A stretch of 64,000 bases of DNA from Methylovulum sp. GTDB lineage: Bacteria > Pseudomonadota > Gammaproteobacteria > Methylococcales > Methylomonadaceae. The notes under the pieces are model-generated. The model did not search any database, was not told where the DNA came from, and was given only the letters and a program-made list of their open reading frames with translations. The stretch is taken from NCBI GenBank assembly GCA_028712695.1, contig JAQTQZ010000016.1:8678-72677 (forward strand). The letters run 5' to 3'. Positions within the stretch are counted from its first letter, which is position 1, and the number at the start of each line of letters is the position of its first letter. Below are positions 1 to 64,000 of the stretch, piece by piece. A program made the position numbers and the translations under genes.

Positions 1-334
1 GAGCTACATGCCTGACGATTTCGTTAAAATACGCAGTGTTTTTGAGTTTAACGGGGTCTTCACTGTCCAGTAAACCTGACGTTTTTTGGCGCTCAACTTG
101 TTGCTGGCTATCACCACGAAAATAAAAGTTAGCCTCATTCAAAGGTACAGAGAGAATACCAGGTGTAATAAATGACCATTCAATACGAACCCCGCCTTTC
201 TCATAGCTGAATTTCAGGGAACGCACAAACTCATCCCAGGATGGTTGCTCTGTGTTATTTGATTGAAATATTGTGTTTTGTGCAGCGATAAGAAATCGAT
301 ATTTAAAACTTTCAAATTTTATTTTTTTAGGCAT
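1..334 (-). CDS. Partial hypothetical protein (runs off window start)
   Basis: Manual translation from ATG at 334: MPKKIKFESFKYRFLIAAQNTIFQSNN... open for 111 codons to the window edge; the start overlaps the radical SAM stop (ATGCCTAA), suggesting coupling. Confidence 0.6.
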   Translation of the reverse strand, partial: MPKKIKFESFKYRFLIAAQNTIFQSNNTEQPSWDEFVRSLKFSYEKGGVRIEWSFITPGILSVPLNEANFYFRGDSQQQVERQKTSGLLDSEDPVKLKNTAYFNEIVRHVA

Positions 335-1529
335 TGATAAGCTCGATTTTTTTGTGAGAAGTTGGTCGGGATGCGGGTCTTTCACGGGACTCATTACGGA
401 TTTTTTCAGCCAGCTCAAGCAATTGTTCGTAAGTTAACGGCCAATTTTTTTCAGGGGGTGAGGTTAAGAAAGTGCCAACTCGTTGCAGTTTTGCAGCCAT
501 AAAACGCATGGAAATGGTCATTTCAGGATAACTGCCGTACATGCAGCCATCGCAGGCGCGCGTTACCTGCGCCACTTCTTCGCGCCAAGCTTTGCTGCGA
601 TAGATTTTGGGAAATTCACTAGCATAGGCAGGATAACTGTTGCTAAGTCGATGATCGCAACACGGGGCGAATTCACCGTTAGGCAAAAGAGCAAAATAAA
701 GATTAGGGGTATCGCAAACGTTGTTGTTATGGCTGCGCCAAGTAATCGGTTCATTACGCACAAAGCGTTTAATGTCATCCAGATACTGATCGCTATCAAA
801 TAGTAAAAAACCCTCTTTACGCATTTGCCGCACACGCTCGACAACACTATCGACAACGGATAATTCATCGGGTCTGAAACGTAAGGAATGGTCAAAGGTA
901 CGAAATCCCCGCGGATGCGCATAATCGCTTACATGCACAGGCACTAGCGAGGTGAACCAAGATATTTCTGTGCCGAAGCGCACGACGTCTTCAATATCGC
1001 CCATGTTCTGGGGTTGCAGGACACAACCTAAGGACGCAAAGCTACCTTCCTTGGGTAAGTGTTTTGAGAACAAAGCCATTGCTTTTAATGCTTGATGCCA
1101 TGATTCGTTGAAAGCGCCATTGATTTTATCTTGTCGTTCAGGTTGTAAAGAATCAAGCGAAATAGATATATCCTTCCCTCCCGCTTCAATAGCCCGCACA
1201 ATTTGTTCTTCTGATGCGTAACCGTTAGTTTGCATACGGACATGCACGCCGCGCGATTCAAAAGCATAAATGATTTCCGGCAGGTCTTTACGGGCGAAAG
1301 GTTCGCCGCCAGTCAGCAAAACGATTGCTACTCCCATAGCTGCGAAATTATCAGCAATTCGTTTTACCTCGTCGATAGTACATTCGCGCACGTCAGAGTT
1401 TGCATAGATGATATTGCATTGCTCACAGGTTAAATTGCATCGTGCGGTGACATAAAACTGCACATAGACAGGTGCATCCTGAAACAACGCTGCCTTTGCT
1501 AAGGTCATTTTCGATAAACTTGAAAACAT
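327..1529 (-). CDS. Radical SAM protein with C-terminal SPASM/twitch-like domain
   Basis: CxxxCxxC (CNLTCEQC), LTGGEP, MQTNG motifs; C-terminal Cys cluster (CDTP...PCC...CDGC). Confidence 0.85.
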   Translation of the reverse strand: MFSSLSKMTLAKAALFQDAPVYVQFYVTARCNLTCEQCNIIYANSDVRECTIDEVKRIADNFAAMGVAIVLLTGGEPFARKDLPEIIYAFESRGVHVRMQTNGYASEEQIVRAIEAGGKDISISLDSLQPERQDKINGAFNESWHQALKAMALFSKHLPKEGSFASLGCVLQPQNMGDIEDVVRFGTEISWFTSLVPVHVSDYAHPRGFRTFDHSLRFRPDELSVVDSVVERVRQMRKEGFLLFDSDQYLDDIKRFVRNEPITWRSHNNNVCDTPNLYFALLPNGEFAPCCDHRLSNSYPAYASEFPKIYRSKAWREEVAQVTRACDGCMYGSYPEMTISMRFMAAKLQRVGTFLTSPPEKNWPLTYEQLLELAEKIRNESRERPASRPTSHKKIELINA

Positions 1530-1530
1530 T

Positions 1531-1920
1531 TTATTTTTTCCTAAAAAATATAGCCCGAATTATATAGTTAATGACAAAAGTCGTACCGTTAGTTAACAAT
1601 TTCGCCAAGTAGGGGTTTAATAAGGCCAATTCAACCAATAGCCATAATAGTACCATCCCAATCCCAAGCATCATGCCATTTACTAAAAATGTAAGTGGTA
1701 AATCCACGCCCAGTTGAAAACGGTTGTTTTTGAATACGAACTTACGGATAAGAACGACATTAACAACTGTCCCTACACAAAACGCGGCAGCATTGGCGAT
1801 GTAAATTGACACCCCTTGTGATACAAGCATTGCGTAAATCAAAAAATCTATGCAAAAGCCACAAGTAACGACTAGGAAGTAACGCAGAGGCGTTTTAAAT
1901 ATTGATAGTTTCCGCAACAA
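1531..1920 (-). CDS. GtrA family (flippase-like) membrane protein
   Basis: About 130 aa, four hydrophobic segments, RYFLVVTCGFCIDF...NFVF...AKLL...NY pattern typical of GtrA; follows a GtrB-like glycosyltransferase; TTG start at 1920 is my estimate. Confidence 0.8.
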   Translation of the reverse strand: MLRKLSIFKTPLRYFLVVTCGFCIDFLIYAMLVSQGVSIYIANAAAFCVGTVVNVVLIRKFVFKNNRFQLGVDLPLTFLVNGMMLGIGMVLLWLLVELALLNPYLAKLLTNGTTFVINYIIRAIFFRKK

Positions 1921-2839
1921 AATAGAGCGGTCTCCCTTTAACTTCTTCGAATATGCGGGCAATGTATTCTCCAACCACGCCAATCAATAATATCTGTACA
2001 CCACTAAAAATTACTATAGATAACAATACCGCAGTTAAACCAGGCACAGGTATATTTGTAAACAGTTTCAAATACAACATGTAACAACCACCTAATATGC
2101 CCGCTAATATTGTTAGGAAACCAAGGCGAATTGCTATAGTCAGGGGTTTTTTTGAAAAAGAAAAGACTGCATTGGTGGCAAATCCTAGCATTTTTCGTAA
2201 GGGGTATTTAGTTTCGCCCGCATAACGTTCTACACGATCATATTCGAGTGGGATAGCACGAAAACCGAGCCAAGGAATCATTCCTCGCACAAATCGATGT
2301 CGTTCAGGCATGCGCTTGAACGCATCGACAACATTACGTGACATGAGACGAAAATCCCCCGTATCAGTGGGAATATCGATTTCGCACAGATAATTTAACA
2401 GACGATAAAAAATTTTGGCCGTTAATTTCTTGAATACTGATTCACCGGCACGGCTACGACGTTTGCCATATACCACGTCAAAACCTGTTAGTGCTAAGAG
2501 GTACATGTCTTCGATTAACTCTGGGGGATCTTGTAAGTCGGCATCAATTACGGCAACATAATGCCCCTTCGCTAAGTCAATTCCTGCCGTAATAGCAATT
2601 TGGTGGCCAAAGTTCCGGCTAAAAGCAATTACCTTGATACTGGTAGTTTGCTCTGCCATGTTTCGCAGTAAAGGCAAAGAGCAATCGCTAGAGCCATCAT
2701 CGATAAATACTAGCTCCACATCCAGGCTAGGTAATAATTTATCGCGCAGAGCAAGAAGACGTTTCACAGTTTCAGTAATTGACTCTTCTTCATTGAATAC
2801 TGGTACAACAATGCTCAGCAGTTTTTTTTCTTGAACCAT
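1895..2839 (-). CDS. Glycosyltransferase family 2 (GtrB/polyprenol-phosphate glycosyltransferase-like)
   Basis: SIVVPVFNEE, IDDGSSD, FSRNFGHQIA, DADLQDPPE, TGDFRLM motifs, two C-terminal TM helices; ATG at 2839 with aggag RBS. Confidence 0.9.
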   Translation of the reverse strand: MVQEKKLLSIVVPVFNEEESITETVKRLLALRDKLLPSLDVELVFIDDGSSDCSLPLLRNMAEQTTSIKVIAFSRNFGHQIAITAGIDLAKGHYVAVIDADLQDPPELIEDMYLLALTGFDVVYGKRRSRAGESVFKKLTAKIFYRLLNYLCEIDIPTDTGDFRLMSRNVVDAFKRMPERHRFVRGMIPWLGFRAIPLEYDRVERYAGETKYPLRKMLGFATNAVFSFSKKPLTIAIRLGFLTILAGILGGCYMLYLKLFTNIPVPGLTAVLLSIVIFSGVQILLIGVVGEYIARIFEEVKGRPLYFVAETINI

Positions 2840-2929
2840 ATGGTATGACTCCTTGATGTTTAAAAGCAGGTTGTGCGTGTTTGCCAATAGCAAAAGCTAT
2901 TAAAAGTTGCTCAATATGGATATATGCGA

Positions 2930-3797
2930 CTATATGATAATTTTGCTATTTAATTTTAAATCCAAAAACTGCGGGTAGTCTCTTATATACCCAATTAACT
3001 TGAAGACACCGTGTTGATATTTTAAAAATCATATATAATTCAATCTATTAATAGCATATCGATACGGTATCTTGAAAGGCGATGGGTATATAATCGGCAG
3101 CCTGGTAAAGCTCAGACGCCAAAACCAGACAAATAGCGCCGCTGGAAAAATTATTCAGCTCCCGCCAAATACCCGGCACTATCTGCAAAGCATAATGCGG
3201 CCTGTTTAAGGAAAAGGTCTTTTTTACCGTGCCATCATCCAGCTCAACGTCAAAGCTACTGGCCTGAAAGCCGTTTTCGTCAACGATCACTATGAAATTC
3301 TTAAGGTTGTGGTGCGCCGCAAAAAGCGCACCCTCGCAAATAGGGCCTTCATTGATTTCGCCATCACCCACCAAGGCGTAGGTTTTTTGACCGGTGCCGC
3401 GTAGCTTTGCCTCTATCGCCATGCCGACGTCGACCGAGAAGCCGTGGCCTAATGATCCAGAAGTCACTTCTAAGCCAGAAACACGCGAATCAGACAAGCC
3501 TTTTAAATCGCTGCCATCAGCGAAATAATTCGAGAACGCCTCATTCTTAAGCCAGCCCAATTCACGCAAACACGCGTATTGAGCCATGATGCCATACCCT
3601 TTGCTGAGTACGAAGTAATCACGCTCTGTGGCAAGCGGGTCGTTATAGGGATAGCGTAAATGATTTCGGTATAAAACAGCCAGGAGCTCGATGATTGAGA
3701 ATGCACATCCGATATGGACGGTTGAGCCTGCATAGGCCATATCCAATACCGTTTTACGCAGTGCTTTGGTATTAAATGCGTGAGGATGTGAAGTCAT
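2930..3797 (-). pseudogene. Chimeric pseudogene: transketolase N-terminal subunit fragment fused to the C-terminal half of an FdtA/WxcM-like cupin, interrupted by a MITE
   Basis: Transketolase-N motifs (HIGCAFS, DYFVLSKG, VTSGSLGHG, GDGEINEG) up to ENGFQA, then 57 aa that are 56/57 identical to the cupin at 7183-7611; degenerate residues (SKGYG for SKGHG, ICE for IWE). Confidence 0.85.
2988..3088. mobile_element. 101-bp MITE, IS630/Tc1-like (TA duplication)
   Basis: Bipartite TIRs TACCCA-N6-TT(G/C)AAGA(C/T)ACCGT at both ends; TA at 2986-2987 and 3089-3090; removing it restores the cupin reading frame ...ADYIRDYPQFLDLKLNSKIII*. Confidence 0.75.
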
Positions 3798-3809
3798 AGC
3801 CGACAATTC

Positions 3810-3977
3810 TCAGAAGTTGATACCGAGATAGCTCTCGATTTTACTGGTCGCAAAATCCAACATCTCCTTGGTCAGAGCTGGCTGCACGCCAATCCAGAAG
3901 GTGTTCTTCATCACATTGTCGGTATTGGTCAAATTGCCGCTGATGCAGTAGCTAGCAATCATTTTTATAGTTTCCAT
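3810..3977 (-). pseudogene. Orphan 3' end of rfbH/ddhC (55-codon remnant)
   Basis: Translates [55 protein letters not shown]; 3850-3944 matches 4918-5012 at 90/95 nt. Confidence 0.85.
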
Positions 3978-4062
3978 AATAAATTCGTTTCTTTTGAAAA
4001 ATTAAAGCTCGATAAGCACAAAACTTGGCGAGGCTTATTGGATCGGCGGCTTTCATGTCGTT

Positions 4063-4476
4063 TTAATCTAGCTGATTCACCACTATCTTCGCAAATTCTG
4101 TGAAGTCTGCTAGGTGGTTTTTTACAATGCTGTGAACAATATGCCAGTTGATGGCATCGTAGTTATGCACGGCAATATTGCGAAAGCCAACGGCTTTTTT
4201 CAGGCTAAGCGCCAGCGCTACAGATAATATCCCTGCTTGTGCAAGTCTATCGAACGTTTGGCCCATTGTATCCGGCGGCGGCACGTCCATACCCGAAATC
4301 AGATGTGCACCAATGTCCACACATAACTGCACGGCTCGACTGAGGTTAAGCGAGACTATGTCTTGTAGATCAAAGTCTGTAATTAACGTATCGGCTTCCG
4401 GAGGGCACTTGGTTTCGATGCGTTGTAAACAGCGACGCAGCGCCTCCAGTTTTTGCTCGACTACTTCCCGATCCAC
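4063..4476 (-). CDS. HepT-like HEPN ribonuclease toxin (DUF86)
   Basis: RX4HXY motif (GFRNIAVHNY), QLCVDIG, 137 aa, overlaps upstream nucleotidyltransferase. Confidence 0.85.
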   Translation of the reverse strand: MDREVVEQKLEALRRCLQRIETKCPPEADTLITDFDLQDIVSLNLSRAVQLCVDIGAHLISGMDVPPPDTMGQTFDRLAQAGILSVALALSLKKAVGFRNIAVHNYDAINWHIVHSIVKNHLADFTEFAKIVVNQLD

Positions 4477-4874
4477 GCCGCCCGCCTTTCTGCTAATACC
4501 CGGTTGCGATACGGCATAAAATCGGCCTGTTCAAACAAATGTCGGCTAATCAACTGCCCATACTCACCATCACTCCCCAGCAGGCGACGACCATGCTGCA
4601 CGATTTGGCCCAATAAAGGCTCGGTTGCCACTTTCAAATCTATCAAGTCAACAGGGCGACCGATTTGCTCTGCCAACGCGGCGATGAGGTCCATTTTCTG
4701 ATCCGCTGTCAGCGCCTGTTTGGCGGCTACCGCAATGTCCAAATCACTGTCTGCGCGTTGCCGTCCCGAGGCGACCGAGCCAAACACCAGCGCCAGCACC
4801 AGTTCAGGAAAGCGCGTCAACACTTCCTGCAGTTGCTTGTCGATATCAGGTGCTGTGGTGTTAACAGTGGTCAT
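4461..4874 (-). CDS. MntA-like minimal nucleotidyltransferase antitoxin
   Basis: GSX10DXD motif (FGSVASGRQRADSDLD), VDLIDL; paired with HEPN gene. Confidence 0.85.
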   Translation of the reverse strand: MTTVNTTAPDIDKQLQEVLTRFPELVLALVFGSVASGRQRADSDLDIAVAAKQALTADQKMDLIAALAEQIGRPVDLIDLKVATEPLLGQIVQHGRRLLGSDGEYGQLISRHLFEQADFMPYRNRVLAERRAAWIGK

Positions 4875-4877
4875 GGC

Positions 4878-6641
4878 TTAAACTTTCACGCCCAGATAGC
4901 TTTCGATTTTCTCTACTGCAAAATCCAACATCTCCTTGGTCAGAGCTGGCTGCACACCAATCCAGAAGGTGTTGTTCATCACATTGTCGGTATTGGCCAG
5001 ATCGCCGCTGATACGGAAGTTGGCCCCGATCATGTAAGGCTGGCGCGTAAGGTTACCGGCAAATAGCAGGCGCGATCCGATTTTGTGTTGATCCAGGTAG
5101 GTCAGCAGCTCCAGCCGTGTGACGGGACTGCTTTCTTTCACGGTGATGGGAAAACCAAACCATGAGGGGTCAGAGTGTTCGGTTGCTTCAGGCAGATGCA
5201 AAAAGGCTTCGCAGCTTTTCAGGCGTTCTTTGAGATAGGCAAAATTGTCTTTGCGAGCCTGGATAAACTGTGGTGCCTTGTCTAGTTGCGCCAGTCCACA
5301 GGCGGCCTGCATGTCAGTGATTTTAAGGTTGTAGCCTAGGTGGCTGTAGGTGTATTTATGGTCGTAACCCTTAGGCAAGTTGCCTAATTTAAAGCAAAAG
5401 CGTTTGCCGCAAGTGTTGTCTTTACCTGGCGCGCAGAAGCAATCACGTCCCCAATCGCGGAAGCTTTCGGCAATTGTTTTAAGCTTTTTGCTGTTTGTAA
5501 ATACTGCGCCGCCTTCACCCATGGTGATGTGGTGCGCCGGATAAAAGCTTAGCGTGCCGATGTCACCAAATGTGCCTACCATCTGGCCGCGATAAGTGGT
5601 GCCTAGTGCATCACAGCAGTCTTCCACTAGCCAAAGGTTGTGTTTTTTACACAAAGCCATGACCACGTCGAGGTTAAAGGCGTTACCCAATGAATGCGCC
5701 AGCATGATGGCTTTGGTCTTAGGGCCAATGGCCGCTTCGATTTTGCTGGCATCGATATTGTGCGTTTTAGGATCTACATCCACAAATACGGGCACTGCAC
5801 CAAACTGGAGTATGGGATTGACGGTGGTTGGAAAACCGGCCGCCACACCGATAACTTCATCGCCCGGCTTGATAGCCCGATCGCCCAGTTTAGGAGATGT
5901 CAGGGTGATAAACGCGACGAGGTTGGCTGAAGAGCCGGAGTTGACAGTAATCAGGTGCTTAACGCCGATGAAAGCCGCGAGCTTTTCCTCAAATTTGGCG
6001 TTGAAGCGGCGGCCTGTAGTGAGCCAGCCGTCGAGGGCTACCAACTTTAGGCGGGACAGTCTGAGGTTAAGCCGTTCGTGGTGAGCTTGTCGAACCATGA
6101 ACGGTTTAACCGTCCACCCTTCGACAAGCTCAGGGCGAACGGTTAAGCCTAGCAACTTGTCCCGCCTAAAGTTGGTAGCCCCGTCGAGCGAGGCTTCGAC
6201 CATATTTTTGATCTCTTCGGCACCGATGACCTTGCCTGAAGGTGGAATAACGCTGGTTCCTGGAACAAAAGCAGTGGAATTAAATTTATGTACCGCAAAG
6301 TTCTCCACGTTAAACGCAGTCGCTTTTCGTAAAACTTCATCCAACTTTGTTGTATTGAGGCTGGCAACTTTCCTGCAAATCTTGCTTTGTACGGTAATTA
6401 CCTTATCAACACGAACTACACTTTCCTGTTTTAGCGCTCCTTCTGCCAGATCAACGGCGGTAATTTTGACAGCAGAGGTGTCGTAGATGTAAGAGTCAAC
6501 TTCAGTGGTGATAAAAGCTACGTTTAAGTCATCAAAAATACTACGCTGATTAATCCCGATTACCAAGCCAGGACGAACCTTGCTGCCTGCCCGGTTAGTA
6601 TAAGGAAAATCCAAGAGAACAACATCACCGAGCCTTAACAT
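4878..6641 (-). CDS. rfbH: Fusion protein: N-terminal PemK/MazF-like toxin domain + CDP-4-keto-6-deoxyglucose 3-dehydrase RfbH/DdhC, with a 51-aa MITE-derived in-frame insertion
   Basis: N-term [24 protein letters not shown]...AFITT...RVDKVITV (PemK-like); RfbH motifs [44 protein letters not shown]; ATG at 6641 with GGAGG RBS. Confidence 0.85.
6036..6180. mobile_element. 145-bp MITE with 23-bp perfect TIRs and 8-bp TSD (IS1595-family-like), carrying an internal REP-like inverted repeat
   Basis: TIR GGCTACCAACTTTAGGCGGGACA at 6036-6058 and its reverse complement at 6158-6180; TSD CCGTCGAG at 6028-6035 and 6181-6188; inner IR 6072-6094/6120-6142 (20/23). Confidence 0.92.
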
Positions 6642-6879
6642 CAAATAACTCCTCCCAGTTAACATCATTATCATCTTCGGTATCAAAAAAACTGCTCAGT
6701 CCAATGGCCTGAAATTCCTGTTCAGAATTAGACGCTCCGGCGTGGAATGATTGGGCCACCCCACTCGCCTGATCATCTTTATCCAGGACGATAACAAATA
6801 ACTCAGCTTCACTTACACCTACTAAGGGAGTCAGCAGATGAATATTGCCTTCTTTATAAACCGCCTTTACAGCTTGCAT
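6625..6879 (-). CDS. Putative antitoxin, DUF104/AF2212-like N-terminus
   Basis: [19 protein letters not shown] resembles the AF2212-like fold start; acidic C-terminus; 3' end overlaps the PemK-RfbH start; aggag RBS. Confidence 0.6.
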
Positions 6880-6926
6880 TGTAGGTCTCCTTTGTTCGTT
6901 TGGTAGTCCGCAATTTGTTTCAAGGC

Positions 6927-7145
6927 TCATAGTTGAATGCCGGTTTGTCGCGCAATCGTCAGCACAGGCGCTTCGGGAGTGGCGCGGTTAGCAATGGTCT
7001 GATCAGTTTCAAATAACAGGTCAATATCGCCACCCTTTTTGGTGTCGTCGGTACGCGAACCAAAAAGGATGACCCGCACGTCTTTGCCCAGCACCGCATC
7101 AGCAGTTTGTTTGATGGCTTGAATTTGTTCTTGGGTTAGGCGCAT
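6927..7145 (-). pseudogene. Minimal nucleotidyltransferase, apparently internally deleted
   Basis: [11 protein letters not shown]...[18 protein letters not shown] motif; only 72 aa, IANRA runs directly into TPEAP; no HEPN partner follows. Confidence 0.6.
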
Positions 7146-7182
7146 GGCGGTGTTTTGATAAGTTTTAGATGGCTTCAATTCG

Positions 7183-7611
7183 TTATTGACTGGCTTTTAA
7201 AGCCAAGAACTGCCGATAATCCCTTATATAATCAGCCGCTTGATAAAGTTCGGAAGCCAGAACCAGGCAAATTGCGCCGCTGGAAAAATTATTCAGCTCC
7301 CGCCAAATACCGGGGACTATCTGCAAAGCATAATGCGGCCTGTTTAATGAGAAGGTTTTTTTTACCGTGCCATCATCCAGCTGAACGTCAAAACTGCCGC
7401 CAGCGGCAACCAAAAACTGTTGTAAGTCGTAATGGGCATGGCCGCCGCGTGATTCGCCGCCCGGCACATCGTAAAGGTAGTAGATCCTTTTTATGTCAAA
7501 CGGAAAATGCTTTTTTCCTTCGACAAAAGTAATGTTGCCCGATTGGTTATGGACTTTCGGAAGTTCAACGATTGCACAATCAAACACGGTGGTTTTGTTA
7601 TTCGGCTTCAT
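7183..7611 (-). CDS. FdtA/QdtA (WxcM-like) cupin, sugar 3,4-ketoisomerase
   Basis: [48 protein letters not shown]. Confidence 0.85.
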
Positions 7612-8017
7612 TGCGGGCTGTTATAAAGTCAGGAAAGGATCTAATGTAATCATCGGCGTCGTAGACGGTTGATGACAAAACCAAGGCAAGGGCGTTGGTC
7701 GAAAAATTCTGCATAGTACGCCAATGTAATTCTGGAACATACAAGCCGTAATACGAGCGGTTTAAAAAAAAAGTCTGTTCCTGTTGCCCATTATGTAAAA
7801 CGACTTCAAAACTGCCTGATAAGGCGATAATAAATTCTTGTTCCGTTCTAAAGGCATGGCTGCCCCTGATTTCCCCGCCTGGAACATCATAAACCCAGTA
7901 GGTGCGTTTTATTGTAAAAGGAATATGCTGTTTTGATTCTACAAAAGATAGGTTGCCTCTGGGGTCAAAAATCTTGGGCAGTTGAATAAGTTGGGGTTGT
8001 GCAGGCTTCTTATCCAT
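7598..8017 (-). CDS. Second FdtA/QdtA (WxcM-like) cupin
   Basis: DPRGNLSFVE, KRTYWVYDVPGGEIRGSHA, FSTNALALVLSS, DYIRSF. Confidence 0.85.
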   Translation of the reverse strand: MDKKPAQPQLIQLPKIFDPRGNLSFVESKQHIPFTIKRTYWVYDVPGGEIRGSHAFRTEQEFIIALSGSFEVVLHNGQQEQTFFLNRSYYGLYVPELHWRTMQNFSTNALALVLSSTVYDADDYIRSFPDFITARNEAE

Positions 8018-9284
8018 GGCATTCCAACGCATAGGTTATTGCCGGTCTGACCACGCCAGGCAATATTGACATATTGTTTTCCATGGGTATGTTTTCAATT
8101 TCAAAGGCGCAGATATGGTCTTGCTTGAATAAAACATAACGCTGGCTTTGGCCAAAAAGCAAATTCATGCTGTACATATTGGCATTTAGCAAATGGGCAG
8201 GGATGATAGCCGTGATTTTATGTTTACCCAGTTTTGAGTTTTGGTCTTTGGCAAAAACAAAGCCGTGATGGAAAACTAACACATCATCTTTACTGACGAT
8301 TTCAAACGTCAGGTCTTCAGTGATGTCTTTTATTTTGTTGAAAAAGTCGATTGTTATTTGTACGCCCGAACTGATGTCCAGTGTTGTGCCGTTTAGCGGG
8401 TTTATTTTTATGCTGTCTACCCGGATATTGTCATTTTCAGCAGCGTTGCCAAATTCCCAGTGGTTGTTTTCATTAGTTGCCAAGGCATTGTTATTTTGGT
8501 AAAAATCAATGGCCTCAGTGATATTTCCTTCAAACCCTTTGCTGCCATTAATGAGCACCATGCCGCTTTTACACAGGCTTTTTACCGCCGCCATATTGTG
8601 GCTAACAAACAGCACAGTGCGGCCGTAGCTTTTAGATACGTCCTGCATTTTGCCGATTGCTTTTTTCTGAAATTCGGCATCACCGACCGCCAGCACTTCA
8701 TCCACCACCAAAATTTCCGGCTCCAAATGTGCGGCGATGGCAAAGCCTAGTCTTACGGTCATGCCACTAGAATAGCGTTTTACGGGCGTGTCGAGGTATT
8801 TTGCCACACCAGAAAAATCAACGATTTCATCAAGTTTGCTGGTGATTTCAGCTTTGCGCATTCCCATAATGGTGCCGTTCATGTAGATATTTTCACGGCC
8901 GGTCATTTCTGGATGAAAGCCGGTGCCCACTTCTAACAGGCTGGCCATCCGTCCTCGCGCCCGAATACGTCCGGTTGATGGTGATGTCACTTGCGACAGT
9001 AGCTTTAATAAGGTGCTTTTGCCAGCGCCATTTTTGCCAATAATCCCTAGCACATCACCGGCCTGAAGTTCCAGGTTAATGTCACGCAAAGCCCAGACAT
9101 GCTCTCCTTTTTGGGCTATCTGTGTGCGGTCATTAACCGTGCCAATTTTAGAATAGGGATCTTCCTTTCTTAATATTTTGGTTTTCCACCAACGGTTAAG
9201 GTCATGGGATAGGGTGCCGGTGCCAACTTCACCGAGACGGTACAGTTTGCTGAGATTTTCTATTTTAATTATGGGTTGCGACAT
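8010..9284 (-). CDS. wzt: Polysaccharide ABC transporter ATP-binding protein with C-terminal carbohydrate-binding extension
   Basis: Walker A GKNGAGKST, YSSGM signature, LVVDEVLAVGD, FVSH; about 170-aa C-terminal extension. Confidence 0.9.
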   Translation of the reverse strand: MSQPIIKIENLSKLYRLGEVGTGTLSHDLNRWWKTKILRKEDPYSKIGTVNDRTQIAQKGEHVWALRDINLELQAGDVLGIIGKNGAGKSTLLKLLSQVTSPSTGRIRARGRMASLLEVGTGFHPEMTGRENIYMNGTIMGMRKAEITSKLDEIVDFSGVAKYLDTPVKRYSSGMTVRLGFAIAAHLEPEILVVDEVLAVGDAEFQKKAIGKMQDVSKSYGRTVLFVSHNMAAVKSLCKSGMVLINGSKGFEGNITEAIDFYQNNNALATNENNHWEFGNAAENDNIRVDSIKINPLNGTTLDISSGVQITIDFFNKIKDITEDLTFEIVSKDDVLVFHHGFVFAKDQNSKLGKHKITAIIPAHLLNANMYSMNLLFGQSQRYVLFKQDHICAFEIENIPMENNMSILPGVVRPAITYALECHG

Positions 9285-9353
9285 GCTGTTTAATTTTTTA
9301 AAAGTAAGGTCCGCCGTTATCTGGAGATAGGCGTTGGAGTGTATTTTGCTTAA

Positions 9354-10196
9354 TTAAACTGTATCAATAAAATTGCGTTCGGTCTGATGAAAAATGATAA
9401 TCCCAAAAAATAGTAAGATCACCATAAAACCACCCGAATAGGCCAGTGCATCCCAGCTAAAGTGCCCGGCACCCAAAAAAGCGTATTTGAAGCCTTCCAG
9501 AATCGGTGTTAACGGATTGGCCTGAATGAAGATCTTGTATTTTTCTGGGATGGTCGAAACAGGGTAAATGACAGGGGTTGCATACATTAATAACTGGATG
9601 CCGAACGTCAGCAAGTGGTTTAAGTCGCGGTATTTAGTCGTTAATGAGCTGAAAATAAGGCCGGCCGCTAGGCCAATTCCGGCCATTAAGACGATATAAA
9701 CAGGCACTAATGCTAATGTCCAGTTGGGTTGTATGATGGTGTTGCCTGAGAAAATAAAATACAGATAGATGATGATAAAAAATGAAAATTGGATAAAAAA
9801 TTTGATTAAGCCAGATGTTATTTCCGCCAAAGGAATAATTAGCCGTGGAAAATAGACTTTGCCAAATATCTGGGCATTAGTGGTGAAGGTGTGCGCGGTT
9901 TGGTTGAAGCTTTCGGAAAAGTAGTTCCAAATGACTATGCCGGATAAGTAAAAAAGTACTTGGGGCAGGCCGTCGGTGGATATTTTGGCTATTTGCCCAA
10001 ACACCAACACATACATGGCAGTGGTCATCAAGGGTTGTACAATAAACCATATGGGGCCAAGTATGGTTTGTTTGTACACAGTGATAATGCTGCGTTTGAT
10101 AAACATGTAAAGCAAATCACGATACAACCAAATTTCTTTAAAGTTTATGTCCAGTAAATGTTTTTTTGGTGTTATATCAATAGTGTAGTTGTTCAT
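9354..10196 (-). CDS. wzm: Polysaccharide ABC transporter permease
   Basis: YKQTILGPIWFIVQPL, KVYFPRL, YRDL, YATPVIYP, NPLTPI; multiple TM helices. Confidence 0.9.
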   Translation of the reverse strand: MNNYTIDITPKKHLLDINFKEIWLYRDLLYMFIKRSIITVYKQTILGPIWFIVQPLMTTAMYVLVFGQIAKISTDGLPQVLFYLSGIVIWNYFSESFNQTAHTFTTNAQIFGKVYFPRLIIPLAEITSGLIKFFIQFSFFIIIYLYFIFSGNTIIQPNWTLALVPVYIVLMAGIGLAAGLIFSSLTTKYRDLNHLLTFGIQLLMYATPVIYPVSTIPEKYKIFIQANPLTPILEGFKYAFLGAGHFSWDALAYSGGFMVILLFFGIIIFHQTERNFIDTV

Positions 10197-10255
10197 CAGA
10201 TTGTCTTTGTTTTATAAAGCGCGGTAAGCAATGCGGTTATTTAAGGCGAGGTGGA

Positions 10256-11491
10256 TTATACCAGCACTTCTTCAGCCTTTGGCTGCGTTAAAAAATCTTT
10301 AGGGCTGGCACTGTAGCCATATGCGCCGGATTGGTAGACTACCACAAAGTCACCGATTTCGGCTGTGGGCAAGGCTGTTTTATCGGCAAGTGTATCTAAT
10401 GGTGTGCATAAAGGCCCGACGATAGTCACGGTTTCTATGGTATGGCCATTCATTTTATTGCCAATAGCGACGGGATAGTTTTTGCGGATGACTTGCCCAA
10501 AATTGCCCGATGCGGCAAGGTGATGATGTAAACCACCATCAACAATCAAGTAAATTTGCCCGCGCGAGACTTTTTTATCAAGCACTTGGCAAACATAAAG
10601 CCCCGCTTCACCGACTAGATAGCGTCCCAATTCGATGATCACCTCGGCTTGTGGATGGGTCTTGTGGAAATGTCCCATAGATTCCGCCAGCGCATCACCG
10701 ACGGCTTGCGTATCCAACGCAGTGTCGCCCGGAAAATACGGGATGCCATAGCCGCCGCCGATATTAAGCTTTTTTATCGGGCTTGGGCAATCCGCAGAGA
10801 GCCGTGTGGCTAAGGCGAGGCTTTTTTGTTGGGCTTCGATAATTGCTTCCGCCTTAAGGTTTTGCGAGCCGCTGTAGATGTGGAAGCCTTGAAAATCCAA
10901 TGCTAATGCTTGGGTGCGTTTTAAGACATCCGGCACTATCTCTTCATCAATGCCAAATTGTTTGGCACCACCGCCCATTTTCATACCAGAGGCTTTGAGC
11001 TCAAACGCGGGGTTAATCCGCAACGCAATCCGCGCCTGAATGCCGGATTGTCCAGACAGTTGGGCAATGGTTTCCAGTTCGTTAGGGGACTCGACATTAA
11101 TGGTGACGCCCGCCGCAATTGCTTGGGCCAACTCGGCGGGACGTTTGCCGGGGCCTGCCAGGCTGATATGTTCAGGTGACATCGGCGTGTCGAGGGCGAC
11201 TTTCATTTCGCCAGCGGAAGCCAAATCAAAACCATCGACCAAACCAGCCAAATGTTGGACGACGGCTGGCATGGGGTTGGCTTTTAGCGCGTAGTGGATT
11301 TTTAAATTTTGCGGCATTTGTTGGCGCAATTCGGCTACCCGTTGGCTTATGAGTTGCCGGTCATAGGCATAAAATGGCGTCGAGCCGACGCGCTGCGCCA
11401 ACCGTGCCAGTGTTATGCCGCCAATAACCAGATTGTTGCCTTTAACAGGGAATTGGCCCATCGGTGGGTGTTGCGGGACTGTTTTAGTCAT
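10256..11491 (-). CDS. PLP-dependent decarboxylase, exosortase A system-associated (DAP decarboxylase fold)
   Basis: HYALKANP, RINP, GFHIYSGSQ, NIGGGYG, ELGRYLV, GPLCTPLD; adjacent to acyl-CoA ligase. Confidence 0.85.
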   Translation of the reverse strand: MTKTVPQHPPMGQFPVKGNNLVIGGITLARLAQRVGSTPFYAYDRQLISQRVAELRQQMPQNLKIHYALKANPMPAVVQHLAGLVDGFDLASAGEMKVALDTPMSPEHISLAGPGKRPAELAQAIAAGVTINVESPNELETIAQLSGQSGIQARIALRINPAFELKASGMKMGGGAKQFGIDEEIVPDVLKRTQALALDFQGFHIYSGSQNLKAEAIIEAQQKSLALATRLSADCPSPIKKLNIGGGYGIPYFPGDTALDTQAVGDALAESMGHFHKTHPQAEVIIELGRYLVGEAGLYVCQVLDKKVSRGQIYLIVDGGLHHHLAASGNFGQVIRKNYPVAIGNKMNGHTIETVTIVGPLCTPLDTLADKTALPTAEIGDFVVVYQSGAYGYSASPKDFLTQPKAEEVLV

Positions 11492-13076
11492 GGTTTTTTT
11501 TGAAGATGTCGGCAAATTGTTGGGCGAGGGCTTTACGGTCAATTTTACCGTTCGGGTTTTTAGGTAATATTGGCAGGGCTTCGATTTTAGCAGGTACCAT
11601 AAAATTAGGCAGTTGGGCTTTGCAGATAGCCAGTAATGCGTGTTCCTGAAAATTGGCAGAATCTTCAGGGCTGACCACGACTAACACGCTCTGTCCTAAA
11701 CTATCGTGTTCTATGCCAATGGCGGCAGCTTCTTTGACCAAGCCCGATGCGTAAACCACCTCTTCGATTTCGGTGGGGCTGACGCGATAACCGGAAGTTT
11801 TAATCATGTCATCTTTACGCCCGACAAAATATAAATAACCTTCTTCATCTCTAGTGACGGTATCGCCTGACCAGACGGCGATTTCGGTCAGCGGTAAGGC
11901 GGCTAACTGGTTGGGGGCGGGTTTAAAACGTTCGGCAGTTTTTTCCGGATCATTCCAATAGCCCATCGCCACTAGCGAGCCGCGATGCACCAATTCACCC
12001 GGTTCATGGGGTGCACACAGCGAGCCATCCTCGCGTACCACTAAGATGTCGGCATTGGGGATGGCTTTGCCGATAGAGTCGGGACGGGCATCAATTTGAT
12101 CGGGAGGTAAATAAGTTGAGCGGAACGCTTCGGTCAAGCCGTACATCAGAAAAAATTGGCTGTCGGGCACCTTTTGGCGAATGGCGGTTAAAATGGATTT
12201 CGGCATTTTGCCGCCGGAATTGGTCATATAACGCAGATGCCCGTTAATGCTGGCGGGCCATTCCAGTGTTGCCAATTGTGCCCACAGTGGCGGCACGGCA
12301 GCCAGCCCAGTGATGTGTTGGTTTTCTAAAACCTTAATGACGTCGCGCGGCAATAGGTAATCCAAGAGCACGCAGCAAGCACCTTGCAGTAGTGAGGCTG
12401 TCAATTGGTTTAAGCCGTAATCAAAACTGAACGGTAGCACCGCTAACAGCCTGTCGGTGGTGGTGATGGCTAGATATTCGCTGACACTTTGCGCCCCTGC
12501 AACCAAGTTACGGTGCGATAGCACAACACCTTTGGGCTTACCTGTGCTGCCTGAGGTATACAAAATTGCTGCCATATCGGTGTCGATAGCGGTAGGCATT
12601 AAGGTGTGCGGATGTGCCAAAGCCAGAAATTCTTGCCAGCCTAAAACAGTTTGTGCAATGGGCTGGCATTGGCTCGGGCCATCATCCACCATAATGATAG
12701 TGTGCAGGTCAGGGCAATTTTCCAAGGCAGAAGCCAGGCTTTGCAAACGGCTTTTTGACGTGATTAGGATTTGGACATTGCAATCGTTCAGGATATAGGT
12801 CACCTGTGGCGCTTTTAACACCGGATTGACGGGCACAAAAACGCCACCCGCTTGGCTAATGGCAAGCAAGCTGGTGACGGTTTCCAATTGCTTAGGAAGA
12901 TAAACTGCGGCACGTTGCTGTGGTTTTAAGTGTATGCCTAACAGTGCTTGCGTCTGTTGTTGGACGTGTTCGGTTAACTCGCCATAAGTCCACGTGTTTT
13001 TTTTATGTATGATAGCAGGACAATGTCTGGCATGGTCCGCAGATTCGGCTAATAATTGATGCAGTAATATGGGCAT
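11484..13076 (-). CDS. Acyl-CoA ligase (AMP-forming), exosortase A system-associated
   Basis: YTSGSTGKPKG, LPFSFDYGLNQ, MYGLTE, GRKDDMIKTSGYRVSP, NPNGKIDR. Confidence 0.88.
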   Translation of the reverse strand: MPILLHQLLAESADHARHCPAIIHKKNTWTYGELTEHVQQQTQALLGIHLKPQQRAAVYLPKQLETVTSLLAISQAGGVFVPVNPVLKAPQVTYILNDCNVQILITSKSRLQSLASALENCPDLHTIIMVDDGPSQCQPIAQTVLGWQEFLALAHPHTLMPTAIDTDMAAILYTSGSTGKPKGVVLSHRNLVAGAQSVSEYLAITTTDRLLAVLPFSFDYGLNQLTASLLQGACCVLLDYLLPRDVIKVLENQHITGLAAVPPLWAQLATLEWPASINGHLRYMTNSGGKMPKSILTAIRQKVPDSQFFLMYGLTEAFRSTYLPPDQIDARPDSIGKAIPNADILVVREDGSLCAPHEPGELVHRGSLVAMGYWNDPEKTAERFKPAPNQLAALPLTEIAVWSGDTVTRDEEGYLYFVGRKDDMIKTSGYRVSPTEIEEVVYASGLVKEAAAIGIEHDSLGQSVLVVVSPEDSANFQEHALLAICKAQLPNFMVPAKIEALPILPKNPNGKIDRKALAQQFADIFKKNHD

Positions 13077-13267
13077 GGGTTAGTGGTGGTTATAAACAAC
13101 GGGGCTATGTAGTTTTAAAGATGTTTAAGTAATGCTGGTTTCTGCCGATTGTCAGGGCGGTTATCAGTGCTAAGTGTACAGTTTCTTAGTTCATGCGCCA
13201 AGCTGCGGCAGTGCCGCTATTTTTCTGGTATGCTCATAAATTGGTAAATTAATTTAAATAAAGCCAC

Positions 13268-13936
13268 ATGCGTTTGTTACTTGTTGAAGATGATGAAATA
13301 TTAGGGGACGGCTTAGTGGCCGGCTTGGCTATGGAGGGTTATGCGGTCGATTGGTTGACCAATGGCAAACTGGCGGATGAGGCGCTGAAGCTTAATACTT
13401 ATGAGCTGATTGTGCTGGATTTGAATTTGCCGGATATGGATGGCCTAAGCATTCTAAGGGCCTTAAGAAGCCGTAAAGATGAGACGCCGGTGATGGTTCT
13501 GACAGCAAAAGACACTATTCCTGACCGGGTTCTAGGATTGGATAGCGGTGCCGACGACTTTGTCGTTAAACCCTTTGAGTTGGATGAGGTGTGCGCCCGC
13601 TTGCGGGCCTTGGCGCGGCGCAGTGAAGGCCGGAGTGTGCCGACTATTGAATATAAAGGTATTGTGCTTGACCCTGCTGCACATCAAGTGACATTCCATG
13701 ATGAAAAAGTGGAGTTATCGCAAAAGGAATTTGAGGTGCTCAATTTTTTGATGAGCAATATCGGCAAAGTGATTTCACGTGCCCGGCTTGAAGAAAGCCT
13801 TTATTCATGGAATTCGGACATTGAAAGCAATACCGTTGAAGTGCACATCCACCATCTTAGAAAAAAGCTGGATTCCAGTTTGATCCGCACGGTTAGGGGT
13901 GTCGGTTATATTATTGATGCTGAAGAGGAGCAATGA
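13268..13936 (+). CDS. OmpR-family response regulator (QseB/PmrA-like)
   Basis: MRLLLVEDD, DLNLPDMDG, GADDFVVKPF, NTVEVHIHHLRKK, TVRGVGY. Confidence 0.9.
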   Translation: MRLLLVEDDEILGDGLVAGLAMEGYAVDWLTNGKLADEALKLNTYELIVLDLNLPDMDGLSILRALRSRKDETPVMVLTAKDTIPDRVLGLDSGADDFVVKPFELDEVCARLRALARRSEGRSVPTIEYKGIVLDPAAHQVTFHDEKVELSQKEFEVLNFLMSNIGKVISRARLEESLYSWNSDIESNTVEVHIHHLRKKLDSSLIRTVRGVGYIIDAEEEQ

Positions 13937-15552
13937 ATTATTCGCTCAGACAGTTGTTATTAATCAGTTTATTGTCCGCTTCCATGCTGATTTGGGGGGT
14001 TGCCGCGTATATCAGCTATAAACAAACCCGTCATGAAGTTGCTAATTTGTTTGATGCTGAGCTGTCGCAATCTGCAAAAGTGTTGCATGCGTTTGTCGAA
14101 AGTTTACTGCGGGAAGGGTCGTTGTCGGCTTATTGGCGACAAGAGAAGGTTGACAAGCATTTGCATGCCCATGCCTTAAAACATCGGTTTAAACGAAAAA
14201 ATGCTTTTCAGTTGTGGTCTGATGACCAAAGTTTGTTTTTGCGCTCAGAAAAGTCAGCGCAATTTTCTGTGCAGGGTTTTGATAAGCTTAGTAGTGAAGC
14301 GCAATTATGGCATGCTTTTGATGATGTCTTGTTGGCCAATACCTTAGGACGGAAATACGAGCGCAAAATTGCTTTTCAGTTATGGTCGAAAAAGGATGGC
14401 TTACTCATGCGGTCAGAAAGTGCGCCAAAATATGCGTTTTCTGAGGCCGATAATGGTTTTAGCCAGACTAACATTGATGGGCATTTGTGGCATGTTTTTA
14501 GTATTTCGAATGCCACGGGTGAATATATAGTCCATGTTGGACAAAAAGAGGAGATTCGAGCCGAACTGACCGATGAAATATCGACCCAATTGGTCACCCA
14601 GTTTTTGATAGGTTTGCCCTTTTTGGGTGCTGTTATATGGCTCATCGTCGGTCATTCGTTAAAACCCATCAATCGCTTGGAAAGGTCATTGGCAAGGCGT
14701 GAAGCAAGTTATCTTAAGCCAATTTCTACGCGTAAACTACCTAATGAAATTCTGCCGGTTGTTAATGAAATCAATAACCTCTTTGTCCAGCTTGAGAAAG
14801 CATTTGAGCATGAGAGGCGCTTTACATCGGATGCTGCGCATGAGCTGAGGACGCCGCTGGCAGGTTTGCTGACCCAAGCACAGGTCGCTTTGCGCACTAA
14901 TGATGACGGTGTGCGCAAGCAAGCGCTTAAGCGGATTGAACAGGCCGTCAATCGCATGACTTACATGGTTCAGCAATTGTTAACGTTCTCACGGATAGAA
15001 TACAGCACAGAGTTTTTAACTAAAGAGCCCACTGACCTTGGCCGTGAAGTTGTTCAGGTTGTTGCCGATTTGGATCCGGAAGCGCACAGAAAGCAGATTC
15101 TCATGGAGTTTATTGAAGATAATCCAGAGCCTGTTGTTGTTAATGCGCCGCTGGTGGCGATCCTGATCCGAAATATTATTGATAACGCCATAAAATATAC
15201 CCCGGCCAAAGGCACTGTTATCATCAGGGTTACCGGGAAGGATAGGCACGTACAATTGTGCGTTGAAGATTCGGGGCCAGGTATAACACCTGATCAATAT
15301 GAAAAATCCTTGGAACGTTTTCATCGCTGCGTTGAAACGGCTAATGTTGCACAAGGCACGGGCTTGGGCTTTTCCATTGTTGAAAGGATTGCCGCAATTC
15401 ATAATGCGGATTTGATTTTAGGGGTGTCCCAGTTAGGCGGCTTGAAAGTTACGCTGTTGTTTCCATTACCGATAAAACCGGCGCATGAAGCTTGGAAAAT
15501 AAAACTCAGTTTTTTGAATAGGTTAAGTGCAAGGCGCAATATTGAGACTTAA
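13933..15552 (+). CDS. Sensor histidine kinase (QseC-like) with duplicated periplasmic module
   Basis: LFDAEL, H-box FTSDAAHELRTPL, N-box NIIDNAIKY, DSGPG, GTGLGFSIV; AFQLWS...LWHxF module present twice. Confidence 0.88.
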   Translation: MNYSLRQLLLISLLSASMLIWGVAAYISYKQTRHEVANLFDAELSQSAKVLHAFVESLLREGSLSAYWRQEKVDKHLHAHALKHRFKRKNAFQLWSDDQSLFLRSEKSAQFSVQGFDKLSSEAQLWHAFDDVLLANTLGRKYERKIAFQLWSKKDGLLMRSESAPKYAFSEADNGFSQTNIDGHLWHVFSISNATGEYIVHVGQKEEIRAELTDEISTQLVTQFLIGLPFLGAVIWLIVGHSLKPINRLERSLARREASYLKPISTRKLPNEILPVVNEINNLFVQLEKAFEHERRFTSDAAHELRTPLAGLLTQAQVALRTNDDGVRKQALKRIEQAVNRMTYMVQQLLTFSRIEYSTEFLTKEPTDLGREVVQVVADLDPEAHRKQILMEFIEDNPEPVVVNAPLVAILIRNIIDNAIKYTPAKGTVIIRVTGKDRHVQLCVEDSGPGITPDQYEKSLERFHRCVETANVAQGTGLGFSIVERIAAIHNADLILGVSQLGGLKVTLLFPLPIKPAHEAWKIKLSFLNRLSARRNIET

Positions 15553-15809
15553 CAGTGCAGGGTTTTTGGATAGTTTTGATGGTTTAACGGGCAACGTTTG
15601 GGGCTAAGCACATTAAGTTGTGAGGAAATAGGCGGGATAAATAGGCCGTCTGTTGATAACAAAGCCACGGGCAATAAGCGTTTGCAGCAGGGAAAATAAA
15701 AATAAAACAATTGAATTTTGTGGTTAAATTCCCTATTCTTTCACAGTTTTAACTTTTAACCGGACTGTAGATTAAAAATACAGTTCTTTTACCACTAGGA
15801 GAGGTCACC

Positions 15810-16148
15810 ATGAAAAAATTATTAGTCGCAGCAGCAAGCATTGCGTTGGTCGCATTAAGTGGACAAGCGCTGGCTGATGAACAAATCGAAATCGGTAAAA
15901 AAATCTATGAGCGTGCTTTTGGCCGTGGTTGTGGCACTTGCCATGACATCGCTTCTAACCCGCAACTGACTGCTTTAATCAAAGCCGGCCAATTGGACAG
16001 AGCTAAATTTGAACAAGTTCTGAAAGAAGGTAAAGGCGGAATGCCAAAAGCGATTGAAGAAATTATGAAGCAAAAAGCGGTAGAAAAAGCAGGCTACGGT
16101 GAAGATCAAGCGGTAGATGCGTTATACAAATATCTGGAAACCAAATAA
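15810..16148 (+). CDS. Periplasmic class I monoheme cytochrome c
   Basis: Signal peptide, CxxCH (CGTCH), GGMP axial Met; aggag RBS. Confidence 0.9.
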   Translation: MKKLLVAAASIALVALSGQALADEQIEIGKKIYERAFGRGCGTCHDIASNPQLTALIKAGQLDRAKFEQVLKEGKGGMPKAIEEIMKQKAVEKAGYGEDQAVDALYKYLETK

Positions 16149-16169
16149 GTTTCGTTATTTGATGCAAAC

Positions 16170-16210
16170 AAAAAACCGCCCCAACCATAGATAGTTGGAG
16201 CGGTTTTTTT
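16170..16210. terminator. Bidirectional rho-independent terminator
   Basis: AAAAAACCGC-CCCAAC...GTTGGAG-CGGTTTTTTT hairpin between convergent genes. Confidence 0.75.
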
Positions 16211-16222
16211 ATGGGTATAGTT

Positions 16223-16816
16223 TTAATGTTTACCTAAATAACGGGTGATCACTTCTTTATAAGGCAGTTTATTAATCTGTTTAACCCAGATTCCTGCCGC
16301 CGCCGCCAGCATTAGCCCACAAGAGGCCAAGCTTAGATAAATTAGGCGTTTTAGATGTGACATTTCCTGGGCCATTTGTTCATTGGCGGTGACTGTGCCA
16401 ATTTGTTGCTTGTTGATCGGTTCGGAATAGGTGCGTAGCACTTTAACGTCGTTTTTTAGGTCTTCGATGGTGCCTAGTGAGTTGTTGATAGTGCCAGCAC
16501 GAAGGCTGTCTTCCAGTGACCTTAATTTGCTTTCAATCGAACCGCTGACCAAACCTACCAGCTGGCCTTTTAAGGTATCAACGTCTGCTGACAGGCGCGG
16601 GTTGCTTTGAGTGGCATATTCATCAGCTGTGGCGAGTTTTTTATAGTTGTCGACAAAATCATTGGAAGGAAGTAAGAAAAAGCCTGCAATAAAAATGACA
16701 GTCATCAGGAAAAGCACTCCAGTTAATAGCCATCTGTTTGCTTTCATCAATGCTTGATGTGAAGGCACGCGTTGAAGAACAATAATTTCTGATTTTATCT
16801 TGCCTGTATCGCTCAT
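16223..16816 (-). CDS. Hypothetical protein, two TM helices flanking a coiled-coil region
   Basis: 197-aa ORF with GGAGG RBS, hydrophobic segments near both ends. Confidence 0.7.
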   Translation of the reverse strand: MSDTGKIKSEIIVLQRVPSHQALMKANRWLLTGVLFLMTVIFIAGFFLLPSNDFVDNYKKLATADEYATQSNPRLSADVDTLKGQLVGLVSGSIESKLRSLEDSLRAGTINNSLGTIEDLKNDVKVLRTYSEPINKQQIGTVTANEQMAQEMSHLKRLIYLSLASCGLMLAAAAGIWVKQINKLPYKEVITRYLGKH

Positions 16817-16941
16817 TGGTTACTTCCTCCCGAACCAGATAAGAACGCATCTTGGTTGGACAAATATTATTTTTATGAATGACTGCCTAACGGGCAATTA
16901 TACAAGCTTAATAGTATTTGTCCTGTGTTTTTATGACGGTT

Positions 16942-18156
16942 TTATTGACGTTGTTTGATGGCTGCAATGCGCATTCTCAGGGCGTTTAATTTAATGAAGC
17001 CTTCCGCATCTTTTTGATTGTAAGCGCCGCCATCTTCTTCAAAAGTCGCAATGCTCTCGTCAAACAAGCTGTCGGTTTCAGATGCGCGGCCTACCACGAT
17101 GACGTTGCCTTTGTAGAGTTTTAACCTGACTTTGCCGTTGACAGATACTTGGGAGGCATCAATCATGGTTTGCAACATTTTACGTTCAGGACTCCACCAG
17201 TAACCGTTATAAATTAATGACGCATAACGGGGCATCAGTTCGTCTTTTAAATGTGCCACTTCCCTATCAAGGGTCAGCGATTCAATCGCGCGGTGCGCTT
17301 TTAACATGATGGTGCCCGCTGGTGTTTCATAACAACCGCGTGATTTCATGCCAACATAGCGGTTTTCGACGATGTCCAGACGGCCGATACCGTTTTCACC
17401 GGCAATTTTATTCAGGTTTTCCAAAACTTCTGCTGGAGTATGGGCAACATCATCAATTGCAACAATATCGCCTTGGCGATAGGTCAATTCAATATACGTT
17501 GGCTTATCGGGAGCCATTTCAGGTGAAACTGTCCAGCGCCACATGTCTTCTTCGGGCTCTGCCCAAGGGTCTTCCAATATACGACCCTCATAGGAAATAT
17601 GCAGTAAGTTGGCATCCATCGAATAGGGCGAGGTTTTGCCCTTTTTCATTTCCACAGGAATGCCATGCCGTTCTGCATAGGCCAGCAAGGTCTGCCGGGA
17701 GGTTAAGTCCCATTCCCGCCAAGGTGCAATGATTTGTATATCCGGGCGTAAGGCGTAAGCGCCCAGTTCAAAACGTACTTGATCATTGCCTTTGCCGGTT
17801 GCGCCATGAGAAATGGCTTTTGCGCCTGTTTCATTGGCAATTTCTATCAAGCGTTTAGCGATTAATGGGCGGGCAATGGAAGTTCCCAGCAGGTATTCGC
17901 CTTCATAAATGGTATTGGCGCGGAACATTGGGAACACAAAGTCACGGGCAAATTCTTCGCGCAAATCTTCGATATAAATTTCTTTGATACCCATTGCTTG
18001 CGCTTTGCTGCGTGCCGGCTCAACTTCTTCGCCTTGGCCCAAATCAGCGGTGAATGTGACGACTTCGCATGCGTAAACGTCCTGTAACCATTTGAGAATA
18101 ACGGAGGTGTCCAGACCTCCAGAATAAGCAAGTACAACTTTATTAATATCCGACAT
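16942..18156 (-). CDS. argG: Argininosuccinate synthase
   Basis: [42 protein letters not shown]. Confidence 0.97.
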
Positions 18157-18300
18157 GGCGCTTTAATACCTTGAGTTAAAAAATGATTGGAATTATACCG
18201 GAAAATAAACTTTACAGCAGAAACGTAGCATGCTTGACCGCGAATTTTAAGCACTGGATTTTTCTGACATCATTTTTTAGACGGTGCTGTGTTCATTGGT

Positions 18301-19827
18301 TTACGACCCTTTATTCGCAAACAACGCTTTGAATAGTGTTTGGTTTTTTAGTTGCTGAAAGTCTGCAAAAGCGGCTTCGAAATTGTTACGGACTTCATTT
18401 TTTTTGGTGTCTATAGCTTGTATCACCACACCCATCGCTAAAAAAGTTGTGGCGGGTACGTTATTAGCAAGCATTTCTTCACTAAATAGCTTTAGATGGT
18501 TTTCTTGGATCTGATAATCCTGAAAGTTGCCTAAAATATCTTGTAGTTTTTTTAGATGGTCAATAAGCTGCTTTATTTTGTGCGGCGGGTAAAGGCTTTG
18601 GAAAAACTCCATTAAATAGCGCAATTTTTTACACGTTTTCCTTAATTCGTGCAAAGCCTCGGCTTCTGATAATTGGCTGACTGCATTGCCTTCTTGTAAT
18701 ACGCGGTTATAAATTTTCCAGATCCGCTTGTCGGCGAGTTGCTTAATGGTCAGTCGCGCGTTAGCTTCGGCAGGGAATTTTGGTGCATGCGCTTTAAGAT
18801 AGTGTTCCCATTCCGATAAGGTTGATAAGTATTTGGCGGAACGCAGTTTTTTTGCCAACTCTTGCTGGGTTTTGCGTTGTTTGTTAAGCAGAAAGTTATG
18901 CAGTGGGTTTAAGTCTTCACGAAGTGGGGGGGGGAGGCTTGCCTTATAATCGTCAAAATGTAACAGATAGACATCCAAGTCACGGGTGGGCGTGGTGATT
19001 TGGCCAAGCCAAGAAAAAAATTCCGCGTAATAGGCGGAGGTCTCCTCAGGCAATATGCCTTTTAGTTGGCTAAGTCCTGATCGCGTCCGGCGCACAGCAA
19101 CCCTGAAATCATGTAAAAACTCACTGTCGGTGTCGGCAATAGTGCCCTGTTCATTGTCTTTAATGACTTTTAACAGATAGCTATAGATGTATTTGCTGGC
19201 AATGTCGGCACGCAGGTCAGGCGCCAGATTGATGGCTAGTTTCGATGAATAGTCTTTAGGTTTTCGGTGTTGCTGTTTTAAAGCGGCAAGCAAAATGGGT
19301 TTATTGATAGGTGATAAGGCCAATTTATCGGTAAGTAAGGTGATAATGTGCTCTGCGACTGTGTCGTAGCCTTTTATTTGTTGTAATAAAACCCGGTTGT
19401 TGAAAAGATCATAATCCTCAATAAATAAGCGTAGCACCGTTTTCTCATCTTTATTGATAATATTGACTTGATAGTGCCCATAATTCAAGGTGCAAACGCC
19501 GAGTAATGCGCGCATTTCAAGAATGGGCGTCAGAATGTCACGTAATTCTCCAGGATCGAACTGTCGGGCGAATGCTGGGGTTTGTTTTAGCTTCCTATTT
19601 ATAATGGTGGCGTTGGTTTCAAGGTTTCTAAGCGATAAGGATGAGTCGTTTTTTGAATGGTTAAACTCACAAATAATGCCTTTTGAGTATAACCGCCAGT
19701 CAAAACTATCATAATAAGTCTTTAGCGAAGGCTCATGGGAAACCAGTTGTACATCAATGAGATGACTGAGTTGGGTAATAAATTTTTCAGTTGTTAAGGT
19801 AACTGGGAACTCAAATTGTAGAGACAT
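18301..19827 (-). CDS. CHAD domain protein (polyphosphate-binding) with CYTH-like N-terminus
   Basis: LHDFRVAVRRTRS, RDLDV, LHELRKTCKKLRY, LQDILG motifs. Confidence 0.85.
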   Translation of the reverse strand: MSLQFEFPVTLTTEKFITQLSHLIDVQLVSHEPSLKTYYDSFDWRLYSKGIICEFNHSKNDSSLSLRNLETNATIINRKLKQTPAFARQFDPGELRDILTPILEMRALLGVCTLNYGHYQVNIINKDEKTVLRLFIEDYDLFNNRVLLQQIKGYDTVAEHIITLLTDKLALSPINKPILLAALKQQHRKPKDYSSKLAINLAPDLRADIASKYIYSYLLKVIKDNEQGTIADTDSEFLHDFRVAVRRTRSGLSQLKGILPEETSAYYAEFFSWLGQITTPTRDLDVYLLHFDDYKASLPPPLREDLNPLHNFLLNKQRKTQQELAKKLRSAKYLSTLSEWEHYLKAHAPKFPAEANARLTIKQLADKRIWKIYNRVLQEGNAVSQLSEAEALHELRKTCKKLRYLMEFFQSLYPPHKIKQLIDHLKKLQDILGNFQDYQIQENHLKLFSEEMLANNVPATTFLAMGVVIQAIDTKKNEVRNNFEAAFADFQQLKNQTLFKALFANKGS

Positions 19828-19894
19828 GGTGACCGATTGGGGAGTTAAGCCTAATTGTTTAAATTACAATGCCGCTTTGGTTTTTAAAGACACT

Positions 19895-19912
19895 TTGTCA
19901 CAAATTAATCAT
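19895..19912 (+). promoter_or_regulatory. Possible PHO box
   Basis: TTGTCAC-AAAT-TAATCAT with 11-bp periodicity, between the CHAD and sixA genes. Confidence 0.35.
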
Positions 19913-20005
19913 CATAATATAACAACAGAATGAGTGGGGCGAAAAATAACTGCCTACAGGGCGTGAAATATGGTGCGCTTTATCAATCAATTGAAGAGGT
20001 GGGAC

Positions 20006-20515
20006 ATGAGTAGAGAACTATGGTTGCTTCGGCATGGTAAATCTGACCGGGATGTTGTTATGGACGATTTTGACCGGCCATTAAAAAAACGTGGAAAACA
20101 GGCCGTTCAACGTGTCGGTGCATGGATGCTGCGAGAGCATCTTATGCCGGACATTATTTTAAGCTCGCCAGCAACTAGGGCCATCAATACTGCTAGGCTG
20201 GTTTGTAAGGCTATTGGTGCCGATAAAATGGCGGTTCAGCAGGATAAGCGCTTGTATTTTCAAGGTCTTGAGAAATTGAAGAGGGTGTTGTCTGAATGTC
20301 CTATTGACGCGGGTCGCGTTTTATTGGTGGGGCATAACCCTGATTTGGAGATGCTGTTACTTGATTTGGTTGGTGGGCCAAACGTGCCTGATACAGATAA
20401 ATTATTGCCTACCGCTGCGTTTGCAAGAATCGCCATGCCAAAAGATTGGCGCAGCCTAGATGCAGGCTGCTCCAAGTTATTATCAATCACCTATGCACAA
20501 CAGTTGCCTGAATAG
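20006..20515 (+). CDS. sixA: Phosphohistidine phosphatase SixA
   Basis: LLRHGKS, DFDRPL, SSPATRA, LVGHNP, PTAA. Confidence 0.85.
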   Translation: MSRELWLLRHGKSDRDVVMDDFDRPLKKRGKQAVQRVGAWMLREHLMPDIILSSPATRAINTARLVCKAIGADKMAVQQDKRLYFQGLEKLKRVLSECPIDAGRVLLVGHNPDLEMLLLDLVGGPNVPDTDKLLPTAAFARIAMPKDWRSLDAGCSKLLSITYAQQLPE

Positions 20516-20662
20516 TCTGGATGCGTGGCTAATATGCCAAAAGGGGTGGCATCCAAATGGAGGTTATGCCGTTATGAATATCAGTGTTTATGCTATTGAT
20601 TGTTAGAGGTAGGGAGGGCAGCGGCTGGTTGTTATGGGCGAAGTACAGATAAATAAACAAAA

Positions 20663-20691
20663 TTGTAATAACTATGTCATGTAAAATTAAT
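20663..20691 (+). promoter_or_regulatory. PHO box upstream of pstS
   Basis: TTGTAAT-AACT-ATGTCAT-GTAA-AATTAAT, 11-bp periodic repeats about 60 bp upstream of the pstS ATG. Confidence 0.6.
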
Positions 20692-20749
20692 ACCCTTGTT
20701 ATCTGCTTTTTGTAGAGTGCGCACAATAATAAATTTTTGGGGTTGCTTA

Positions 20750-21739
20750 ATGAAATTAACTATTAAAACAAAATCGGTGCTTGCTGCGATAGGATTCGCA
20801 TCTGTTGCTATGGTCAGTGGCGTTGCCAGTGCAGTGCAGGAAATCGATGCAGATACGCCGGTGTATCAAAAAGCAAGTGGTATTTCTGGTAATTTATCCA
20901 GTGTTGGTTCTGATACATTGGCTAATCAAATGACGTTGTGGGCTGAGTCGTTTAACCGTATTTACCCAAATGTCAATATCCAGATCCAGGCGGCGGGTTC
21001 TTCTACGGCGCCTCCCGCTTTAACCGAAGGTACATCTAATTTGGGGCCCATGAGCCGTGAAATGAAGGATGATGAGCTTGGCGCATTCGAAAGCAAGTTC
21101 GGCTATAAGCCGACTGCAATTCCTGTCGCAGTTGACGCGTTAGCGGTATTTGCAAATAAAGACAATCCAATCAAAGGGTTATCGGTAGATCAAGTGGACG
21201 CTATTTTTTCTTCCACGCGTAAATGTGGTTATGACAAAGATATAACAACGTGGGGCGATGCTGGCGTAGATAATAAAGAGTGGAAAACAAAAAGCATCCA
21301 ATTGTACGGACGTAATTCTGTTTCTGGCACTTATGGGTATTTTAAGGAGCATGCCTTGTGCAAAGGCGACTTTAAAAATAACGTCAATGAGCAGCCCGGT
21401 TCAGCTTCTGTTGTGCAATCAGTGACGGCTTCTGTCAATGGGATTGGTTATTCAGGCTTAGGTTATATAACATCCGGTATTAAAGCGGTGCCGTTAGCGA
21501 AAAAAGGCGGTAAAGACTTTGTTGAAGCAACGCCTGAAAACGCACTTGCAGGCAAATATCCTTTAGCACGCTATTTGTACATTTATGTCAACAAAAAACC
21601 AAACCAACCGTTGGCACCTTTAGAAAACGAATTTATTAAGATGGTTCTGTCTAAAACCGGTCAGCAAGCTGTAATAAAAGATGGCTATATTCCTCTGCCT
21701 GCGAAAGTGATTAAAAAAGTGCTGGCCACTATTGAATAA
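20750..21739 (+). CDS. pstS: Phosphate ABC transporter substrate-binding protein
   Basis: Signal peptide, [34 protein letters not shown]. Confidence 0.95.
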
Positions 21740-21828
21740 TAGGATAGGGTGCTAAAAAATACTATTTGTTCGTACAGTGTCTTAATTTAGGTGTGCCAGT
21801 TGCCACCTTTATTGAAGACTAATTAAGT

Positions 21829-21872
21829 AAAAAGCGGCTGGCATCGTTAATAAATATCAGCCGCTTTTTTTT
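21829..21872 (+). terminator. Hairpin after pstS
   Basis: AAAAAGCGGCTG...CAGCCGCTTTTTTTT. Confidence 0.7.
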
Positions 21873-21922
21873 ATACATTTTCTGACTTTTATGCTTTGCC
21901 ATAGTTTATTTCCAGTAGCGTT

Positions 21923-24214
21923 ATGCCTGACACCAACTCATCTATGAAAAACCTTCCAGTTACCGATATACACTCCAATCAAAGCTTTCTGCGTTGGCGA
22001 TTACTTAAAGACTCGTTAGCACGTTATGGCGTGATTGCAGGTGGTATGGGGGTGATCTTCGCAGTTGTAATGATTTTCTTTTATTTGCTCTACGTTGTTC
22101 TTCCACTATTTTTACCGGCGACAGCAGAATTGGTCAGTCAATATGATGTCCCAGAAAAAGCTTTGGGAAAAACCGTGTTGCTGGACATGGAAGAACAGAA
22201 TGAAGTGGCGGCACGGTTTACTGACACTGGTAAAGCGGTGTTTTTTTTAGCAGATACCGGTAAGGTTGTTTCTATACAAGCGGTCGCAATACCTGAAGGA
22301 GTGGTTGTCACAAGCTTTTCGCAAGGCAGCCCTATTAATGAGGGTGCTGTGGTTTATGGCCTTTCTGATGGTCGTGCCGTTATTGTAAAACATACCTACA
22401 AAACGACTTATCCAAACAATAAGCGGCTTATCACCCCCGCTCTTGAATACCCTTTGGGTGAGCAACCGTTAGTGCTGGATGACTCCGGTGCCGCATTAGA
22501 GAAAATTGCAGTGCAAGTGGGGGATAATGCCACTACGGTGATTGCAAAAACTGCTGGGACTTCCCAGAGTGCGGGCAGAATTCATTTGACTGGTTTTGAA
22601 AAGGAACAATCACTATTTGCAGATGAAGCGACTTTACAGCGGACGGATGCCGTTATAAACGTACCAGTTGAAGGTGTGGCCGATATTTTAATTGATAAGG
22701 AAGGGCGAAACCTTTACTTGGTTAGCAGTAATGGGCGTTTGGCTTATTATGATATCAGTGATAAGGGCGCCCCCGCTTTAAAACAAGCGCAAAGTGTCGT
22801 TGAGGCTGGGCAAAAAATCACCAGCGTTTGTTTTTTAACAGGCGATATTTCATTATTGATAGGTGACTCTAGTGGTCTAGTGACGCAGTGGAGCATGGTC
22901 AGGGACGATAAGAACCGCATGGCAATGGAAAAAATAAGGGCATTCAAGGTGTCTGATAAGGCCGTTGTGGACATAAAGGCAGAGCAACGGCGCAAAGGCT
23001 TTGTCACGGTTGATACTGCTGGACATTTCGGTGTTTATCATTCAACGGCTGAAAAAGAGCTGATAAAAGAAAAAGGTGTCGGGCCATTGTCCACATTTAC
23101 CATCTCACCCCGTGCTAATGCCCTATTGATGCAAACCGACGGAACGCTTGGTTTTTGGCGGGTAAATAATCCCCATCCTGAAGTCTCGTTCAAATCACTT
23201 TGGGGCAAAGTTTGGTACGAAAGCTATCCTAAGCCCGATTATATTTGGCAGTCCTCCGCAGCAAACAATGATTTTGAACCAAAATATAGTTTGATCCCTT
23301 TGGTTTTTGGTACGCTGAAAGCTGCTTTTTATGCCATGTTGGTGGCCATGCCGCTGGCATTGATGGGTGCCATTTATACTGCCTATTTTATGACGCCGGT
23401 TATGCGGCAGTATGTAAAGCCCACTATTGAAATTATGGGTGCTTTGCCCACCGTTATTTTAGGTTTTTTAGCGGGGTTATGGTTGGCTCCATTCATGGAA
23501 GAGCATCTTGCTGGTATTTTTTCTTTTGTGGCATTAATGCCGTTTATCGTTATGCTCTTCGCCTATGCTTGGCATAATTTGCCTAAAGAATTTTTGGAAA
23601 AAATACCTGAAGGTTGGGATTCGGCGGTACTGATACCGGTTATTTTGCTAGGAAGTTGGTTTGCTTTTGCGGTAAGCGTGCCGTTGGAATCTTGGATTTT
23701 TCATGGCAGTATACGCGATTGGTTTAAGAATGAGTTGGGTATAGGTTATGACCAGCGAAATGCCATGGTTGTTGGTGTTGCGATGGGTTTTGCGGTTATC
23801 CCCACTATTTTTTCGATTGCAGAAGATGCTATTTTTAGCGTGCCCAAACATTTGACGGTCGGATCTTTGGCATTAGGGGCAACTCCTTGGCAAACAATGT
23901 CTAAAGTGGTGTTGTTGACTGCAAGCCCAGGGATTTTTTCTGCAGTCATGATCGGATTTGGGCGGGCAGTCGGCGAGACCATGATTGTGCTCATGGCAAC
24001 AGGTAACACACCGGTTATGGATATAAGCATTTTTCAGGGTATGCGGACACTGGCGGCCAATATCGCGGTAGAAATGCCGGAATCCGAAGTTGATAGCACC
24101 CATTACAGGGTTTTGTTTTTGGCCGCTCTGGTATTGTTTTCTTTTACTTTTGTTTTCAATACCCTGGCCGAAGTTATTCGTCAGCGTTTACGCGAGAAAT
24201 ATAGCTCATTATGA
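21923..24214 (+). CDS. pstC: Phosphate ABC transporter permease PstC (long form)
   Basis: GTLKAAFYAM, MGALPTVILG, GRAVGETMIVLMATGN; large extracytoplasmic insertion. Confidence 0.92.
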   Translation: MPDTNSSMKNLPVTDIHSNQSFLRWRLLKDSLARYGVIAGGMGVIFAVVMIFFYLLYVVLPLFLPATAELVSQYDVPEKALGKTVLLDMEEQNEVAARFTDTGKAVFFLADTGKVVSIQAVAIPEGVVVTSFSQGSPINEGAVVYGLSDGRAVIVKHTYKTTYPNNKRLITPALEYPLGEQPLVLDDSGAALEKIAVQVGDNATTVIAKTAGTSQSAGRIHLTGFEKEQSLFADEATLQRTDAVINVPVEGVADILIDKEGRNLYLVSSNGRLAYYDISDKGAPALKQAQSVVEAGQKITSVCFLTGDISLLIGDSSGLVTQWSMVRDDKNRMAMEKIRAFKVSDKAVVDIKAEQRRKGFVTVDTAGHFGVYHSTAEKELIKEKGVGPLSTFTISPRANALLMQTDGTLGFWRVNNPHPEVSFKSLWGKVWYESYPKPDYIWQSSAANNDFEPKYSLIPLVFGTLKAAFYAMLVAMPLALMGAIYTAYFMTPVMRQYVKPTIEIMGALPTVILGFLAGLWLAPFMEEHLAGIFSFVALMPFIVMLFAYAWHNLPKEFLEKIPEGWDSAVLIPVILLGSWFAFAVSVPLESWIFHGSIRDWFKNELGIGYDQRNAMVVGVAMGFAVIPTIFSIAEDAIFSVPKHLTVGSLALGATPWQTMSKVVLLTASPGIFSAVMIGFGRAVGETMIVLMATGNTPVMDISIFQGMRTLAANIAVEMPESEVDSTHYRVLFLAALVLFSFTFVFNTLAEVIRQRLREKYSSL

Positions 24215-25866
24215 TTAAATTATGGATTAAAAGCGGTAGCCCTTGGGTATGGCTTAATGCTGCCGCTGTCAGCACCTGTCTTATTATGGTCATCGCCGTG
24301 CTTGGCCTTATTGCGGTCAGAGGCGCGGCTCATTTTTGGCCCGCTAAAGTGGCGCAATTTAGCTATCAAGAAGAGGGTGGGCTGGTGCAAACCCTAATTG
24401 GCGAGCATGTTGACACCAGCATAACATCCGCCGCAATGGCAAAATCTACCGGTCATAAAATGGCTGATAACGAAGACACACTGGTACAGTATCTGATTAA
24501 AACCGGTAACCGTGATGTGACCGGGGCGGATTTCCGTTGGATACTGGAGCGCGATGTCAAAAACATGGATTTCCCTGCCAATCTTATAGTGATTGAACGG
24601 CGTGAATGGGGCAATTTTTACGGGCAATTATTAGCCGTTAAAGAAAACGGCAAAATTATTGCTAATGGTGAAAAAGCGGTGTCTGTTGTACATAAAAAAA
24701 TAGCAGCCGCATTAGCTATTTTTGGTCAGATACAGCATTTAGAGAAAAAAGAAATAGGGTCAATAAATTACAGTCTTGAACGGTTAAGGTTAAAGGAAAA
24801 AAAGTTAAAGCTTAAGGATCTTTGGAATGCCGAGGCAGAGCGTGAAGTCGCCGCCGAAAAAGCGGGTTATGAACAACAATATAATCAGTATCAAACACAA
24901 TTAAGCGAACTATATCAAAAAGTTAGGCAAGATAGTTTGATTGCAAAAACAGATGTCGGTAAAGAAGTTGAAATTTCCTTGGCAAAAATTGTAAGGCTGT
25001 ATCAACCGAACAGCATGAACTTATTTGATAAAATAGGCTTTTATGGTGCAAAAATCGTTGAATTTTTGACCGATGATCCGCGCGAGGCGAATACCGAAGG
25101 CGGAATTTTTCCGGCTATTTTTGGTACGGTCATGATGGTTATCATGATGTCGATTATTGTTACGCCATTTGGTGTGATTGCGGCAGTCTATATGCGTGAA
25201 TATGCCAAGCAAGGTTTTTTAACAAGGCTTATTAGAATTTCTGTAAATAATTTAGCGGGTGTTCCATCCATAGTTTATGGCGTATTTGGCTTGGGTTTTT
25301 TTGTTTATATTTTGGGTGGGAACATAGACCAATTATTTTTCCCAGAAGCGGCACCAGCCCCTGTATATGGAACGCCGGGATTGTTATGGGCATCAATTAC
25401 TTTAGCTTTGCTGACTTTACCCGTCGTTATTGTTTCAACAGAGGAAGGCCTGTCGCGTATCCCTTCGTCTATAAGGGAAGGTAGTTTGGCGCTAGGGGCG
25501 ACTAAATTGGAGACCTTGTGGCTTACCGTATTGCCGATGGCAAGTCCTGCGATGATGACAGGATTGATTTTGGCCGTCGCCCGTGCGGCGGGAGAGGTGG
25601 CACCTTTGATGCTGGTTGGGGTTGTTAAGCTGGCGCCGACACTGCCATTGGATGGAAACTTTCCATTTTTACATTTGGATAGAAAATTTATGCATTTAGG
25701 GTTTCATATTTATGATGTCGGTTTTCAAAGTCCTAATGTTGAAGCGGCAAGACCCTTGGTTTATGCAACCGCATTATTGTTGGTAGTGGTGATAATAGGG
25801 CTGAATTTGGCGGCCATTGTCATCAGAAATCGTCTGCGAGAAAAATACCGAGCACTGGAAGGTTAA
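24211..25866 (+). CDS. pstA: Phosphate ABC transporter permease PstA (long form)
   Basis: GGIFPAIFGT, NLAGVPSIVYG, ARAAGEVAPL. Confidence 0.95.
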   Translation: MIKLWIKSGSPWVWLNAAAVSTCLIMVIAVLGLIAVRGAAHFWPAKVAQFSYQEEGGLVQTLIGEHVDTSITSAAMAKSTGHKMADNEDTLVQYLIKTGNRDVTGADFRWILERDVKNMDFPANLIVIERREWGNFYGQLLAVKENGKIIANGEKAVSVVHKKIAAALAIFGQIQHLEKKEIGSINYSLERLRLKEKKLKLKDLWNAEAEREVAAEKAGYEQQYNQYQTQLSELYQKVRQDSLIAKTDVGKEVEISLAKIVRLYQPNSMNLFDKIGFYGAKIVEFLTDDPREANTEGGIFPAIFGTVMMVIMMSIIVTPFGVIAAVYMREYAKQGFLTRLIRISVNNLAGVPSIVYGVFGLGFFVYILGGNIDQLFFPEAAPAPVYGTPGLLWASITLALLTLPVVIVSTEEGLSRIPSSIREGSLALGATKLETLWLTVLPMASPAMMTGLILAVARAAGEVAPLMLVGVVKLAPTLPLDGNFPFLHLDRKFMHLGFHIYDVGFQSPNVEAARPLVYATALLLVVVIIGLNLAAIVIRNRLREKYRALEG

Positions 25867-25869
25867 AAA

Positions 25870-26703
25870 ATGACATCACAAGAAGTACGCACACATACAA
25901 TAGATATGAATTCAGTTTTGCTTAATAGGGCTAACCAAAGCGACCTTGAAGAGACTTGCATTAAAGTGGAAAACTTGAATCTTTTCTATGGAGAAAAGCA
26001 AGCGTTGTATGGCATCAATATGGAAATGCCAAAGAAAAAAGTGACTGCCTATATCGGCCCCAGCGGCTGTGGCAAATCAACGTTATTACGCTGCATTAAC
26101 CGAATGAATGATTTGGTTGATAGTGTCACCATTGATGGAAAAATTTTACTGGATGATGAAAACATCTACGAAAAGTCAGTCAATGTTGCTGCGTTGCGCA
26201 GACGTGTTGGCATGGTATTTCAAAAGCCGAATCCTTTTCCTAAGTCCATTTTTGAAAATGTTGCTTACGGACTTCGTATTCAGGGCATAAATGACAAGCG
26301 AATATTGTCAGAAACTGTCGAAAATGCCCTTCGAGGTGCCGCGCTTTGGGATGAAATGAAAGACCGGTTAAACGATAATGCGCTGGGTATATCAGGCGGT
26401 CAGCAACAAAGATTGGTTATTGCAAGGGCGATTGCCATTGAACCTGAAGTTTTGTTGCTTGATGAGCCGGCATCTGCATTAGACCCTATTTCGACATTGA
26501 AAATTGAAGAATTAATCAATGAGCTTAAAGAAAAATACACCATAGTTATCGTGACCCATAATATGCAGCAAGCTGCACGTGTTTCTGATTATACGGCGTT
26601 TATGTATATGGGGGAGCTGGTCGAAATGGGAACCACCAGCGAGTTATTTACTAACCCTAAGAAAAAACAAACTGAAGATTACATAACCGGACGTTACGGG
26701 TAG
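25870..26703 (+). CDS. pstB: Phosphate ABC transporter ATPase
   Basis: [34 protein letters not shown]. Confidence 0.97.
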
Positions 26704-26714
26704 AGGAGCAGACA

Positions 26715-27425
26715 ATGGAGAACAAAGAAATAGGCCATCACATATCGGAAAAGTTTAATCAAGAACTGGAAGATATACGTAACAAAGTTTTAACTATGGG
26801 AGGGCTAGTTGAACAGCAAATAGAAATGGCTGTGCAGGCATTCACCTCGGGCGATATCGAATTGGCGGAGCTGGTTATTAAACAAGATAATCAGGTTGAT
26901 GCGCTGGAAATGGCAATAGACCTCGAATGTACTCAGATTATGGCATTAAGGCAGCCAACGGCATTTGATCTAAGAATGTTGATAGCCGTCATCAAAATTG
27001 TCCGTGAGATGGAGCGGGCCGGTGATAAAGCTGAGCGGATTGCCCAGATGGCAATACAATTGTCAGGCGCGGACAACCAGAATCATCAATACGAATTGGA
27101 GCACATGGCAAGCCTTATTATGGAGATGATGCACGGTGCGTTGGATGCGTTTGCCAGAGTCAATATAGAAGACATTACAATGATTACCGGCAAGGATGAG
27201 AATGTTAACCGGGAATATGAAAATATTATCAGGCGGTTAATTACCCGGATGATGGAAGATCCACGCAATATTACTCGCGCGTTGGATGTTATTTGGGCGG
27301 CTAGGGCTATGGAAAGGATTGGTGATTATGCTTGTAATATCTGCGAGCATCTGATCTATATGGTCAATGGTGAAGATGTGCGCCATTTGACCCAGCAAGA
27401 GCTGGAAAAGAAAATGAAGGCATAA
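26715..27425 (+). CDS. phoU: Phosphate signalling protein PhoU
   Basis: HISEKFNQEL, RQPTAFDLR, ERIGDYACNI. Confidence 0.95.
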   Translation: MENKEIGHHISEKFNQELEDIRNKVLTMGGLVEQQIEMAVQAFTSGDIELAELVIKQDNQVDALEMAIDLECTQIMALRQPTAFDLRMLIAVIKIVREMERAGDKAERIAQMAIQLSGADNQNHQYELEHMASLIMEMMHGALDAFARVNIEDITMITGKDENVNREYENIIRRLITRMMEDPRNITRALDVIWAARAMERIGDYACNICEHLIYMVNGEDVRHLTQQELEKKMKA

Positions 27426-27452
27426 TTAAGTTTTTTCAAAAGACGGTGGCTG

Positions 27453-27488
27453 AAAAAGGTGTGCGGGATTATTCCCGCACACCTTTTT
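27453..27488. terminator. Bidirectional rho-independent terminator
   Basis: AAAAAGGTGTGCGGGA-TTAT-TCCCGCACACCTTTTT perfect stem. Confidence 0.85.
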
Positions 27489-27633
27489 TATTTCCCAGCC
27501 AAAATATCAGTAGTGGTTGTAATTTGATTGTTGATGCTTCGGTGGTCAATTCGGAAGGGATCGCCGGCGTCCAGTTTGTAGGGATGTAAGCTATTTTTAG
27601 ATCAGCTTCAACTTGATCGTTACCAAAAATCTA

Positions 27634-28470
27634 TTATTTTTCTAAGCCAATAAAATCCCAAATACGATGCGATAGGGTTGCATTTTTATGCTCAGGGACT
27701 GGAGGGCCATCAGGGTAGTTTTTTTGATAAACTTGCTCGACATCATCGGCTAAATTTTTCATGCCCAGCCCGGTGTAAGCAAGGTTCATAACTTGTAAGG
27801 CATACGGAATGGCAGGGGTGCGCTGATACTTTTCAATAACGCCAGCCGCTCTGTTAGCGGCGGCTAAATAGGCTTTACGCTTTAAATAATAACGGGCGAC
27901 ATGAACCTCGTGCATGGCTAGATTGTTTCTGAGTGCGACCATGCGTAACCTGGCATCCGACAAATATCTGCTACCTGGATACCGACGGATCAGCTCGGCA
28001 AAGTTATCATAAGCATTACGCGCACTGCCAGGATCGCGCTGGGAAGTGTCCGTCGGCAAAAAGCGGTCAAGAAAGCCGATGTCACGGTTATAGTTGACCA
28101 AACCTTTTAAATAGTAAGCGTAATCAACATGCGGGTTACGGGGATTGATTTTGATAAAACGGTCGGCGGCAGCGATTGCGGAGTCCGGGTCACCATTTTT
28201 ATAATAGGCATAGGCAATGTCCAGTTGTGTTTGCGCCGACGACTCACCAAATGGATAGCGCGATTCTAATGCTTCGTAGAGTTTGATGGCTTTGTCATAA
28301 TTACCTGAATCCAGCGCCACTTTCGCTTCCGTGCGGAATTTTTGTGCGTTCCAGCCCGCATATTCCTCTTCGGTATCTGAGCTTTTTGATGAAAACCCCA
28401 GTGTTTCACAACCTTGAAGCGATAAGCTAAAAAAGCAGATAAAAAGAAATTTTATTAAAATTAATCGCAT
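27634..28470 (-). CDS. bamD: Outer membrane assembly lipoprotein BamD
   Basis: Lipobox LQGC, LESRYPFG, YAYYLKGLVN, YYLKRKAYLAAANR; divergent from rluD. Confidence 0.93.
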   Translation of the reverse strand: MRLILIKFLFICFFSLSLQGCETLGFSSKSSDTEEEYAGWNAQKFRTEAKVALDSGNYDKAIKLYEALESRYPFGESSAQTQLDIAYAYYKNGDPDSAIAAADRFIKINPRNPHVDYAYYLKGLVNYNRDIGFLDRFLPTDTSQRDPGSARNAYDNFAELIRRYPGSRYLSDARLRMVALRNNLAMHEVHVARYYLKRKAYLAAANRAAGVIEKYQRTPAIPYALQVMNLAYTGLGMKNLADDVEQVYQKNYPDGPPVPEHKNATLSHRIWDFIGLEK

Positions 28471-28560
28471 AGTGCTAACGACACGTTGTAATATTAGAGG
28501 TTTTCTCGCTGGTTCAACTGCGATACTTTATGGTATGTGGCTAGTGAGTATAACTTAACA

Positions 28561-29529
28561 ATGGGTTATTCAGAAGAACTTGTTATGATGAGATTAACAG
28601 CAGAAGTGCCGCTGGAAATGGCGGGAATGCGCTTAGATCAAGTGCTTGCGGAATTGTTTGCGGATTATTCGCGCAGCAAACTGCAAACGTGGATTAAATT
28701 AGGGCGTGTACAGGTCAATGGCTTGATACTTAAGCCGAAAGATAAGTTGGATGGTGGCGAAGAAATTGCTGTAGATGCTGAGGCGGAGGTTGTGGTGATG
28801 TCAGAAGCTGAAGATATTCCTTTAGATATTGTTTTTGAAGACGAGAGTTTGCTCATTGTCAATAAACCAGCGGGGTTGGTGGTTCACCCAGCCGTTGGTA
28901 ATTGGCATGGCACGTTACTCAATGCATTATTGAATCATGATGCCAATTTGGAGACCTTGCCTAGGGCAGGTATTGTGCACAGGATTGACAAAGACACCAG
29001 CGGCCTTTTGATGATAGCCAAAACGCTACAAGCCCACAACAGCCTGACCCAGCAGCTGCAAGAGCGCGAAATTACCCGTGAATATCTGGCTATTAGCCGT
29101 GGGCGCATGACAGCAGGCGGCACGGTTGATGAACCTATAGGCCGCCATCCTACCGATCGTAAACGCTATGTGGTTAGGGAATCAGGGAAGTTTGCCGTGA
29201 CGCATTACCGAGTAGTGCAACGGTTCACACGTCATACGCTAGTCCAAGTAAAGTTGGAAACCGGGCGTACCCATCAAATCCGCGTACACATGGCACATAT
29301 CCGGTTTCCCTTATTAGGGGATCAAGTTTACGGTGGGCGCTTTCAAATGCCGCCTAACTGTAATGAGCAATTGGAAACGGAACTGCGTTCTTTTAAACGT
29401 CAGGCCTTACATGCGGCAAAACTAGGTCTGCTACATCCGGTGACTGATGAGTACCATGAGTGGGAGCAACCGCTGCCTGATGATATGGTACGCCTTTTGG
29501 AAGCTTTGGCTGATAATGAGCAAGATTAA
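28561..29529 (+). CDS. rluD: 23S rRNA pseudouridine synthase
   Basis: S4 domain, NKPAGLVVHP, HRIDKDTSG, LETGRTHQIRVH, RQALHA. Confidence 0.95.
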   Translation: MGYSEELVMMRLTAEVPLEMAGMRLDQVLAELFADYSRSKLQTWIKLGRVQVNGLILKPKDKLDGGEEIAVDAEAEVVVMSEAEDIPLDIVFEDESLLIVNKPAGLVVHPAVGNWHGTLLNALLNHDANLETLPRAGIVHRIDKDTSGLLMIAKTLQAHNSLTQQLQEREITREYLAISRGRMTAGGTVDEPIGRHPTDRKRYVVRESGKFAVTHYRVVQRFTRHTLVQVKLETGRTHQIRVHMAHIRFPLLGDQVYGGRFQMPPNCNEQLETELRSFKRQALHAAKLGLLHPVTDEYHEWEQPLPDDMVRLLEALADNEQD

Positions 29530-30247
29530 ACATTGGATAACACCGGACTGGCCTGTGCCTGACAATATTAATGCCGTCACTACATTACGCACGGGGGGGG
29601 TGAGCGCAGAAGCCTTTAGCAGCCTTAATCCGGCTAGCCATGTCGGTGATAATCCTGAACGGGTCGTGCAAAATAGAGCAGTTATCAAGACTATGCTGGC
29701 ATTGCCTGCTGAACCTGTATGGTTGGAACAGATACATGGTAACCATGTCGTTGAGGCGATAAAGACAGCTCATCCACCCCAAGCCGATGCCAGTTATACC
29801 GATGAAGCGTGTGTTGTCTGTGCAGTCATGACGGCGGACTGTTTACCGCTTTTGGTTTGCGCAAGCGATGGCAGTAAAGTGGCGGCGATTCATGCAGGGT
29901 GGCGCGGGTTGCTGGCGGGTATTGTTAGCAATACGCTAGCCGTTATGCCAAAAAATGTGCTGGTTTGGCTAGGCCCTGCAATTGGGCCTGATTGTTTCGA
30001 GGTGGGCGCCGAGGTTCGTTCTGCCTTTTTGAATAAATCGATTGCCTACTCTAAAGCATTCCGCAGTCAACGTGAGGGTAGGTGGTTGGCGGATATTTAT
30101 GAGATTGCCCGCATTGAGTTGGCTACGTTGGGTGTTTATAAGGTTTATGGCGGTAATTTTTGTACTGTTACGGAACATCTGCGTTTTTACTCTTATCGTC
30201 GTGATAAAGATACAGGACGTATGGCTACTCTAATCTGGAGATCATGA
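29516..30247 (+). CDS. pgeF: Peptidoglycan editing factor / purine nucleoside phosphorylase YfiH
   Basis: MTADCLP, HAGWRG, GPAIGP, FYSYRR, GRMA. Confidence 0.92.
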   Translation: MSKIKHWITPDWPVPDNINAVTTLRTGGVSAEAFSSLNPASHVGDNPERVVQNRAVIKTMLALPAEPVWLEQIHGNHVVEAIKTAHPPQADASYTDEACVVCAVMTADCLPLLVCASDGSKVAAIHAGWRGLLAGIVSNTLAVMPKNVLVWLGPAIGPDCFEVGAEVRSAFLNKSIAYSKAFRSQREGRWLADIYEIARIELATLGVYKVYGGNFCTVTEHLRFYSYRRDKDTGRMATLIWRS

Positions 30248-30251
30248 CTGA

Positions 30252-31073
30252 GTGAATTTACTGATATTGATTATCATCTTTACCGCTGTCGGCGGTGTTT
30301 TTAGCGTTATGGCCGCATCGGTTTTTTTATTGTTGCCGGATAAGCAAAGAAGTGCGGTATTGCCGCATGGTATTAGTTTTGCGATTGGCGCCTTGCTTGC
30401 TGTTTCTTTTTGGGGGTTGATCCCTCACGCATTTGAAGAAATCAAACCTGATCAGTTTCAGTCCCTATCGGGAACCATTTTAGCGGGTATTCTCGGTTTT
30501 TTTGTATTGGAGAAATTGCTCATCTGGCGGCATTGCCATTACGGAGAGTGTGAAGCACACGGCGATGACGAACACCAAAGGCATGAACATAGCCATGGGC
30601 ACTTGCATGACCATGGGGCTAAGTCAGCAGGCACGATGATTATCCTAGGCGATAGTATTCATAACTTTGTCGACGGCATATTAATCGCCGCCGCATTTTT
30701 GACGGATGTCCAATTAGGAATTGTTACTAGTTTAGCGGTTGCGGCACATGAAATTCCCCAGGAAGTGGGCGATTTTGCTATTTTATTAGCGAGCGGGTAT
30801 AGCAAGGGCAAAGCACTTTTTTACAATATTCTAACCAGTTTAACGACGGTGTTAGGCGGCGTGCTGGCTTATTTTAGCTTGGAAGACTTACATGATAGTC
30901 TGCCGTATTTTCTTGCCTTAGCCGCATCTAGTTTTATTTATATTGCGGTTGCTGATTTGATACCCTCGTTGCATAAAAAGACGGATATGAAGGCTTCGCT
31001 AGAGCAAATCGTTCTAATTGCAGCGGGGGTGTTGTTGATTTGTTCGTTACATGGGCTCGCCCATAATTTATGA
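30252..31073 (+). CDS. ZIP family metal transporter
   Basis: His-rich loop, GDSIHNFVDG, AHEIPQEVGD, YIAVADLIP. Confidence 0.9.
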   Translation: MNLLILIIIFTAVGGVFSVMAASVFLLLPDKQRSAVLPHGISFAIGALLAVSFWGLIPHAFEEIKPDQFQSLSGTILAGILGFFVLEKLLIWRHCHYGECEAHGDDEHQRHEHSHGHLHDHGAKSAGTMIILGDSIHNFVDGILIAAAFLTDVQLGIVTSLAVAAHEIPQEVGDFAILLASGYSKGKALFYNILTSLTTVLGGVLAYFSLEDLHDSLPYFLALAASSFIYIAVADLIPSLHKKTDMKASLEQIVLIAAGVLLICSLHGLAHNL

Positions 31074-31080
31074 TGGGCTT

Positions 31081-31117
31081 AAAGACCAAAAGTACGCAAT
31101 GTGCTTTTGGTCTTTTT
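31081..31117. terminator. Rho-independent terminator
   Basis: AAAGACCAAAAG...CTTTTGGTCTTTTT between convergent genes. Confidence 0.7.
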
Positions 31118-31137
31118 ATAAGAAATGATGCTTCTTC

Positions 31138-32775
<1,638 letters not shown>

Positions 32776-32845
32776 TTATCCTTTGCGGTTGTGGCTTGGT
32801 GCATTGCTAAAGTACACCAAAATTCTTTTCGAGTGTAGAAATTAT

Positions 32846-33388
32846 ATGTTACGGATTTGTTTATTACTGTGTTGTGGCTTTCTTTCTATCGCAGGGTCTG
32901 CAAATGGCGATGTTTGGCTTTTAGTGGATACAAAGGCGCGGAAAATAGAGGTTAAAAAAGGTGACAGAACGCTTGAAACGTTGAATAGCATTGCTATCGG
33001 TCGGGGAGGGTCTGGATTCAAAAGACATCGGGGCGATAATATTACGCCTCATGGTAGTTACAGGATAGGCTGGATTGGTGAAAAAAGCGCATTTAGGCGT
33101 TTTTTTGGTTTAACTTATCCTTCTGTGGAAGATGCTGAGCACGCCTTAAAACAAGGGGTTATCAATGATATGACTTACTACCGCATTTTGATAGCCCATA
33201 AAAAAAACCAAATACCACCACAAAACACGCCTTTAGGGGGGCAAATAGGAATTCATGGCTTAGGGCGTGCCGATGAAAGGGTGCATAAGGTATTTGACTG
33301 GACGCATGGGTGTATTGCGTTGACTAACGGCCAAATTGATCATTTAAGCCAATTAGTAGATACGGGGACTTTGGTGAAAATAAAATAA
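32846..33388 (+). CDS. L,D-transpeptidase (YkuD family)
   Basis: Signal peptide, TPHGSY, IGIHG...WTHGCIAL catalytic motif. Confidence 0.85.
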   Translation: MLRICLLLCCGFLSIAGSANGDVWLLVDTKARKIEVKKGDRTLETLNSIAIGRGGSGFKRHRGDNITPHGSYRIGWIGEKSAFRRFFGLTYPSVEDAEHALKQGVINDMTYYRILIAHKKNQIPPQNTPLGGQIGIHGLGRADERVHKVFDWTHGCIALTNGQIDHLSQLVDTGTLVKIK

Positions 33389-33473
33389 AGCTGGAAAATG
33401 CAAAAAACAATGCTAGAATTATGACTAGCTGTAGAATTTTTTTTGGTAATAACTTTAAATTTAGGAAAATAAT

Positions 33474-33752
33474 ATGAAAAAAGTAATGAAATTCTCAATG
33501 ATTGCTTTGGCTCTGAGTTTTGTTGTTGGTTGTGCCAGCACTTCAGATATCGAAAGCCTTCAATCACAAATTGATGGTTTGAAAACTTCTGTTGCTCAAG
33601 CTTCTTCTGACGCTGCTAGCGCACAAAGTGCTGCAAACGATGCGGCTTCAAGAGCGGCTTCTGCTGAAGCCGCTGCTAACCGCGCTGCTCAATATGCACA
33701 AGACACTAACAGCAAATTGGACAGTATGTTCAAAAAATCAATGATGAAATAA
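33474..33752 (+). CDS. Lpp/OprI-like alanine-zipper lipoprotein
   Basis: Lipobox VVGC, Ala-rich coiled coil, C-terminal KKSMMK. Confidence 0.85.
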   Translation: MKKVMKFSMIALALSFVVGCASTSDIESLQSQIDGLKTSVAQASSDAASAQSAANDAASRAASAEAAANRAAQYAQDTNSKLDSMFKKSMMK

Positions 33753-33772
33753 AATCGTTATTGCTTTGTTGC

Positions 33773-33812
33773 AAAAAAGCCCGGTGGCGATAAATGCCAC
33801 CGGGCTTTTTTT
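33773..33812. terminator. Bidirectional rho-independent terminator
   Basis: AAAAAAGCCCGGTGGC...GCCACCGGGCTTTTTTT. Confidence 0.85.
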
Positions 33813-34719
33813 ATGCTCGATTTTCGCCGCCGAATAATTCCACCAGCCGAGGCAGAAAATTTGCCAGCTCTAAAGACATGATTGAAAAATCGGCATCAAA
33901 TTTTTCAGCTTCGCTATCGGTATCAATGTCGGCAATTTGATCTTGGATCAGATCAAGAAAGCGTAGCCGTTTAATGGCAAGGTTTTCATCAACAATGAAG
34001 GTAATCCGGTTAGCCCAATTGACCGCCAATTTAATGACTTCTTTGCCAGAGTCCAAATGGTTTTTAATTTCTGGTAACGCCAAGTCATGACGTTTGCAGC
34101 GGATAATTCCACCCGCTTCTTCGGGTGAGCGTAATTCGCACTCATTTTCAATAGTGATATCCTCAGGGGTCTGGTTGGTTACTAGCCATTGGGTCATTAT
34201 TGCGATGGGTTTATCTATGGTGTTGAGTGGTGCGGCTGGCAATGAGCCTAAACATTTGCGTAAGTTGCTCAATAGATCTTCGGCGTTTTTTGCAGAAGCG
34301 GCATCAACGACTATCCAGCCACCTTTAGGGTCAATATAAGCATAAGTTTTTCGCGAAAAGCTGAAAGCTTTAGGCAATAATTCGAAAATGAGTTCATCTT
34401 TAATGGCGGAGCGCTCTTTTTTGGATAATTTACGGGCTTGTTGCTCTTCAGATTCAATCATTTTTTCCAGTACCATTTCGTTGAGTACTGCAGCGGGTAG
34501 GACTTTCTCTTCTTTTTTTCCGCACAGCATCATAAAGCCATTGCTGCTGTGCACTAATTGCTGGGCTGATTTGCCTATCGGTGATGTCCAGCCAAAACTG
34601 AATTCCTGATGAGGGGCGCAGGGATGGAAAGCCATTGATGAAAGTTTCTGCTCCAGTTCTTCTGGCGTTAAAATAAAATTTTCAGTAAGACGAAAAATGC
34701 TAAGATTTTTAAACCACAT
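33811..34719 (-). CDS. rdgC: Recombination-associated protein RdgC
   Basis: MWFKNL, EEKVLP, LLPKAF, FDADF. Confidence 0.95.
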   Translation of the reverse strand: MWFKNLSIFRLTENFILTPEELEQKLSSMAFHPCAPHQEFSFGWTSPIGKSAQQLVHSSNGFMMLCGKKEEKVLPAAVLNEMVLEKMIESEEQQARKLSKKERSAIKDELIFELLPKAFSFSRKTYAYIDPKGGWIVVDAASAKNAEDLLSNLRKCLGSLPAAPLNTIDKPIAIMTQWLVTNQTPEDITIENECELRSPEEAGGIIRCKRHDLALPEIKNHLDSGKEVIKLAVNWANRITFIVDENLAIKRLRFLDLIQDQIADIDTDSEAEKFDADFSIMSLELANFLPRLVELFGGENRA

Positions 34720-34790
34720 GGTTGGGTTGTTATCCTATAAAAGTGACGGGTGCGTATTATCGCAAATTTTACAAGGTAAAAATAAGGTAA

Positions 34791-35300
34791 ATGTCTGGTT
34801 TTATGCATAATGGCTTTGAGCCGATTATTTCTGAGGCTGCCCGCATGTTAATTTTGGGGACTATGCCAGGGGTGGCATCATTGGCTAAGCAACAATATTA
34901 TGGGCATCCTAGAAATGCCTTTTGGCCAATTATGGCTGATTTATATGGGATAAGCCCCGAGGCTGATTATCAATGGCGTAAAGAAGTTTTGCTTAATAAT
35001 GGCGTGGCAGTTTGGGATGTATTGCAAAGCTGTAATCGGCAAGGTAGTTTGGATGCAAATATCGAGAGGGACTCTATCAAAATAAATGATTTCGCTGGGC
35101 TTTTTGCACGTTATAGCTTTATTGGGCGAATAGTTTTTAATGGCAGAATGGCTGAAAAATTGTATAAAAAGCATGTATTGGCATCCTTAAGCCGGCATGA
35201 TGGTGAATTTGAGTATCAGTGCCTTCCATCAACCAGTCCAGCTTATGCAGCATTAAGTTTGGAACAAAAGACTGAAGCATGGAAAGCAATTAAATTGTAA
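34791..35300 (+). CDS. DNA-deoxyinosine/hypoxanthine glycosylase (UDG superfamily)
   Basis: LILGTMPG, YYGHPRNAFW, WDVL, GSLDANI, LPSTSPA. Confidence 0.8.
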   Translation: MSGFMHNGFEPIISEAARMLILGTMPGVASLAKQQYYGHPRNAFWPIMADLYGISPEADYQWRKEVLLNNGVAVWDVLQSCNRQGSLDANIERDSIKINDFAGLFARYSFIGRIVFNGRMAEKLYKKHVLASLSRHDGEFEYQCLPSTSPAYAALSLEQKTEAWKAIKL

Positions 35301-35314
35301 ATATAGGGTTTGTT

Positions 35315-35896
35315 ATGATTGAAGAAAGTGAGTATGACTATGATGAGGGCGAGGTTGAGTATTACGCGATACGTCCTAATAAAACGCAGCTAAAAAAAGA
35401 TATTGCCGTGCTATTTGCATTGGCGGAAGAAATGTCCGAGTTGTCTGTTGCGCAATTAAATACGCTTGGGTTGCCCGAAAATATACATAAAGCAGTTGTT
35501 GAAGTTGGAGGGATGCCGCATACAGGGGCGCGTAAACGCTCGCTGAAATTTATTGCAGGCCAATTACATAAAAAAATAGATGTGGAGCCTATTCTAGAGA
35601 AACTGGCGCGGATAAAAAGTAAAAGCGCCCATGCTACAAGGGAACATCACATTGCGGAGCGCTGGCGGGATCGGTTAATTGCAGAAGGCAATAAAGCCCT
35701 TAGCGAGTTATTTGATGAGCAGTCTCATGCAGATCGCCAACAATTACGGCAGTTAGTGCGTAATGCGCAAAAAGAAGTTGAAGAAGGAAAGCCACCGAAG
35801 TCGTCGCGCTTGTTATATCGCTACCTTAGAGAGGTATTTAAGCTTGAGGGGGGGCCGGATAACGTTGATGATGGGCTGGAGTTTGAAGAGTCTTAG
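35315..35896 (+). CDS. yjgA: Ribosome biogenesis factor YjgA/DarP
   Basis: KTQLKKD, ERWRDRLI, DRQQLRQLVRNA, RLLYRYL. Confidence 0.85.
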   Translation: MIEESEYDYDEGEVEYYAIRPNKTQLKKDIAVLFALAEEMSELSVAQLNTLGLPENIHKAVVEVGGMPHTGARKRSLKFIAGQLHKKIDVEPILEKLARIKSKSAHATREHHIAERWRDRLIAEGNKALSELFDEQSHADRQQLRQLVRNAQKEVEEGKPPKSSRLLYRYLREVFKLEGGPDNVDDGLEFEES

Positions 35897-35978
35897 ACGG
35901 CATGTTACTTGTCAACGGTAAAAAAGTGCAAGATAAAATTGTTAGACAATTTTTAGCCTTGCACTTCGTGTGGATTGT

Positions 35979-36293
35979 TTATTCTTTTGGTGCTTTTGTT
36001 CCTGGCAGTTGGAGCTCTGCGGTCAGATTCCAGTCTGAGAAAGGGAACGGCAGGGTCTCGGTGTTGAAAGTCATAAACAGCAAAATATGATAGGTGTAGA
36101 TAGAAAGGCTACGGCCGAAATTAAGGATGTTTTGATTAGGTTTTCCTGTCAATAATGCGGATACGATTTGCAATATGATAACAGCCCATAACAGCATCCT
36201 GACTAGCCCGCCGATAGCGGCATAAATTAACATAAAAAAAATCCTTTTCCATGTGCTAAGTTGTGTCAGATTAAAATTTATCTGTTCATCCAT
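35979..36293 (-). CDS. DUF4389-like membrane protein
   Basis: WKRIFFM, FGRSLSIY, PFPFSDW. Confidence 0.75.
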   Translation of the reverse strand: MDEQINFNLTQLSTWKRIFFMLIYAAIGGLVRMLLWAVIILQIVSALLTGKPNQNILNFGRSLSIYTYHILLFMTFNTETLPFPFSDWNLTAELQLPGTKAPKE

Positions 36294-36299
36294 AGTCCA

Positions 36300-37322
36300 T
36301 TACCCCCTGTTCATGATGTCACGTAAATCCAACGCGGCAGCATTTGCCCGTGCTATGTAGTTCGCCATTGTTAGGGAATAGTTGGCAAAGAGGCCGTAAC
36401 CATCGCCATTTAGGATCATTGGGCTTAATATCGGTTCCAAAGAGTTTTCTAATGCTTTAATCATAATGTCAACGGTACGCATTGCCCGTTTATCAAGCAA
36501 AATGTCTTGGAAGTCATATTTAATGGCCCTAAGGATATGCAGTAATGCCCAGCTTGCGCCGCGCGCCTCATAGAAAACATCATCAATTTCAAGCCATGTG
36601 ACTCTAGCAACTGGCGTGCCTTGTTTATCAGCTTCCTCTTTTTCCAGTTCCGTCAAACCCGGTCCATAGTTAGATCCAGAGCTGTTTGCTGTCAGTCGGG
36701 TAGAAAGGCCTCCCAAGCGTTTGATGACAACTTCGGTGTATTGCCAGAGGTTGTCAGCCCGTGAATAGAATTGTGCCTGTTTGACATTGCCGCCGTAGTG
36801 TTGAAGCCGGGTCATGTATTTATGCAAGGCTTCTATGCCTTTTTGATATTCAGCCTCTGTAGATGGCAATGCCCATGAATCATTTTCAAAGTAGAAATAA
36901 GGCTCAGCAACCGCTAAGTCAGGATCTTCGGCAGATTGGGATTGGTCTCGTGCAAAGTGATTCCTTAATGCGGATGAAGCATCACGTAACATGACTAGGG
37001 CGCCATATTCCCAGTTAGGGACGTTATCAAGGAACACTCCTGGCGGCCCTACGTCGTTAGTGATATAGCCGCCAGGCTTATGTAGCAGAACTTCTGCAAT
37101 ATGGGCGAGGGTGTTGGTAAAAACGTACCCAACAGGCACGTTTTCAGTTTCGTGGGTTTCTTTTGCGCGTTTTTGCGCTTCGTCCATGATGTTAAACTGC
37201 CCCGGTTCACTACCCCACCATGCACCTAAAGCAATTAGGATGACCAGTACAATAGCGACAAAAACTCCGAAGCCCCAGAGTATCCCTTTGGATTTTATAT
37301 CTTGAATTTCGTCTACCGCCAT
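36300..37322 (-). CDS. DUF2333-like protein
   Basis: N-terminal TM, KPGGYITND, DNVPNWEYG, DDVFYEARG, NYSLTMANYI. Confidence 0.75.
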   Translation of the reverse strand: MAVDEIQDIKSKGILWGFGVFVAIVLVILIALGAWWGSEPGQFNIMDEAQKRAKETHETENVPVGYVFTNTLAHIAEVLLHKPGGYITNDVGPPGVFLDNVPNWEYGALVMLRDASSALRNHFARDQSQSAEDPDLAVAEPYFYFENDSWALPSTEAEYQKGIEALHKYMTRLQHYGGNVKQAQFYSRADNLWQYTEVVIKRLGGLSTRLTANSSGSNYGPGLTELEKEEADKQGTPVARVTWLEIDDVFYEARGASWALLHILRAIKYDFQDILLDKRAMRTVDIMIKALENSLEPILSPMILNGDGYGLFANYSLTMANYIARANAAALDLRDIMNRG

Positions 37323-37445
37323 TTCCGGTACCCTTTAAAGATGAAGTGTGTGTATGAGAAGCAGATTGCTTTTTGCATTAATACATTAAAAAATGATGAC
37401 ATGGTAGCAGATTTTTTATTTTTTTGCTTCTGAAGCAATTGCTTA

Positions 37446-38354
37446 TTAGGGTTTTTTTTTCGCTCTTGGGTGTGCTTTGTCATATATATCAGCCAGATGC
37501 TGGAAATCCAGATGGGTATAGATTTGTGTTGTGCTTATATTGCTATGCCCCAGTAGTTCTTGTACGGCCCGCAAGTCATGGCTAGACTCAAGTAAATGGC
37601 TGGCAAAAGAATGCCTTAACATGTGTGGGTGTATATGTTCGTCGATACCTTTGTTTTTGCACCATTGCGTAAGCCTTAATTCGACGCTGCGTTGGCTAAG
37701 CCGTGTTCCCCGCGTGGAGGTAAATACGGCGGGTTCGGAGGAGGCGACGGCTATTTTTGCCCGCCGTAATAACCAGTTTTCAAGTGCGGTGGCCGCTTTG
37801 CTGCCAATCGGCAATAGCCTTGATTTGCCGCCTTTGCCTGAACGCACCAGGAGCGATTTGTCGGGCAGATCCATGTCTGGCAAATCCAATGCAGTAAGTT
37901 CGCTGAGCCGCAGTCCTGATGAATAAAACAGTTCAAACATAGCTATATCGCGGATTTCTATTATTGAATTGGTGCCTGCTTCCAGTAACCCCGTTATTTG
38001 ATCTACATCTAGGGTTTTAGGCAGTTTTCTTGCCTGTTTGGGCGCCTTTACGTGTTGGGCAGGGTTAGTTTCGGCGACGTTGTTTTTTAGCAGATAGTTG
38101 TAGAAGCTGCGAATTGCAGACAACTGGCGTTGTAGGCTTTTGCTGCTGAGGCCTTGGCGATGGCGCTGGGCGATATAGGCGCGTATATGGGTATGCTGCA
38201 CGCATTGCCAGTCGCTGATAAGCTTGTCGGTGCAAAACTGGACGAGTTGCTTGAGGTCACGCTGATAACTTTTGACGGTATGCGCTGATGCGCGTTGCTC
38301 AACCGTGAGCTGATCTAAAAAATTGTTTAGCAACTGTGCCGCATCAGCGTGCAT
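37446..38354 (-). CDS. xerC: Tyrosine recombinase XerC
   Basis: SSGLRLSEL, GKGGKSR, HPHMLRHSFASH, LGHSNISTTQIYTH; follows dapF-DUF484. Confidence 0.95.
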   Translation of the reverse strand: MHADAAQLLNNFLDQLTVEQRASAHTVKSYQRDLKQLVQFCTDKLISDWQCVQHTHIRAYIAQRHRQGLSSKSLQRQLSAIRSFYNYLLKNNVAETNPAQHVKAPKQARKLPKTLDVDQITGLLEAGTNSIIEIRDIAMFELFYSSGLRLSELTALDLPDMDLPDKSLLVRSGKGGKSRLLPIGSKAATALENWLLRRAKIAVASSEPAVFTSTRGTRLSQRSVELRLTQWCKNKGIDEHIHPHMLRHSFASHLLESSHDLRAVQELLGHSNISTTQIYTHLDFQHLADIYDKAHPRAKKKP

Positions 38355-38355
38355 G

Positions 38356-39867
38356 TTATGCCTGCTGTAATAAGGAAATTAATCGGGTGCCGATAAGCTC
38401 GCTCATCTGTGTTAAAAACAAAGTGCCCATGCTGTAGTGAAATCTGCCTTCCTCGCGGCTACCTATAGCAATAAGGCCCTCCAGTTCGGTGAACGTCATC
38501 GGCACAATAGCACAGGATTTTACTTCCGCTGCCGCCTCGCCAAATAAGACTCTAGCTTGCGCCAGTGTAGGACGTCCGCAACTGGGTTGGTTGTTGGTTA
38601 GCTCCTTAATAAAGGGTTTGATCAAATCACTGCCCGGTTCAATAAATAAATCGGCAATAGTGGGTTCTGGGTGGTGTTTAATAATACGGACAGCCACAAA
38701 GTCGGTGAAAAAATAGTCAGACAGGACGCTATTAAGATTAGCGATGACTTCTTGTAAGGTTTGCGCATCCAGTAGCGCGAGGGTTAATTTGTGCATACGC
38801 AGCAACGCGGTGTCGTTATCCCTGGCTATTTCTATCAACGTAGTGAGCTGGGTTTCCATCTCTTGATGTCTGCTTCTGAATATTTCCAGTTGTTTGGAAA
38901 TTAGGGAAACGGCATTGCCACTTGGATGGGGGATGCTTATATGTTCCAGTAAGTCCAAATGTTCATTGAAGAATCCGGGATTTTTGCGTAGATAGTATTC
39001 AACTTCTACCGATGATAATCCGGTAGTCTCCGAGGTTTTGTTAAAGCTTATTTGACCATCAAAAACGGTGACTGCAGGCCCCGTCATAAAAACGGGTGTA
39101 TCACGCCCTGACCAGTGTATTTTTAGCTTGCCACCCGGTAGTTCAACATAAACATCATGGTCGATCAGGTTTTGTTCAATGCCGATAACTACGGCGGCGC
39201 AGGCGCCACTGCCACAAGCCAGCGTTTCGGCAGCTCCCCGTTCATACACCCGAAGCTTGATATGTTGGCGGTCAAGAATTTGCATAAAGCCGATATTGGC
39301 ACGTTCCGGGAAAATCGGGTGGCTTTCCAGTGCTTGTCCTAATTCATAAACGGGGGCAGACTTAATATCATTGACTTGAATGACGGCGTGGGGATTACCC
39401 ATGGAAACCGCGCCAAATGCTTTTTCAGCGCTATTCACTTCCACGCTATAAAACTTTGATTCTTGCTCGGCATGAAGTGGGATTTCATCGGGTGAGTGCC
39501 TGGGTATCCCCATATTGACAGTCACCATATCCCCATCATCGAAGCGCAATGTTAACTGGCCGGAATTAGTGTCGACACAGATTTCATCTTTTCCGGACAG
39601 CTTTTTATCGCGCACAAAACGGGCAAAACAACGGGCGCCATTGCCGCACTGTGACACTTCACTGCCGTCGGCATTAAAAATGCGATATTTGAAATCGGCA
39701 TTATGGCTGATGGCTGGTTCGACAAGTAATAATTGGTCAAAACCTATGCCGAAGTGACGGTCGGACATAAAGCGGATTTGTTCTGGCGTCAATTCAATTG
39801 CTTGGTTAATAGCGTCAATCACAACGAAGTCATTGCCGAGACCTTGCATCTTAGTGAAGTTAATCAT
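38356..39867 (-). CDS. dapF: Diaminopimelate epimerase fused to DUF484 (YigA-like GAF) domain
   Basis: KMQGLGNDF, SQCGNGARC, MGNPH, ETLACGSGAC; after about 275 aa continues without a stop into YLRKNPGFF...IPHPSGNAVSL...GTLFL. Confidence 0.9.
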   Translation of the reverse strand: MINFTKMQGLGNDFVVIDAINQAIELTPEQIRFMSDRHFGIGFDQLLLVEPAISHNADFKYRIFNADGSEVSQCGNGARCFARFVRDKKLSGKDEICVDTNSGQLTLRFDDGDMVTVNMGIPRHSPDEIPLHAEQESKFYSVEVNSAEKAFGAVSMGNPHAVIQVNDIKSAPVYELGQALESHPIFPERANIGFMQILDRQHIKLRVYERGAAETLACGSGACAAVVIGIEQNLIDHDVYVELPGGKLKIHWSGRDTPVFMTGPAVTVFDGQISFNKTSETTGLSSVEVEYYLRKNPGFFNEHLDLLEHISIPHPSGNAVSLISKQLEIFRSRHQEMETQLTTLIEIARDNDTALLRMHKLTLALLDAQTLQEVIANLNSVLSDYFFTDFVAVRIIKHHPEPTIADLFIEPGSDLIKPFIKELTNNQPSCGRPTLAQARVLFGEAAAEVKSCAIVPMTFTELEGLIAIGSREEGRFHYSMGTLFLTQMSELIGTRLISLLQQA

Positions 39868-39997
39868 TTATTCAGTTGTCGTAATAGGTGAAGATTTAAA
39901 GGCCGGTTTTATCTGGTGTGACAGCAAAATGCAACTTGCACATTTGTTTGCCATTTAACTATTGCTAATTGCTTTCGCTTAATTGTATTCACAAATA

Positions 39998-42679
39998 TTA
40001 TTGCCTCAGATCTTTAGTTGCCCGAACGATTTCATTATTATCAGCCACCGTTTCTATACTGAAACCTAGTTTTTTGACCAATCCTAGCATGGCGGAGTTG
40101 GCACACAGAATTTCCGCTTCAAAAAATGTGATCCCTTTATCTTTTGCTGTTTGCATCAAGGTCTTCATAAGTTTGGAACCAATACCCAAGCATTGGCAAT
40201 CATCGGCGACAACCAAGGCAAATTCTGCCGAAAGCCCATCAGGATTTTTCATATATCGTCCCACGCCCAGTTCATTCGGCATATTTTTATCATCGCTTAT
40301 CGCAACAAACGCCATTTCTCGGTCGTAATCGATTTGCGTAAAACGCACAATCATTTCCGGTGTCAACTCGTGTAATGCTTGCATAAACCGGAAATATTTA
40401 GTGCGTTCAGATAACCGATGGACAAAATCTTTTTCTAATATGGCATCCTCGGGGCGTATCGGGCGGATTGTAATATTAGTGCCATTGATCAACTGATAAT
40501 GTTGGATTAGTTCGTGGGGATAAGGATGAATTGCCATGTGTGCGTAAGGGCTAAACTGATGTGATGTTTGCGCTTTAATCCGGGCATCCACCGCTATGGC
40601 GCCGTGTTCATCAACAATGAGCGGGTTAATATCCAGCTCTAAAATTTCCGGTAGTTCACTGACCATCGTCGAGACATTGAGCAACACGTCAACCAGCGCT
40701 TTTTTGTTGGTGGCGGGTAATTGGCGGAAGGCATGTAAATATTTGGCTGCTTTGGTTTTGGCAATCATTTGCTCAGCCATATAGGCATTGAGCGGGGGTA
40801 GTGCGACGGCACTGTCGTTGAGTATTTCCACCATTGTCCCGCCCAAGCCAAAGCTGATAGCCGGGCCAAACACCGGATCCCTGACTACCCCGATCATTAG
40901 TTCACGTCCGCTGGGTGATTTGAACATGGGTTCGACGGTCATGCCCACCTCTTTAATGTCAGGCTGAATTTGCCTGATCGCCGTTTCCATTTCGATGAAG
41001 TTGCGGGCAATATCCTGAACGCTATTGATATTTAACCGGACCCCGCCAATATCAGATTTATGACTGAATTCCGCCATATTAACTTTCAAGACTACCGGAA
41101 ATCCCAAGGTTTCGGCGGCAATCATCGCATCTTTGGCATTGGCGACTTTGATGGTTTGGGTGGTGGGAATATGGAAGGCGGCAAGAATGGCTTTGGACTC
41201 TTGCGTCGTCAAAATTTGGCGGCCTTCGGCAAGCACCCGTTCGATAATCAAGCGGGCTCCCGTGACATCAGGCATGGCCAGTTCAGCGCTGGGGGAGGGG
41301 ATTTGTTTGAGCAGGATTTGATTTTGCGTATAGTGGGTCAGAAATGAAAAGGCGTCAACGGCCACTTCCGGTGTGCTGAAATGTGCGACATTACTGTTGG
41401 CAAATAACTCACGGCCTTCCTGGACTTTTGCGCCGCCGGTCCATGAGGCCAACACCGGTTTTTTACTGGCTTTAGCGCCTTCGATGATACATTCGGCAAC
41501 TTGTGTTGGATTGGTCATGGCTTGCGGGGTCAAAATCACCAGCACGCCATCAATTTGACCATCATTAAGGCAGATTTCCAAGGCTTTTTGATAGCGGTCG
41601 GACGTGGCGTCACCCAAAATATCAATGGGATTGGCATGTGACCAATGCGCGGGTAGGACGGTGTTTAACGCCACAGTGCTGGCTGGGTTAAGTTCGGCCA
41701 TGTTGACCCCAACGTCTTCTGCCCGGTCGGTGCTCATCACGCCTGGGCCGCCGGCATTGGTGATAATCGCCAACCGGTTGCCGTTGACGACATAATTGTT
41801 TGCCAATACCCGCGCTGCCGAAAATAACTCTGTAATGCTGTAAGCACGCACAACACCGGCGCGGGCAATCGCGGCATCGAACACGCTATCGCCGCCGACC
41901 ATTGCGCCCGTATGCGACATGGCGGCTTTGCTGCCCGCTTCATGGCGACCGGATTTAATCAAAATAACAGGCTTTAATCGCGCAGCGGCTTTTAGTCCGC
42001 TTAAAAAACGGCGGGCATCGCGTATGCCTTCCACATACATTAAGATGCCTGTTGTTTGGCTGTCGGTTGCTAGATAATCCAATACTTCGCCAAAATCAAT
42101 ATCAGCGGCGGCACCCATAGACACGACGGTTGAAAAGCCAATGTCCTGCGCCTTGGCCCAATCTAAAATGGCCGTACATACTGCACCTGATTGTGATAAT
42201 AAGGCTAAGTTACCGTCTTTAACCGTACCATCGCCAAACGTTGCGTTGAGTTGCCCGCTTGGGCGAACCACGCCTAGGCAGTTCGGGCCGATAACGCGGA
42301 TGCCATAGCGGTGGGCAATATCCAACACTTCTTGTTGCAAGCGTTTGCCGTCATCGCCTAGTTCGCCAAAACCAGCGGTAATAATAATGATCGAACTCAC
42401 ACCTTTTTCACCACATTGGCGGACGAGGGCAGGTACAGTTACAGCGGGTGTGGCAATGACGACCAGATCTATGTCTTCAGGCACGGCATCCAAATTAGGG
42501 TAGGCTTTTAAACCTAATAATTCTTCGCGTTTGTTATTGACAGGGTACAGGCCACCTTTAAACCCTGCTTCTTGCATGTTCAGCAATAGCCGGTAACCGA
42601 CGCTTTCAGGGCGTTCGGACGCGCCAACAATGGCCACTGATTTAGGGGTAAAAAAGCGATTTAAATAATGGGGGCCCAT
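39998..42679 (-). CDS. Bifunctional acetate-CoA ligase-like / GNAT protein lysine acetyltransferase (Pat/PatZ type)
   Basis: VAIVGAS, GPNCLG, SQSGA, HKSDIGGV, IRPIRPED, TQIDYDREMA. Confidence 0.9.
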   Translation of the reverse strand: MGPHYLNRFFTPKSVAIVGASERPESVGYRLLLNMQEAGFKGGLYPVNNKREELLGLKAYPNLDAVPEDIDLVVIATPAVTVPALVRQCGEKGVSSIIIITAGFGELGDDGKRLQQEVLDIAHRYGIRVIGPNCLGVVRPSGQLNATFGDGTVKDGNLALLSQSGAVCTAILDWAKAQDIGFSTVVSMGAAADIDFGEVLDYLATDSQTTGILMYVEGIRDARRFLSGLKAAARLKPVILIKSGRHEAGSKAAMSHTGAMVGGDSVFDAAIARAGVVRAYSITELFSAARVLANNYVVNGNRLAIITNAGGPGVMSTDRAEDVGVNMAELNPASTVALNTVLPAHWSHANPIDILGDATSDRYQKALEICLNDGQIDGVLVILTPQAMTNPTQVAECIIEGAKASKKPVLASWTGGAKVQEGRELFANSNVAHFSTPEVAVDAFSFLTHYTQNQILLKQIPSPSAELAMPDVTGARLIIERVLAEGRQILTTQESKAILAAFHIPTTQTIKVANAKDAMIAAETLGFPVVLKVNMAEFSHKSDIGGVRLNINSVQDIARNFIEMETAIRQIQPDIKEVGMTVEPMFKSPSGRELMIGVVRDPVFGPAISFGLGGTMVEILNDSAVALPPLNAYMAEQMIAKTKAAKYLHAFRQLPATNKKALVDVLLNVSTMVSELPEILELDINPLIVDEHGAIAVDARIKAQTSHQFSPYAHMAIHPYPHELIQHYQLINGTNITIRPIRPEDAILEKDFVHRLSERTKYFRFMQALHELTPEMIVRFTQIDYDREMAFVAISDDKNMPNELGVGRYMKNPDGLSAEFALVVADDCQCLGIGSKLMKTLMQTAKDKGITFFEAEILCANSAMLGLVKKLGFSIETVADNNEIVRATKDLRQ

Positions 42680-43013
42680 AAATACTCCGTAAAAATAAAA
42701 AATTACTGAAGAGGTTAGCATTTTTGACGGACTGGCTGGATTAAATTTTAATGAATATGTTGGTAAGGCCGCTGTAAAGGAGGTTGCCGTAAATTAGCCC
42801 TTAGACTAAGGGACAGTTTTAGGTTTCCCTTTTCTTTAAGGGGGGCACGGAGGACGTTGTCGCTATGTGACAGGGCATGAAATTAAGTTAGCCAGCATGC
42901 TGGATAGGTTGTAGCAATAGGGTTTGCGGTATACTGTCATGAAACATTGTCGCTGACGGTGGCTAGATGTTAACTTTTTATCGGTATGGTTAATTTAGTA
43001 AGGCGGCTTGAGG

Positions 43014-43646
43014 ATGAATGCTAAAAAACGGTTGGAAATTTTCGAGCGGCTGGCTGTAGCCATCCCCGAACCGACCACCGAATTAAATTACCGCACCACG
43101 TTTGAGTTGTTGGTTGCGGTTGTTTTATCCGCCCAAGCAACGGATAAAGGGGTCAATAAGGCGACAGCCCGCTTGTTCCCTATTGCCAATACACCGGCAG
43201 CAATAGTGGCGCTAGGGTTGGAAGGCTTAAAGGAATACATTAAAACCATTGGTCTGTTTAACAGTAAGGCGGCCAATATCATTACGCTCTGTAGGCAATT
43301 GCTCGATAGCCACGCAGGGCAAGTTCCGGAAACCCGTGCCGAGTTGGAGGCTTTGGCCGGAGTCGGCAGAAAAACCGCCAATGTGCTTTTGAATACGGCG
43401 TTTGGCCAACCGACGATAGCGGTAGACACCCACATTTTTAGAGTGTCCAACCGTACCGGCATAGCGCCCGGTAAAAATGTCCTGCAAGTGGAACAAAAAC
43501 TCGATAAATGGGTGCCCAAACCGTATAAGAAAGATGCCCATCATTTACTGATACTGCATGGCCGCTATGTGTGTACAGCGAGGCAGCCGAAGTGTCGGCA
43601 CTGTGCCATTGAAGAGTTGTGTGAATTTCAGGAAAAAAGCCTTTGA
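43014..43646 (+). CDS. nth: Endonuclease III
   Basis: LLVAVVLSAQATD, GVGRKTANV, VDTHIFRV, CTARQPKCRHCAIEELC FeS motif. Confidence 0.96.
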   Translation: MNAKKRLEIFERLAVAIPEPTTELNYRTTFELLVAVVLSAQATDKGVNKATARLFPIANTPAAIVALGLEGLKEYIKTIGLFNSKAANIITLCRQLLDSHAGQVPETRAELEALAGVGRKTANVLLNTAFGQPTIAVDTHIFRVSNRTGIAPGKNVLQVEQKLDKWVPKPYKKDAHHLLILHGRYVCTARQPKCRHCAIEELCEFQEKSL

Positions 43647-43784
43647 TGCCTTAGTCCAACTAATTTCCACCGCCTGCAGATTCCAGAACTTTTGCTTGTT
43701 TTACAACGTCGAAGAGGTTGTAATTTTTTTGAACACCAGTATATTTACCTTTCATTCAGACGGGTCTGCTACCATAACCCTCTT

Positions 43785-43809
43785 GTCCAATACATCAGAT
43801 GTATTGGAC
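43785..43809. promoter_or_regulatory. 25-bp palindrome (candidate operator)
   Basis: GTCCAATACATC-A-GATGTATTGGAC, ending 31 bp before the RiPP precursor ATG. Confidence 0.5.
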
Positions 43810-43840
43810 TTTTACAACACAAACCCTTTAGGAAAGCACA

Positions 43841-44509
43841 ATGAAAAAAATTAACAGAACACCTTTAGCGGCTGCCGTAGGCGTCGCATTTATTTCGACT
43901 TTTGCAAATGCTGCGGCTAATGCCGAAGTTAATCCATTTGGCATGACTGAGTTGTCCAGTGGTTATATGCAATTGGCCGAAGCGGGTAAGGCTGCTGAAA
44001 TGGCCTGTGGCGCATCCATGAATATGGATAAACCAGCAAAAACAGCAGAAGGTGCATGCGCGGGCAATAAAAAACCAGCAACTGCAGCGGCTACGGCTAA
44101 AACCGCTGAAGGCAAATGCGGCGATATGATGGCAGGCGACAAGATGAAAAAAGGTATGGAATCAGCCTGTGGCGCCATGATGAAAGGTAAAGAAGGTGCT
44201 TGCGGTGCCATGCAAGCAGGCGAAGAGATGAAAGGTAAAGAAGGTGCTTGTGGCGCTGGCATGAAAATGCCTGAAGGCAAATGTGGCGACCAATGCGGCG
44301 AGCAAATGAAAAACTGCCCAGACGTAAAAGCTAAAGAAGGCAACTGCGGTGCGCAAATGAAAGGTTGCGGCGAAGGCATGCAAGGTTGCGGCGAAATGAT
44401 GAAAGGCAAAGAAGGTGCTTGTGCAGCGAATAAAGCCACGCCTGCAACATCAGCAAAACCAGCTGTGCCGGCAGTTCCTGCAGTGCCCGTGGTACCCGCT
44501 AAAAAATAA
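43841..44509 (+). CDS. HvfA/BufA2-like RiPP precursor (oxazolin/bufferin type)
   Basis: Signal peptide, NPFGMTELSSGYMQLA motif, repeated EG(K/A/N)CG units, 13 Cys, 21 Met; directly upstream of DUF692. Confidence 0.85.
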   Translation: MKKINRTPLAAAVGVAFISTFANAAANAEVNPFGMTELSSGYMQLAEAGKAAEMACGASMNMDKPAKTAEGACAGNKKPATAAATAKTAEGKCGDMMAGDKMKKGMESACGAMMKGKEGACGAMQAGEEMKGKEGACGAGMKMPEGKCGDQCGEQMKNCPDVKAKEGNCGAQMKGCGEGMQGCGEMMKGKEGACAANKATPATSAKPAVPAVPAVPVVPAKK

Positions 44510-44597
44510 GCAGTAGCTTTTTATTTCTTAAAGATTTAAGGGGGCGTGGCTTCACGCTCTCTTTTCCCTCCTGATTAACTTATTCACAGGTGTTCTC

Positions 44598-45446
44598 ATG
44601 GACACAAACCAAAATCTTGTCCACGGCGCGGGCTTAGGTCTGCGGCGTTCCTTTTTAAACCAAATTGTTGATATGCCACCTGCGGTCGGTTTTTATGAAG
44701 TTGCCCCAGAAAATTGGATCACCCTTGGTGGCAGGTTAGGCAAACAGTTTAGGGCGATGACGGAGCGGTTCGATTTTGTCTGTCATGGCTTGTCATTGTC
44801 ATTAGGTAGCACCGATCCGCTGGACGAGGCGTTTGTCCGTGCCGTCAAGCAATTCATGCGCGACCATCAAATTAAGTTTTACAGCGAACACCTCAGTTAT
44901 TGCAGCAAAGACGGGCATTTGTACGACTTGATGCCTATTCCGTTCACCACCGAGGCAGTTAGCCATGTTGCCGCCCGTATCCGTCGTGTCCAGGATATTC
45001 TCGAGCAAAAAATCGCGATCGAAAACGTTTCTTATTACGCTGCGCCCGGCCAGGAAATGGCTGAGATTGATTTTTTCAACGCGGTTATTGCGGAAGCTGA
45101 TTGCGATATTTTAATCGACATTAACAATATTTATGTCAACAGTGTCAATCATGGTTATGATGCCGAAGCTTTTTTAAAGGCGGTGCCGGCGCAGCGTATT
45201 GCTTACGCGCATATTGCCGGGCATTATGTGGAGGCGGAAGATTTTCTGGTCGATACCCACGGTGCCGAGATTATTGATCCGGTCTGGAAATTGTTAGGCA
45301 AGGCTTACGAGCTTTACGGTGTGTTTCCTACCTTGCTGGAGCGGGATTTTAATATTCCGGCAATGACCGAACTGATGCGCGAAGTCAATACCATTAAGAC
45401 AATACAGCAGGCGTGGCATCAGCAGCATGCCCAGCAATCAGCTTGA
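44598..45446 (+). CDS. Multinuclear non-heme iron-dependent oxidase (DUF692, HvfB/MbnB family)
   Basis: GLGLRR, EVAPENW, HGLSLSLGS, SEHLSY, IENVSYY, DINNIYVNS, HIAGH, DTHG, LLERD. Confidence 0.92.
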   Translation: MDTNQNLVHGAGLGLRRSFLNQIVDMPPAVGFYEVAPENWITLGGRLGKQFRAMTERFDFVCHGLSLSLGSTDPLDEAFVRAVKQFMRDHQIKFYSEHLSYCSKDGHLYDLMPIPFTTEAVSHVAARIRRVQDILEQKIAIENVSYYAAPGQEMAEIDFFNAVIAEADCDILIDINNIYVNSVNHGYDAEAFLKAVPAQRIAYAHIAGHYVEAEDFLVDTHGAEIIDPVWKLLGKAYELYGVFPTLLERDFNIPAMTELMREVNTIKTIQQAWHQQHAQQSA

Positions 45447-46214
45447 ATGACGACGCTTATGAAAATCGATTTTAACGCCAAGCAGCGCGAATTTGCCGCC
45501 TATATTAGGGATCCTTACCATAATCCGGCACCAACCGATGCCAATGTGCAGCGCATGGCGATGTATCGGGAGCTTTTTTTTAATAATATCAACAGCTTCT
45601 TGTCCAGCAATTTCCCCGTTTTGCATGCAATACTTGATGACCAACAATGGTTCGAGCTGGTGCAGGATTTTTTTGCCAGACATCCGTGCAAATCACCGTA
45701 TTTTTCGGAAATACCCGAAGAATTTCTGGATTTTTTGCAAAATGAGCGTGACAACGCCGCCGATTTGCCGTTTATGTTGGAGCTTGCCCATTATGAATGG
45801 GTGGAAATGGCGTTATCCATCGCCCGGGAAGAACTGGTTGCCAATCAGGAAATAGGTACTGACCTGCTGGAGCGGCGCATCCGGTTGTCGCCGTTAGCTT
45901 GGCCTTTGGCCTATCAATACCCAGTCCATAAAATAGCACCTGCTTTTTTACCTACCGTGGCTCCAGCACAGCCGACTTTTCTGATCGTTTATCGCGATCC
46001 TCAGGATGACGTGAATTTTCTGGAAATTACGCCGATGACGTACCGGTTGTTGGAAATCCTTCAAGAGCAGGAAGGGCTTTTGACCGCAACATACTTAGAA
46101 CAAGTCGCAGTGGAAATGCAACATCCAAGTCCGGATACAGTTATTGCAGGGGGGTTAAAAATACTTCAGGAGCTGGCAGAAAAAATGATTATTAGCCTAT
46201 GCAAAGTCGAGTAA
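45447..46214 (+). CDS. MNIO partner protein (DUF2063, HvfC-like)
   Basis: FAAYIRDP, RMAMYRELFFNN, FLDFL, ELAHYEWVE, YPVHKI. Confidence 0.88.
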   Translation: MTTLMKIDFNAKQREFAAYIRDPYHNPAPTDANVQRMAMYRELFFNNINSFLSSNFPVLHAILDDQQWFELVQDFFARHPCKSPYFSEIPEEFLDFLQNERDNAADLPFMLELAHYEWVEMALSIAREELVANQEIGTDLLERRIRLSPLAWPLAYQYPVHKIAPAFLPTVAPAQPTFLIVYRDPQDDVNFLEITPMTYRLLEILQEQEGLLTATYLEQVAVEMQHPSPDTVIAGGLKILQELAEKMIISLCKVE

Positions 46215-46258
46215 GTTTTTTAACTTCTATTTGGGCTAAAGCTGATGGACGATTATAT

Positions 46259-46292
46259 AAAAAAGCCCCGATAGTTGTATTGGGGCTTTTTT
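46259..46292. terminator. Bidirectional rho-independent terminator
   Basis: AAAAAAGCCCC...GGGGCTTTTTT. Confidence 0.75.
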
Positions 46293-46311
46293 ATTTAACC
46301 TAAAACAATGA

Positions 46312-46860
46312 TTAAATTTTACCGTCCAAGCCCATTTGGAAATATTTATGGGTGATTTTATCTTGGTTTTCCAATAACCAGTCAATGCCAGGTTCATTGT
46401 TCATCGCTTTATGAATGGCCAAAGCGGTGGCCTTGCGGTGTATATCAAACAAAATTTGATGATCTAAATTATCATCGGTAGCAACACTTGGGTTTAACCA
46501 GACTGAGCAAATAATGCCTAAGTCATTGGCTTTTCCTTTAGGAATATCACCTGCCCGCACCGCATCTAAAACGCCGTTGGCAATTGCCGCCTGCACCGTA
46601 CCCATGAGGATGTTGGTGTAACGGGAATTATTGACGGTCACTTTACTGACCATTAAGGTCACTGGACGGACTTGAATATCCGTATTTAAAATAGCAAAAA
46701 CTTTCGAATGCCCTTTAGTTTGGCTGCCTGTTAAAGTCGCCAAGGCAGTGCCGACAGGACCGTCCAGTTCACCGATAATAATTTCAGGTTCAGCCGCAGT
46801 CCCGGGTGGGCCGCCAGCAACTAATGCTTCACCGGTGCGTAAAATAATTCGTCCACTCAT
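46312..46860 (-). CDS. fae: Formaldehyde-activating enzyme homolog
   Basis: GEALVAGG, EPEIIIG, GPVGTA, QTKGHS, VRPVTLMVSKV, QAAIANGVLDAV. Confidence 0.8.
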   Translation of the reverse strand: MSGRIILRTGEALVAGGPPGTAAEPEIIIGELDGPVGTALATLTGSQTKGHSKVFAILNTDIQVRPVTLMVSKVTVNNSRYTNILMGTVQAAIANGVLDAVRAGDIPKGKANDLGIICSVWLNPSVATDDNLDHQILFDIHRKATALAIHKAMNNEPGIDWLLENQDKITHKYFQMGLDGKI

Positions 46861-47096
46861 TTTTATCTCCAAAGAGGTTATACAAAAAACAATTTGTTGA
46901 AAGCGCTATCAACAAAGCCGTTGCGACGAAAAGCCGACAGTGCCAGACAAATCAACCACGATGATAAACTAACCCTCTGATGGGGACAAGGCAAGGTGGC
47001 GTGTCAATTGACAGGCAAGTTTTTCAGGTGATAAGCAAGTGGAGGCACGCCGTACAAGGCGCTCATGGCCTGTTGTAAAGCAAAAATTTTATCAGC

Positions 47097-47726
47097 TTAA
47101 AAACACGATGATTTTTTAGCGATGACATTCCAGGCAATCAACCATGTTTGTGATTGATAGGCGCTGGCATTTTTATCCAGTGTGCCGGTTAGAACCATGT
47201 TCAAGGTGGCATTGATAATGCCAAAAAAATAGCTATAAGCGAGTAGGGAATCAATGTTGCGGATTTCTCCTGATTTAATCCCTGATTGGATGATTTTGAT
47301 TATTTTTGAGAAGGCGGGGGTTTCAAGCAAAGGTTTTTGTGTGGGGAGGAACTCGTTGGTATTAGTGGTTAGCAAAAACTGCATGATGTAAGGGGCATCG
47401 TCAGTCAGTTTGAAAAACAAATCGACAATGCCATGCAGTTGTTCCGATGCTTTTTGGTTTCTGCGCCTTATGTCGTCGACTGAAATGTTCAGGTTATCGA
47501 GTATGCTTTCATAGAGTCTGGATGCAATTGCCTGTTTATTGGGAAAATGCTGGTAAAGGCTCGTAAGGGTTGTAAGTTCAGCAGCGTTTGCAATATCGGT
47601 TAGCGAGGTGTTGAAATAGCCTTTTTTGGCAAATAACTTAAGTGCCGCCAGCAATATTTCATTGGGAATATCAGATTTTATCCGAAGAGTTTCTTTTTCT
47701 TGTTCCATTTTATTTTTCACAGCCAA
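47097..47726 (-). CDS. TetR/AcrR family transcriptional regulator
   Basis: ILLAALKLFAKKGYFNTSLTDIA...LYQHFPNK helix-turn-helix. Confidence 0.85.
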   Translation of the reverse strand: MAVKNKMEQEKETLRIKSDIPNEILLAALKLFAKKGYFNTSLTDIANAAELTTLTSLYQHFPNKQAIASRLYESILDNLNISVDDIRRRNQKASEQLHGIVDLFFKLTDDAPYIMQFLLTTNTNEFLPTQKPLLETPAFSKIIKIIQSGIKSGEIRNIDSLLAYSYFFGIINATLNMVLTGTLDKNASAYQSQTWLIAWNVIAKKSSCF

Positions 47727-47887
47727 TTCACTGGGCTGTATCTCGTAATGTTAGTTAAATTAAGGTGTTAATTTCAATAGACCTTAATTTTTATAGAATT
47801 TATTACGGCACAAAAACCGCTTATTAGGCTTCTGTACCCGCCAATAAGGGGTAAAAAACACCAAGTTCTGATTAGATAATTTTATTG

Positions 47888-48451
47888 TTATTTTTCTTTA
47901 ATAACGGCTAAAGCGGCACTTAAGTAATTAATCATAGACCATAGCGTTAATATTGCCGCAACATACAGCAACCCATAACCGATTGCGTTGACAGGGATGC
48001 CAAACAAATCGTTACGGAATAACAGCATGCCAATCGATACCATTTGCGCACTGGTTTTCCATTTAGCCAGTTGGGACACTTTAACAGTGGCCCGTTGACC
48101 TAGCTCTGCCATCCATTCCCTTAATGAGGCAATCGTTATTTCTCTGCCGATGATAATAGCGGCAGGGATGGCCAAATACATGGAACCCTGTTGTTGGACG
48201 ACTAAAACCAATACACAGGCAACCATCAATTTATCGGCTACAGGATCCAAAAAAGCCCCAAAAGGGGTTTCCAGCTGCATTTTTCTCGCAAGATAACCAT
48301 CCAGCCAATCAGTAAAGCCGGCCAGGATAAAAATCAGCGTGCATGCCAAGTTTGAATATTCCCAAGGCAAGTAGAACACCACGGTCAATAAAGGTATTAA
48401 CGCGATTCTTAACAGCGTGATGTTGGTAGGTAAATTAAAGTCAATTGTCAT
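47888..48451 (-). CDS. pgsA: Phosphatidylglycerophosphate synthase
   Basis: NLPTNITLLR, TDWLDGYLAR, DPVADKL, IIGREI, KWKT. Confidence 0.95.
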   Translation of the reverse strand: MTIDFNLPTNITLLRIALIPLLTVVFYLPWEYSNLACTLIFILAGFTDWLDGYLARKMQLETPFGAFLDPVADKLMVACVLVLVVQQQGSMYLAIPAAIIIGREITIASLREWMAELGQRATVKVSQLAKWKTSAQMVSIGMLLFRNDLFGIPVNAIGYGLLYVAAILTLWSMINYLSAALAVIKEK

Positions 48452-50279
48452 CTTGGTGATGAAAGTGTTCGTAAATTCGTTGTGCCAATTGTTTGCTTAT
48501 GCCGTCTATGCTACACAGTGCGTCTACGCCTGCTTGTGTTACCCCTTGTAAGCCGCCGAACTGTTTTAATAAAACCTGTCGACGCTTAGCGCCTAGCCCT
48601 GAAATGCCTTCTAAAACCGATTGCTTTTTTGCCTTGCCACGCCGTTGCCGATGTCCTGTTATCGCAAACCGGTGTGCTTCATCGCGGATATGTTGGATCA
48701 ATAGCAAACCGCTAGCACCGGGGCTTATGTCAAGCGGTTGCGGCTGATCCATCCGTATCAGCTTTTCCATGCCGGGCTTCCGGTCAGGCCCTTTAGAAAC
48801 GCCGACTATCATAACATTGTTTATGGTTAATTCCGCTAGTGCCTTTTGCGCGGCCTGTACCTGACCTTTGCCGCCGTCAATAAAAAGAATATCCGGCGCT
48901 TCATGCTCGCCTTGTTGCAGACGCTTAAAACGCCGAAGGACTGCCTGATAGATGGCAGCATAATCGTCGCCGCCAGTGATCCCGTCGATATTAAAACGGC
49001 GATACGCTGATTTGACCGGGCCTTCGCGGTCAAACACCACGCACGAGGCAACTGTCTGTTCGCCCTGTGTGTGGCTAATATCGAAGCATTCCAGCCGCTT
49101 TGGCAACGTTTGGCATTGTAATTCTTCCTGTAAATTCAGGAAACGGGCATAAATCCCTTGTTTGTCAGACAGTTTGCTAAGCAATGAATTGTCGGCGTTA
49201 GTCGCGGCCATTTGCAGCCATTTTAGGCGTTCGCCACGCACCCGCTGGGCGATCGTCACGGCATGTCTGGCCTGATTGCTTAAAACTTCGGCCAGTAGCG
49301 TGGCTTCTTCTAGCGCATGGCTGACGATCAATTCATGAGGGACTTGTTTGTCGAGATAGTATTGGGCAATAAATGCTTGCAAAATAGCGCCCGGATCTTG
49401 CTCATCGGGCAAGGTGGGAAAAAAGGCCTTATTGCCTAATTGTTGGCCGTTGCGGATAAAGAAAACTTGAATGCACGCCGTGTTAAGTTTGGTGGCGCAG
49501 GCGATAATGTCAACATCGCCTTTTTCGCCTTGCACAAAATGTTTTTCAAGCACCGAGCGCAACCGGGTGATCTGATCCCTGTAAGCCGCCGCCTGCTCAT
49601 AATCAAGGTTTGCCGCCGCCTGTTCCATCTTAGCGATCAGTTGGTCGATGAGGATGCCGCCTTTGCCTTGCAAAAAGAGGACGGTGTCCTTTACGTCCTC
49701 GGCATAGCGTTGCTTGTCAATAAGCCCCACACAGGGCGCAGTGCAACGGCCTATCTGATGTTGTAGGCAGGGGCGGGTGCGATGGTTATAAATGGTGTCG
49801 TCGCATTGGCGGACGGGAAATAGTTTTTGCAGTAGCTTTAAGCTTTCTTTTGCCGCATTTGAACTGGGATAAGGGCCGAAATATGTGCCGCGCTTTTTTT
49901 TTGCCCCGCGATGCAGGGTGATTTGAGGAAAATCGTGGTCTGTCGAAAGGTATATATAAGGGAATGATTTGTCGTCCCTAAGACAAATATTGTAGCGAGG
50001 CTTATGGCGCTTGATTTGTTGGCATTCCAGCAACAACGCCTCGCCTTCGGTATGGGTGACCGTCACTTCAATGCGCACCACTTTAGTCATCATGACTTGT
50101 TGTTTAGGTGATGCTGCCTGCGATTTGTAATAACTGGACACACGGTTTTTAAGGTTTTTCGCCTTGCCCACATAAATGATGTCACCTTGGCTATTGAACA
50201 TCTTGTAGATACCAGGGCGCGTGGTCAGGGTTTGTAAAAAGGCGGCACTATCGAAAGGGGGCGTGGTTTCGGTGTTCAC
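48441..50279 (-). CDS. uvrC: Excinuclease ABC subunit C
   Basis: YVGKAKNLK, LRDDKSFP, ECFDISH, DGGKGQ, IRDEAHRFA. Confidence 0.97.
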   Translation of the reverse strand: MNTETTPPFDSAAFLQTLTTRPGIYKMFNSQGDIIYVGKAKNLKNRVSSYYKSQAASPKQQVMMTKVVRIEVTVTHTEGEALLLECQQIKRHKPRYNICLRDDKSFPYIYLSTDHDFPQITLHRGAKKKRGTYFGPYPSSNAAKESLKLLQKLFPVRQCDDTIYNHRTRPCLQHQIGRCTAPCVGLIDKQRYAEDVKDTVLFLQGKGGILIDQLIAKMEQAAANLDYEQAAAYRDQITRLRSVLEKHFVQGEKGDVDIIACATKLNTACIQVFFIRNGQQLGNKAFFPTLPDEQDPGAILQAFIAQYYLDKQVPHELIVSHALEEATLLAEVLSNQARHAVTIAQRVRGERLKWLQMAATNADNSLLSKLSDKQGIYARFLNLQEELQCQTLPKRLECFDISHTQGEQTVASCVVFDREGPVKSAYRRFNIDGITGGDDYAAIYQAVLRRFKRLQQGEHEAPDILFIDGGKGQVQAAQKALAELTINNVMIVGVSKGPDRKPGMEKLIRMDQPQPLDISPGASGLLLIQHIRDEAHRFAITGHRQRRGKAKKQSVLEGISGLGAKRRQVLLKQFGGLQGVTQAGVDALCSIDGISKQLAQRIYEHFHHQDDN

Positions 50280-50321
50280 GGATTGGGCTTGGGCAGGATC
50301 TAAGTGTGGGTTTTATAATAA

Positions 50322-50990
50322 TTAAGTGGGTTGCTGGTTAGAACGGGTCAATAACCGTTCAATACTGGCAAAAACGTCCGCAAACATCGCTTTGGTCAGC
50401 CGCTTGGTCTGTATGTTGTAGCGGCTGGTATGGTAAGAATCAACCAGTGTGCGGCCATCAGGCAAGGTGTGTAGGGCATTATGTCCGAACGCTGCGAAAC
50501 TGGGTTTAAGTTGACAGGCTTTTAACACGGACTGATGGGCAATGGTCCCTAGTGCAAGGATAACGGCTTGTTCTGGTAAGGTTTTCAATTCGACTGCCAA
50601 ATACGGATTGCAAGTGTTGATTTCTGCGGTGGTCGGTTTGTTTTGCGGCGGTAGGCATTTGACCGCGTTGGTGATCCTGCAGTCCTTAAGCGCCAGACCG
50701 TCCGCTAAGGACTCAGATGTTGGCTGGTTGCTGTAACCAAATTCATAAAGCGTTTCATACAGCAGCAAGCCCGCAAAATCCCCGGTAAAAGGCCGTCCTG
50801 AGGCATTGGCACCGTGCACGCCGGGCGCTAGGCCAACAACTAATAAGCGGGCGCGGGTATCACCAAAAGGCGCAACGGGTTGGGCATGGTAATCAGGATA
50901 TTGTTGTTTGACGGTACACAGAAAATCAGCCAGCCTTGGACATTGCCTGCATTGCAGGTTGAAGGGTGTTTGGGTAACTATATCGACCAT
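50322..50990 (-). CDS. Uracil-DNA glycosylase (FeS, family 4/5-like)
   Basis: CRQCPRL, GLAPGVHGANASGRPFTGD, KCLPPQNKP, YHTSRYN. Confidence 0.85.
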   Translation of the reverse strand: MVDIVTQTPFNLQCRQCPRLADFLCTVKQQYPDYHAQPVAPFGDTRARLLVVGLAPGVHGANASGRPFTGDFAGLLLYETLYEFGYSNQPTSESLADGLALKDCRITNAVKCLPPQNKPTTAEINTCNPYLAVELKTLPEQAVILALGTIAHQSVLKACQLKPSFAAFGHNALHTLPDGRTLVDSYHTSRYNIQTKRLTKAMFADVFASIERLLTRSNQQPT

Positions 50991-51283
50991 ATTTTAGTGC
51001 TGTTTAAGGGGGTGGGCGGCATTGCGCTAAATCGGTGCAATGCCTTTGCTGGCGCTGTCTGCGGCGTTAGAGGGGTGCTAAATCGCTTGCAATAAAAATC
51101 GACAACGGTTACAGTTTTCGTCACTATCATTGGATGGTGGCATTGAATTTCCGGCCCGCGCATAGCAAAGCGGAAATTATTTTTAAAAATCAGCTTTAGA
51201 GATTGGCAAGAGAATGTACAGTGTCCATTTTGTGGATAAGTATGAAAAACTCTAAATAAAGCGGTAATAACGGTTTAAGGCTG

Positions 51284-51982
51284 ATGATGACATTTTTACA
51301 GTCAAGATACAATTTTCAAATCACGCTTTCGCCGAAAGAACTACTTGAAATCAGCGATGAAGTCAGTCGAGGGTTCGCCCCTGTTTTTTCAACCCGTATT
51401 CCGGGTTCTGAGTCGGCAATTAAACTTTCACCTCAGGAAATGTTCGACATCAGCGAGCTTATCAGCCGGGAATTTGCGCCGCGTGTTTTAAACACACCGG
51501 AGCTTATGTTATTGCCTATCGATCCTGACCATGTGTACGCTTACTGGAATCTAGGCGAGAATAATGCAGGCGCGCCAGCCAATGAGGAAGTAAGACAGCC
51601 CCTGACCCTACGGATTTATTCAGAACCCAGCGCCGCTATTAGCCCAACACCAGAGCGTGATATCGTTGTCCAGAGCCAAGGTTCAACGGCATGGTTCGAT
51701 ATTGAAATTCACAGTCCTCGCGCCCAACAAACCGTCTCTTTGCCCGTGCATACGGGTGAAACCCGTTTTTCAGCCGTCATTGGCAAACGCAATTCCGACA
51801 ATAGTTTGGTCGCATCGACTTATTCCAACATCATCCGTGTTCCCCGTGGCGGTATTGCCATGCAGCTATATGACGATGAAGGAGCGGTATTTAACACACT
51901 ACCGCCACCTATGATAGTGGGGCAGCAAGCCAAGTATTTCCTGCGTAAAAATGCTTCAGGGCAAGGTAACTCCATTAATTAG
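51284..51982 (+). CDS. DUF4912 domain protein with N-terminal repeat
   Basis: LLPIDPDHVYAYWNL, SNIIRVPR; two copies of LSPxExxxIS..SRxFAP. Confidence 0.75.
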   Translation: MMTFLQSRYNFQITLSPKELLEISDEVSRGFAPVFSTRIPGSESAIKLSPQEMFDISELISREFAPRVLNTPELMLLPIDPDHVYAYWNLGENNAGAPANEEVRQPLTLRIYSEPSAAISPTPERDIVVQSQGSTAWFDIEIHSPRAQQTVSLPVHTGETRFSAVIGKRNSDNSLVASTYSNIIRVPRGGIAMQLYDDEGAVFNTLPPPMIVGQQAKYFLRKNASGQGNSIN

Positions 51983-51987
51983 CCGTA

Positions 51988-53640
51988 ATGATAAAAAACC
52001 CCTACCCTGTTGCGCATACATCTAGCCAAAACCCAGATAAGCAAGGGTTCCTCAGCATTATTTTGCATGCCCACTTGCCTTATGTGCGCCATCCGGAACA
52101 CGAGAGTTTTTTTGAAGAAAACTGGCTGTTTGAAGCCCTGACTGAATGCTATATCCCCTTAATCGGCGTGCTTGACCGGTTAGCGCAAGACAAGGTGGCT
52201 TATCGGCTGACCCTGTCCTTATCGCCGCCGCTTATTACTATGTTGCGCGATGATTTGTTGCAAGCGCGGTACTTAAAGTATCTGCAACAACGCATTGAAT
52301 TGGCAGAAAAGGAAATTGCCAGAACCCAAGGACAACCCGACTATCAAAAACTGGCGCGGCTATACCGCCGGTTTTTTCAGAATGCTTTGCACACCTATCA
52401 GGAGCAATACCATTGTGATTTGATTGCGGCGTTCAAAAAACATCATGATACCGGTCATCTCGAATTGATAACCTGCGCCGCTACGCACGGTTTTTTGCCG
52501 TTGCTCAATGTTAGCGAAACCGCCGTCCGTAACCAGATCAACATTGGCATCGCCACTTTTAAGGCGGCGCTGGGATTTGCCCCGTCTGGTTTCTGGCTGC
52601 CCGAATGCGCGTATTATCCTGGCTTGGAAAAATTGCTGGCCGATGCAGGCATCAACTATTTTTTTGTTGATACCCATGGCCTTATGGATGCTAGCGAGCC
52701 ACCCCGCAATGGCGTTTATGCGCCGCTGGACTGCGGCAACGGTGTCGCCGCTTTTGCGCGCGACCCGGAATCATCAAAACAAGTCTGGAGTGCACAAGAA
52801 GGTTATCCGGGGGATTCTGATTACCGCGATTATTACCGTGACATCGGCTTTGACTGTGAACTGGACTATATCGCGCCGTATATCCTCGACGGCGAAACCC
52901 GCATCAACACCGGCATCAAATACCACCGCGTGACGGGCGGCGATCAGGCCAAAGAAATTTACCGGCCAGAGCAAGCACAGGCCAAAGCCTACGCCCATGC
53001 CCAAGATTTTATCCACAAACGCCAGCAGCATATTAATGGTTTGGCGGCGGTCATGGACAGGACTCCCATTATAGTAGCCCCTTACGATGCCGAGCTTTTT
53101 GGCCACTGGTGGTTTGAAGGGCCGCACTGGCTGGAATCCGTGCTTAGGCTGGCAAATGAAACCAGCAATAGCATCCAAACGGTCAGTTGCAGCGACTATT
53201 TAACCCAAATCACAACGCACCAGATAGCCACGCCGTCAGCCTCAAGTTGGGGGGCGGAAGGGTATTCCGGTTATTGGCTTAATGAGACAAACGACTGGAT
53301 CTATCCGGTGCTGCACAAGGCCGAAGCGGAAATGGAAAAACTGGCCGCGGACCTTAAGGGCTTAGCTGTCACGCCGCTGCAAGAACGGGCCTTAAACCAA
53401 GCCGCCCGCTCCATTTTGCTGGCCCAATCGTCCGACTGGCCGTTTATCATGAAGTCCGGCACAACCATTGATTATGCCAAAAAACGCATCACCGACCATC
53501 TCGCCCGGTTTAACTATTTGCAGGATTGCATCCGTAAAAACAGGATTAACGAACGTTATTTGACCGCTTTGGAGATCATGGACAGTATTTTTCCCGACAT
53601 TGATTTTCGGGATTATCAGCCAGCCAAAAGCGAGCGGTAG
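51988..53640 (+). CDS. GH57 family 1,4-alpha-glucan branching enzyme (DUF1957)
   Basis: ILHAHLPYVRH, WLFEALTECYIP, ATHGFLP, FWLPEC, PYDAELFGHWWFEG, QSSDWPF. Confidence 0.92.
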   Translation: MIKNPYPVAHTSSQNPDKQGFLSIILHAHLPYVRHPEHESFFEENWLFEALTECYIPLIGVLDRLAQDKVAYRLTLSLSPPLITMLRDDLLQARYLKYLQQRIELAEKEIARTQGQPDYQKLARLYRRFFQNALHTYQEQYHCDLIAAFKKHHDTGHLELITCAATHGFLPLLNVSETAVRNQINIGIATFKAALGFAPSGFWLPECAYYPGLEKLLADAGINYFFVDTHGLMDASEPPRNGVYAPLDCGNGVAAFARDPESSKQVWSAQEGYPGDSDYRDYYRDIGFDCELDYIAPYILDGETRINTGIKYHRVTGGDQAKEIYRPEQAQAKAYAHAQDFIHKRQQHINGLAAVMDRTPIIVAPYDAELFGHWWFEGPHWLESVLRLANETSNSIQTVSCSDYLTQITTHQIATPSASSWGAEGYSGYWLNETNDWIYPVLHKAEAEMEKLAADLKGLAVTPLQERALNQAARSILLAQSSDWPFIMKSGTTIDYAKKRITDHLARFNYLQDCIRKNRINERYLTALEIMDSIFPDIDFRDYQPAKSER

Positions 53641-53693
53641 AAGCCCGATAAAAACGGAATGTCCTCATACCGAGCTTTTACGAAGGAGAAATT

Positions 53694-53726
53694 ATGAGTC
53701 CAACAGTATTTCGTGAACGGGGTTAA
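53694..53726 (+). pseudogene. N-terminal remnant of a DUF4160-like gene
   Basis: AAGGAG RBS then MSPTVFRERG*; resembles the MSPTVFRExGYRFFF start of DUF4160 proteins (from recall). Confidence 0.45.
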
Positions 53727-53805
53727 AAGGTTCTGAGGGCTTGGTTTGTGTTTCAAACGGAAGCGGGTCACCTGTATTTCCGGGCTGTTAATAAGGAGAT
53801 TTGTC

Positions 53806-55311
53806 ATGGCTGAAATCCAGCTTCTCTATGTAGAAAACATCATCACCCGCAAAAAAAGAGGTTTGCAACAGCAGCTGGCTTTTTTCATGGCGGTGGAAAA
53901 TATCGGCTATGACAAACAGGTTGACGTTGTCTGGGCGGATGAGGACGGCGTATGGCAGACGTTGCCCGCACTCTTCCACAGCAAATTAGGGGACAGGAAG
54001 GAATATTGGCAGGCTCAGGCGACTTTTCATCCGAGTGCAGACAAATCCTTGCCGGGCAATGTCCAGTTTGGCTTGCGCTATAGGACGCAGGGGGCTGAGT
54101 ATTGGGATAACAAGCTTGGCCTGAATTATTTCAGCCAGGCCGATTCGGGCGTTAAAGTGATGCACGCGCGGCCAGTGCAAAACATCGGCTTTGCTGGCCA
54201 GCTCAAGAATGGCCAGAAATACGTACCTATCACGGTGGCGGTGGCTAAAGGTTTGAACACCCAAAGAGTGGTTATCCATTGGACGATAGATAACTGGCAG
54301 CATACCCACAAAACCCCCTGCCATTTCAAAAGGAACTATTGGGATGCCACTGCGCGTAGCTATGCCAGAAACCCCAACCAGTACGGTTACCAGATTTGGC
54401 AAGGAACGCTAAAAATAAATAACGCCTTCCGGCTACAATACACGATTGGCTGTGAAGGCCGCGAACAGACGGTTTGGGACAACAACTACGGCAACAATTA
54501 TACCGTTTCCCACAAGCCGTTAAATGTCATGATCCTCAACCTGCATTGCTATCAGGAAGACAACCAAGATTATAAATTTTCGCAAATCGCCAAAGCGATT
54601 GATGAGCTGGACGTCGATGTCGTTTGTTTTCAGGAAGTCGCAGAAAACTGGAACAACGGCATGGGCGACTGGAATTCCAACGCGGTCAAAATAATCAATG
54701 ACCGGCTTGCCAAGCCCTACCATATCCACACCGACTGGGCGCATTTGGGCTTTGACCGTTACCGCGAAGGCGTCGCTATCTTAAGCCGCTATCCGTTGTC
54801 CCGCCATGATGCCCGCTATGTCTCAGACAGCCATGACGCTTACAACATCCACTCCAGAAAAGCCGTCATGGCGCAAATCCATATCCCGTACATGGGTGCA
54901 GTCAACGTTTTTTCCACCCATTTGAGCTGGTGGGAAGACGGCTTCCGCGAGCAATTTTACCGGCTGCGCGACTGGGCCGCCGCCAAGCAGACCACGCATG
55001 TCCGTGCCACGTTGCTGTGCGGTGATTTTAATGTCACTGCCGGTTCAAATGGCTATCATTTGGTGCTTGAAAGCAACGAATACACCGACCAGTATGTGGA
55101 CGCCAAAACAGGCGGGCAACCGGAACGGAACTACCGCGTCGATGATCCGTATTGGCAACAATACGCCGGTAATGATTACCGCATCGATTACATCTTCATG
55201 GATAAAACGGCGGGCTTGCGCGTCACGTCAGCAAGAATGTTGTTTACCGAACAGGATTACGGCAGGGTTTCTGACCACTGTGGCTATTTGATGGTTTTTG
55301 AGCCTAAATAA
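53806..55311 (+). CDS. Tandem CBM21-like carbohydrate-binding modules + EEP-family phosphatase (MapP-like)
   Basis: WDNKLGLNY and WDNNYGNNY motifs; EEP motifs LNLH, FQEV, THL, GDFN, RIDYI, SDH; aaggag RBS. Confidence 0.75.
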   Translation: MAEIQLLYVENIITRKKRGLQQQLAFFMAVENIGYDKQVDVVWADEDGVWQTLPALFHSKLGDRKEYWQAQATFHPSADKSLPGNVQFGLRYRTQGAEYWDNKLGLNYFSQADSGVKVMHARPVQNIGFAGQLKNGQKYVPITVAVAKGLNTQRVVIHWTIDNWQHTHKTPCHFKRNYWDATARSYARNPNQYGYQIWQGTLKINNAFRLQYTIGCEGREQTVWDNNYGNNYTVSHKPLNVMILNLHCYQEDNQDYKFSQIAKAIDELDVDVVCFQEVAENWNNGMGDWNSNAVKIINDRLAKPYHIHTDWAHLGFDRYREGVAILSRYPLSRHDARYVSDSHDAYNIHSRKAVMAQIHIPYMGAVNVFSTHLSWWEDGFREQFYRLRDWAAAKQTTHVRATLLCGDFNVTAGSNGYHLVLESNEYTDQYVDAKTGGQPERNYRVDDPYWQQYAGNDYRIDYIFMDKTAGLRVTSARMLFTEQDYGRVSDHCGYLMVFEPK

Positions 55312-55364
55312 ACGCTTTTGGTTTTGCCATGTTTGGGTAGTTTGCATTGCGGGGTTGATTAATA

Positions 55365-55552
55365 GGCTCTATATGGGTTTTAAGGTCTTTTCAAGCCAGC
55401 TCCTCAAAGGTAAAAATAAGGGAGAAAAATGGGTATTTTGGCCTATAAGCTTGCTGATATTGGAGTACAAACCTAGGTTTGTACTCCAATAAATGACATT
55501 TGAAGCTTTTGGTGCCCATCATTCAAAAAGACCCTGAAACCCATATTGAGCC
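55365..55552. mobile_element. 188-bp MITE with 27-bp TIRs and 8-bp TSD (IS1595-family-like), containing a perfect 34-bp palindrome
   Basis: TIRs GGCTCTATATGGGTTTTAAGGTCTTTT / GGCTCAATATGGGTTTCAGGGTCTTTT (24/27); TSD GATTAATA at 55357-55364 and 55553-55560; palindrome 55458-55491. Confidence 0.85.
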
Positions 55553-55693
55553 GATTAATAAATAACCCAACGTCTATTTCTTCTTCGCTTGAAGTGGAGA
55601 TGAGCGTTATCATTTATCTGAAATTTGAGAAGACCGTTGCATTTATATACGGCCCAACCCCCTGTCGCCACGTTGAATCCCAAAGGTAAGGCT

Positions 55694-56779
55694 ATGAACC
55701 GACTATTTCTGAAAACCTCGCTGTTTGCCGTCATCTTGATACTGTTGAATGCTTGCGGTGGTGGCAGTTCGGTTGCCACACGTGATAAGGCAGCGCCCTA
55801 TACTGCCCGTGATTTAAAACAACCTTATCCAAGCAAAAGAACTTATTCGTCGGCGGCATATCCGGCGACCTATTCCGGTATTTTCCCTAAACCGGCCGCT
55901 TTGGAACCGGCAGTGGATTTTTGGCGCAAAACCTATGCGGTTTGGCAGCGTTCGGAGATTGCTTATCATGACGACCGTTTCATGGATGTCGTTTATGAAG
56001 TCATCACCTTGCCTGGGTACGTTGCTGAAAGCTTGACCAGCGAACAAAAACAACTCATGAATGAACGGCGTGATTTTTGGAAAGATAAGATTGCCACATT
56101 AGAAAACAAGCTGCGTTATAACGCCCCGTTAACTACCAACGAACGGCAGCTGGTTGCCAGGCTGGAAAGCACGGGCAGGCCGTTGAGTACGGTTTTGCCG
56201 GGCGCCAGTGAACGTGTACGCGGCCAACGCGGAACCCGGGAACGGTTCAAGCACGGCTTGGAAATCAGCGGCCGGTATGACCAGCAATTCCGCAAAATAT
56301 TCCGTAATGCCGGTTTGCCTGAAGAATTGGCGTATTTGCCGCATGTGGAATCTTCATTTCAACCCGCCGCCCGCTCGTCTGCCGGTGCGGTCGGGATGTG
56401 GCAATTCACCAAAGGCGCCGCCAAAACCTTTATGCCGGGCGGCAACAAAGTTGACCAGCGTATGGATCCCTTCATCTCTGCCTATGGGGCTGCCCGTTAC
56501 CTGAGTTATGCCTATAAAAAACTGGGTGACTGGCCGTCAGCCTTGACCTCTTACAACCATGGCATTGGCGGCATGAAGCGGGCGAAAAACCATGTGGGCC
56601 ATGATTTTGTCCGCATTGTTGAACAATACGACGGCCCGGCGTTTGGCTTTGCCTCGCGTAATTATTATGCCCAATTTTTAGCCGCGCGGGAGATTGCCAA
56701 TAACCCTAGACCCTTCTTTCCTGAAGGCGTCCGTTACGAAGCCTCGCTTCCTTCAGGGCAGTATGTTGCTGCCGAATAA
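55694..56779 (+). CDS. Lytic transglycosylase lipoprotein (MltD-like SLT domain, no LysM)
   Basis: Lipobox LNAC, PHVESSF, GAVGMWQF, SYNHG, FASRNYY. Confidence 0.85.
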   Translation: MNRLFLKTSLFAVILILLNACGGGSSVATRDKAAPYTARDLKQPYPSKRTYSSAAYPATYSGIFPKPAALEPAVDFWRKTYAVWQRSEIAYHDDRFMDVVYEVITLPGYVAESLTSEQKQLMNERRDFWKDKIATLENKLRYNAPLTTNERQLVARLESTGRPLSTVLPGASERVRGQRGTRERFKHGLEISGRYDQQFRKIFRNAGLPEELAYLPHVESSFQPAARSSAGAVGMWQFTKGAAKTFMPGGNKVDQRMDPFISAYGAARYLSYAYKKLGDWPSALTSYNHGIGGMKRAKNHVGHDFVRIVEQYDGPAFGFASRNYYAQFLAAREIANNPRPFFPEGVRYEASLPSGQYVAAE

Positions 56780-56821
56780 GTTGGACAGCGCTTGGCTGAG
56801 GGGATTTCTAGCACACTTAAG

Positions 56822-56854
56822 CCCTGTGGGTAAACTCGACCTACAGGGTTTTTT
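56822..56854 (+). terminator. Rho-independent terminator
   Basis: CCCTGTGGGT...ACCTACAGGG followed by a T run. Confidence 0.65.
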
Positions 56855-56874
56855 ACATGCAGCGGCTTGCTTTT

Positions 56875-56903
56875 GTAGGGGGGCTGCGTCCTCCAGCCAG
56901 CCT
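56875..56903 (+). repeat. GTAG-type REP-like hairpin
   Basis: GTAG followed by GGCTG-cgtcctc-CAGCC hairpin. Confidence 0.4.
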
Positions 56904-56909
56904 GTGCAC

Positions 56910-57863
56910 TCACAACCATCCCTTACGCTTAAAAATCCAATACGGCGCAATGCCTGCCAGCAACATGATAGCCAAGGCGCCGGGATAGCCTAGCTGCATG
57001 TTCAGTTCGGGCATGTACTGGAAGTTCATCCCGTAAATGCTGGCGACCAAGGTGGGCGGCAAGAACACCACGGCGGCGATGGAGAAAATCTTGATGATCT
57101 TGTTTTGGGCGATATTGATGAAGCCTTGGGTCGAATCCATCAAGAAATTGATTTTGTCGAACAGGAAGGTGGTGTGGGTCATCAGGGTGTCCACGTCACG
57201 CATAATCTCACGGGCGATTTCCTGAAGTTCGGGGAATTCACGCAAATGCCGCTGCAAAAACGCAATCGAGCGTTGGGTATCCATCAGGCATAAACGGATT
57301 TTGCCGTTGCTGTCCTCCAATTTCGCAAGCTGGTCGATAGCGTCTTCAAGGTCGGAATCAATTTCTTCCAGCACCAAATAACTGACATCTTCCAGTTTGC
57401 GGTGGATGTCTTCCAGATTGTCCGCCAGATTTTCGACTTTTTGGTCAAATATGGTGACCAGTAGCTCCTGAGGGGTATGCGCTTCTATCTGTCCTCGCCT
57501 GGCCCGCATCCTCAGCAGGCGAAAGTCCGCCAATGCCCCTTCGCGTAAGGTAATCAGCCGCTCATCCTGCAAAATAAACGCGACCGTGGCGGTATGGTGC
57601 CGCCCCTCGCTTTGGGAAAGAAACAACGAACGCACATGGATGCCGGTGCTGTCAGCAAAATAACGTGCGGACGATTCGATTTCTTCAACATCATCCGATT
57701 CTGGCAAATCAGTACGTAAAAAGGCTTGCAATTGCGCCCGTTCTTCGTCGCTGGGGTCGTGGGCATCAATCCAGGTGGCGTCAATAGGCTGTTCAAATAG
57801 GTTGTCAGGCAGGTTTTGCTCTTTAAGCATTCCGTTGTTGTTGATATTAAATAATCTCAGCAT
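56910..57863 (-). CDS. corA: Magnesium/cobalt transporter CorA
   Basis: EEIESSAR, NKIIKIFS, SIYGMNF signature. Confidence 0.95.
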   Translation of the reverse strand: MLRLFNINNNGMLKEQNLPDNLFEQPIDATWIDAHDPSDEERAQLQAFLRTDLPESDDVEEIESSARYFADSTGIHVRSLFLSQSEGRHHTATVAFILQDERLITLREGALADFRLLRMRARRGQIEAHTPQELLVTIFDQKVENLADNLEDIHRKLEDVSYLVLEEIDSDLEDAIDQLAKLEDSNGKIRLCLMDTQRSIAFLQRHLREFPELQEIAREIMRDVDTLMTHTTFLFDKINFLMDSTQGFINIAQNKIIKIFSIAAVVFLPPTLVASIYGMNFQYMPELNMQLGYPGALAIMLLAGIAPYWIFKRKGWL

Positions 57864-58111
57864 GGGCTTACTCCTTTAATGTGTGAGTTTTAATCAAGAG
57901 TGGGGATGGCAGTTGTTTGCCCGCTTCAAAATCAGCGTTGTGATGCAGCGGGGTAGAAGTGCCCGGCATTAGGGGGTATTGCCAATAATCTGAGTATGAT
58001 AACGTACAAGTTTAAACACGGGTTAGTGACAAGCGAGGTTAGCCTGTGCTACAAGCACGGTTGCAGCCAATTGCGCGGTATAACTTTCTTGATTAATCAC
58101 ACTCCCCCTAA

Positions 58112-61100
58112 ATGACCGCTAAGCCTTTTGATCCTGTAGAAACCGAACTCCGCTTAGGCGTGAATCTGATTGAAGCCAGTGCCGGTACTGGCAAAACCTA
58201 TGCCATTGCAATGCTGGTGCTGCGCTTTGTGGGTGAATTAGGCATGACCATTGAAGAATTGCTGGTGGTCACGTTTACTAAAGCGGCAACGGAAGAGCTT
58301 AAGGAGCGGGTGCGGGCCAGATTGGCCGAGGCCAGAAGGGCATTGGCTGGGCATTCCGAGGGCATCGATAGCAATGTTATCCGCTGGTTAGACGGCTTGG
58401 CTATTGATCCGGCGCTGGTTAAACAACGGGTGGATTTGGCGTTGCTGGATATTGACCAGGCCAGCGTTTTTACCATTCACGGCTTTTGCCAACGGGTGTT
58501 AAGGGAACATGCGTTGGAAAGCGGGCAATTGTTCGATGCGGAATTAACGGGCGACTTGGCGGTAATCAAACAAGCTTGTGCGGATGATTTTTGGCGGCGG
58601 CAGATTTATCCCCGCACGGCGTGGGAAGTGGCGGCGCTGACGACCGGCTTCAAAACACCCGATGCCTTGCTGGCGAGCGTGGATAGGGTTAACGGGGGGA
58701 TAGCCGTTTACCCTGAACAACTCGATTTGGCTATTAGTTTGGCGCAATTAAAGCAAGCGGTTGCCAGCGCGGCAGACCAGTTGGATGGTTGTCTGGATGC
58801 AGTGTGCGGGGCGGGTGATAAATTTAAGGCCAGCTACCGCCGTAGCCTTGTTGCACAAAGCGGGACATTGAAAAACTGGCTGCACGGCGCTTGTTTGCCG
58901 CCGGAAAAATCTGCTTTTGCGCTGTTGACGGCAAACGGTTTGCGGGAAGGTTTGGATGGCGTTAAGTTTAGAAGCAATAAAACGCAATCGTCCGACGAGC
59001 GCAAAAACACGTATTTGACGCAGCTGGCGATTGACACGGCTGCCTTCGATGCGCTCGCCGATGCCTTCAAACAGTTGACGTTAACGCTACGCCGCGCCTT
59101 GCTGGAAACCTTGCGCACCGAGTTGGACAAGCGCTTGCAACAGCTTAATGTGTTGTCGTTTGATGATTTGATTAGCCGCTTGTCCGAAACGCTGCAAGGT
59201 GAAAAAAGCGCGTTATTGATAGCCCAATTACAGCAGCGTTTTAAAGCCGCTTTAATTGATGAGTTTCAAGACACCGACCAAAGCCAGTGGTTTATCTTTT
59301 CCTCGTTATTTGCCGCACCCAGCCAATATTTATATCTGATTGGTGATCCTAAACAGGCGATTTACAAATTCCGTGGCGCCGATATTTATTCGTATCTGGA
59401 CGCCCAAAAACAGGCCGAACATCAATTCACGCTAGGCAAAAACTGGCGTTCACATCCGCAATTGGTTGACGCGGTCAATGCCCTTTTTAAACATCCGCAG
59501 GCGTTTTTGTTGGATGATTTGGCGTTTAAAGAAGTAAAACCGGCATTATCGGCAGAGGACGGCGCGTTGCAACAAGGCGGACAGGCGCTGGCGCCGATGA
59601 TGCTCTGGCAGTTGCCGCCAAGTGACGGCAAAAATGGCTATTGGACGGAGGGCAAGGCGGCGGCCGAAATTCGGCTTGCCGTGATTAATGAAATTGTGCG
59701 GCTGCTTAACGGCGATTTCATCTTAGTCCGCAAGCAAGACGGCATTGAAACGGTGCGCAAAATACAGCCGCAAGACATTGCCATTTTGGTCAGGACTAAC
59801 CAACAAGCCCAAGAATATCAGGCCGCGTTACGTGCGGTCGGCGTGCCGTCGGTGTTAAACAATACGGAATCTGTGTTCACTGCTCAGGAAGCCGCCGATT
59901 TATATGTGGTGTTGCAGGCCGTGGCGCATCCGGGTGATGTGGCGCGGCTTAAAGAAATGTTGGCGCTTAGCTGGTTTGGGATGGATGGGCAGGCACTGTA
60001 TCAAACCATTAATAACGAAGCCGAACTTGATGCCTGGATGTCACGTTTTTTAGGCTATTTTCAGGACTGGCAGCAATCCGGATTGATGACTATGATGCAG
60101 CACCTTTTCGGACAGGAAAACGTCAAGGCCACGCTGGCTGCAAGCGAATTGGCAGACCGGTGCTTGACCAATTTGCAGCATGTGATTGAGCTGGTGCAAC
60201 AGGCGGCAGTGGATGAACACTTGGGTATCAATAAAACGTTGGATTGGCTACATAACGCAATCACCCAAGCGCTACAGCATAAAACCAGTGGCGAGACGCA
60301 GTTGCTACGCTTGGAAACCGATGAAGATGCCGTCAATATCGTCACCATGCACCGCGCCAAAGGCTTGGAATATCCGCTCGTGTTTTGCCCCTATCTTTGG
60401 TACCGCAGCCCCTATTTAAACAGCGAGCAAAATTTGATCACTTGCCATGAACAAGGGCAGATGATTGCCGATTTGGGTTCCGAGGCATTTGAGGCACATC
60501 GCGCACAAGCCTTAATGGAAGAACTGGCCGAAGATTTGCGCGTTTTTTATGTGGCGGTGACCCGCGCAAAATACCGGTGCTATCTTATTTGGGGGGACGT
60601 GCGCTCTGCGGATAAAGCCAACGATTCGGCAATGGCGCACTTACTGGCATTTGCCGAGGCTGATTTTGCCGCCCAACAAGCCAAACTAAAAGGCTTTAGC
60701 GAACAGTCCGCCGCCTTTGCCTATCAGTTATTGGACGTGCCGGGACAACCCGAAGGCCGCTATCAACAATGGACTACAGTCCCGAAACTGGAAGCGCGGG
60801 TACAACGAAGGTCGTTATACACCCGCTGGCAAATGAGCAGCTACACCGCCTTGTCGGCATTAAGCCTGACCGATGCGCCCGAACTGCCCGAAGACAAGGC
60901 GCGGGAAGAGCCCGTGCAAGCCGAAAAATTGCTGGCTGAACTGCCGCGCGGCGCACATACCGGCAATGTCGTGCATGATTTATTGGAGAACACTACGTTT
61001 CTGGACTTGGCAGAACGCAAAGACATCACCGCCCAACGCGAAAAGGCCTGCCTGCGCTACGGACTAAAACTAGAACAGCCCAGCCTGCTCGATGACCTGT

Positions 61101-61645
61101 TATGGGCAACAGTGAGCACGCCGTTGTCAGCAACCGATACAGATTTTTGCCTGAAAAATGTGCCGGACAGGCGCTGTCTTAAAGAAATGCCGTTTTATCT
61201 GGCAATGCAGACGATGGACGCCCGCCAAATCAACGGCATTTTAGAGGGTTCACCCGCCTACCAACCGTTAAGCAGCAAAGTGATGTGCGGCTTCCTCACC
61301 GGTTTTATCGACCTGATCTGCGCCTATCAAGGCCGCTATTATGTCATGGACTATAAAACCAACAGCTTGCCGGACTACGTGCCGGAAACCCTCACCCACG
61401 CCATGCGCGAACACAATTACGGCCTGCAATACTGGCTGTACACCGTCGTGTTACACCGTTATCTGCAAAACCGCCTGCCCGATTACGATTATGAAACCCA
61501 TTTTGGCGGCGTGCGCTATTTGTTTGTCCGTGGGATGCAGCCGGATGTGGCAATGAGCGGGGTTTATCAGGACAGGCCGGAGTTGGAAAGGGTTGAGGAA
61601 TTGGCGGGGGTGTTTAGTGGGGATGAATTCCGTAGGTTGGGGTGA
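58112..61645 (+). CDS. recB: Exodeoxyribonuclease V subunit beta
   Basis: IEASAGTGKT, VTFTKAAT, FTIHGFC, DEFQDTD, IGDPKQAIY, TMHRAKGLE, nuclease GFIDL...MDYKTN, Y.LQY. Confidence 0.96.
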   Translation: MTAKPFDPVETELRLGVNLIEASAGTGKTYAIAMLVLRFVGELGMTIEELLVVTFTKAATEELKERVRARLAEARRALAGHSEGIDSNVIRWLDGLAIDPALVKQRVDLALLDIDQASVFTIHGFCQRVLREHALESGQLFDAELTGDLAVIKQACADDFWRRQIYPRTAWEVAALTTGFKTPDALLASVDRVNGGIAVYPEQLDLAISLAQLKQAVASAADQLDGCLDAVCGAGDKFKASYRRSLVAQSGTLKNWLHGACLPPEKSAFALLTANGLREGLDGVKFRSNKTQSSDERKNTYLTQLAIDTAAFDALADAFKQLTLTLRRALLETLRTELDKRLQQLNVLSFDDLISRLSETLQGEKSALLIAQLQQRFKAALIDEFQDTDQSQWFIFSSLFAAPSQYLYLIGDPKQAIYKFRGADIYSYLDAQKQAEHQFTLGKNWRSHPQLVDAVNALFKHPQAFLLDDLAFKEVKPALSAEDGALQQGGQALAPMMLWQLPPSDGKNGYWTEGKAAAEIRLAVINEIVRLLNGDFILVRKQDGIETVRKIQPQDIAILVRTNQQAQEYQAALRAVGVPSVLNNTESVFTAQEAADLYVVLQAVAHPGDVARLKEMLALSWFGMDGQALYQTINNEAELDAWMSRFLGYFQDWQQSGLMTMMQHLFGQENVKATLAASELADRCLTNLQHVIELVQQAAVDEHLGINKTLDWLHNAITQALQHKTSGETQLLRLETDEDAVNIVTMHRAKGLEYPLVFCPYLWYRSPYLNSEQNLITCHEQGQMIADLGSEAFEAHRAQALMEELAEDLRVFYVAVTRAKYRCYLIWGDVRSADKANDSAMAHLLAFAEADFAAQQAKLKGFSEQSAAFAYQLLDVPGQPEGRYQQWTTVPKLEARVQRRSLYTRWQMSSYTALSALSLTDAPELPEDKAREEPVQAEKLLAELPRGAHTGNVVHDLLENTTFLDLAERKDITAQREKACLRYGLKLEQPSLLDDLLWATVSTPLSATDTDFCLKNVPDRRCLKEMPFYLAMQTMDARQINGILEGSPAYQPLSSKVMCGFLTGFIDLICAYQGRYYVMDYKTNSLPDYVPETLTHAMREHNYGLQYWLYTVVLHRYLQNRLPDYDYETHFGGVRYLFVRGMQPDVAMSGVYQDRPELERVEELAGVFSGDEFRRLG

Positions 61646-61729
61646 GTGTGCGAACCCCAACATTTTACGTTTCGATGTGTTGTGTACCCTGGGGCATAAA
61701 AGCTTAGCACACTCACCCCACCTACAGCA
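61631..61729. repeat. REP doublet (REPIN-like), GTAG family
   Basis: CGTAGGTTGGGGTGAGTGTGCGAACCCCAAC at 61631 and a degenerate inverted copy (GCACACTCACCCACCTAC) near 61708-61724; overlaps the recB stop. Confidence 0.7.
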
Positions 61730-61792
61730 CTTGATAAACGAGGTTAATAGCTCTATTATGTCCAAAATTATAGCCATAATTGAGGATTTCTG

Positions 61793-62071
61793 ATGAAGAC
61801 TAATACTATAGCCGAGGCAAAAAACAACCTGTCACAACTCATTTATCAGCTTGAATCGGACGAACCCATACACCTTACCCGTCATGGCAAGCCTGTTGCT
61901 GTGATGCTATCAGAAGCCAATTACCAAAAACTCATCCAAAAAAACAATGGCTTATATCAAGCTATCCAGCACTGGCGTAACCAATTGGGCAGTGACGGCG
62001 CATTGACTGAAGCCGAACTCAACACCTTACGCGCAAGTAGTCAGGCACGCGAGTTTTCATGGGACGAATAA
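61793..62071 (+). CDS. Phd/YefM family antitoxin (VapB-like)
   Basis: TIAEAKNNLSQLI...IHLTRHGKPVAVM. Confidence 0.88.
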   Translation: MKTNTIAEAKNNLSQLIYQLESDEPIHLTRHGKPVAVMLSEANYQKLIQKNNGLYQAIQHWRNQLGSDGALTEAELNTLRASSQAREFSWDE

Positions 62072-62481
62072 GCTATCTGCTGGATAGCAATATCCTTTCG
62101 GAACCTGCCCGCTTAAAGCCTAATGACAGGGTATTGCAACGCTTTGCCACTCATGACGGTGATTATGCAACGGCAGCGATAGTCTGGCATGAGCTGGTTT
62201 ATGGGTGTGAATTACTGCCCGCCTCAAAAAGAAAAAAACAACTGCAATCCTATCTGGCGATGTTATTGGCAAACGGCTTGATCGTCTTGCCATTTGATCA
62301 AGCCGCCGCCGACTGGTACGCGAAAGAACGCGCCAGATTGCAACGGGAAGGAAAAACCTGTGCGTATGCGGATGGTGAAATCGCTGCTATTGCTGTGACC
62401 CAACAGCTAATACTCGTTACTCGAAACACTCACGATTTTGAGAATTTTCAGGAGTTAGTGTTACAAAATTGGTTTGAATAA
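62059..62481 (+). CDS. PIN-domain toxin (VapC/FitB-like)
   Basis: YLLDSNILSE, WHELVYG, LPFDQAAA, DGEIAAIA, LVTRNTHDF. Confidence 0.9.
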   Translation: MGRISYLLDSNILSEPARLKPNDRVLQRFATHDGDYATAAIVWHELVYGCELLPASKRKKQLQSYLAMLLANGLIVLPFDQAAADWYAKERARLQREGKTCAYADGEIAAIAVTQQLILVTRNTHDFENFQELVLQNWFE

Positions 62482-62605
62482 ATGGTGGATTGGGGTTCGC
62501 AAGCTAATAGAGGTTATATGTTGACCTCCGCGTTACGGCTACCAGTCCTCCAAGGACGCGCAGTCGTGAAATTTCCGTGTTGAACTAACACATCATCGAA
62601 GCGTA

Positions 62606-62757
62606 TAGGCTGGGATTCGCACGCTCACCTTAACTTACGGCACTTGTTAGCGGGGAAAGCATCGTAGGGCGGTTTCGCGTCAGCAAACCGCCATGCCTAA
62701 CGAAACGTAGGAGCTTTGAAAGGGTGGGTTGCTGACGCGAATCCACCCTACGGCACT
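62606..62757. repeat. Cluster of GTAG REP-like repeats, including an inverted pair
   Basis: CGTAGGGCGGTTTCGCGTCAGCAAACCGCC (62663-62692) inverted with 62722-62752; degenerate reverse copy of the 61631 REP near 62608-62640. Confidence 0.7.
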
Positions 62758-62935
62758 ACCGATTGCTTTGGGGCAGTTGGGGTATTGGTATAACCGAACT
62801 AGGAATTGGCAGCAGGGGTTGATTGACTATAAGTAACGCTGTATAGGAATGAAGAAAGCGCCTAGTTTAGAGTTTTTCGTACCTTAACCCATCTGCAAAC
62901 TATAAAACACGATGAATTTACAATAGGATTTCCAG

Positions 62936-63829
62936 TTGGACAGCGTAATTAATAAGCTATCGTTTGCATGGTGGAACACCAGTCTTTCACCATTGGCAAA
63001 AAGTCGTTCCAGTGAGGATGATAAAAAAATTGCCATTGCGGTAATTTATCGCCTATTGTTCGAACTTGAAATTGATTTTCTGGCTTTAGGTGAAACTTCA
63101 ACGGAAGATATTGTTTTGTTACAAAGTCGTGATGACTTTAGTTGTTTTCGAATTGTTAGTGGAGTTTCTAAAGTAGACAGGATCACATTTGATACTTGCT
63201 TTGTTTATAGGCCTGACAGAATTCAAATGGATGAACTAATTGAAATCGATACCGGAAAAAGTGGCAAAAAAATAAAAATCGCCCAGAAAATGGCTATAAA
63301 AATTGGAACTGATGATATGTTCCATGTGTTTGTTTCGCACTGGCAAAGTCGGCAATATTGTCCTGAAAATGATCCCAACCGCCATTTACTAGGGTTGCGC
63401 TTACGTGATGAAGCAGATGATATTTACGCTAATTCACAGTCTGAACCGTACATTATTTTTTTAGGTGATTTCAATGATGAACCTTTTGATTCATCTTTAA
63501 GCACACAGCTTATGGCAACTAGAGATAAGGCATTGGCTATTAAGAATAAACGATTGCTCTATAATCCGTTTTGGCAACGTTTGAGCTATCAAAACTTAGA
63601 AGCCTTGGATTATGCTGGAACCTATTTTGACAAAAGAGGCCCGTTATCCAAATGGCGCACATTCGATCAAATCATTGTGTCATCAGCATTTTTAAAATCT
63701 ATGGCATGGTGTTTAAACGAAACATTAACAGGAATAGTCAATATTCCTGAATATTTAACAATGGTTAAAAATAGCAAATCAATTTTTGACCATCTTCCCA
63801 TCATGGTTACATTTGAGAGGAATTTGTAA
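62936..63829 (+). CDS. Endonuclease/exonuclease/phosphatase (EEP) family protein
   Basis: AWWNT, ALGET, VSHWQSR, LGDFNDEP, TFDQIIVS, FDHLPI; AT-rich; TTG start. Confidence 0.8.
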   Translation: MDSVINKLSFAWWNTSLSPLAKSRSSEDDKKIAIAVIYRLLFELEIDFLALGETSTEDIVLLQSRDDFSCFRIVSGVSKVDRITFDTCFVYRPDRIQMDELIEIDTGKSGKKIKIAQKMAIKIGTDDMFHVFVSHWQSRQYCPENDPNRHLLGLRLRDEADDIYANSQSEPYIIFLGDFNDEPFDSSLSTQLMATRDKALAIKNKRLLYNPFWQRLSYQNLEALDYAGTYFDKRGPLSKWRTFDQIIVSSAFLKSMAWCLNETLTGIVNIPEYLTMVKNSKSIFDHLPIMVTFERNL

Positions 63830-64000
63830 TGGTAGATTTTATCGCGGCTTTTAAAGAAGGGCTCAGTGCAGCTGATATAGCTGATAAAAATAAACGTGAA
63901 ATTGCTTCAGTATTTGAAGAATTGAACAAACAACTTACGAAGGAAACTGATGGAAAAGTGAAAATAAGTATAAGAGACAGTCCTATGTCTGCATTATCAC
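63829..64000 (+). CDS. Partial hypothetical protein (runs off window end)
   Basis: TAATG overlap with the EEP stop; MVDFIAAFKEGLSAADIADKNKREIASVFEELNKQLTKETDGKVKISIRD... Confidence 0.7.
   Translation, partial: MVDFIAAFKEGLSAADIADKNKREIASVFEELNKQLTKETDGKVKISIRDSPMSALS

Follow-up and report, generated by a model that had tools for sequence, protein, structure and literature searches.

Surface polysaccharide loci are the main determinants of phage receptors and antigens and turn over by recombination, and O-antigen loci are mosaics that contain gene remnants. The elements e14 and phage 21 integrate into icd of E. coli and leave an icdC pseudogene, and the RPEs of Rickettsia are palindromic elements lying in frame within coding genes. 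Homology-facilitated illegitimate recombination, or the "trapping of foreign DNA", was reportedly described in naturally transformable bacteria by de Vries and Wackernagel and by Prudhomme and colleagues, both in 2002. The process is mentioned in passages of PMC8116780 and PMC6382021. Chromosomal integrons commonly carry toxin-antitoxin (TA) modules, with a presumed role in stabilising the array (10.1101/2023.11.17.567518). Here we describe a gene cluster for surface sugars, from a methane-oxidising bacterium, that holds a block of sugar genes around TA pairs. All coordinates are positions in the window, that is, the whole stretch of 64,000 nucleotides, with the segment 2930-7611 at the centre of the analysis.

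A sugar-gene block with toxin-antitoxin genes

All elements of the segment lie on the minus strand, and they comprise a degenerate MNT-type fragment, an antitoxin-like gene followed by a PemK::RfbH fusion, a type VII MntA-HepT pair, two orphan gene tails (of rfbH and FdtA) and two MITEs. The genes on either side are also on the minus strand. Upstream, wzm, the ABC-2 permease of an O-antigen exporter (9354..10196; an ORF with 91% amino acid identity in L152 and L153, where it matches Pfam ABC2_membrane), is part of a conserved block and is followed by wzt, the exporter's ABC ATPase (8010..9284; NCBIfam Wzt/RfbE-type and TagH-type, 90% amino acid identity in L152-L154), and FdtA1, a WxcM-like sugar 3,4-ketoisomerase (7598..8032; Pfam PF05523, E 1.6e-48). 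Downstream, a conserved block of a GT2 polyisoprenyl-phosphate glycosyltransferase, a GtrA-like protein and a radical SAM enzyme (327..2861; Pfam and NCBIfam) is colinear at 75% nucleotide identity with L235-L239 from position 2861 downward. GC content is higher within the block (48-54%) than in the flanks (39-45%), a difference that, together with MITEs that are single-copy here and multi-copy in other species, points to a foreign origin of the segments.

Across the whole 3.79-Mb genome, the TA domains detected were 2 HepT, 1 PemK, 10 PIN and 2 ParE/RelE. Two of these 15 fall within the 4.7-kb segment, where 0.019 would be expected (Poisson P(≥2) ~2e-4, a post hoc test), a toxin density ~100 times the genome background. 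The original prediction of a TA-rich locus in which co-oriented sugar genes and TA-type modules are tightly spaced, with two duplicated gene tails and two MITEs, was borne out on each of these points: the gaps and overlaps measure 3, 16 and 17 nt, the two repeats are far beyond chance, and both MITEs are flanked by target duplications. Its count of three TA modules held in part, in that MntA-HepT is genuine, whereas the element at 7145..6927 is a degenerate lone fragment and PemK is a domain of RfbH rather than a separate gene.

The MntA-HepT cassette and displaced gene ends

The antitoxin gene mntA (4461..4874, minus strand), encoding an adenylyltransferase, matches NCBIfam NF047752 at 92.7 bits (cut-off 60), carries the GSX10DXD motif as G32-S33...D44-L-D46 and starts 3 nt after the rfbH stop codon. 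It lies upstream of, and overlaps by 16 nt, the gene for the HEPN RNase toxin HepT (4063..4476, minus strand; NCBIfam NF047751, 142.8 bits, cut-off 60; Pfam HepT-like, E 2.9e-27), which has the Rx4H motif R99-N-I-A-V-H104. By these sequence features, MntA-HepT is a bona fide type VII TA pair. It is followed by a trailer (3966..4062, minus strand), and homologous sequence follows the cassette at nine other loci, among them L037, G200, G004 and G024; the trailer thus travels with MntA-HepT into other contexts. Behind it lies an orphan rfbH 3' tail of 51 codons (3810..3965, minus strand), identified by tail alignment and by repeat D2 (3823-3944 versus 4891-5012, 90% identity, E 4e-39).

The two tails differ in their ends. 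The orphan retains the canonical ..GINF* terminus and the native stop-start junction to tktN, the gene for the transketolase N-terminal subunit, and shares a derived junction with L037 and G004. In the working rfbH, the last codons are altered to ..VKV* and fused to the cassette, and the alteration travels with the cassette, supporting the view that working tail and cassette behave as a unit. Empty sites, at which rfbH is directly followed by tktN, are found in L018 and G024. In L017, the orphan tail (VYPGL type) and the adjacent working gene represent different rfbH lineages. Identity of the window's rfbH to that of L017 falls from ~89% to ~82% near nt 800, marking a crossover inside the presumed anchor. 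In G200, rfbH has been reduced to an 88-codon scrap beside an intact MntA-HepT, an indication that the TA pair outlasts its neighbours.

The layout of rfbH, MntA-HepT and orphan tail is common to at least three other lineages, and an arrangement of whole gene, cassette and orphan tail with the same HepT clade was found at four further genes, where pN/pS between working and orphan tails is 0.14 (tolC-like), 0.09 (a regulator), 0.12 (gmd) and 0.26 (GT2-GtrA). Values across the five genes range from 0.02 to 0.26, whereas a local duplication in which one copy evolves neutrally should give ~0.55. Divergence is almost wholly synonymous, and the orphan tails are therefore displaced alleles rather than decaying local duplicates; judging by the dominance of synonymous changes in every case, they were functional until recently. 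The anchor copies thus come from different alleles at all five genes, as they do for the L017 orphan, and this is what illegitimate recombination facilitated by homology leads one to expect.

These data bear on the alternative of local duplication with insertion, in which the cassette is copied into the gene end, and 90-240 nt of the target are duplicated, through a single error of replication or repair (by template switching, or via illegitimate ends that overlap), and only products that spare both neighbours survive. Such survivorship would account for duplications instead of deletions, the working and orphan tails of L034 have a C-terminus unique to that genome, and three template switches (FdtA2 end to NT to rfbG end, and so on), with microhomology at the joints, could also produce the outer block described below. 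This explanation is nevertheless decidedly unlikely, given a divergence at five genes that is unlike that of a resident duplicate with one neutral copy, the orphan of another rfbH lineage in L017, and hints of different closest relatives for FdtA and L017.

The explanation we favour, to which we give about an even chance, is recombination that is homologous on one side and illegitimate on the other, with its anchor in conserved gene ends and with TA addiction retaining the trapped DNA. The region would then be a patchwork of successive events, each with one homologous anchor in a conserved sugar gene and one illegitimate joint, produced by homology-facilitated illegitimate recombination or something close to it; we infer the direction of transfer, the route of uptake and the role of addiction from the anatomy and homologues observed. 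In the inner event, a promoterless MntA-HepT cassette would have arrived attached to a foreign rfbH 3' end, with a crossover within rfbH and the far end of the cassette joining 51 codons ahead of the resident stop. The outcome would be a whole rfbH ending in ..VKV*, with the MntA start 3 nt on, and a resident 3' end pushed downstream as an orphan to which tktN is still attached. This event would be old and is common to other Methylococcaceae. Gene conversion still goes on between the two tails, both of which carry at their centre states peculiar to this genome (TKEMLDF). The orphan rfbH tails of three lineages have the derived 5' junction in common, yet differ with a pN/pS of 0.21, which needs repeated gene conversion or some constraint.

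Besides this divergence, two regularities count against the favoured explanation. In many independent contexts, the cassette starts within 0-14 nt of the stop codon upstream, a tidier spacing than random joining predicts, and orphan lengths cluster at 90-240 nt, whereas random illegitimate joints would spread more widely unless selection or trimming acts. A concrete form of the original prediction would have units of gene tail and TA excise as circles via the tail copies and re-enter homologous gene ends by Campbell-type crossover, so that cassettes are exchanged with no dedicated recombinase. The tails are direct repeats that do recombine, as the shared TKEMLDF states indicate; the trailer-orphan junction is conserved and mobile with the cassette, and a G024 copy located elsewhere retains ~15 nt from the start of the orphan junction; the same tail pair encloses varied cargo (MntA-HepT either by itself or accompanied by one or two further NT-HEPN pairs); and foreign-allele divergence of the tails would be expected here too. 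Still, neither a circle junction nor a polymorphic site was ever seen, the outer FdtA event breaks mid-gene with microhomology, and the five target genes would each need a fresh illegitimate capture, so that homology alone cannot explain the spread and we regard excision as doubtful.

Dedicated recombination machinery was likewise sought. Single-stranded DNA folds of four cassette trailers gave z = 0.12, 0.25, -1.04 and -0.56, with no attC-like structure; array repeats in genome G022 were coding paralogues only; and no IntI- or recombinase-like ORF occurs among the ORFs of window 1-13 kb, in agreement with the earlier proposal that exchange proceeds without an integron integrase. The cassettes could instead be what is left of islands or prophages that an integrase had inserted at gene 3' ends with a surrogate end, and whose TA genes outlived the decay. 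Both repeats in the window (D1, described below, and D2), and those in relatives, do place an intact gene and a displaced 3' duplicate around an insert, the same topology of intact gene with surrogate end, insert and displaced original end, and when mobile elements decay, it is typically TA modules that survive (PMC12548467, PMC5543033). No recombinase lies within the insert, however, and no shared att core was seen; across at least 10 loci no integrase or island gene occurs between the repeats, inserts are just 0.8-2.2 kb, repeat boundaries vary between events without a short identical core, and the cassette start is coupled to the upstream stop codon. An island origin is accordingly highly improbable. 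Cargo between the tail repeats consists of TA genes only, or of one MBL or Uma2 gene.

The outer block, a young relic

The outer repeat involves FdtA. A full-length working copy, FdtA2 (7183..7611, minus strand; Pfam PF05523, E 1.4e-50), has its 3' part at 7225-7395 repeated at 3087-3257 (D1; 171 nt, 90% identity, BLAST E 3e-60) within an orphan FdtA 3' tail (2930..3262, minus strand) that begins near codon 70, extends to a stop of its own and covers Pfam FdtA positions 50-120 of 131 in a fused ORF. FdtA2 and the orphan differ by 16 synonymous changes and 1 non-synonymous change (pS 0.41, pN 0.008). The orphan is fused to tktN' (3263..3806, minus strand), a tktN cut at codon ~182 (Pfam Transketolase_N positions 7-186 of 334) that, as far as residue 182-198, shares 80-83% amino acid identity with the complete tktN of L018 and G024, and the junction between tktN codon 182 and FdtA codon ~70 carries a 4-nt microhomology, GCCA.

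At the other end of the block lies NT83' (6927..7145, minus strand), a degenerate lone MNT-type nucleotidyltransferase recognised by alignment to G004 and G024, with a weak match to Pfam NTP_transf_2 and none to NCBIfam. It carries GSX..DID, has an 81-nt in-frame deletion relative to its relatives and no HEPN partner, and is 86-89% identical in nucleotides to the NT gene downstream of HepT in G004 and G024. The junction scrap behind it (6867..6930, minus strand) consists of 12 nt from the start of a HEPN gene, aligned to G024 (L015 4879-4890), and the last ~55 nt of rfbG, aligned to the rfbG ends of L018 and G004, with a 4-nt microhomology, CCTT, at the joint. CCTT and GCCA are short microhomologies of the kind that marks illegitimate joints.

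Next in the block is an 84-amino-acid, acidic-tailed, antitoxin-like ORF (6625..6879, minus strand), which is conserved upstream of PemK::RfbH at nine other loci, always precedes the fusion, overlaps the PemK start by 17 nt and matches no Pfam, NCBIfam or PADLOC family. The fusion itself (4878..6641, minus strand; Pfam PemK_toxin and DegT, NCBIfam RfbH) joins a PemK/MazF-like domain (~aa 1-115) in frame to RfbH in a protein of 587 amino acids, 51 of them from MITE1. Its PemK domain (PF02452) scores 37 bits against a cut-off of 23.1, is the sole PemK match in the genome and has no solved-structure sequence match at E ≤ 1; the RfbH equivalog of NCBIfam is matched at 717 bits in two stretches (cut-off 423). 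Homologues of the fusion, which come in two domain types, fall into at least 60 protein clusters of ~535 amino acids in Proteobacteria and Chlorobiaceae. Antitoxin-PemK::RfbH is, from this distribution of homologues, an ancient, widespread and conserved fusion. The possibility that it is a freshly swapped cassette was ruled out by the same conservation across at least 60 clusters in several phyla.

Both MITEs have terminal inverted repeats and target duplications, contain no ORF and occur in multiple copies in other genomes. MITE1 (6036-6180, or 6028..6188 with its target duplications; unstranded) is 145 nt long, has perfect terminal inverted repeats of 23/24 nt and, with its 8-bp target duplication CCGTCGAG, adds 153 nt in total, or 51 in-frame residues free of a stop, to rfbH. 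It is missing from the orthologous site in G004, L017 and L018, and is present as one full copy in this genome and in dozens of copies in four others (G001, G004, G005, G024). MITE2 (~2990-3086, or 2984..3092 with its 6-bp TATATA duplications; unstranded), recognised from inverted repeat I1, splits the orphan FdtA tail, which resumes beyond it; its terminal inverted repeats are weaker than those of MITE1, and at least 5 copies at 85-90% identity were found in G010 and none elsewhere in this genome.

In relatives, FdtA2 is followed by rfbF (L152-L154), in the order FdtA2-rfbF-rfbG. Orthologues of rfbF and rfbG are absent from this 99.98%-complete genome, in which the best tblastn matches are paralogues of 20-35% identity; RfbH here is thus without its pathway partners. 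Given this absence and the truncation of tktN, the block 3263-7145 reads as a young relic: without rfbF, rfbG and whole tktN/tktC, the CDP-sugar genes cannot work here. Its youth is apparent from an rfbH pN/pS of 0.10-0.11, like that of orthologues, and from the perfect inverted repeats of MITE1. The earlier view of a diversifying antigen locus consequently does not apply, most of the region being a non-functional relic.

In the favoured explanation, the outer event would be recent. It would have placed a 4-kb block, which starts with the NT fragment and 55 terminal nt of rfbG, continues through antitoxin-PemK::RfbH and MntA-HepT and finishes with the orphan rfbH tail and tktN to codon 182, behind an intact FdtA2 and ahead of the end of another FdtA allele that was once functional. 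A point against this is that a resident-type locus in which the GT2 block directly follows FdtA was not found; the nearest GT2 blocks have other upstream genes, and the outer "empty site" is therefore hypothetical. The block probably persists since loss of MntA-HepT, and perhaps of antitoxin-PemK, would be toxic. The original prediction had envisaged swapping of units of TA and gene end through homologous termini; a recombination and TA hotspot with TA genes exactly at gene ends is indeed what we found, but two-ended reciprocal exchange found no support. Similarly, duplicated 3' ends do mark breakpoints, whereas the tktN/FdtA and HEPN/rfbG joints are mid-gene. On sequence grounds, the junctions, with their microhomologies and the allele-like divergence of the orphans, fit one homologous plus one illegitimate joint better than reciprocal exchange through both termini.

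It could be argued that nothing systematic is at work, and that an ordinary decaying O-antigen locus has gathered selfish TA genes and scraps by unrelated accidents. O-antigen mosaicism and the non-functional block are compatible with this, as are other partial duplications in the genome, such as a cysD head on C60. Even so, one HepT clade shows the same layout at five target genes, its cassette is tightly stop-start-coupled in many contexts, and 25 of the 37 metagenome loci with enough flank to be counted lie in sugar or polysaccharide operons, and we therefore consider unrelated accidents very unlikely. The same count extends the expected link between TA carriage and surface-polysaccharide loci far beyond this genome.

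Wider meaning and comparison with known systems

A further reading, tentative and with the balance against it, is that the 3' ends of genes for sugar nucleotides and O antigen are the specialised niche of a promoterless MntA-HepT clade, which would spread without a recombinase of its own, with the upstream gene end as a portable homology arm, stop-start-coupled expression, and addiction blocking clean allelic replacement. If true, such 3'-end specialisation would tie toxin and defence carriage mechanistically to surface-polysaccharide variation, with orphan tails as the footprint. TA cassettes that ride sugar-gene ends and veto clean replacement would shape which recombinants survive, explain gene scraps in polysaccharide loci and link abortive-infection-type toxins physically to receptor variation. 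For annotation, short ORFs behind HepT in sugar operons are orphan gene tails rather than genes, and the 535-amino-acid "RfbH" of many Proteobacteria and Chlorobiaceae bear an N-terminal PemK domain; in this genome, the rfbH/tktN block is to be read as a relic and does not constitute evidence for a CDP-dideoxyhexose pathway.

Like known type VII HepT/MntA systems, the pair consists of two overlapping genes, antitoxin first, with Rx4H in HepT and GSX10DXD in MntA. It differs from them in beginning 3 nt after a sugar-gene stop without a promoter-sized leader, and its clade sits mostly inside sugar-nucleotide or polysaccharide operons, often with an orphan copy of the upstream gene's tail behind it, a context for MntA-HepT that we found described in no paper. 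With type II MazEF/PemIK modules the locus shares a PemK_toxin domain above the Pfam cut-off and a small ORF overlapping its start; in place of a free-standing toxin of ~110 amino acids, however, the domain is fused to RfbH, and the ORF upstream cannot be placed in any known antitoxin family.

MITE1 resembles the Rickettsia RPEs in adding in-frame residues without a stop, but it inserted just once, and recently, into a gene that probably no longer has a use in this genome. Integron cassettes are likewise compact, promoterless, co-oriented units at gene boundaries among which TA modules are common, whereas here attC-like hairpins and IntI are absent and the boundaries are gene tails rather than recombination sites. 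The e14/phage 21 insertions at icd offer the same picture of an intact gene with an element-borne surrogate 3' end and the displaced original end beyond the insert, with imperfect repeats of ~150 nt, but here there is no integrase, att core or phage gene, inserts measure 0.8-4 kb and the target genes are many. Homology-facilitated illegitimate recombination has in common with this locus one homologous anchor, one joint with 3-10 nt of microhomology and foreign DNA beside the anchor; the locus departs from it in that the joint falls inside the anchor's own homologue, so that the end of the target is duplicated rather than deleted, and in that the cargo is a putatively addictive TA.

Anatomy of the O-antigen locus

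ORF calling placed all genes of window 1-13 kb on the minus strand, and families were assigned with Pfam and NCBIfam. In order of transcription, wzm (10196..9354) is followed by wzt (9284..8010), FdtA1 (8032..7598), FdtA2 (7611..7183), a short MNT-type ORF (7145..6927), an antitoxin-like ORF of 84 aa (6879..6625) and a PemK::RfbH fusion of 587 aa (6641..4878), whose reading frame is interrupted in frame by a MITE (MITE1). Then come MntA (4874..4461) and HepT (4476..4063), a type VII toxin-antitoxin (TA) pair, followed by a 97-nt trailer, a displaced 3' end of rfbH (orphan rfbH tail, 3965..3810), tktN (3806..3263), which breaks off at codon ~182 in a fusion with an orphan FdtA tail (3262..2930) that is split by a second MITE (MITE2), and finally a GT2/GtrA/radical-SAM block (window 327-2861). 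The original prediction described TA-type modules, duplicated gene tails and MITEs within 4.7 kb, and long repeats and family matches confirmed this observation. BLAST recovered one repeat of 171 nt (90% identity, E 3e-60) and another of about 122-153 nt (80-91% identity, E 4e-39), while NCBIfam scores reached 717 bits for RfbH (cut-off 423), and 92.7 bits for MntA and 142.8 bits for HepT (cut-off 60), with the motifs GSX10DXD in MntA and R99-x4-H104 in HepT. Genome-wide (3.79 Mb, 99.98% complete), we detected 2 HepT, 1 PemK, 10 PIN and 2 ParE/RelE domains, and two of these 15 TA domains lie inside the 4.7 kb, against an expectation of 0.019.

Two further features were observed in the window. 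A PIN-domain toxin gene is located at its far end (62074-62445, plus strand; G000:C79:70751-71122 in the window's own genome), and the last block belongs to a conserved four-gene module of GT2, GtrA, a radical-SAM enzyme and a methyltransferase found in many metagenomes (window 327-2861; loci L235-L239), with GT2 about 83% identical in amino acids and upstream sugar genes that vary between loci.

A relic CDP-sugar block and its PemK::RfbH fusion

The block from the NT fragment to the cut tktN (3263-7145) is a relic, and its GC content exceeds that of the flanking DNA. In L018 the cluster is intact and comprises wzm, rfbF, rfbG, antitoxin, PemK::rfbH, tktN, tktC, epimerase, GtrA and GT2, and close relatives of the window's upstream genes (wzm 91%, wzt 90% and FdtA2 90-92% in amino acids) carry rfbF after FdtA2. 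Neither rfbF nor rfbG was found in the window's genome; their place is taken by an NT gene of 219 nt that has lost 81 nt in frame, then by 12 nt from its HEPN partner and by the last ~55 nt of rfbG. The relic is young: pN/pS of the window's rfbH (0.10-0.11) is like that of orthologues, with no sign of relaxed selection, and the inverted repeats of MITE1 are perfect. Each MITE is present once in the window's genome and in multiple copies in other species of the genus. With MITE1 removed, RfbH reads WLTTGRRFN in the window (6028-6188) versus WLTTGRFN in all relatives, which is one Arg codon more, six codons away from where MITE1 inserted. In one close relative (L152, 4028-5124), only 77 aa remain of the rfbF behind FdtA2, and an unannotated ORF of 288 aa comes next; erosion of the CDP block is under way in more than one lineage. 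The idea that FdtA and CDP genes represent two cluster types was rejected, since FdtA2 and rfbF occur in one cluster in L152-L154.

The antitoxin-PemK::RfbH unit, originally counted among the swapped modules, was not borne out as a cassette: a search limited to the N-terminal 140 residues returned 60 clusters of proteins around 535 aa long that combine PemK and DegT domains and that NCBI labels simply RfbH, and a genome scan located the fusion in Methylococcaceae, Thiotrichaceae, Chlorobiaceae, Gallionellaceae, Burkholderiales and others. The PemK domain comes in two types, one with a 12-residue signature and one with GxIYKxPFPF, exchanged at the domain boundary. They look unrelated (about 40% nucleotide identity) and both precede one and the same enzyme core, with the junction near codon 150 (window 4878-6641; L013, L014, L017-L044). 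One compared genome, G024, retains, ahead of a type-B fusion, an orphan "head" made of the type-A antitoxin and the first 22 type-A PemK codons. The 84-aa ORF precedes the fusion in every case; profile searches matched it to no known family, and the PemK domain had no sequence match among solved structures.

Recurrence of MntA-HepT and orphan tails at sugar genes

The insertion of MntA-HepT between the working rfbH and its orphan tail is old and common to several lineages. The same order of rfbH, MntA-HepT, trailer and orphan rfbH tail is present in genome G004, a Methylobacter MAG (L037) and several metagenome contigs (L155-L164), accompanied by zero, one or two further NT-HEPN pairs, and the empty site, with tktN directly after rfbH, is preserved in L018 and G024. 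Orphan tails have a common derived 5' junction (K-T/M-I-A-N/S-Y/C-C) and a canonical C-terminus (..GINF* or ..GINC*), and working copies end in ..VKV* or ..IKT*, followed by GCC ATG of MntA. The centres of both rfbH tails in the window share states seen in no other sequence, which indicates gene conversion between them. A consensus scan of trailer and orphan tail yielded no promoter or terminator above shuffles. In G200, an 88-codon ORF (L129, G200:C127, about 5644-5910 in cassette orientation) consists of the beginning of the antitoxin gene, some 20 codons of PemK and the final 15 of rfbH, with intact MntA-HepT and trailer directly downstream; it is the ghost of an rfbH locus around a surviving TA. 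MntA-HepT-type cassettes are also peppered with small palindromic elements, such as a perfect 17-nt hairpin just inside the MntA 5' region of G024 (L015, 3616-3656) and a 230-nt inverted-repeat element between its HEPN gene and the cassette trailer (L015, 5408-5636).

Comparable arrangements occur with other cargo and at other genes. At rfbH, NT-HEPN with an orphan tail was found in L017, where the orphan derives from a different rfbH lineage, and in a Sideroxydans MAG (L034), and an MBL-fold hydrolase with an orphan tail, then tktN, in a Chlorobiaceae MAG (L026). The same MntA-HepT clade is found at GT2-GtrA (L137, L143), a tolC-like gene (L197, L181), a small regulator (L208) and gmd (L174). 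In G022, a duplicated rfbF head encloses a Uma2-family gene (L016, 2956-3162 versus 4011-4221). The CDP-sugar cluster of that contig (G022:C71, 1-14000; rfbF, rfbG and others) sits among eight or more arrayed NT/HEPN-type pairs, including a second, partly deleted MntA-HepT copy. Two metagenome contigs (L219, L228) have MntA-HepT inserted between gmd and fcl, the HepT stop lying some 20 nt ahead of the fcl start, and lack an orphan tail; a duplicated tail is thus a frequent feature but not an obligatory one. Among 80 metagenome loci with HepT at least 74% identical, 37 had at least 3 kb of flank, and even a small query panel recognised sugar-nucleotide or polysaccharide genes in 25 of these. 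Sugar genes also adjoin 9 of 14 further loci of the family. Cassettes were found at rfbH|tktN, rfbG|rfbH, rfbG|rmlC-like, gmd|fcl and upstream of rfbF, and in many independent contexts 0-14 nt separate the upstream stop from the MntA start. Self-BLAST of the window's genome gave 74 direct-repeat pairs 0.3-12 kb apart, mostly paralogues, Rhs tips, REP/RAYT repeats and tRNA-flanked islands. The sole look-alike was a cysD head duplication outside the window (G000:C60:2084-4155; 216 nt at 84% identity flanking a 351-aa ORF, with no TA), so the phenomenon does not extend across the genome of this organism.

Origin of the tails and probable mode of recombination

In-place duplication of a tail followed by decay of one copy should leave about half of the divergence neutral. 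Synonymous to non-synonymous differences between working and orphan copies were instead 16:1 for FdtA (pS 0.41, pN 0.008), 16:5 for the regulator, 19:8 for gmd, 5:2 for the tolC-like gene and 5:4 for GT2-GtrA, which disfavours in-situ duplication. As differences are almost only synonymous, orphans either belonged to working genes in another lineage until shortly before the event or have been kept fresh by conversion. Combined with this allele-like divergence, the 4 nt of microhomology seen at each of two junctions and the sign of a crossover within rfbH fit one-sided homologous plus illegitimate recombination better than local duplication. For the joining of the block between FdtA2 and the orphan FdtA tail, the assumed resident arrangement, in which the GT2 block follows FdtA directly, was not found among the GT2 blocks compared; the nearest have other genes upstream, with homology beginning at window 2861. 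Orphan lengths fall in a narrow range (90-240 nt), orphan rfbH tails from different lineages have a low pN/pS when compared with each other (0.21), and the stop-start coupling is tidy; these observations suggest some constraint, or a process more regular than random joining.

Integron-like cassettes were rejected: cassette ends showed no attC-like structure, boundaries in the G022 array share no repeated motif, and no integrase was seen in window 1-13 kb, in agreement with the exchange without an integron integrase originally proposed. No recombinase or island genes were found in window 1-13 kb or in the inserts of compared loci. The proposed swapping of units of TA plus gene end was supported in part, in that TA at sugar-gene ends with orphan tails recurs; it was not supported for PemK::RfbH, which is not a cassette, and for the block, which is a relic. 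A version of that model involving a circle and a crossover predicts the same allele pattern as observed, and we consider it unlikely. Judging from the sequences compared, the most likely mechanism is ordinary recombination, with homology at one end and microhomology at the other, combined with TA addiction.

The literature searched yielded nothing relevant on TA in O-antigen clusters, PemK-RfbH fusions or HepT/MntA in polysaccharide clusters. Against that record, the recurrent tie of one HepT/MntA clade to sugar-gene ends and orphan tails appears undescribed, and merits targeted study.

Follow-up and report, generated by a model that had tools for sequence, protein, structure and literature searches.

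As a rule, the toxins of type II systems are small, free proteins. The closest described relatives of the toxin-like domain considered here belong to the MazE-MazF/PemI-PemK systems (Kis-Kid; Bacillus subtilis EndoA/YdcE, Staphylococcus aureus MazF, Mycobacterium tuberculosis MazF-mt3). The protein to which it is joined, RfbH (DdhC or E1; structures 3BCX and 3BB8 from Yersinia pseudotuberculosis), is encoded in CDP-dideoxyhexose O-antigen operons. The O-antigen, a sugar of the cell surface, determines phage adsorption and serotype. A third point of reference is provided by the Rickettsia palindromic elements, short palindromic mobile elements that are inserted in frame in coding genes and add a peptide to their products.

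In the present study, we analyze a gene of Methylovulum sp. in which a MazF/PemK-fold domain precedes RfbH in one open reading frame, together with the small gene that overlaps its start. The window is the whole stretch of 64,000 nucleotides analyzed (contig JAQTQZ010000016.1). From the sequence comparisons presented here, we think it rather probable that the small gene and the fusion gene together make up a type II toxin-antitoxin module of the MazE/MazF kind, with the toxin covalently linked to RfbH, and that in this genome the module lies inside the relic of an operon.

The fusion gene and its small upstream partner

All features of the module, small gene and fusion ORF alike, are carried by the minus strand of the window.

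6625 to 6879, minus strand: small partner gene of 84 aa, candidate antitoxin (ATG at 6879, stop at 6625)
4878 to 6641, minus strand: fusion ORF, 587 codons plus stop, start ATG at 6641
6354 to 6641, minus strand: MazF/PemK-fold domain, aa 1-96, with R23, P24, T45, S74 and K80
6267 to 6353, minus strand: junction helix, aa 97-125, shared by both parts as the last helix of the MazF fold and the first of RfbH, holding R105
4881 to 6026, minus strand: RfbH (E1, CDP-6-deoxy-L-threo-D-glycero-4-hexulose-3-dehydrase) core, aa 206-587, with the PMP-site motif and the Fe-S cysteines

The mechanically called ORF extends from 4878 to 6686 and gives 602 aa from a TTG. Translation probably begins at ATG 6641, with GGAGG 8 nt before it, yielding 587 aa composed of a MazF-RfbH family protein of ~535 aa, a 51-aa insert encoded by a MITE and one extra Arg. 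With the insert gapped, this product is 90% identical to protein P0001. In the 602-aa version, Pfam recognizes PemK_toxin (PF02452) at aa 20-121 (E 4.4e-9; 37.0 bits, cut-off 23.1; positions 3-104 of the 109 in the profile) and DegT_DnrJ_EryC1 at aa 212-594 (E 3.9e-101). The enzyme half matches the RfbH equivalog NF011936 of NCBIfam with 716.9 bits (cut-off 423), in two stretches owing to the insert, and matches 3BCX/3BB8 over aa 203-585 (phmmer, E 2e-189).

A PDB profile search with the N-terminal domain matched the S. aureus and B. subtilis MazF proteins over their full length (E 1e-4 to 2e-3). The AF2 model of the domain (pLDDT 89.4, pTM 0.83) displays a MazF/CcdB-type beta-barrel followed by a C-terminal helix, and its best 50 Foldseek matches in the PDB were MazF toxins without exception (50/50; E from 1.5e-6, TM 0.6-0.8). 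Among 90 fused proteins, R23, P24 and T/S45 are each conserved in 89, S/T74 in 87 and K80 in all. R23 and T45 are presumably catalytic: in a profile alignment they correspond to R25 and T48 of B. subtilis MazF, the catalytic residues of the published MazF-RNA structure. The domain shows a dN/dS of 0.11-0.19, and purifying selection acts on both halves of the fusion. Its closest non-fused relatives are ordinary PemK/MazF proteins of 105-125 aa, and a representative-protein search with the domain alone returned chiefly standalone PemK-like proteins and fusion fragments, not full-length fusions. A free-standing toxin form of ~105-125 aa was not encountered for the domain itself; in every one of the ~90 clusters it is joined to RfbH.

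An earlier note on this DNA had described a PemK domain joined in frame to RfbH near the native N-terminal helix of the enzyme, with a KVRP Arg and an ITT Thr conserved. The fusion is real: the MazF/PemK domain of aa 1-96 leads through one helix into RfbH, and the two residues are found as R23 and T45/T46. The position of the junction is borne out as well, since alignments with the standalone RfbH proteins P0063, P0102 and P0107 and with Yersinia E1 (3BCX residues 4-56) begin at the junction helix. AF2 predicts a single helix at aa 97-119 across the junction; R105 never varies, whether the protein is fused or unfused, and a dN/dS of 0.05-0.24 indicates purifying selection on the helix. Logan contigs, produced by a second assembler from the probable source run, are identical to the window over 4926-6093 and 6121-7303 and cover the PemK/RfbH junction and both MITE junctions at ~10x depth.

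The partner gene overlaps the fusion ATG by 17 nt and the fusion gene is translationally coupled to it. The earlier note described a DUF104-like gene of 84 aa in the arrangement of a type II toxin-antitoxin operon. The overlap upholds the arrangement; the DUF104 label found no Pfam or NCBIfam match and is not supported. The partner of the window was assigned to no family in Pfam, NCBIfam, PADLOC or a PDB profile search, and membership in the described antitoxin families AbrB/MazE, RHH, Phd, DUF104/AF2212-like and DUF2281 was not found. An AF2212-like match appears in only 3 of 37 partner homologues and is weak (best E 0.07), and a single UniRef record calls one homologue DUF2281. The 84-aa protein has more than 110 homologous clusters, every one named 'hypothetical'. 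It combines a beta-rich N-terminus with an acidic C-terminal tail carrying W75, a residue invariant in 37/37 partner sequences, four very divergent subtypes among them. The AF2 model reaches a pLDDT of 74-79 at aa 1-30 and falls below 50 at aa 38-73, where the tail is predicted to be disordered; its overall value of 57 is too poor for a fold search. The partner evolves under a dN/dS of 0.05-0.13. As modeled, it has the usual build of a MazE/PemI-type antitoxin with a putative toxin-binding tail. A scan for promoters and terminators gave background level only.

Distribution of the architecture and exchange of its cassette

The MazF-RfbH architecture is carried by ~90 protein clusters of ~535 aa, and fused proteins of about this length make up 89 of the 120 best homologues. 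The fusion point is the same residue throughout, and the architecture occurs in the complete genomes of the cultured Rhodoferax antarcticus and Rugosibacter aromaticivorans. Many Gamma-, Beta- and Zetaproteobacteria carry the partner-MazF-RfbH trio in their CDP-sugar operons, where rfbF-rfbG always lies directly upstream. An ORF of 71-105 aa overlaps the start of the fusion in 12 distinct loci (L009, L010, L013, L015, L016, L018, L032, L034, L040, L048, L097 and L111), and a second Rugosibacter genome (L046) has an overlapping small ORF too. The small upstream gene was present at every assessable locus. At one of these, L081, it is reduced to its tail, fused to the C-terminus of RfbG, and the MazF domain there lacks K80. 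Most RfbH proteins are without the domain (73 of the 80 best-matching named loci). Two metatranscriptomes contain transcripts of relatives that cover the partner gene as well as the junction region. Other apparent fusions upstream of RfbH, in ~10 high-GC loci, were rejected as open frames that arise by chance where rfbG ends.

The fusion is neither rare nor unique, and is common in public data. Public records label it only 'RfbH', which hides the architecture from annotation. The same note knew of no described toxin-RfbH fusion; a literature search, including a MazF-family survey paper, found no mention of one, and the architecture is apparently undescribed.

The two halves of the protein have separate histories. 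Identities in the N-terminal domain and in RfbH are uncorrelated (r = -0.10 over 4005 pairs): in one fused pair the RfbH parts are 98% identical and the N-terminal domains 18%, and both the domain and the partner diverge to less than 30% identity while RfbH remains above 90%. At locus L034, an orphan partner gene of the window type and the first seven toxin codons are left upstream of a different cassette; L016 holds a decayed remnant of the same kind. Judged from these patterns, the cassette made of partner and toxin domain is exchanged by recombination between near-identical rfbH alleles.

The probable operon relic of the Methylovulum genome

In the window, homology to intact CDP-sugar operons is confined to positions 3262-6925. 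The module probably sits, as far as alignments tell, in a 3.66-kb relic of a CDP-sugar operon lodged inside a different O-antigen locus of the ABC-transporter type. The remaining features of this region, and the element that interrupts the enzyme, are the following.

6880 to 6925, minus strand: ~44 nt from the 3' end of rfbG, forming the upstream border of the relic, where blastn homology to L009, L010, L016 and L032 ends
6927 to 7178, minus strand: orphan nucleotidyltransferase fragment, MNT-type antitoxin (Pfam NTP_transf_2, E 6e-4)
4063 to 4874, minus strand: intact toxin-antitoxin pair, MNT at 4461-4874 (Pfam Polbeta, E 1.8e-19) and HepT at 4063-4476 (HepT-like, E 2.9e-27)
3810 to 3977, minus strand: orphan duplicate of the 3' end of rfbH, 55 codons, 3850-3956 being 91% identical to 4918-5024
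3048 to 3806, minus strand: gene of the transketolase N subunit, cut off at about aa 196 of 273 and continued by a C-terminal fragment of FdtA, with the downstream edge of the relic at ~3262
6036 to 6180, no strand assigned: MITE of 145 bp with perfect terminal inverted repeats of 23-24 nt and no coding capacity

Neither rfbF nor rfbG was found by whole-genome tblastn, which returned distant paralogues only (25-39% identity, partial); the genome is rated 99.98% complete and its unassembled sequence could hold them. The transketolase C subunit is gone from the block. Pfam places Transketolase_N at aa 14-181 and FdtA at aa 164-240 of the 3048-3806 ORF, and tblastn covers aa 1-196 of the transketolase N subunit only. 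Traces of rearrangement are visible on both sides: 3087-3257 is 90% identical to 7225-7395, the fragment at 6927-7178 is 46% identical to a 69-aa ORF that follows HepT in L010, and the orphan rfbH 3' remnant recurs in L016. The MNT/HepT pair, directly downstream of the fusion, is 94% and 89% identical to the pair of L010 and holds the same position in L010, L016 and L032.

The enzyme half is itself interrupted. A recent insert of 153 nt, in frame and free of stops, adds 51 aa within an invariant motif, which it splits into SLDG and WLTTG between the equivalents of E1 residues G56 and W57. It consists of the MITE and an 8-bp target duplication, CCGTCGAG, present at 6028-6035 and 6181-6188; together they make 153 nt, or 51 codons. 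The MITE is stop-free in one of the six combinations of phase and orientation, which is the one observed. Dozens of full-length copies (80-94% identity) populate congeneric genomes (G001, G004, G005), and none of the five examined lies in rfbH; the window copy is the only full one in its genome. No empty-site allele appeared in the contigs of the source run, which drop rare variants. RfbH also carries an extra Arg codon, R160 (GRRF instead of GRF), and neither this residue nor the insert occurs in 120 homologues. The statement of the earlier note that the RfbH motifs are intact holds for the C-x-C-x7-C cysteines and the PMP-site His motif; it fails for the motif split by the insert and for the extra Arg.

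Because rfbF and rfbG are absent, the MITE is inserted and the neighboring transketolase is truncated, the RfbH half is a probable relic and the enzyme is probably idle. The coupling of O-antigen sugar synthesis to a toxin, as previously proposed, is not possible in this genome for the same reasons. A search for relaxed constraint, in the form of private changes at conserved columns, found none beyond the extra R160 and P270A, two deviations in 298 columns, so decay of RfbH is not demonstrable by that count. Together with the open ORF and a MITE lying in its only stop-free phase, so few deviations imply that the loss is recent or that some constraint is left. Both toxin-antitoxin pairs of the block, partner/MazF domain and MNT/HepT, appear intact from their reading frames, the toxin role of the MazF pair being a prediction.

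Proposed role, alternatives and known systems

In the preferred interpretation, a toxin-antitoxin module joined to RfbH, the MazF domain would be an active, or at least RNA-binding, endoribonuclease silenced by the tail of the small protein. The module would then be a selfish addiction or defence element locked onto a biosynthetic gene, in such a way that its removal damages that gene. The earlier note had put forward two functions, addiction or a coupling of toxin activity to the state of the envelope, and both stay hypothetical. In MazF, composite active sites arise in a dimer, and the need for fused domains to pair on the RfbH dimer is a reservation against an active toxin. A more speculative extension, which we regard as possible and more doubtful than the module itself, is that an active RNase on RfbH, checked by its Trp-tailed partner, makes CDP-dideoxyhexose O-antigen operons self-addictive. 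Loss or replacement of the operon, for instance by serotype-switching recombination, would lead to poisoning by the long-lived enzyme-bound toxin; being welded to the enzyme, the module could be lost only by breaking the pathway. Competing cassettes would displace one another and leave orphan antitoxins as anti-addiction scars, such as that of L034. The genome of the window would represent the end state, where the sugar pathway has eroded around the module and both toxin-antitoxin pairs survive.

The alternative that fares best, somewhat unlikely in our estimation, sees in the domain a domesticated, non-toxic accessory of RfbH, either an RNA-binding autoregulator of the operon mRNA or one half of a docking pair assembling the enzymes of the pathway. 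The constant fusion point and an architecture stable across deep divergence would suit such a function, as would a partner that matches no antitoxin family. The Trp tail on RfbG in L081 would tether RfbG to RfbH; however, this is a single case and its domain lacks K80. In the P0105 variant the Arg-Pro motif is lost and the partner gene is still intact, so that presence of the partner does not track catalytic competence. Against this, 87-90 of the 90 fused proteins retain each of the catalytic residues (Arg, Thr/Ser) and RNA-contact positions (Ser, Lys), and docking alone needs none of them. Swapping of cassettes with divergence far beyond that of RfbH is the behavior of toxin-antitoxin systems, unlike that of a co-adapted accessory, and RfbH works without the domain at the 73 of 80 loci mentioned above.

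An anti-phage abortive infection device, a special case of the active toxin, seems unlikely. Here the RNase would be freed when a phage using the O-antigen as receptor disturbs expression of the operon or degrades the partner. Defence-type genes do lie beside the fusion, namely MNT/HepT in the window, L010, L016 and L032, AIPR in L018 and SLFN/AlbA_2 in L010, and the MNT protein matches PADLOC candidate systems. PADLOC, however, has no model for the fusion or the partner, and the clustering may merely mirror the nature of O-antigen loci as recombination hotspots. It is quite improbable that two separate proteins are made, with RfbH translated from an internal start near the junction. A TTG (the Leu of KLDE) does occur near the point where standalone RfbH begins, but it is not preceded by a Shine-Dalgarno-like sequence, no Met, Val or Leu start is conserved there across the family, the frame stays open through every cassette exchange and the junction helix is under purifying selection. 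The accidental deletion-fusion or assembly chimera private to this genome that the earlier note had also considered finds some echo in the scrambled locus, with its gene fragments, duplicated gene ends and MITE, and is effectively excluded by the recurrence of the three-part layout in many lineages, with the same fusion residue in ~90 clusters and in complete genomes of cultured strains, by dN/dS values far below 1 and by the exact match of an independent assembler's contigs at the junction.

If the toxin-antitoxin reading is true, a MazF-type RNase fixed to a metabolic enzyme would represent a novel means by which a selfish or defence module becomes anchored in a pathway of its host. The genome of the window offers a natural experiment in which the toxin-antitoxin half outlived the pathway; since its enzyme half is interrupted, this copy is a poor exemplar for biochemistry.

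The module resembles the MazE-MazF/PemI-PemK systems in the MazF fold with its Arg and Thr, in the small upstream gene overlapping the start of the toxin, in fast divergence and in cassette-like mobility. The acidic Trp tail of the partner, predicted to be disordered, also resembles that of E. coli MazE. The module differs in that the toxin forms the N-terminal part of a PMP/Fe-S sugar dehydrase of 535 aa, not a free protein of ~110 aa, in that the partner stands outside MazE, AbrB, PemI and other antitoxin families, and in that the pair lies inside a biosynthetic operon without an intergenic promoter region of its own. MntA-HepT (MNT/HEPN) is represented by the intact pair adjoining the fusion, which travels with it in several relatives; its fold and mechanism are unrelated and it is not part of the fusion. 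The family shares with Yersinia E1 the PMP-site His motif, the Fe-S cysteines and the N-terminal helix, in front of which it possesses an extra MazF domain of ~96 aa; the window copy has in addition the 51-aa MITE insert, the extra Arg and no rfbF or rfbG in its genome. Finally, the MITE is like the Rickettsia palindromic elements in keeping the frame open and adding a peptide, and unlike them it belongs to a different family, with an 8-bp duplication and repeats of 23-24 nt, and represents one private insertion, in a gene that had already lost its pathway.

The fusion gene and its family

In the window, the MazF/PemK domain and RfbH are encoded by a single ORF, which follows a small overlapping gene within a block delimited by the features below.

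Features of the relic block and its edges (genes on the minus strand of the window)
6879-6625, minus strand: small gene, from ATG 6879 to the stop at 6625, 84 codons, overlapping the fusion from its ATG by 17 nt
6686-4878, minus strand: mechanical fusion ORF, 602 aa counted from TTG
6641-4878, minus strand: fusion from its likely start, ATG 6641, 587 aa, with GGAGG at the usual spacing before the ATG
6036-6180: MITE, 145 bp, with perfect 23-24-nt terminal inverted repeats; encodes the RfbH insert together with the 8-bp target duplication CCGTCGAG
6028-6188: MITE and target duplication, in frame within rfbH
3048-3806, minus strand: truncated transketolase N-subunit gene, cut at about aa 196, with a C-terminal fragment of FdtA
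6925: upstream edge of the block, in the last ~44 nt of rfbG
3262: downstream edge, at codon ~196 of the 273-codon transketolase N-subunit gene

The ATG at 6641 aligns with the start found in all relatives. This one ORF matches both PemK_toxin (E 4.4e-9, above the cut-off) and DegT_DnrJ_EryC1 (E 3.9e-101) in Pfam; its remainder is RfbH by NCBIfam (716.9 bits versus 423) and shares about 70% identity with the Yersinia E1 dehydrase of crystal structure 3BCX (E 2e-189). The PemK-RfbH fusion described in an earlier note is therefore correctly observed, with KVRP (R23), ITT (T45/46), the RfbH motif and the Fe-S cysteines all present. Among public runs, a landfill metagenome matches best and is probably the origin of the assembly; Logan contigs, produced by a different assembler, are identical to the window over 4926-6093 and 6121-7303 at ~10x. 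They span the PemK/RfbH junction and both junctions between MITE and gene, and the stretch missing between them is the core of the MITE, a sequence of extremely high abundance in this sample. An assembly error, or the accidental fusion considered as an alternative in the same note, is excluded.

The fused architecture was recovered in 89 of the 120 best database homologues, mostly of 533-540 aa, from Methylovulum, Methylobacter, Contendobacter, Rhodoferax antarcticus and Rugosibacter aromaticivorans among others, and all fused homologues are labelled only as 'RfbH'. No description of a MazF-RfbH fusion was found by full-text literature searches or in a survey paper on the MazF family. When each species is represented by one genome, 7 among the 80 named RfbH loci that match best have the fusion (Methylobacter, Rugosibacter, Rhodoferax, Mariprofundus, Thiodictyon, a Gallionellales genome and a Pseudomonadota genome); it is carried by 3/400 genomes sampled across the class and by two of the 22 genomes of the window's own genus. 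This patchy distribution is in line with expectation for O-antigen genes. We conclude with high confidence that the window fusion belongs to a conserved family characterised by a MazE/MazF-like pair that resides within CDP-sugar operons, the toxin being welded to RfbH.

A relic operon interrupted by a MITE

The window's copy is a degraded example of this operon. Homology to intact operons is limited to 6925 to 3262, and the gene order is the small gene, the MITE-bearing fusion, an intact MNT/HepT pair, a second, orphaned copy of the rfbH 3' end and the truncated transketolase gene. The FdtA fragment in 3048-3806 shares 90% identity with the terminal part of the intact FdtA gene (7183-7611), and the relic block of 3.66 kb thus lies between direct repeats of the FdtA 3' end that have diverged from each other. 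The host locus is of the ABC-transporter O-antigen type: to one side of the block lie Wzm, Wzt and two FdtA-like genes, to the other GT2, GtrA and a radical-SAM gene. A tblastn search of the whole genome, rated 99.98% complete, detected neither rfbF nor rfbG, nor a transketolase C subunit to match, and RfbH is therefore left here without substrate supply. No decay of RfbH was seen beyond the MITE, an extra Arg and P270A, so that the loss is recent or some constraint persists.

RfbH had been regarded as intact, a view contradicted by 51 extra residues (ATNFRR...LKLVALDG) separating SLDG from WLTTG. Their source is a real MITE: dozens of full-length copies, 80-94% identical, occur in congeneric genomes, and the five examined all lie outside rfbH. 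Since MITE and duplication add 153 nt, any insertion would stay in frame; of the six phase and orientation combinations a single one is stop-free, and it is the one present. Word depth over the MITE core (about 6066-6141) exceeds 20,000 in the landfill metagenome, which makes this a very abundant family there; the window's own genome, by contrast, holds a single full copy, the one in rfbH. The additional Arg codon (GRRF versus GRF in all 120 homologues) arises from a tandem CGC-CGC at 6007-6012, ~20 nt away from the inserted element, and the independent contigs contain it too.

The orphan rfbH 3' end (3810-3977) and its counterpart at 4878-5045 are diverged copies (91% nucleotide identity) bracketing the MNT/HepT pair, and HepT is likewise trailed by an orphan rfbH end in the relative L016, which suggests that the MNT/HepT cassette came in with a piece of foreign rfbH. 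At 6927-7178, immediately upstream of the small gene, sits the orphaned N-terminal part of an MNT-type nucleotidyltransferase, and a related 69-aa fragment is found downstream of HepT in relative L010.

A putative antitoxin and the exchange of cassettes

An ORF of 71-105 aa overlaps the fusion start at every inspected locus except L081 (L009, L010, L013, L015, L016, L018, L032, L034, L040, L046, L048, L097 and L111, covering five subtypes and including two complete genomes of cultured strains), directly 3' of rfbF-rfbG wherever upstream genes lay on the fetched DNA. The small proteins diverge to 15-30% identity and all carry an acidic C-terminal stretch with an invariant Trp; AF2 predicts a beta-rich N-terminus with moderate confidence and disorder elsewhere. 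No match was obtained to any antitoxin family (Pfam, NCBIfam), PADLOC model or PDB sequence, and the 'DUF104-like' label once given to the gene found no confirmation in Pfam and NCBIfam searches of the window protein and its homologues. The small gene behaves like a putative antitoxin of the fusion. In metatranscriptomes, contigs from relatives extend over both the small gene and the region of the junction.

Comparison of the window with three close relatives gave a dN/dS of 0.11-0.19 for the MazF domain, 0.05-0.13 for the small gene and 0.015-0.06 for RfbH. Identities of the N-terminal domain and of RfbH are uncorrelated (r = -0.10, 4005 pairs): some pairs share 98% of RfbH and 18% of the domain, others 81% of the domain and 69% of RfbH. 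In L034, from another genus, region 900-1500 bears the scar of a cassette replacement: a small gene of the window type (918-1172), still intact, with the first 7 codons of the window-type toxin, and after these a different small gene (1257-1487) and, fused to RfbH, a MazF domain that likewise differs; a similar remnant, now decayed, persists in L016. The cassette of small gene and toxin domain has thus been swapped by recombination, the fusion always being restored. MITE-like repeats lie just upstream of the L034 scar (about 700-900).

A MazF-like domain joined to RfbH

A profile built from 31 N-terminal domains matches the MazF proteins of S. aureus, B. subtilis and M. tuberculosis across their full length, the AF2 model of the domain (pLDDT 89, pTM 0.83) retrieves MazF structures as all 50 best Foldseek matches, and its closest non-fused relatives are ordinary PemK/MazF proteins of 105-125 aa (33-41% identity). 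The alignment of standalone RfbH proteins (440-447 aa) begins at fusion residue ~97, and residues 97-119 are predicted by AF2 as one continuous helix; a single helix thus serves both as the C-terminal one of the MazF fold and as the N-terminal one of RfbH. R105 is invariant in fused and standalone RfbH alike.

With moderate confidence, we regard the domain as a predicted active RNase that the tail of the partner neutralises, the module being selfish or defensive and locked to the enzyme. The main rival to this reading holds that domain and partner have been domesticated into a non-toxic accessory, for instance a regulator or a docking pair; it is kept alive by retention of the partner even where Arg-Pro is lost and by L081 (908-2074), where the small gene is mostly deleted and its Trp tail REDALWESYVRH is joined in frame to the end of RfbG. 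This joining could be decay or an RfbG-RfbH tether; the adjacent MazF domain lacks the conserved Lys. Other defence-type genes adjoin the fusion in the O-antigen operons of relatives, namely an AIPR abortive-infection protein (L018, 5627-7315) and an SLFN/AlbA_2 ATPase (L010, 9351-10517).

As to an active RNase, the N-terminal domain looks like a working MazF: among 90 fused proteins of at least five very divergent subtypes, R23, P24 and T/S45 are each conserved in 89, S/T74 in 87 and K80 in all 90, and we take R23, T/S45, S/T74 and K80 to correspond to R25, T48, S73 and Q79 of the B. subtilis MazF-RNA structure.

Follow-up and report, generated by a model that had tools for sequence, protein, structure and literature searches.

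We found that the 145-bp element at positions 6036-6180 of the window (the whole 64,000-nucleotide stretch of Methylovulum DNA analysed here), which lies within rfbH of this methane-oxidising bacterium, is best read as an orphan MITE of an insertion sequence (IS) family that encodes DUF6399 proteins. According to this reading, to which we assign a probability of about 75%, the element carries a hairpin cargo, landed in frame by accident in the rfbH of a stranded operon fragment, and does not act as a switch. The element would be a non-autonomous miniature derivative (MITE) of the DUF6399-encoding family, its shell carries an independent 87-bp inverted hairpin pair in its centre, and one copy would have transposed into rfbH at CCGTCGAG.

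Structure of the element and its family

The host gene and the parts of the insertion are arranged as follows.

4878..6686, minus strand: host gene, PemK-like domain (aa 20-121) plus RfbH E1 dehydrase (DegT, aa 212-594); 602 aa including the 51-aa insert
6028..6035: left 8-bp target-site duplication (TSD), CCGTCGAG; direct repeat, with one target copy in relatives
6036..6058, plus strand: left terminal inverted repeat (TIR), GGCTACCAACTTTAGGCGGGACA; matches the autonomous L130 IS at 21 of 23 TIR positions
6158..6180, minus strand: right TIR, exact complement of the left by sequence comparison
6181..6188: right 8-bp TSD, CCGTCGAG; direct repeat

The TIRs are perfect, with 23 of 23 nucleotides complementary between 6036-6058 and 6158-6180 and no chance match in 100 shuffles. 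The element and one TSD together add 153 nt (145 + 8), or 51 stop-free codons, to rfbH. The reading frame stays open because of this length and because the orientation and phase of the insertion use the only stop-free frame of the element; the other five of its six frames are closed, so that the chance of a stop-free insertion is approximately 1 in 6. DNA alignments to three related operons break at 6181 and restart at 6035, with an 8-bp overlap in the subject coordinates. The relatives thus represent the empty site with a single copy of the target; in this genome the junction of an empty site would read ...GCCAGCCGTCGAG/CGAGGCTTC... Furthermore, the columns of the insert are unoccupied in all 120 best RfbH homologues. 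The original prediction of an in-frame MITE, read on the minus strand, with perfect 23-bp TIRs and an 8-bp TSD, is thus borne out. The insertion into rfbH also looks recent, as had been proposed, since among 100 other copies only one has perfect TIRs and a copy found in a metagenome is 96.6% identical.

As single-stranded DNA the near-perfect 145-bp palindrome, with 8-bp direct repeats on both sides, folds at -62 kcal/mol, and as RNA the insert forms a hairpin of -107.5 kcal/mol with a duplex of roughly 70 bp. An Rfam search returned nothing near the gathering score, the best match being AaHKsRNA41 (24.5 bits vs a threshold of 97).

Within its own 3.79-Mb assembly the element is single-copy, and no second TIR is present there. 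Full-length copies with 79-94% identity are found in the same genus and family, the TIR counts in four relatives are 243 (G030), 143, 65 (G004) and 36, and a scan of contigs yielded at least 120 loci of the family. Among 93 non-redundant other copies, the TSD is perfect (8/8) in 43 and matches at 7/8 positions in 6. TIR pairs lie 65-402 bp apart and the shell carries exchangeable cargo. These genomes of methanotrophs are littered with copies of the family, and the literature searched contained nothing relevant on MITEs in methanotrophs or on peptides encoded by them. The single-copy state also bears on the reading that a repeat was misjoined into rfbH during assembly. The genome is a draft, which would allow for such an error, but nothing else in the assembly was available to be mis-joined, the 8-bp duplication of host codons is exact, and homology is uninterrupted on both sides; we regard an artefact of this kind as extremely improbable.

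The element is a true MITE by its TIRs, fixed 8-bp TSD, length of 145 bp, absence of genes, multi-copy family and autonomous partner. In these respects it resembles Correia/NEMIS of Neisseria, RUP of Streptococcus and Nezha of cyanobacteria, which are likewise short, gene-less and TIR-bounded, have a TSD of fixed length, form hairpins, are multi-copy in related genomes and depend for mobilisation in trans on a full-length IS that shares their ends. Unlike these systems, the product of the partner IS is a DUF6399 protein without a transposase label in Pfam or NCBIfam, the 23-nt ends are almost invariant across very distant phyla, and the cargo is exchangeable.

The parent insertion sequence and the DUF6399 protein

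Full-length ISs with the ends of the MITE are 1.71-1.79 kb long, have 8-bp TSDs and contain one gene for a 541-543-aa protein with an HTH at its N-terminus and a DUF6399 domain at its C-terminus. The autonomous partners sharing these ends are L130, L116, L170 and L171-173. The IS of L130 is 1788 bp long with perfect TIRs, the TSD CTTTTGAC and a 543-aa ORF that terminates inside the right TIR, and three identical 1710-bp copies reside at three loci with the TSDs CTCCCTTT, CGTACATG and CAAACTCC. An 8-bp TSD was present in all four autonomous copies checked as well as in the MITE. The common 23-nt end pattern of IS and MITE is GGCTACCNACTTAAGNNGGGACA, from which the TIR in the window departs at 1 position, while it departs from the L130 TIR at 2 of 23. 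Near-invariant 23-nt ends were found across Proteobacteria, Cyanobacteria, Desulfobacterota, Chloroflexota, Campylobacterota and Bacteroidia, and contigs of Accumulibacter and Methylococcales MAGs end in fragments of DUF6399 homologues that border on the TIR. A pair of TIRs spanning 971 bp in M. buryatense 5G raised the possibility of an IS1-sized autonomous element, which we rejected: no transposase lies between them, only nested debris, an IS1595 end included.

The IS-encoded protein matches PF19936 (4.6e-59), and D145, D200 and E458, a D/D/E triad, are invariant in 46 DUF6399 sequences. In an AF2 model (pLDDT 81.7) the secondary-structure elements follow an RNase H-like order, with a beta-beta-beta-alpha-beta core plus an insertion that is entirely helical. 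Foldseek against the PDB placed the Hermes transposase at the top (E 2.6e-3, with a weak TM-score of 0.24-0.26), followed by integrase cores; a search of PDB sequences with a DUF6399 profile gave only coiled-coil and wHTH noise. Presumably the DUF6399 protein is a cut-and-paste DDE transposase, an activity that we infer from the structure of the element. Like hAT elements such as Hermes, the IS has an 8-bp TSD and encodes a putative RNase H-like DDE core split by a large all-alpha insertion before the presumed catalytic E. Unlike hAT, the protein has no BED finger, its N-terminus is a winged HTH, and its similarity to Hermes is at the weak score given above. The profile search showed no sequence-level similarity to any solved transposase. 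The presumed catalytic E lies in an S-x-x-x-E-G-x-N motif that may resemble ISL3, and ISDol1/ISNCY is a possible home for the IS within ISfinder.

At least 1,329 DUF6399 homologues exist, many of which sit on contigs of IS size that fragment assemblies, and the literature searched contained nothing relevant on DUF6399 or PF19936. We lean, at slightly better than even odds, towards an unrecognised IS family in which DUF6399 proteins are DDE transposases with a hAT-like all-helical domain and in which the MITEs carry an independently spreading hairpin repeat whose single open frame allows it to persist in proteins (in RfbH here, in PglX, HsdM and FecR elsewhere); 'unrecognised' here refers to searchable papers, Pfam entries and NCBIfam models.

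The original prediction had assigned the MITE to IS1595, and this assignment did not survive comparison. The 8-bp TSD and the GG-initial ends of the MITE do fit the IS1595 family as tabulated by ISfinder, and some relatives possess IS1595 transposases. IS1595 further resembles the DUF6399 IS in having a single DDE-type transposase gene and a size on the order of 1-2 kb. An 8-bp TSD is not diagnostic, however, because it is common to several other families (IS6, IS66, ISL3 and hAT). The IS1595 domain PF12762 was not found in G000, G030 (243 TIRs), G004 (65 TIRs), G005 or G024, which include the element's own genome; IS1595 is absent from the genomes richest in the MITE. At 12 IS1595 loci no match to the MITE TIR lay within 5 mismatches, except for one with exactly 5. 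The ends of IS1595 are different ones, CCTGATTAGC... (CCTGATT...) in copies from the same bacterial family and CCTGATTAGCAAGATGCTTCAGCT in three M. buryatense copies, whereas the MITE TIR bounds DUF6399 genes, whose IS lacks PF12760 and PF12762. Descent of the MITE from IS1595 consequently has next to no probability in our estimation.

No DUF6399 gene was found in the organism's own 3.79-Mb assembly (tblastn with 7 family members, nothing below E = 0.1). A single copy with no cognate transposase, the outcome that the original prediction had set against itself, is thus what this genome holds. Since it contains neither a DUF6399 gene nor a second copy, the MITE is now an immobile orphan, which may have been mobilised in trans in an ancestor or may have arrived together with the DNA fragment around it.

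Hairpin cargo and in-frame residence

The interior of the element consists of two inverted 33-nt hairpins that have the 13-nt loop TGAGCTTGTCGAA in common.

6064..6150: nested 87-bp double-hairpin cargo, ends AGGTTAAGCC... and ...GGTTAAGCCT; found alone elsewhere
6072..6104: hairpin unit 1, stem CCGTTCGTGG/CCATGAACGG, loop TGAGCTTGTCGAA
6110..6142: hairpin unit 2, inverted orientation, stem CCGTCCACCC/GGGCGAACGG, loop TTCGACAAGCTCA

The cargo occurs without the MITE shell in four relatives (G017, G015, G007 and G021), in which matches are restricted to query positions 29-116, and on plasmids of Moraxella, Sphingobium and Comamonas, which include plasmids of other proteobacterial classes. The proposal of a nested element is upheld by these data, as the 87-bp interior is a repeat in its own right. 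In Leucothrix, the core of the cargo is the same and the surrounding stems are different. The cargo is comparable to REP/REPIN sequences with RAYT in being a dispersed, inverted doublet of short hairpins with no obvious TSD and, as with the small dispersed repeats of cyanobacteria, it is nested in other mobile elements and found in distant taxa. It differs from REP/REPIN in that conservation lies in the loop TGAGCTTGTCGAA, with covariation in the tops of the stems. Elhai et al. reportedly described, in 2008, small dispersed repeats nested within cyanobacterial MITEs.

It had been suggested that the element adds peptide to proteins much as Rickettsia palindromic elements (RPEs) do, which are likewise palindromic repeats able to sit in frame. 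For RPEs in-frame residence is a habit of the family, whereas none of the 93 other copies of the MITE is a genuine in-frame intragenic insertion (two frames span a copy, both spurious), and the lengths of the other copies show no bias modulo 3. Only nine proteins among 5.8 billion clusters carry the element peptide in frame. These numbers argue against an RPE-like habit, and the MITE is further set apart from RPEs by its TIRs, TSD and transposase partner. The VRPELVEG and VRQAHHER peptides in public proteins are spurious ORF extensions, and gene calling would for this reason improve if both repeats were recognised.

Host gene, operon fragment and the proposed switch

The interrupted gene lies in a 3.7-kb piece of a CDP-sugar operon that is stranded between two copies of a 3' segment of fdtA.

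3087..3257: direct repeat, 3' part of fdtA; 90% identical to 7225-7395; brackets the operon fragment
3262..6925, minus strand: homology by DNA alignment to a ddhA-ddhB-antitoxin-PemK::RfbH-MNT-HepT-tktN-tktC operon, internal piece only
6006..6011, minus strand: CGC CGC, a supernumerary Arg codon in TTG-RFN, a motif that is otherwise invariant; unique among 121 sequences
7225..7395: other copy of this direct repeat (171 nt), within an intact FdtA-like gene (7183-7611)

The canonical synteny of the operon is kept in three relatives. In the organism's own assembly, no orthologues of ddhA, ddhB, tktC or the epimerase were found; the best matches are partial and at most 39% identical for ddhA and ddhB and approximately 33% identical for tktC, the epimerase has no match, and tktN is truncated, ending at aa 196. 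With 110 contigs the assembly is still a draft, and the missing ddhA and ddhB might sit in a gap, yet its completeness is given as 99.98%.

The conserved architecture has an antitoxin-like gene of 84 aa upstream of the PemK::RfbH fusion and MNT-HepT immediately downstream of it, and the best-conserved genes of the fragment are of the toxin-antitoxin type (MNT 94%, HepT 89%). The conservation of this layout lends some support to selection on the open frame for reasons other than sugar synthesis, with only a read-through insertion surviving: in the other five combinations of frame and orientation the ORF would end inside the element, which would free a PemK-like domain of approximately 160-190 aa or uncouple translation of MNT-HepT. 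Selection on the frame is not needed, however, as the chance of 1 in 6 suffices, and we consider it unlikely. Most simply, the open frame in rfbH plausibly reflects chance, at 1 in 6, and not selection, although the occurrence of the same in-frame peptide in nine other public proteins speaks against mere accident.

RfbH is otherwise pristine: wherever a column is invariant in 120 homologues it has the common residue, and its catalytic His and Fe-S cysteines are intact. Leaving aside the insert and the additional Arg codon, which lies 17 bp and 5 residues from the insertion, the copy therefore shows no visible decay, and judged by its residues it may retain function. AlphaFold modelled RfbH including the insert at a mean pLDDT of 36.6, from a shallow alignment of 83%-identical sequences, which is unusable for placing the loop.

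These features bear on the proposal that the 51-aa loop is tolerated in an active RfbH and that precise excision at the 8-bp repeats turns the O-antigen on or off, or modulates it. The open frame and the full conservation of the remaining enzyme agree with such a switch, as does the presence of the same peptide in nine other proteins, at least as annotated ORFs. A palindrome flanked by direct repeats is a good substrate for slippage deletion in the precise excision of Tn5 and Tn10, and by analogy the near-perfect 145-bp palindrome with its 8-bp repeats would be one as well. Against this, the insert splits the invariant ...SLDG/WLTTG... region of RfbH, with the extra Arg as a second unique lesion nearby, the RNA duplex would probably attract RNase III and hinder translation, and the genome lacks a transposase. 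No empty-site allele with these flanks was seen among metagenome contigs, in which a scan with the 26-nt left flank plus TSD, by which filled and empty alleles would both be detectable, gave 0 hits. RfbH has no pathway to switch, because the assembly lacks orthologues of ddhA, ddhB, tktC and the epimerase and has tktN only in truncated form. We therefore consider the proposed O-antigen switch very unlikely, and the insertion into this stranded fragment is most likely without effect on the O-antigen.

At this locus our result is mostly corrective, in that an apparent designed switch is an orphan element in a stranded gene fragment. Its wider value lies in the annotation of an IS family and of a cargo hairpin repeat that recurs across taxa. 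Judged by the ends of the MITE, a widespread IS family that has yet to be catalogued probably uses 'DUF6399' proteins as its transposases, and recognising this family together with its cargo repeat would help the interpretation of assemblies in Methylococcales, cable bacteria and cyanobacteria.

An in-frame MITE in rfbH and its family

The original prediction described a MITE with perfect terminal inverted repeats (TIRs) and a target-site duplication (TSD), inserted in frame in rfbH and adding peptide to the enzyme. Sequence, alignment breaks and empty sites bear out every detail of this description. The features are as follows.

4878-6686, minus strand: host ORF, 602 aa, with a PemK-like domain (aa 20-121) and a DegT/DnrJ/EryC1 domain (aa 212-594) by Pfam
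6028-6035 and 6181-6188: the two copies of the 8-bp TSD, CCGTCGAG, directly abutting the element on both sides
6036-6180: the MITE, 145 bp, bounded by 23-nt TIRs, with GGCTACCAACTTTAGGCGGGACA at the start and its exact reverse complement at the end

We found that the TIR motif is absent from the rest of the window, with 0 matches expected from 100 shuffles. The DegT part of the host protein aligns over its full length and with high identity to the E1 dehydrase of Yersinia pseudotuberculosis, whose structure is solved (3BCX/3BB8; E 6e-189), and this alignment breaks exactly after VEASLDG and picks up again at LDGWLTTG. The host ORF thereby gains 48 residues plus a duplicated LDG, and the 145 + 8 nt preserve its frame. 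DNA alignments to three related operons stop at 6181 and resume at 6035, their subject ranges overlapping by 8 bp; the empty site is thus visible in these three relatives. None of the 120 best RfbH homologues has a residue in the insert columns.

The window's own genome, that of a Methylomonadaceae methanotroph, is a 3.79-Mb draft of 110 contigs with 48% GC. In this draft, the rfbH element is the sole occurrence of the TIR, and the interior hairpin has only about six partial copies elsewhere. Among 60 related genomes, the full 145-bp element is found in the same genus and family at 79-94% identity. The TIR pattern matched 243, 143, 65, 36 and 10 times in five relatives, one of them Methylotuvimicrobium buryatense 5G, compared to 0-1 times for the reversed control. 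A scan of one genome per species gave at least 120 loci, and from all loci listed we drew 93 non-redundant TIR pairs of at most 420 bp, which span 65-402 bp. Because the flanking duplication is perfect (8/8) in 43 of these 93 pairs and 7/8 in another six, 8 bp is the TSD signature of the family. The MITE shell, i.e., its outer TIR-bearing parts, holds variable cargo and sometimes none (71-bp TIR-TIR elements).

The TIRs are perfectly complementary in the rfbH element versus 1 of 100 other copies (mode, 2-4 mismatches), and a metagenome contig carries a copy that is 96.6% identical, lies at an unrelated intergenic position and is flanked by a TSD of its own, AAAAATCG. The recent insertion proposed earlier is thus a fair inference.

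Across the family, the 47 perfect TSDs are AT-rich (65% A+T), T-rich at positions 4-7 and favor G at position 1; the rfbH target, CCGTCGAG, is atypical at 25% A+T. At one locus (L023, 4475-5777; G034:C33, about 17474-18775), seven full 145-bp MITEs lie head to tail, each followed by the same 48-bp spacer with a period of 193 bp, which is tandem amplification of the MITE and its flank rather than independent insertions. In M. buryatense 5G (L021, 2001-2971), a 971-bp shell copy with TSD AAGGAGCG contains nested debris, including an IS1595 end (CCTGATTAGCAAG...) and other palindromes; the center of the shell serves as a landing pad.

Parent element and nested hairpin

IS1595 had been proposed as the parent. 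The IS1595 DDE domain (PF12762) is absent from the window's own genome and from G030 and G004, two relatives among the genomes richest in the MITE. Twelve IS1595 loci of other relatives have no TIR-like sequence except one match with five mismatches, and three intact M. buryatense IS1595 copies terminate in CCTGATTAGCAAGATGCTTCAGCT. The missing domain, these non-matching ends and the presence of the same TIR around full-length DUF6399 elements rule out IS1595 parentage. The DUF6399 elements are the following.

L116, Campylobacterota MAG: TIRs 1751 bp apart, enclosing a 543-aa ORF
L130, Alphaproteobacteria MAG: 1788 bp, perfect TIRs identical to the window TIR at 21/23 positions, TSD CTTTTGAC, 543-aa ORF with its stop within the TIR
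L171, L172 and L173, ENA ERZ21829540 (one assembly): three identical 1710-bp DUF6399 insertion sequences at three loci, TSDs CTCCCTTT, CGTACATG and CAAACTCC

The last three copies, identical and with different perfect 8-bp TSDs, show directly that the autonomous element transposed recently. Furthermore, fragments of the DUF6399 protein reach the TIR at contig ends in Accumulibacter and Methylococcales MAGs. The protein has at least 1,329 homologues, most on 1.7-2.2-kb contigs, as expected of insertion sequences that break assemblies; their annotation reads 'hypothetical' or 'DUF6399', with a single 'transposase family protein'. The DUF6399 protein starts with an HTH and has its DUF6399 domain (PF19936, 4.6e-59) at the C-terminus, and no NCBIfam transposase model matched it. 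From the structure of these elements, we infer that it is their transposase.

Several features support, short of proof, that this protein is a DDE enzyme. D145 (DET), D200 and E458 (SSAVEGRNG) are invariant among 46 aligned members, and the AlphaFold model (pLDDT 81.7) has a beta-beta-beta-alpha-beta core, an all-helical insertion of ~200 residues and E458 on a long helix. Foldseek ranks the hAT transposase Hermes first in the PDB (E 2.6e-3, probability 0.98), but with a TM of just 0.24-0.26; retroviral integrase cores come next. A literature search found no paper mentioning DUF6399.

The interior (6064-6150) has a distribution of its own. Element positions 29-116 (87 bp) occur alone in many copies at 90-96% identity in relatives with few or no full-length matches, including G021, which has no TIR. 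These stand-alone copies begin AGG(N)TTAA and end TTAA(N)CCT, with no obvious duplication seen. Each half consists of a 10-bp stem closing the conserved loop TGAGCTTGTCGAA, with covariation at the stem tops (TGG/CCA, CCC/GGG, TGC/GCA, TCC/GGA); Leucothrix MITEs have the same hairpin core with different stems. None of the autonomous DUF6399 elements contains the core motif, so the interior is not derived from them. The nested-MITE reading stands. Plasmids of Moraxella osloensis (about 20), Sphingobium and Comamonas also contain the central 72 nt of the doublet at 80-85% identity, with no annotated feature there, so that 'widespread' is supported at least across three proteobacterial classes.

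In-frame residence in proteins

The element had been likened to Rickettsia palindromic elements, for which in-frame residence is a habit; here it is rare. Family element lengths modulo 3 show no bias (30/33/30 for 93 pairs). One of the six frames of the rfbH copy is stop-free, so random insertion keeps an ORF open about one time in six. Spanning open frames occur in 2 of the 93 other copies, one a compositional frame and one a 5' leader read into the downstream gene, leaving no genuine case. Among 5.8 billion protein clusters, nine proteins of 331-1053 aa contain the insert peptide in the same frame. Three have internal cargo or shell insertions (BREX PglX of a Methylovulum MAG, type I HsdM and FecR), one has it within the signal peptide of an outer-membrane protein, one is an IS1595 transposase, and in the other four the peptide is read in at the N- or C-terminus. 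The VRPELVEG... peptide is in frame in the PglX methyltransferase, HsdM, a FecR linker and the outer-membrane signal peptide (proteins P0249, P0247, P0244 and P0241), and the 87-bp cargo alone amounts to 29 codons. In-frame residence therefore happens, yet rarely, and the open frame in rfbH is most simply chance.

The host operon remnant

The PemK::RfbH fusion (535 aa) is a conserved architecture and no local accident (window 4878-6930; loci L165, L166, L168 and L169), preceded by an overlapping 84-aa antitoxin-like gene and followed directly by an MNT-HepT pair. Among the 120 best RfbH homologues, 19 have a length of exactly 535 aa and about 32 fall within 522-540 aa. The three closest homologues are 87-90% identical outside the insert and lie in the order ddhA, ddhB, the antitoxin-like gene, PemK::RfbH, MNT, HepT, tktN and tktC, then an epimerase in some; the order from ddhA to tktC is common to three Methylococcales-type contigs.

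DNA homology to this operon in the window covers only 6925 to 3262, from the final ~45 nt of ddhB to about codon 196 of tktN. Two direct repeats bracket the 4.1-kb block with the operon fragment.

3087-3257 and 7225-7395: direct repeats of an fdtA 3' segment, 171 nt, 90% identical

The chimeric ORF at 3048-3806 joins transketolase_N (aa 1-~181) to an FdtA tail. The operon piece looks like a capture from a foreign source by recombination within an fdtA-type O-antigen cluster.

By tblastn, the whole assembly contains no orthologues of ddhA, ddhB or tktC (for ddhA and ddhB, the best matches are partial and do not exceed 39% identity; for tktC, identity is only ~33%) and no match to the epimerase; a second rfbH is also absent. 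RfbH thus lacks a supply of CDP-4-keto-6-deoxyglucose in its own assembly, which argues against the suggested O-antigen switch. Slippage between the 8-bp repeats could mechanistically excise the element precisely, but the restored enzyme would have no pathway.

An extra CGC (Arg) codon at 6006-6011, 17 bp from the MITE, changes the invariant TTG-RFN to TTGRRFN. This second lesion beside the insert is private to the window RfbH among 121 sequences; it may reflect slippage, a footprint or a compensation. We found no private substitutions at otherwise invariant RfbH columns, which speaks against decay; therefore, the rearrangement and the insertion are both young. The insert RNA folds into one ~70-bp duplex (-107.5 kcal/mol, z = -13). 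Given the known behavior of Correia elements and RNase III, such a duplex would be expected to make the rfbH message unstable or to block it.

Overall, our data indicate a genuine MITE of a DUF6399-encoding IS family that was inserted recently and carries a nested hairpin doublet. Its own genome has no other copy and no transposase for it, which makes it an orphan, and the rfbH that it interrupts belongs to a non-functional operon remnant.

Follow-up and report, generated by a model that had tools for sequence, protein, structure and literature searches.

Gene order and non-coding elements of the operon

The window (the whole stretch analysed, 64,000 nucleotides of contig JAQTQZ010000016.1 in the Methylovulum sp. 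assembly GCA_028712695.1) carries an operon at positions 43841-46214. Its three genes lie in the ORF list on the + strand in the order precursor (hvfA-type), DUF692/MNIO (hvfB) and DUF2063 (hvfC) (Table 1), and the hvfB TGA abuts the hvfC ATG (TGAATG). This is the architecture named in the original prediction, and Pfam and NCBIfam agree on the families of the two enzymes. Convergent with hvfC is an ORF (46312-46872) that we take to be Fae. The host had been called a probable methanotroph, which agrees with the PmoB found at 641 bits in the same genome and with the best precursor matches being from Methylovulum. No copper-related gene adjoins the operon, nor did the analysis identify a copper-responsive regulator or operator for hvfABC.

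Table 1. Coordinates of genes and predicted elements of the hvfABC operon in the window
Feature	Position	Strand	Description and basis
Sigma-70-like promoter candidate	43718..43745	+	TTGTAA-16 nt-TATATT, upstream of precursor gene; consensus scan
5' leader hairpin	43785..43813	+	Perfect 11-bp stem GTCCAATACAT/ATGTATTGGAC, loop CAG, then TTTT; RNA fold
Ribosome-binding site	43830..43836	+	AGGAAAG; read from sequence
hvfA-type precursor gene	43841..44509	+	222 aa; ORF and composition
Stem-loop between precursor and maturase genes	44538..44563	+	11 bp, -15.7 kcal/mol, then T/C-rich tail
hvfB, MNIO (DUF692) maturase	44598..45446	+	282 aa; NF003818, PF05114
hvfC, DUF2063 + RRE-type C-domain partner	45447..46214	+	255 aa; NF050145, PF09836 + PF22106
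A-run/stem/U-run hairpin between convergent hvfC and Fae-like ORF	46257..46294		Predicted bidirectional intrinsic terminator ending the operon; RNA fold

A TTGTA(A/T)-N16-TATATT block is retained in seven genomes of the genus, and TAGGAA/GGAG is conserved at the position of the ribosome-binding site in the orthologue alignment. The leader region (43750-43845) folds at -21 kcal/mol (z = -3.0; 0/200 shuffles equally good), and its hairpin ends 27 nt upstream of the precursor ATG. Family-wide, leader hairpins of -9 kcal/mol or lower occur at 20/53 loci vs 13/106 shuffles, an enrichment so weak that the hairpin was set aside as an element of the whole family. No Rfam family was found in the leader and intergenic regions, apart from a sub-threshold chance palindrome match to a CRISPR repeat model.

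The stem-loop behind the precursor gene has a broader distribution. Hairpins of -9 kcal/mol or lower follow the precursor gene in 49/53 orthologous loci, with unrelated sequences, and at -12 kcal/mol or lower, hairpins were predicted for 18 of 37 real intergenic regions and for none of 111 shuffled ones. The stem-loop could act as a partial terminator or as a 3' stabiliser and in this way set the precursor:enzyme ratio, and because a conserved hairpin follows the precursor gene, the precursor would be made in excess over HvfB and HvfC. At the downstream end of the operon, the region 46215-46311 folds at -29 kcal/mol (z = -4.8; 0/200 shuffles equally good).

Family assignment of the maturation enzymes

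HvfB scores 441.1 bits against NF003818 (cut-off 360) and 354.5 bits against PF05114, and HvfC scores 317.4 bits against NF050145 (cut-off 142), 96.6 against PF09836 and 113.6 against PF22106. HvfB matches PDB 3BWW (E = 6e-73), and HvfC matches PDB 3DEE (NGO1945; E = 4e-10). Putative iron-ligand residues of HvfB were assigned from the literature, and the blocks were compared by alignment to 3BWW; HGLSLSLG, S(E/D)HLS, EN.SYY, D(I/V)NNIYVN, HIAGH, LVDTHG and LLERDFN are identical or conservatively replaced. The window HvfB retains HGLSLS, SEHLS, ENVSYY, DINNIY (Asn), HIAGH, VDTHG (Asp219/His221) and LLERD, and bioRxiv 10.64898/2026.07.17.739211 gives N175/D242/H244 as site-3 ligands. The selectivity residues of Lys-Cys MNIOs, FonB Arg15/Arg16 and Asp249/Phe250 (PMC13097082), are kept as GLGLRRSF and LLERDFN, ERD-F being present in all 60 family HvfB sequences and in 39 of 40 others. 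A family-specific substitution, L216F, places F216 three residues before D219/H221, beside the site-3 iron ligands.

The operon had been labeled HvfABC/bufferin, and only the first half of that label survives (441/360 and 317/142 bits). Bufferin (BufABC) was rejected since the BufB model NF050167 reaches 272.2 bits against a cut-off of 310 and the precursor has no Pfam match, DUF2282 included; the residue after the catalytic Asp, which is Phe and not Asp, also counts against the bufferin type. Methanobactin (MbnABC) was likewise rejected (TIGR04159 MbnB, 52.9 bits vs a cut-off of 325; partner DUF2063, not MbnC), and the only two MNIO genes in the genome are both Hvf-type, in line with the earlier claim that the system is distinct from methanobactin. 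By its sequence, we assign the operon to the HvfABC/oxazolin ("captophorin") type, with modification chemistry and Cu binding as predicted properties. In products of this class, Cys residues have become copper-binding 5-thiooxazoles (PMC11252979; revised in PMC13097082 and bioRxiv 10.64898/2026.07.17.739211). The oxazole-type heterocycle and copper binding put forward originally are established for the class, with the structure since revised to 5-thiooxazole (PMC13097082). For the three characterised EGKCG systems, 5-thiooxazole installation and Cu binding are reported and a role in detoxification or sequestration is proposed (PMC13097082; PMC11252979).

The closest described relatives share the gene set and differ in the precursor. 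Like the oxazolin system HvfABC(X) of nontypeable Haemophilus influenzae, the operon has the order precursor-MNIO-DUF2063, enzymes that pass NCBIfam equivalog models, a predicted Sec-exported precursor with modified Cys expected in E-G-x-C-G, and a maturase close to the PDB 3BWW homologue. Unlike oxazolin (95 aa, 8 Cys, 6 modified; PMC11252979), the window precursor has 222 aa, 13 Cys and 10% Met, only 2 EGKCG among EG[A/N]CG, ESACG and G-C-G units and no AEGKCGEGKCG repeat; HvfX/DoxX is lacking from the operon, and the host is no pathogen but an environmental methanotroph. With the "Lys-Cys" captophorins fontiphorin FonABC (Fontimonas thermophila) and gonophorin NgoABC (PMC13097082), the operon shares the MNIO + PME1 pair, Arg-Arg near the N-terminus and Asp-Phe in ERDF, and Cu-binding 5-thiooxazoles are expected; it differs in the lineage-specific Phe216 of HvfB and in the scarcity of Lys before Cys in the family (see below). 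Methanobactin MbnABC of alphaproteobacterial methanotrophs is alike in its MNIO, which turns Cys of a ribosomal peptide into a heterocycle-plus-sulfur copper ligand, as is predicted here, whereas the window operon lacks MbnC, MbnT, MbnM and MbnPH, and its precursor is protein-sized and predicted to be Sec-exported instead of a short leader-core peptide, with 5-thiooxazole expected in place of oxazolone/thioamide.

The precursor and its Met-rich core

Recomputation gave the same counts as first noted: 222 aa, 13 Cys and 21 Met. The precursor consists of a signal peptide (aa 1-28, ANA before the cut and E after it), a leader (aa 29-55), a Cys/Met-rich core (aa 56-197) that contains all 13 Cys, and a Pro/Ala/Val tail (aa 198-222; PAVPAVPAVPVVPAKK). 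The Sec-type N-terminus MKKINRTPLAAAVGVAFISTFANAAANA, judged from its n/h/c regions, is predicted to be cut after ANA in front of EVNPFGMTELSSGYMQLAEA, with which the leader begins. Its NPF...GYM pattern is common to 33 canonical EGKCG precursors of other Gammaproteobacteria, and the leader motif is shared by 54 family and these 33 other HvfA-type precursors. The motif list and the tail are also present as claimed: EGKC twice (C93, C148), EGAC four times (C73, C121, C137, C194), ESAC (C110), EGNC (C169), KGC (C176), QGC (C183) and CGDQCGEQMKNC (C148-C159). Exact EGKCG 5-mers number two; 8 Cys contexts fit E-x-x-C-G, 2 fit EGAC-A and 3 fit neither. The precursor reaches 20.7 bits against the NCBIfam HvfA model NF050188 (cut-off 95), a narrow model that the canonical-looking paralogous precursor also fails (28.6 bits). 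The precursor is predicted to be disordered because AlphaFold2 on the 44-sequence alignment returned a pLDDT of 49 (pTM 0.17).

The precursor had been described as expanded, atypical and the result of recent unit duplication. Lengths of 31-506 aa and as many as 58 Cys are on record for Buf_EGKCG/oxazolin precursors (PMC12452194), and 10/54 family precursors (six from the same genus, four from other genera) likewise combine 13 Cys with about 200-225 aa, so that the expansion is not unusual. This one resembles the published long precursors in having a signal peptide, many Cys and the size of a protein beside MNIO and DUF2063 genes, where DoxX may or may not be part of the set (PMC12452194); it differs in being Met-rich, predicted disordered and free of a regular repeat. 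"Atypical" is apt against non-methanotroph HvfA, but within the family the Met-rich EG[A/S/K]CG core is the norm. The DNA repeats (family D1) at 44180, 44228 and 44399 exist, and copies 1 and 2 have the same core ATGAAAGGTAAAGAAGGTGCTTG; the three MKGKEGAC units keep their positions throughout the genus and in a further one, and unit identity within the genome (25-27/30) equals that between genomes (23-28/30), which contradicts recent duplication.

HvfC would bind the conserved leader NPFGMTELSSGYMQ, and the iron enzyme HvfB would use O2 to convert Cys in E-x-x-C-G/A into 5-thiooxazoles, a context found for 8 to 10 of the 13 Cys, the others being uncertain. In vitro, FonBC disfavours non-canonical contexts and processes non-Lys or non-Gly variants only partly (PMC13097082). 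Several Cys (KNC-P, KGC, QGC, GDQC, EGAC-A) may therefore stay unmodified, and canonical EGKCG holds only 2/13 Cys. At the extreme, the precursor could be a plain Cys/Met-rich periplasmic metal binder, largely or wholly unmodified, or HvfBC could modify only five family-conserved Cys, leaving the C-terminal extension as evolutionary filler. Among 44 aligned sequences, only C56, C73, C93, C110 and C121 show no or almost no variation, and the C137-C194 extension is absent in many genera, as these variants would have it. Against them, hvfB and hvfC both remain intact and tightly coupled, and they accompany the precursor as conserved genes in nearly every genome; at family Cys sites, E in position -3 (81%) and G in position +1 (81%) are still the rule, and the HvfB selectivity residues are unchanged. 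We consider both variants highly improbable.

Distribution in Methylomonadaceae and roles in copper handling

HvfC orthologues (48-81% identity) occur in 147/151 genomes (97%) and 36/36 genera of the pMMO-dependent family, compared with any HvfB-like gene in 257/401 genomes across the class. Among 667 precursor homologues, every named match in the best 120 is from Methylococcales, and no orphan extra precursor copy was found in the Methylovulum genome at E <= 0.01. Family precursors contain 11% Met vs 3% in other Gammaproteobacteria, Met stands within 5 residues after Cys at 303/472 family sites vs 42/266 elsewhere, and Lys precedes Cys at 29% of family sites vs 92% in the other Gammaproteobacteria sampled, the family logo being E(81%)-G(58%)-[A/K/S]-C-G(81%). 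As almost every family genome has kept the Met-rich, Lys-poor HvfA, we read this sub-type, on its sequence, as a lineage-specific form of a known system instead of a new one. Family HvfB sequences fall on one side of a branch with SH-aLRT 92 in a quick tree in which the position of the long-branched paralogue is unsure, and nth-hvfA linkage is widespread. Lineage-wide conservation also likens the operon to the copper-binding RiPP cluster for bulbicupramide, which is conserved throughout another lineage, Microbulbifer, according to PMC12538549. We found no literature joining MNIO with Methylococcales, no DUF692 mention among the best matches listed for DUF692 and methanotroph genera, and no mention of DUF692, DUF2063, HvfB or MNIO in the supplements of a methanotroph CRISPRi screen.

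As originally observed, the operon has neither DoxX/HvfX nor ECF sigma as a neighbor; this absence is the family norm (DoxX/HvfX adjacent at 0/60 and ECF at 2/60 family loci), and core genes including DoxX occur "in various combinations" (PMC12452194). A second, canonical cluster on another contig comprises ECF sigma/anti-sigma, GDCCVxC, HvfA'B'C' and HvfX genes; contig C59 has the genome's sole HvfX above cut-off. We take this second cluster for a stress-type one, and the window copy is probably the vertically inherited, DoxX-less and sigma-factor-less "housekeeping" hvfABC of almost all Methylomonadaceae.

The neighbors of the second cluster (ArsM-like, ArsS, GDCCVxC and MerA-like genes, of arsenic and mercury type) raise the question of whether the modified peptide is chiefly for another thiophilic metal (Hg, Ag, Au, Zn) or a periplasmic redox/oxidative-stress buffer, with copper incidental. 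MNIO-PME1 clusters respond to gold and oxidative stress elsewhere (PMC13097082; PMC5413113), some bufferin fusions are MerC-linked (PMC12452194), and Cys- and Met-rich sequences scavenge oxidants too. We nevertheless find this very unlikely, as all three characterised EGKCG-type products bind copper, no metal-specific genes flank the window copy, and it is for Cu(I)/Ag(I) that Met-rich motifs are chiefly known.

We favor, with a probability of about 0.75, a captophorin (oxazolin/fontiphorin)-class operon whose product most likely serves periplasmic copper buffering or sequestration. The Sec system would export the product, signal peptidase I would cut after ANA, and a roughly 194-residue disordered product would stay in the periplasm or be released. 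Several Cu(I) would be bound via thiooxazole N/S donors, and many Met thioethers (CGAMM, MKKGM) would bind extra Cu(I) or pass it on. Motifs rich in Met are typical Cu(I) ligands of the periplasm, as in CopA, PcoC and CusF. Counting against this reading are the 2/13 Cys in canonical EGKCG, the low HvfA model score of the precursor, and the lack of an adjacent copper-related gene or an identified copper-responsive regulator or operator. The role would be copper buffering or sequestration in the periplasm of a host with heavy copper traffic.

The same chemistry could instead serve copper supply, as a periplasmic Cu(I) reservoir or chaperone, or as a proteolysed, released chalkophore that feeds pMMO in methanobactin-less methanotrophs. 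In line with this are the near-universal presence of hvfABC in the family, a genome with PmoB and without an MbnB-type MNIO, the lineage-specific Met-rich core, and a window copy that has no stress sigma factor but a candidate sigma-70-like promoter conserved in the genus, the stress-type cluster being a separate paralogue. According to Kenney & Rosenzweig (PMC3621798), any chalkophore made by methanobactin-less methanotrophs must differ from Mbn in kind, and cleavage of EGKCG products into smaller peptides is left possible by PMC13097082. However, induction of 5-thiooxazole pathways, where characterised, has been seen with excess copper, gold or oxidative stress and not with starvation (PMC13097082), no TonB-dependent receptor, protease or exporter is linked to hvfABC, and both nth-hvfABC linkage and Met-rich cores extend to certain Gammaproteobacteria that are not methanotrophs (L098, L100, L115, L121, L131). 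In addition, roughly every second Pseudomonadota reference genome has an MNIO-PME1 cluster, so that no special reason is needed to account for such clusters in methanotrophs. On balance, a supply function is unlikely.

Copper supply and control are central to pMMO methane oxidation, and methanobactin explains only some alphaproteobacterial methanotrophs; PMC3621798 left open what serves methanobactin-less type I methanotrophs. The originally suggested high-capacity Cu(I) buffer relevant to pMMO copper supply is a hypothesis. That the Met-rich, Lys-poor HvfA is the missing copper-handling peptide of methanobactin-less gammaproteobacterial methanotrophs, a periplasmic or released multi-site Cu(I) carrier (thiooxazole + Met) that stores or delivers pMMO copper, with L216F co-evolved with the altered motif, is a speculative idea that we hold to be quite improbable. 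If the product is only a copper-stress buffer like its relatives, the operon is an ordinary family member. A thiooxazole-type operon in 97% of sampled family genomes is a concrete, cheaply testable candidate for part of the copper economy of these bacteria, and the Met-rich core, together with one active-site-proximal enzyme change, offers a natural test of Cys selection by MNIO enzymes.

Two hvf clusters in one genome

Reading the ORFs of the window operon gave three genes in exact agreement with the original prediction, the hvfC ATG lying immediately 3' of the hvfB stop codon. The MNIO scored 354 bits against Pfam PF05114 and 441 bits against the NCBIfam HvfB equivalog (cut-off 360), and its partner, which carries PF09836 and PF22106, scored 317 bits against the HvfC equivalog (cut-off 142). 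HvfB matches PDB 3BWW (E = 6e-73) and, aligned to it, keeps all iron-ligand blocks, including the site 3 Asn/Asp/His described as MNIO iron ligands (bioRxiv 10.64898/2026.07.17.739211); HvfC matches PDB 3DEE. The operon belongs to a known class. Assignment of the MNIO as a bufferin maturase (272 bits, cut-off 310) or a methanobactin maturase (53 bits, cut-off 325) was rejected.

Features of the window operon and the second hvf cluster
Feature	Position	Strand	Details
Promoter-like TTGTAA-N16-TATATT	43718-43745	+	kept across genus
Leader hairpin	43785-43813	+	perfect 11-bp stem, 3-nt loop, then TTTT; z = -3.0
Precursor gene (hvfA-type)	43841-44509	+	ORF
Post-precursor hairpin	44538-44563	+	3' of precursor stop; 11 bp, -15.7 kcal/mol
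DUF692/MNIO gene (hvfB)	44598-45446	+	ORF, PF05114, HvfB model
DUF2063 gene (hvfC)	45447-46214	+	ORF, PF09836 + PF22106, HvfC model
Strong terminator hairpin	46257-46294		A-run/stem/U-run, z = -4.8; closes operon
Second hvf cluster	source genome (G000) contig C59, locus L004:4231-12789		canonical stress-type

The source assembly (3.79 Mb, 110 contigs) encodes PmoB (641 bits), and the top precursor matches are annotated Methylovulum (M. miyakonense, 80% identity). An ORF convergent to hvfC presumably encodes Fae (formaldehyde-activating enzyme). The genome has only two MNIO genes and, since both are Hvf-type, no methanobactin operon. Contig C59 carries the second cluster, embedded in a metal(loid)-stress gene neighbourhood. 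This cluster encodes an ArsM-like methyltransferase, an ECF sigma factor (TIGR02943), an anti-sigma-E, a GDCCVxC protein, a 113-aa precursor with EGKCG/EGGCSG, HvfB' (401 bits; ERD-S where the window HvfB has ERD-F), HvfC' (248 bits), HvfX/DoxX (133 bits, cut-off 80), an ArsS radical SAM protein and a DedA-fused MerA-like oxidoreductase. Identity between the two clusters is 58% for HvfB/HvfB' and 40% for HvfC/HvfC', and this is the only place in the genome where HvfX scores above cut-off. The prediction that neither DoxX nor an ECF sigma gene adjoins the operon thus holds for the window copy; both are present elsewhere in the genome, on C59.

The precursor and its core

The precursor has the predicted composition (222 aa, 13 Cys, 21 Met, and all the motifs named). 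Its N-terminus, MKKINRTPLAAAVGVAFISTFANAAANA/E, shows by eye the n, h and c regions expected of a Sec signal peptide and an AxA site for cleavage; against the NCBIfam HvfA model the protein scored only 20.7 bits, below the cut-off of 95. We compared 60 orthologous family loci with 40 HvfB loci of Gammaproteobacteria outside the family, in each case taking the gene upstream of hvfB as the precursor. The signal peptide and a leader, (E/A)NPF(G/A)MTELSSGYM(Q/V)(V/L)AE, are common to both sets. Because this recognition region is shared, the window protein is, judged by it, a true HvfA-family precursor. The cores of the two sets are sharply different.

Cores of 33 precursors from other Gammaproteobacteria and 54 family precursors
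Property	Other Gammaproteobacteria	Family
EGKCG among Cys sites	222/266	77/472
Residue before Cys	Lys 92%	Ala 30%, Lys 29%, Ser 19%
Median Met content, mature protein	2.8%	11.3%
Met within 5 residues after Cys	42/266	303/472
Median length	124 aa	175 aa (102-271, leaving out two mis-picked ORFs, L067 of 59 aa and L078 of 449 aa)
Median Cys	7	8 (range 3-16)

A 44-sequence alignment gave an invariant five-Cys module, EM.CGA.M ... EGACAG ... EGKCG.MM.GDKMKKGME..CGAMMKGKEGACG, followed by a variable extension. The 13-Cys architecture is shared by 6 of the 8 members of the genus, counting the window, and recurs in several further genera, and the window precursor ranks about tenth in length in the family set. 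Among published Buf_EGKCG/oxazolin precursors, lengths run from 31 to 506 aa and Cys counts reach 58 (PMC12452194). The precursor, originally called expanded and atypical, is therefore not exceptionally large, and it stands out as atypical only when set beside canonical EGKCG precursors; within its own lineage the core is usual. AlphaFold2 with the 44-sequence alignment gave a pLDDT of 49, and the unmodified precursor is predicted to be disordered, unlike the mid-size regular EGKCG-repeat precursor for which a beta-helix was predicted (PMC12452194).

The DNA repeats were found as claimed. Their recent duplication was ruled out: the three MKGKEGAC units stand at equal positions in all the genus members compared and also in one different genus, and their identity within the window genome (25-27/30) is not above that between genomes (23-28/30). 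The units instead resemble one another because the peptide motif is conserved and the choice of codons limited.

Family precursors (L035-L094) end in one of two conserved tails: a Pro/Ala/Val type, present in the window precursor, ending ...P(A/V)PAKK or ...VVPYVP(A)KK, and one ending ...(V)D(P/A)DKAAGE or ...PKDAAGE. Such conservation suggests an interaction or processing motif.

Operon signals

A hairpin after the precursor gene is a classic RiPP layout that yields more precursor than enzyme. At 49 of 53 orthologous loci the same place has a hairpin, with sequences unrelated to one another, and hairpins of -12 kcal/mol or lower occur in 18/37 real intergenic regions vs 0/111 shuffles; by analogy, the window hairpin would raise precursor over enzyme. 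The leader hairpin lies 27 nt upstream of the hvfA start codon, within what is predicted to be the 5' leader, and matched no Rfam family. Candidate roles are those of attenuator, 5' stabiliser and dimeric operator. Leader hairpins are weakly enriched across the family; in about 20 relatives they are of unrelated sequence and end 25-32 nt before the ATG.

Several other genera (L043, L045, L046, L049, L053) have a conserved block ~100-130 nt upstream of hvfA, which reads AAGGATATTCATTC...TTTAGACGG.TTTGATATGATAAG with an extended -10-like TGnTATGAT; in L046 the AAGGATATTCATTC unit is directly duplicated. This block may be a regulator site.

Distribution, maturase and copper role

Of 151 sampled family genomes, 147 encode an HvfC orthologue (48-81% identity), with 36/36 genera represented; the 40%-type paralogue is confined to a subset. 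Most loci of both sets have nth directly upstream, so this linkage is old. Of 60 family loci, none has DoxX adjacent and 2 have an ECF sigma factor there. In L073, L086 (genus g26), L070 and L093 our scan picked up no precursor ORF immediately 5' of hvfB, reflecting either a differing arrangement or a missed precursor start; two of these instead have an ECF sigma/anti-sigma pair nearby. Another family genome carries two identical hvfABC loci with identical 245-aa precursors, in the same orientation and separated by ~10.7 kb (G130:C1:611500-628800; L091, L092), a recent segmental duplication.

A quick ML tree sets the family HvfB sequences on one side of a branch with SH-aLRT support of 92 and places HvfB', tentatively and on a long branch, among other Gammaproteobacteria; vertical descent of the window copy agrees with this. 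The Arg-Arg and Asp-Phe on which Glu/Lys/Gly recognition by FonB depends (PMC13097082) are kept in 60/60 family sequences. Only position 216 is near-fixed in both sets yet differs (Phe in 98% of the family, Leu in 97% of others). It lies three residues before Asp219/His221, the pair aligned with iron site-3 ligands, and Phe216 may be linked to the substrate's loss of Lys.

HvfBC is predicted, from homology to the oxazolin, fontiphorin and gonophorin systems (PMC11252979; PMC13097082; bioRxiv 10.64898/2026.07.17.739211), to turn Cys within E-x-x-C-G into 5-thiooxazoles ahead of Sec export. The exported product would bind several Cu(I). Motifs rich in Met commonly bind Cu(I) in the periplasm and would here give extra capacity or relay sites. 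The window precursor has eight E-x-x-C-G and two EGAC-A contexts; three Cys do not fit, one before Pro and two within (K/Q)GCG. Because FonBC processed non-canonical motifs only in part in vitro (PMC13097082), the number of modified sites is uncertain.

As far as we searched, the Met-rich, Lys-poor methanotroph sub-type is undescribed in print. New here are the two-cluster contrast in one genome, the rejection of recent duplication, statistical support for the post-precursor hairpin and the HvfB F216 substitution. The literature favours detoxification or sequestration for the class (PMC13097082; PMC11252979); the window-type copy, near-universal in a copper-hungry lineage and accompanied by neither sigma factor nor DoxX, may serve either that role or copper supply or storage.
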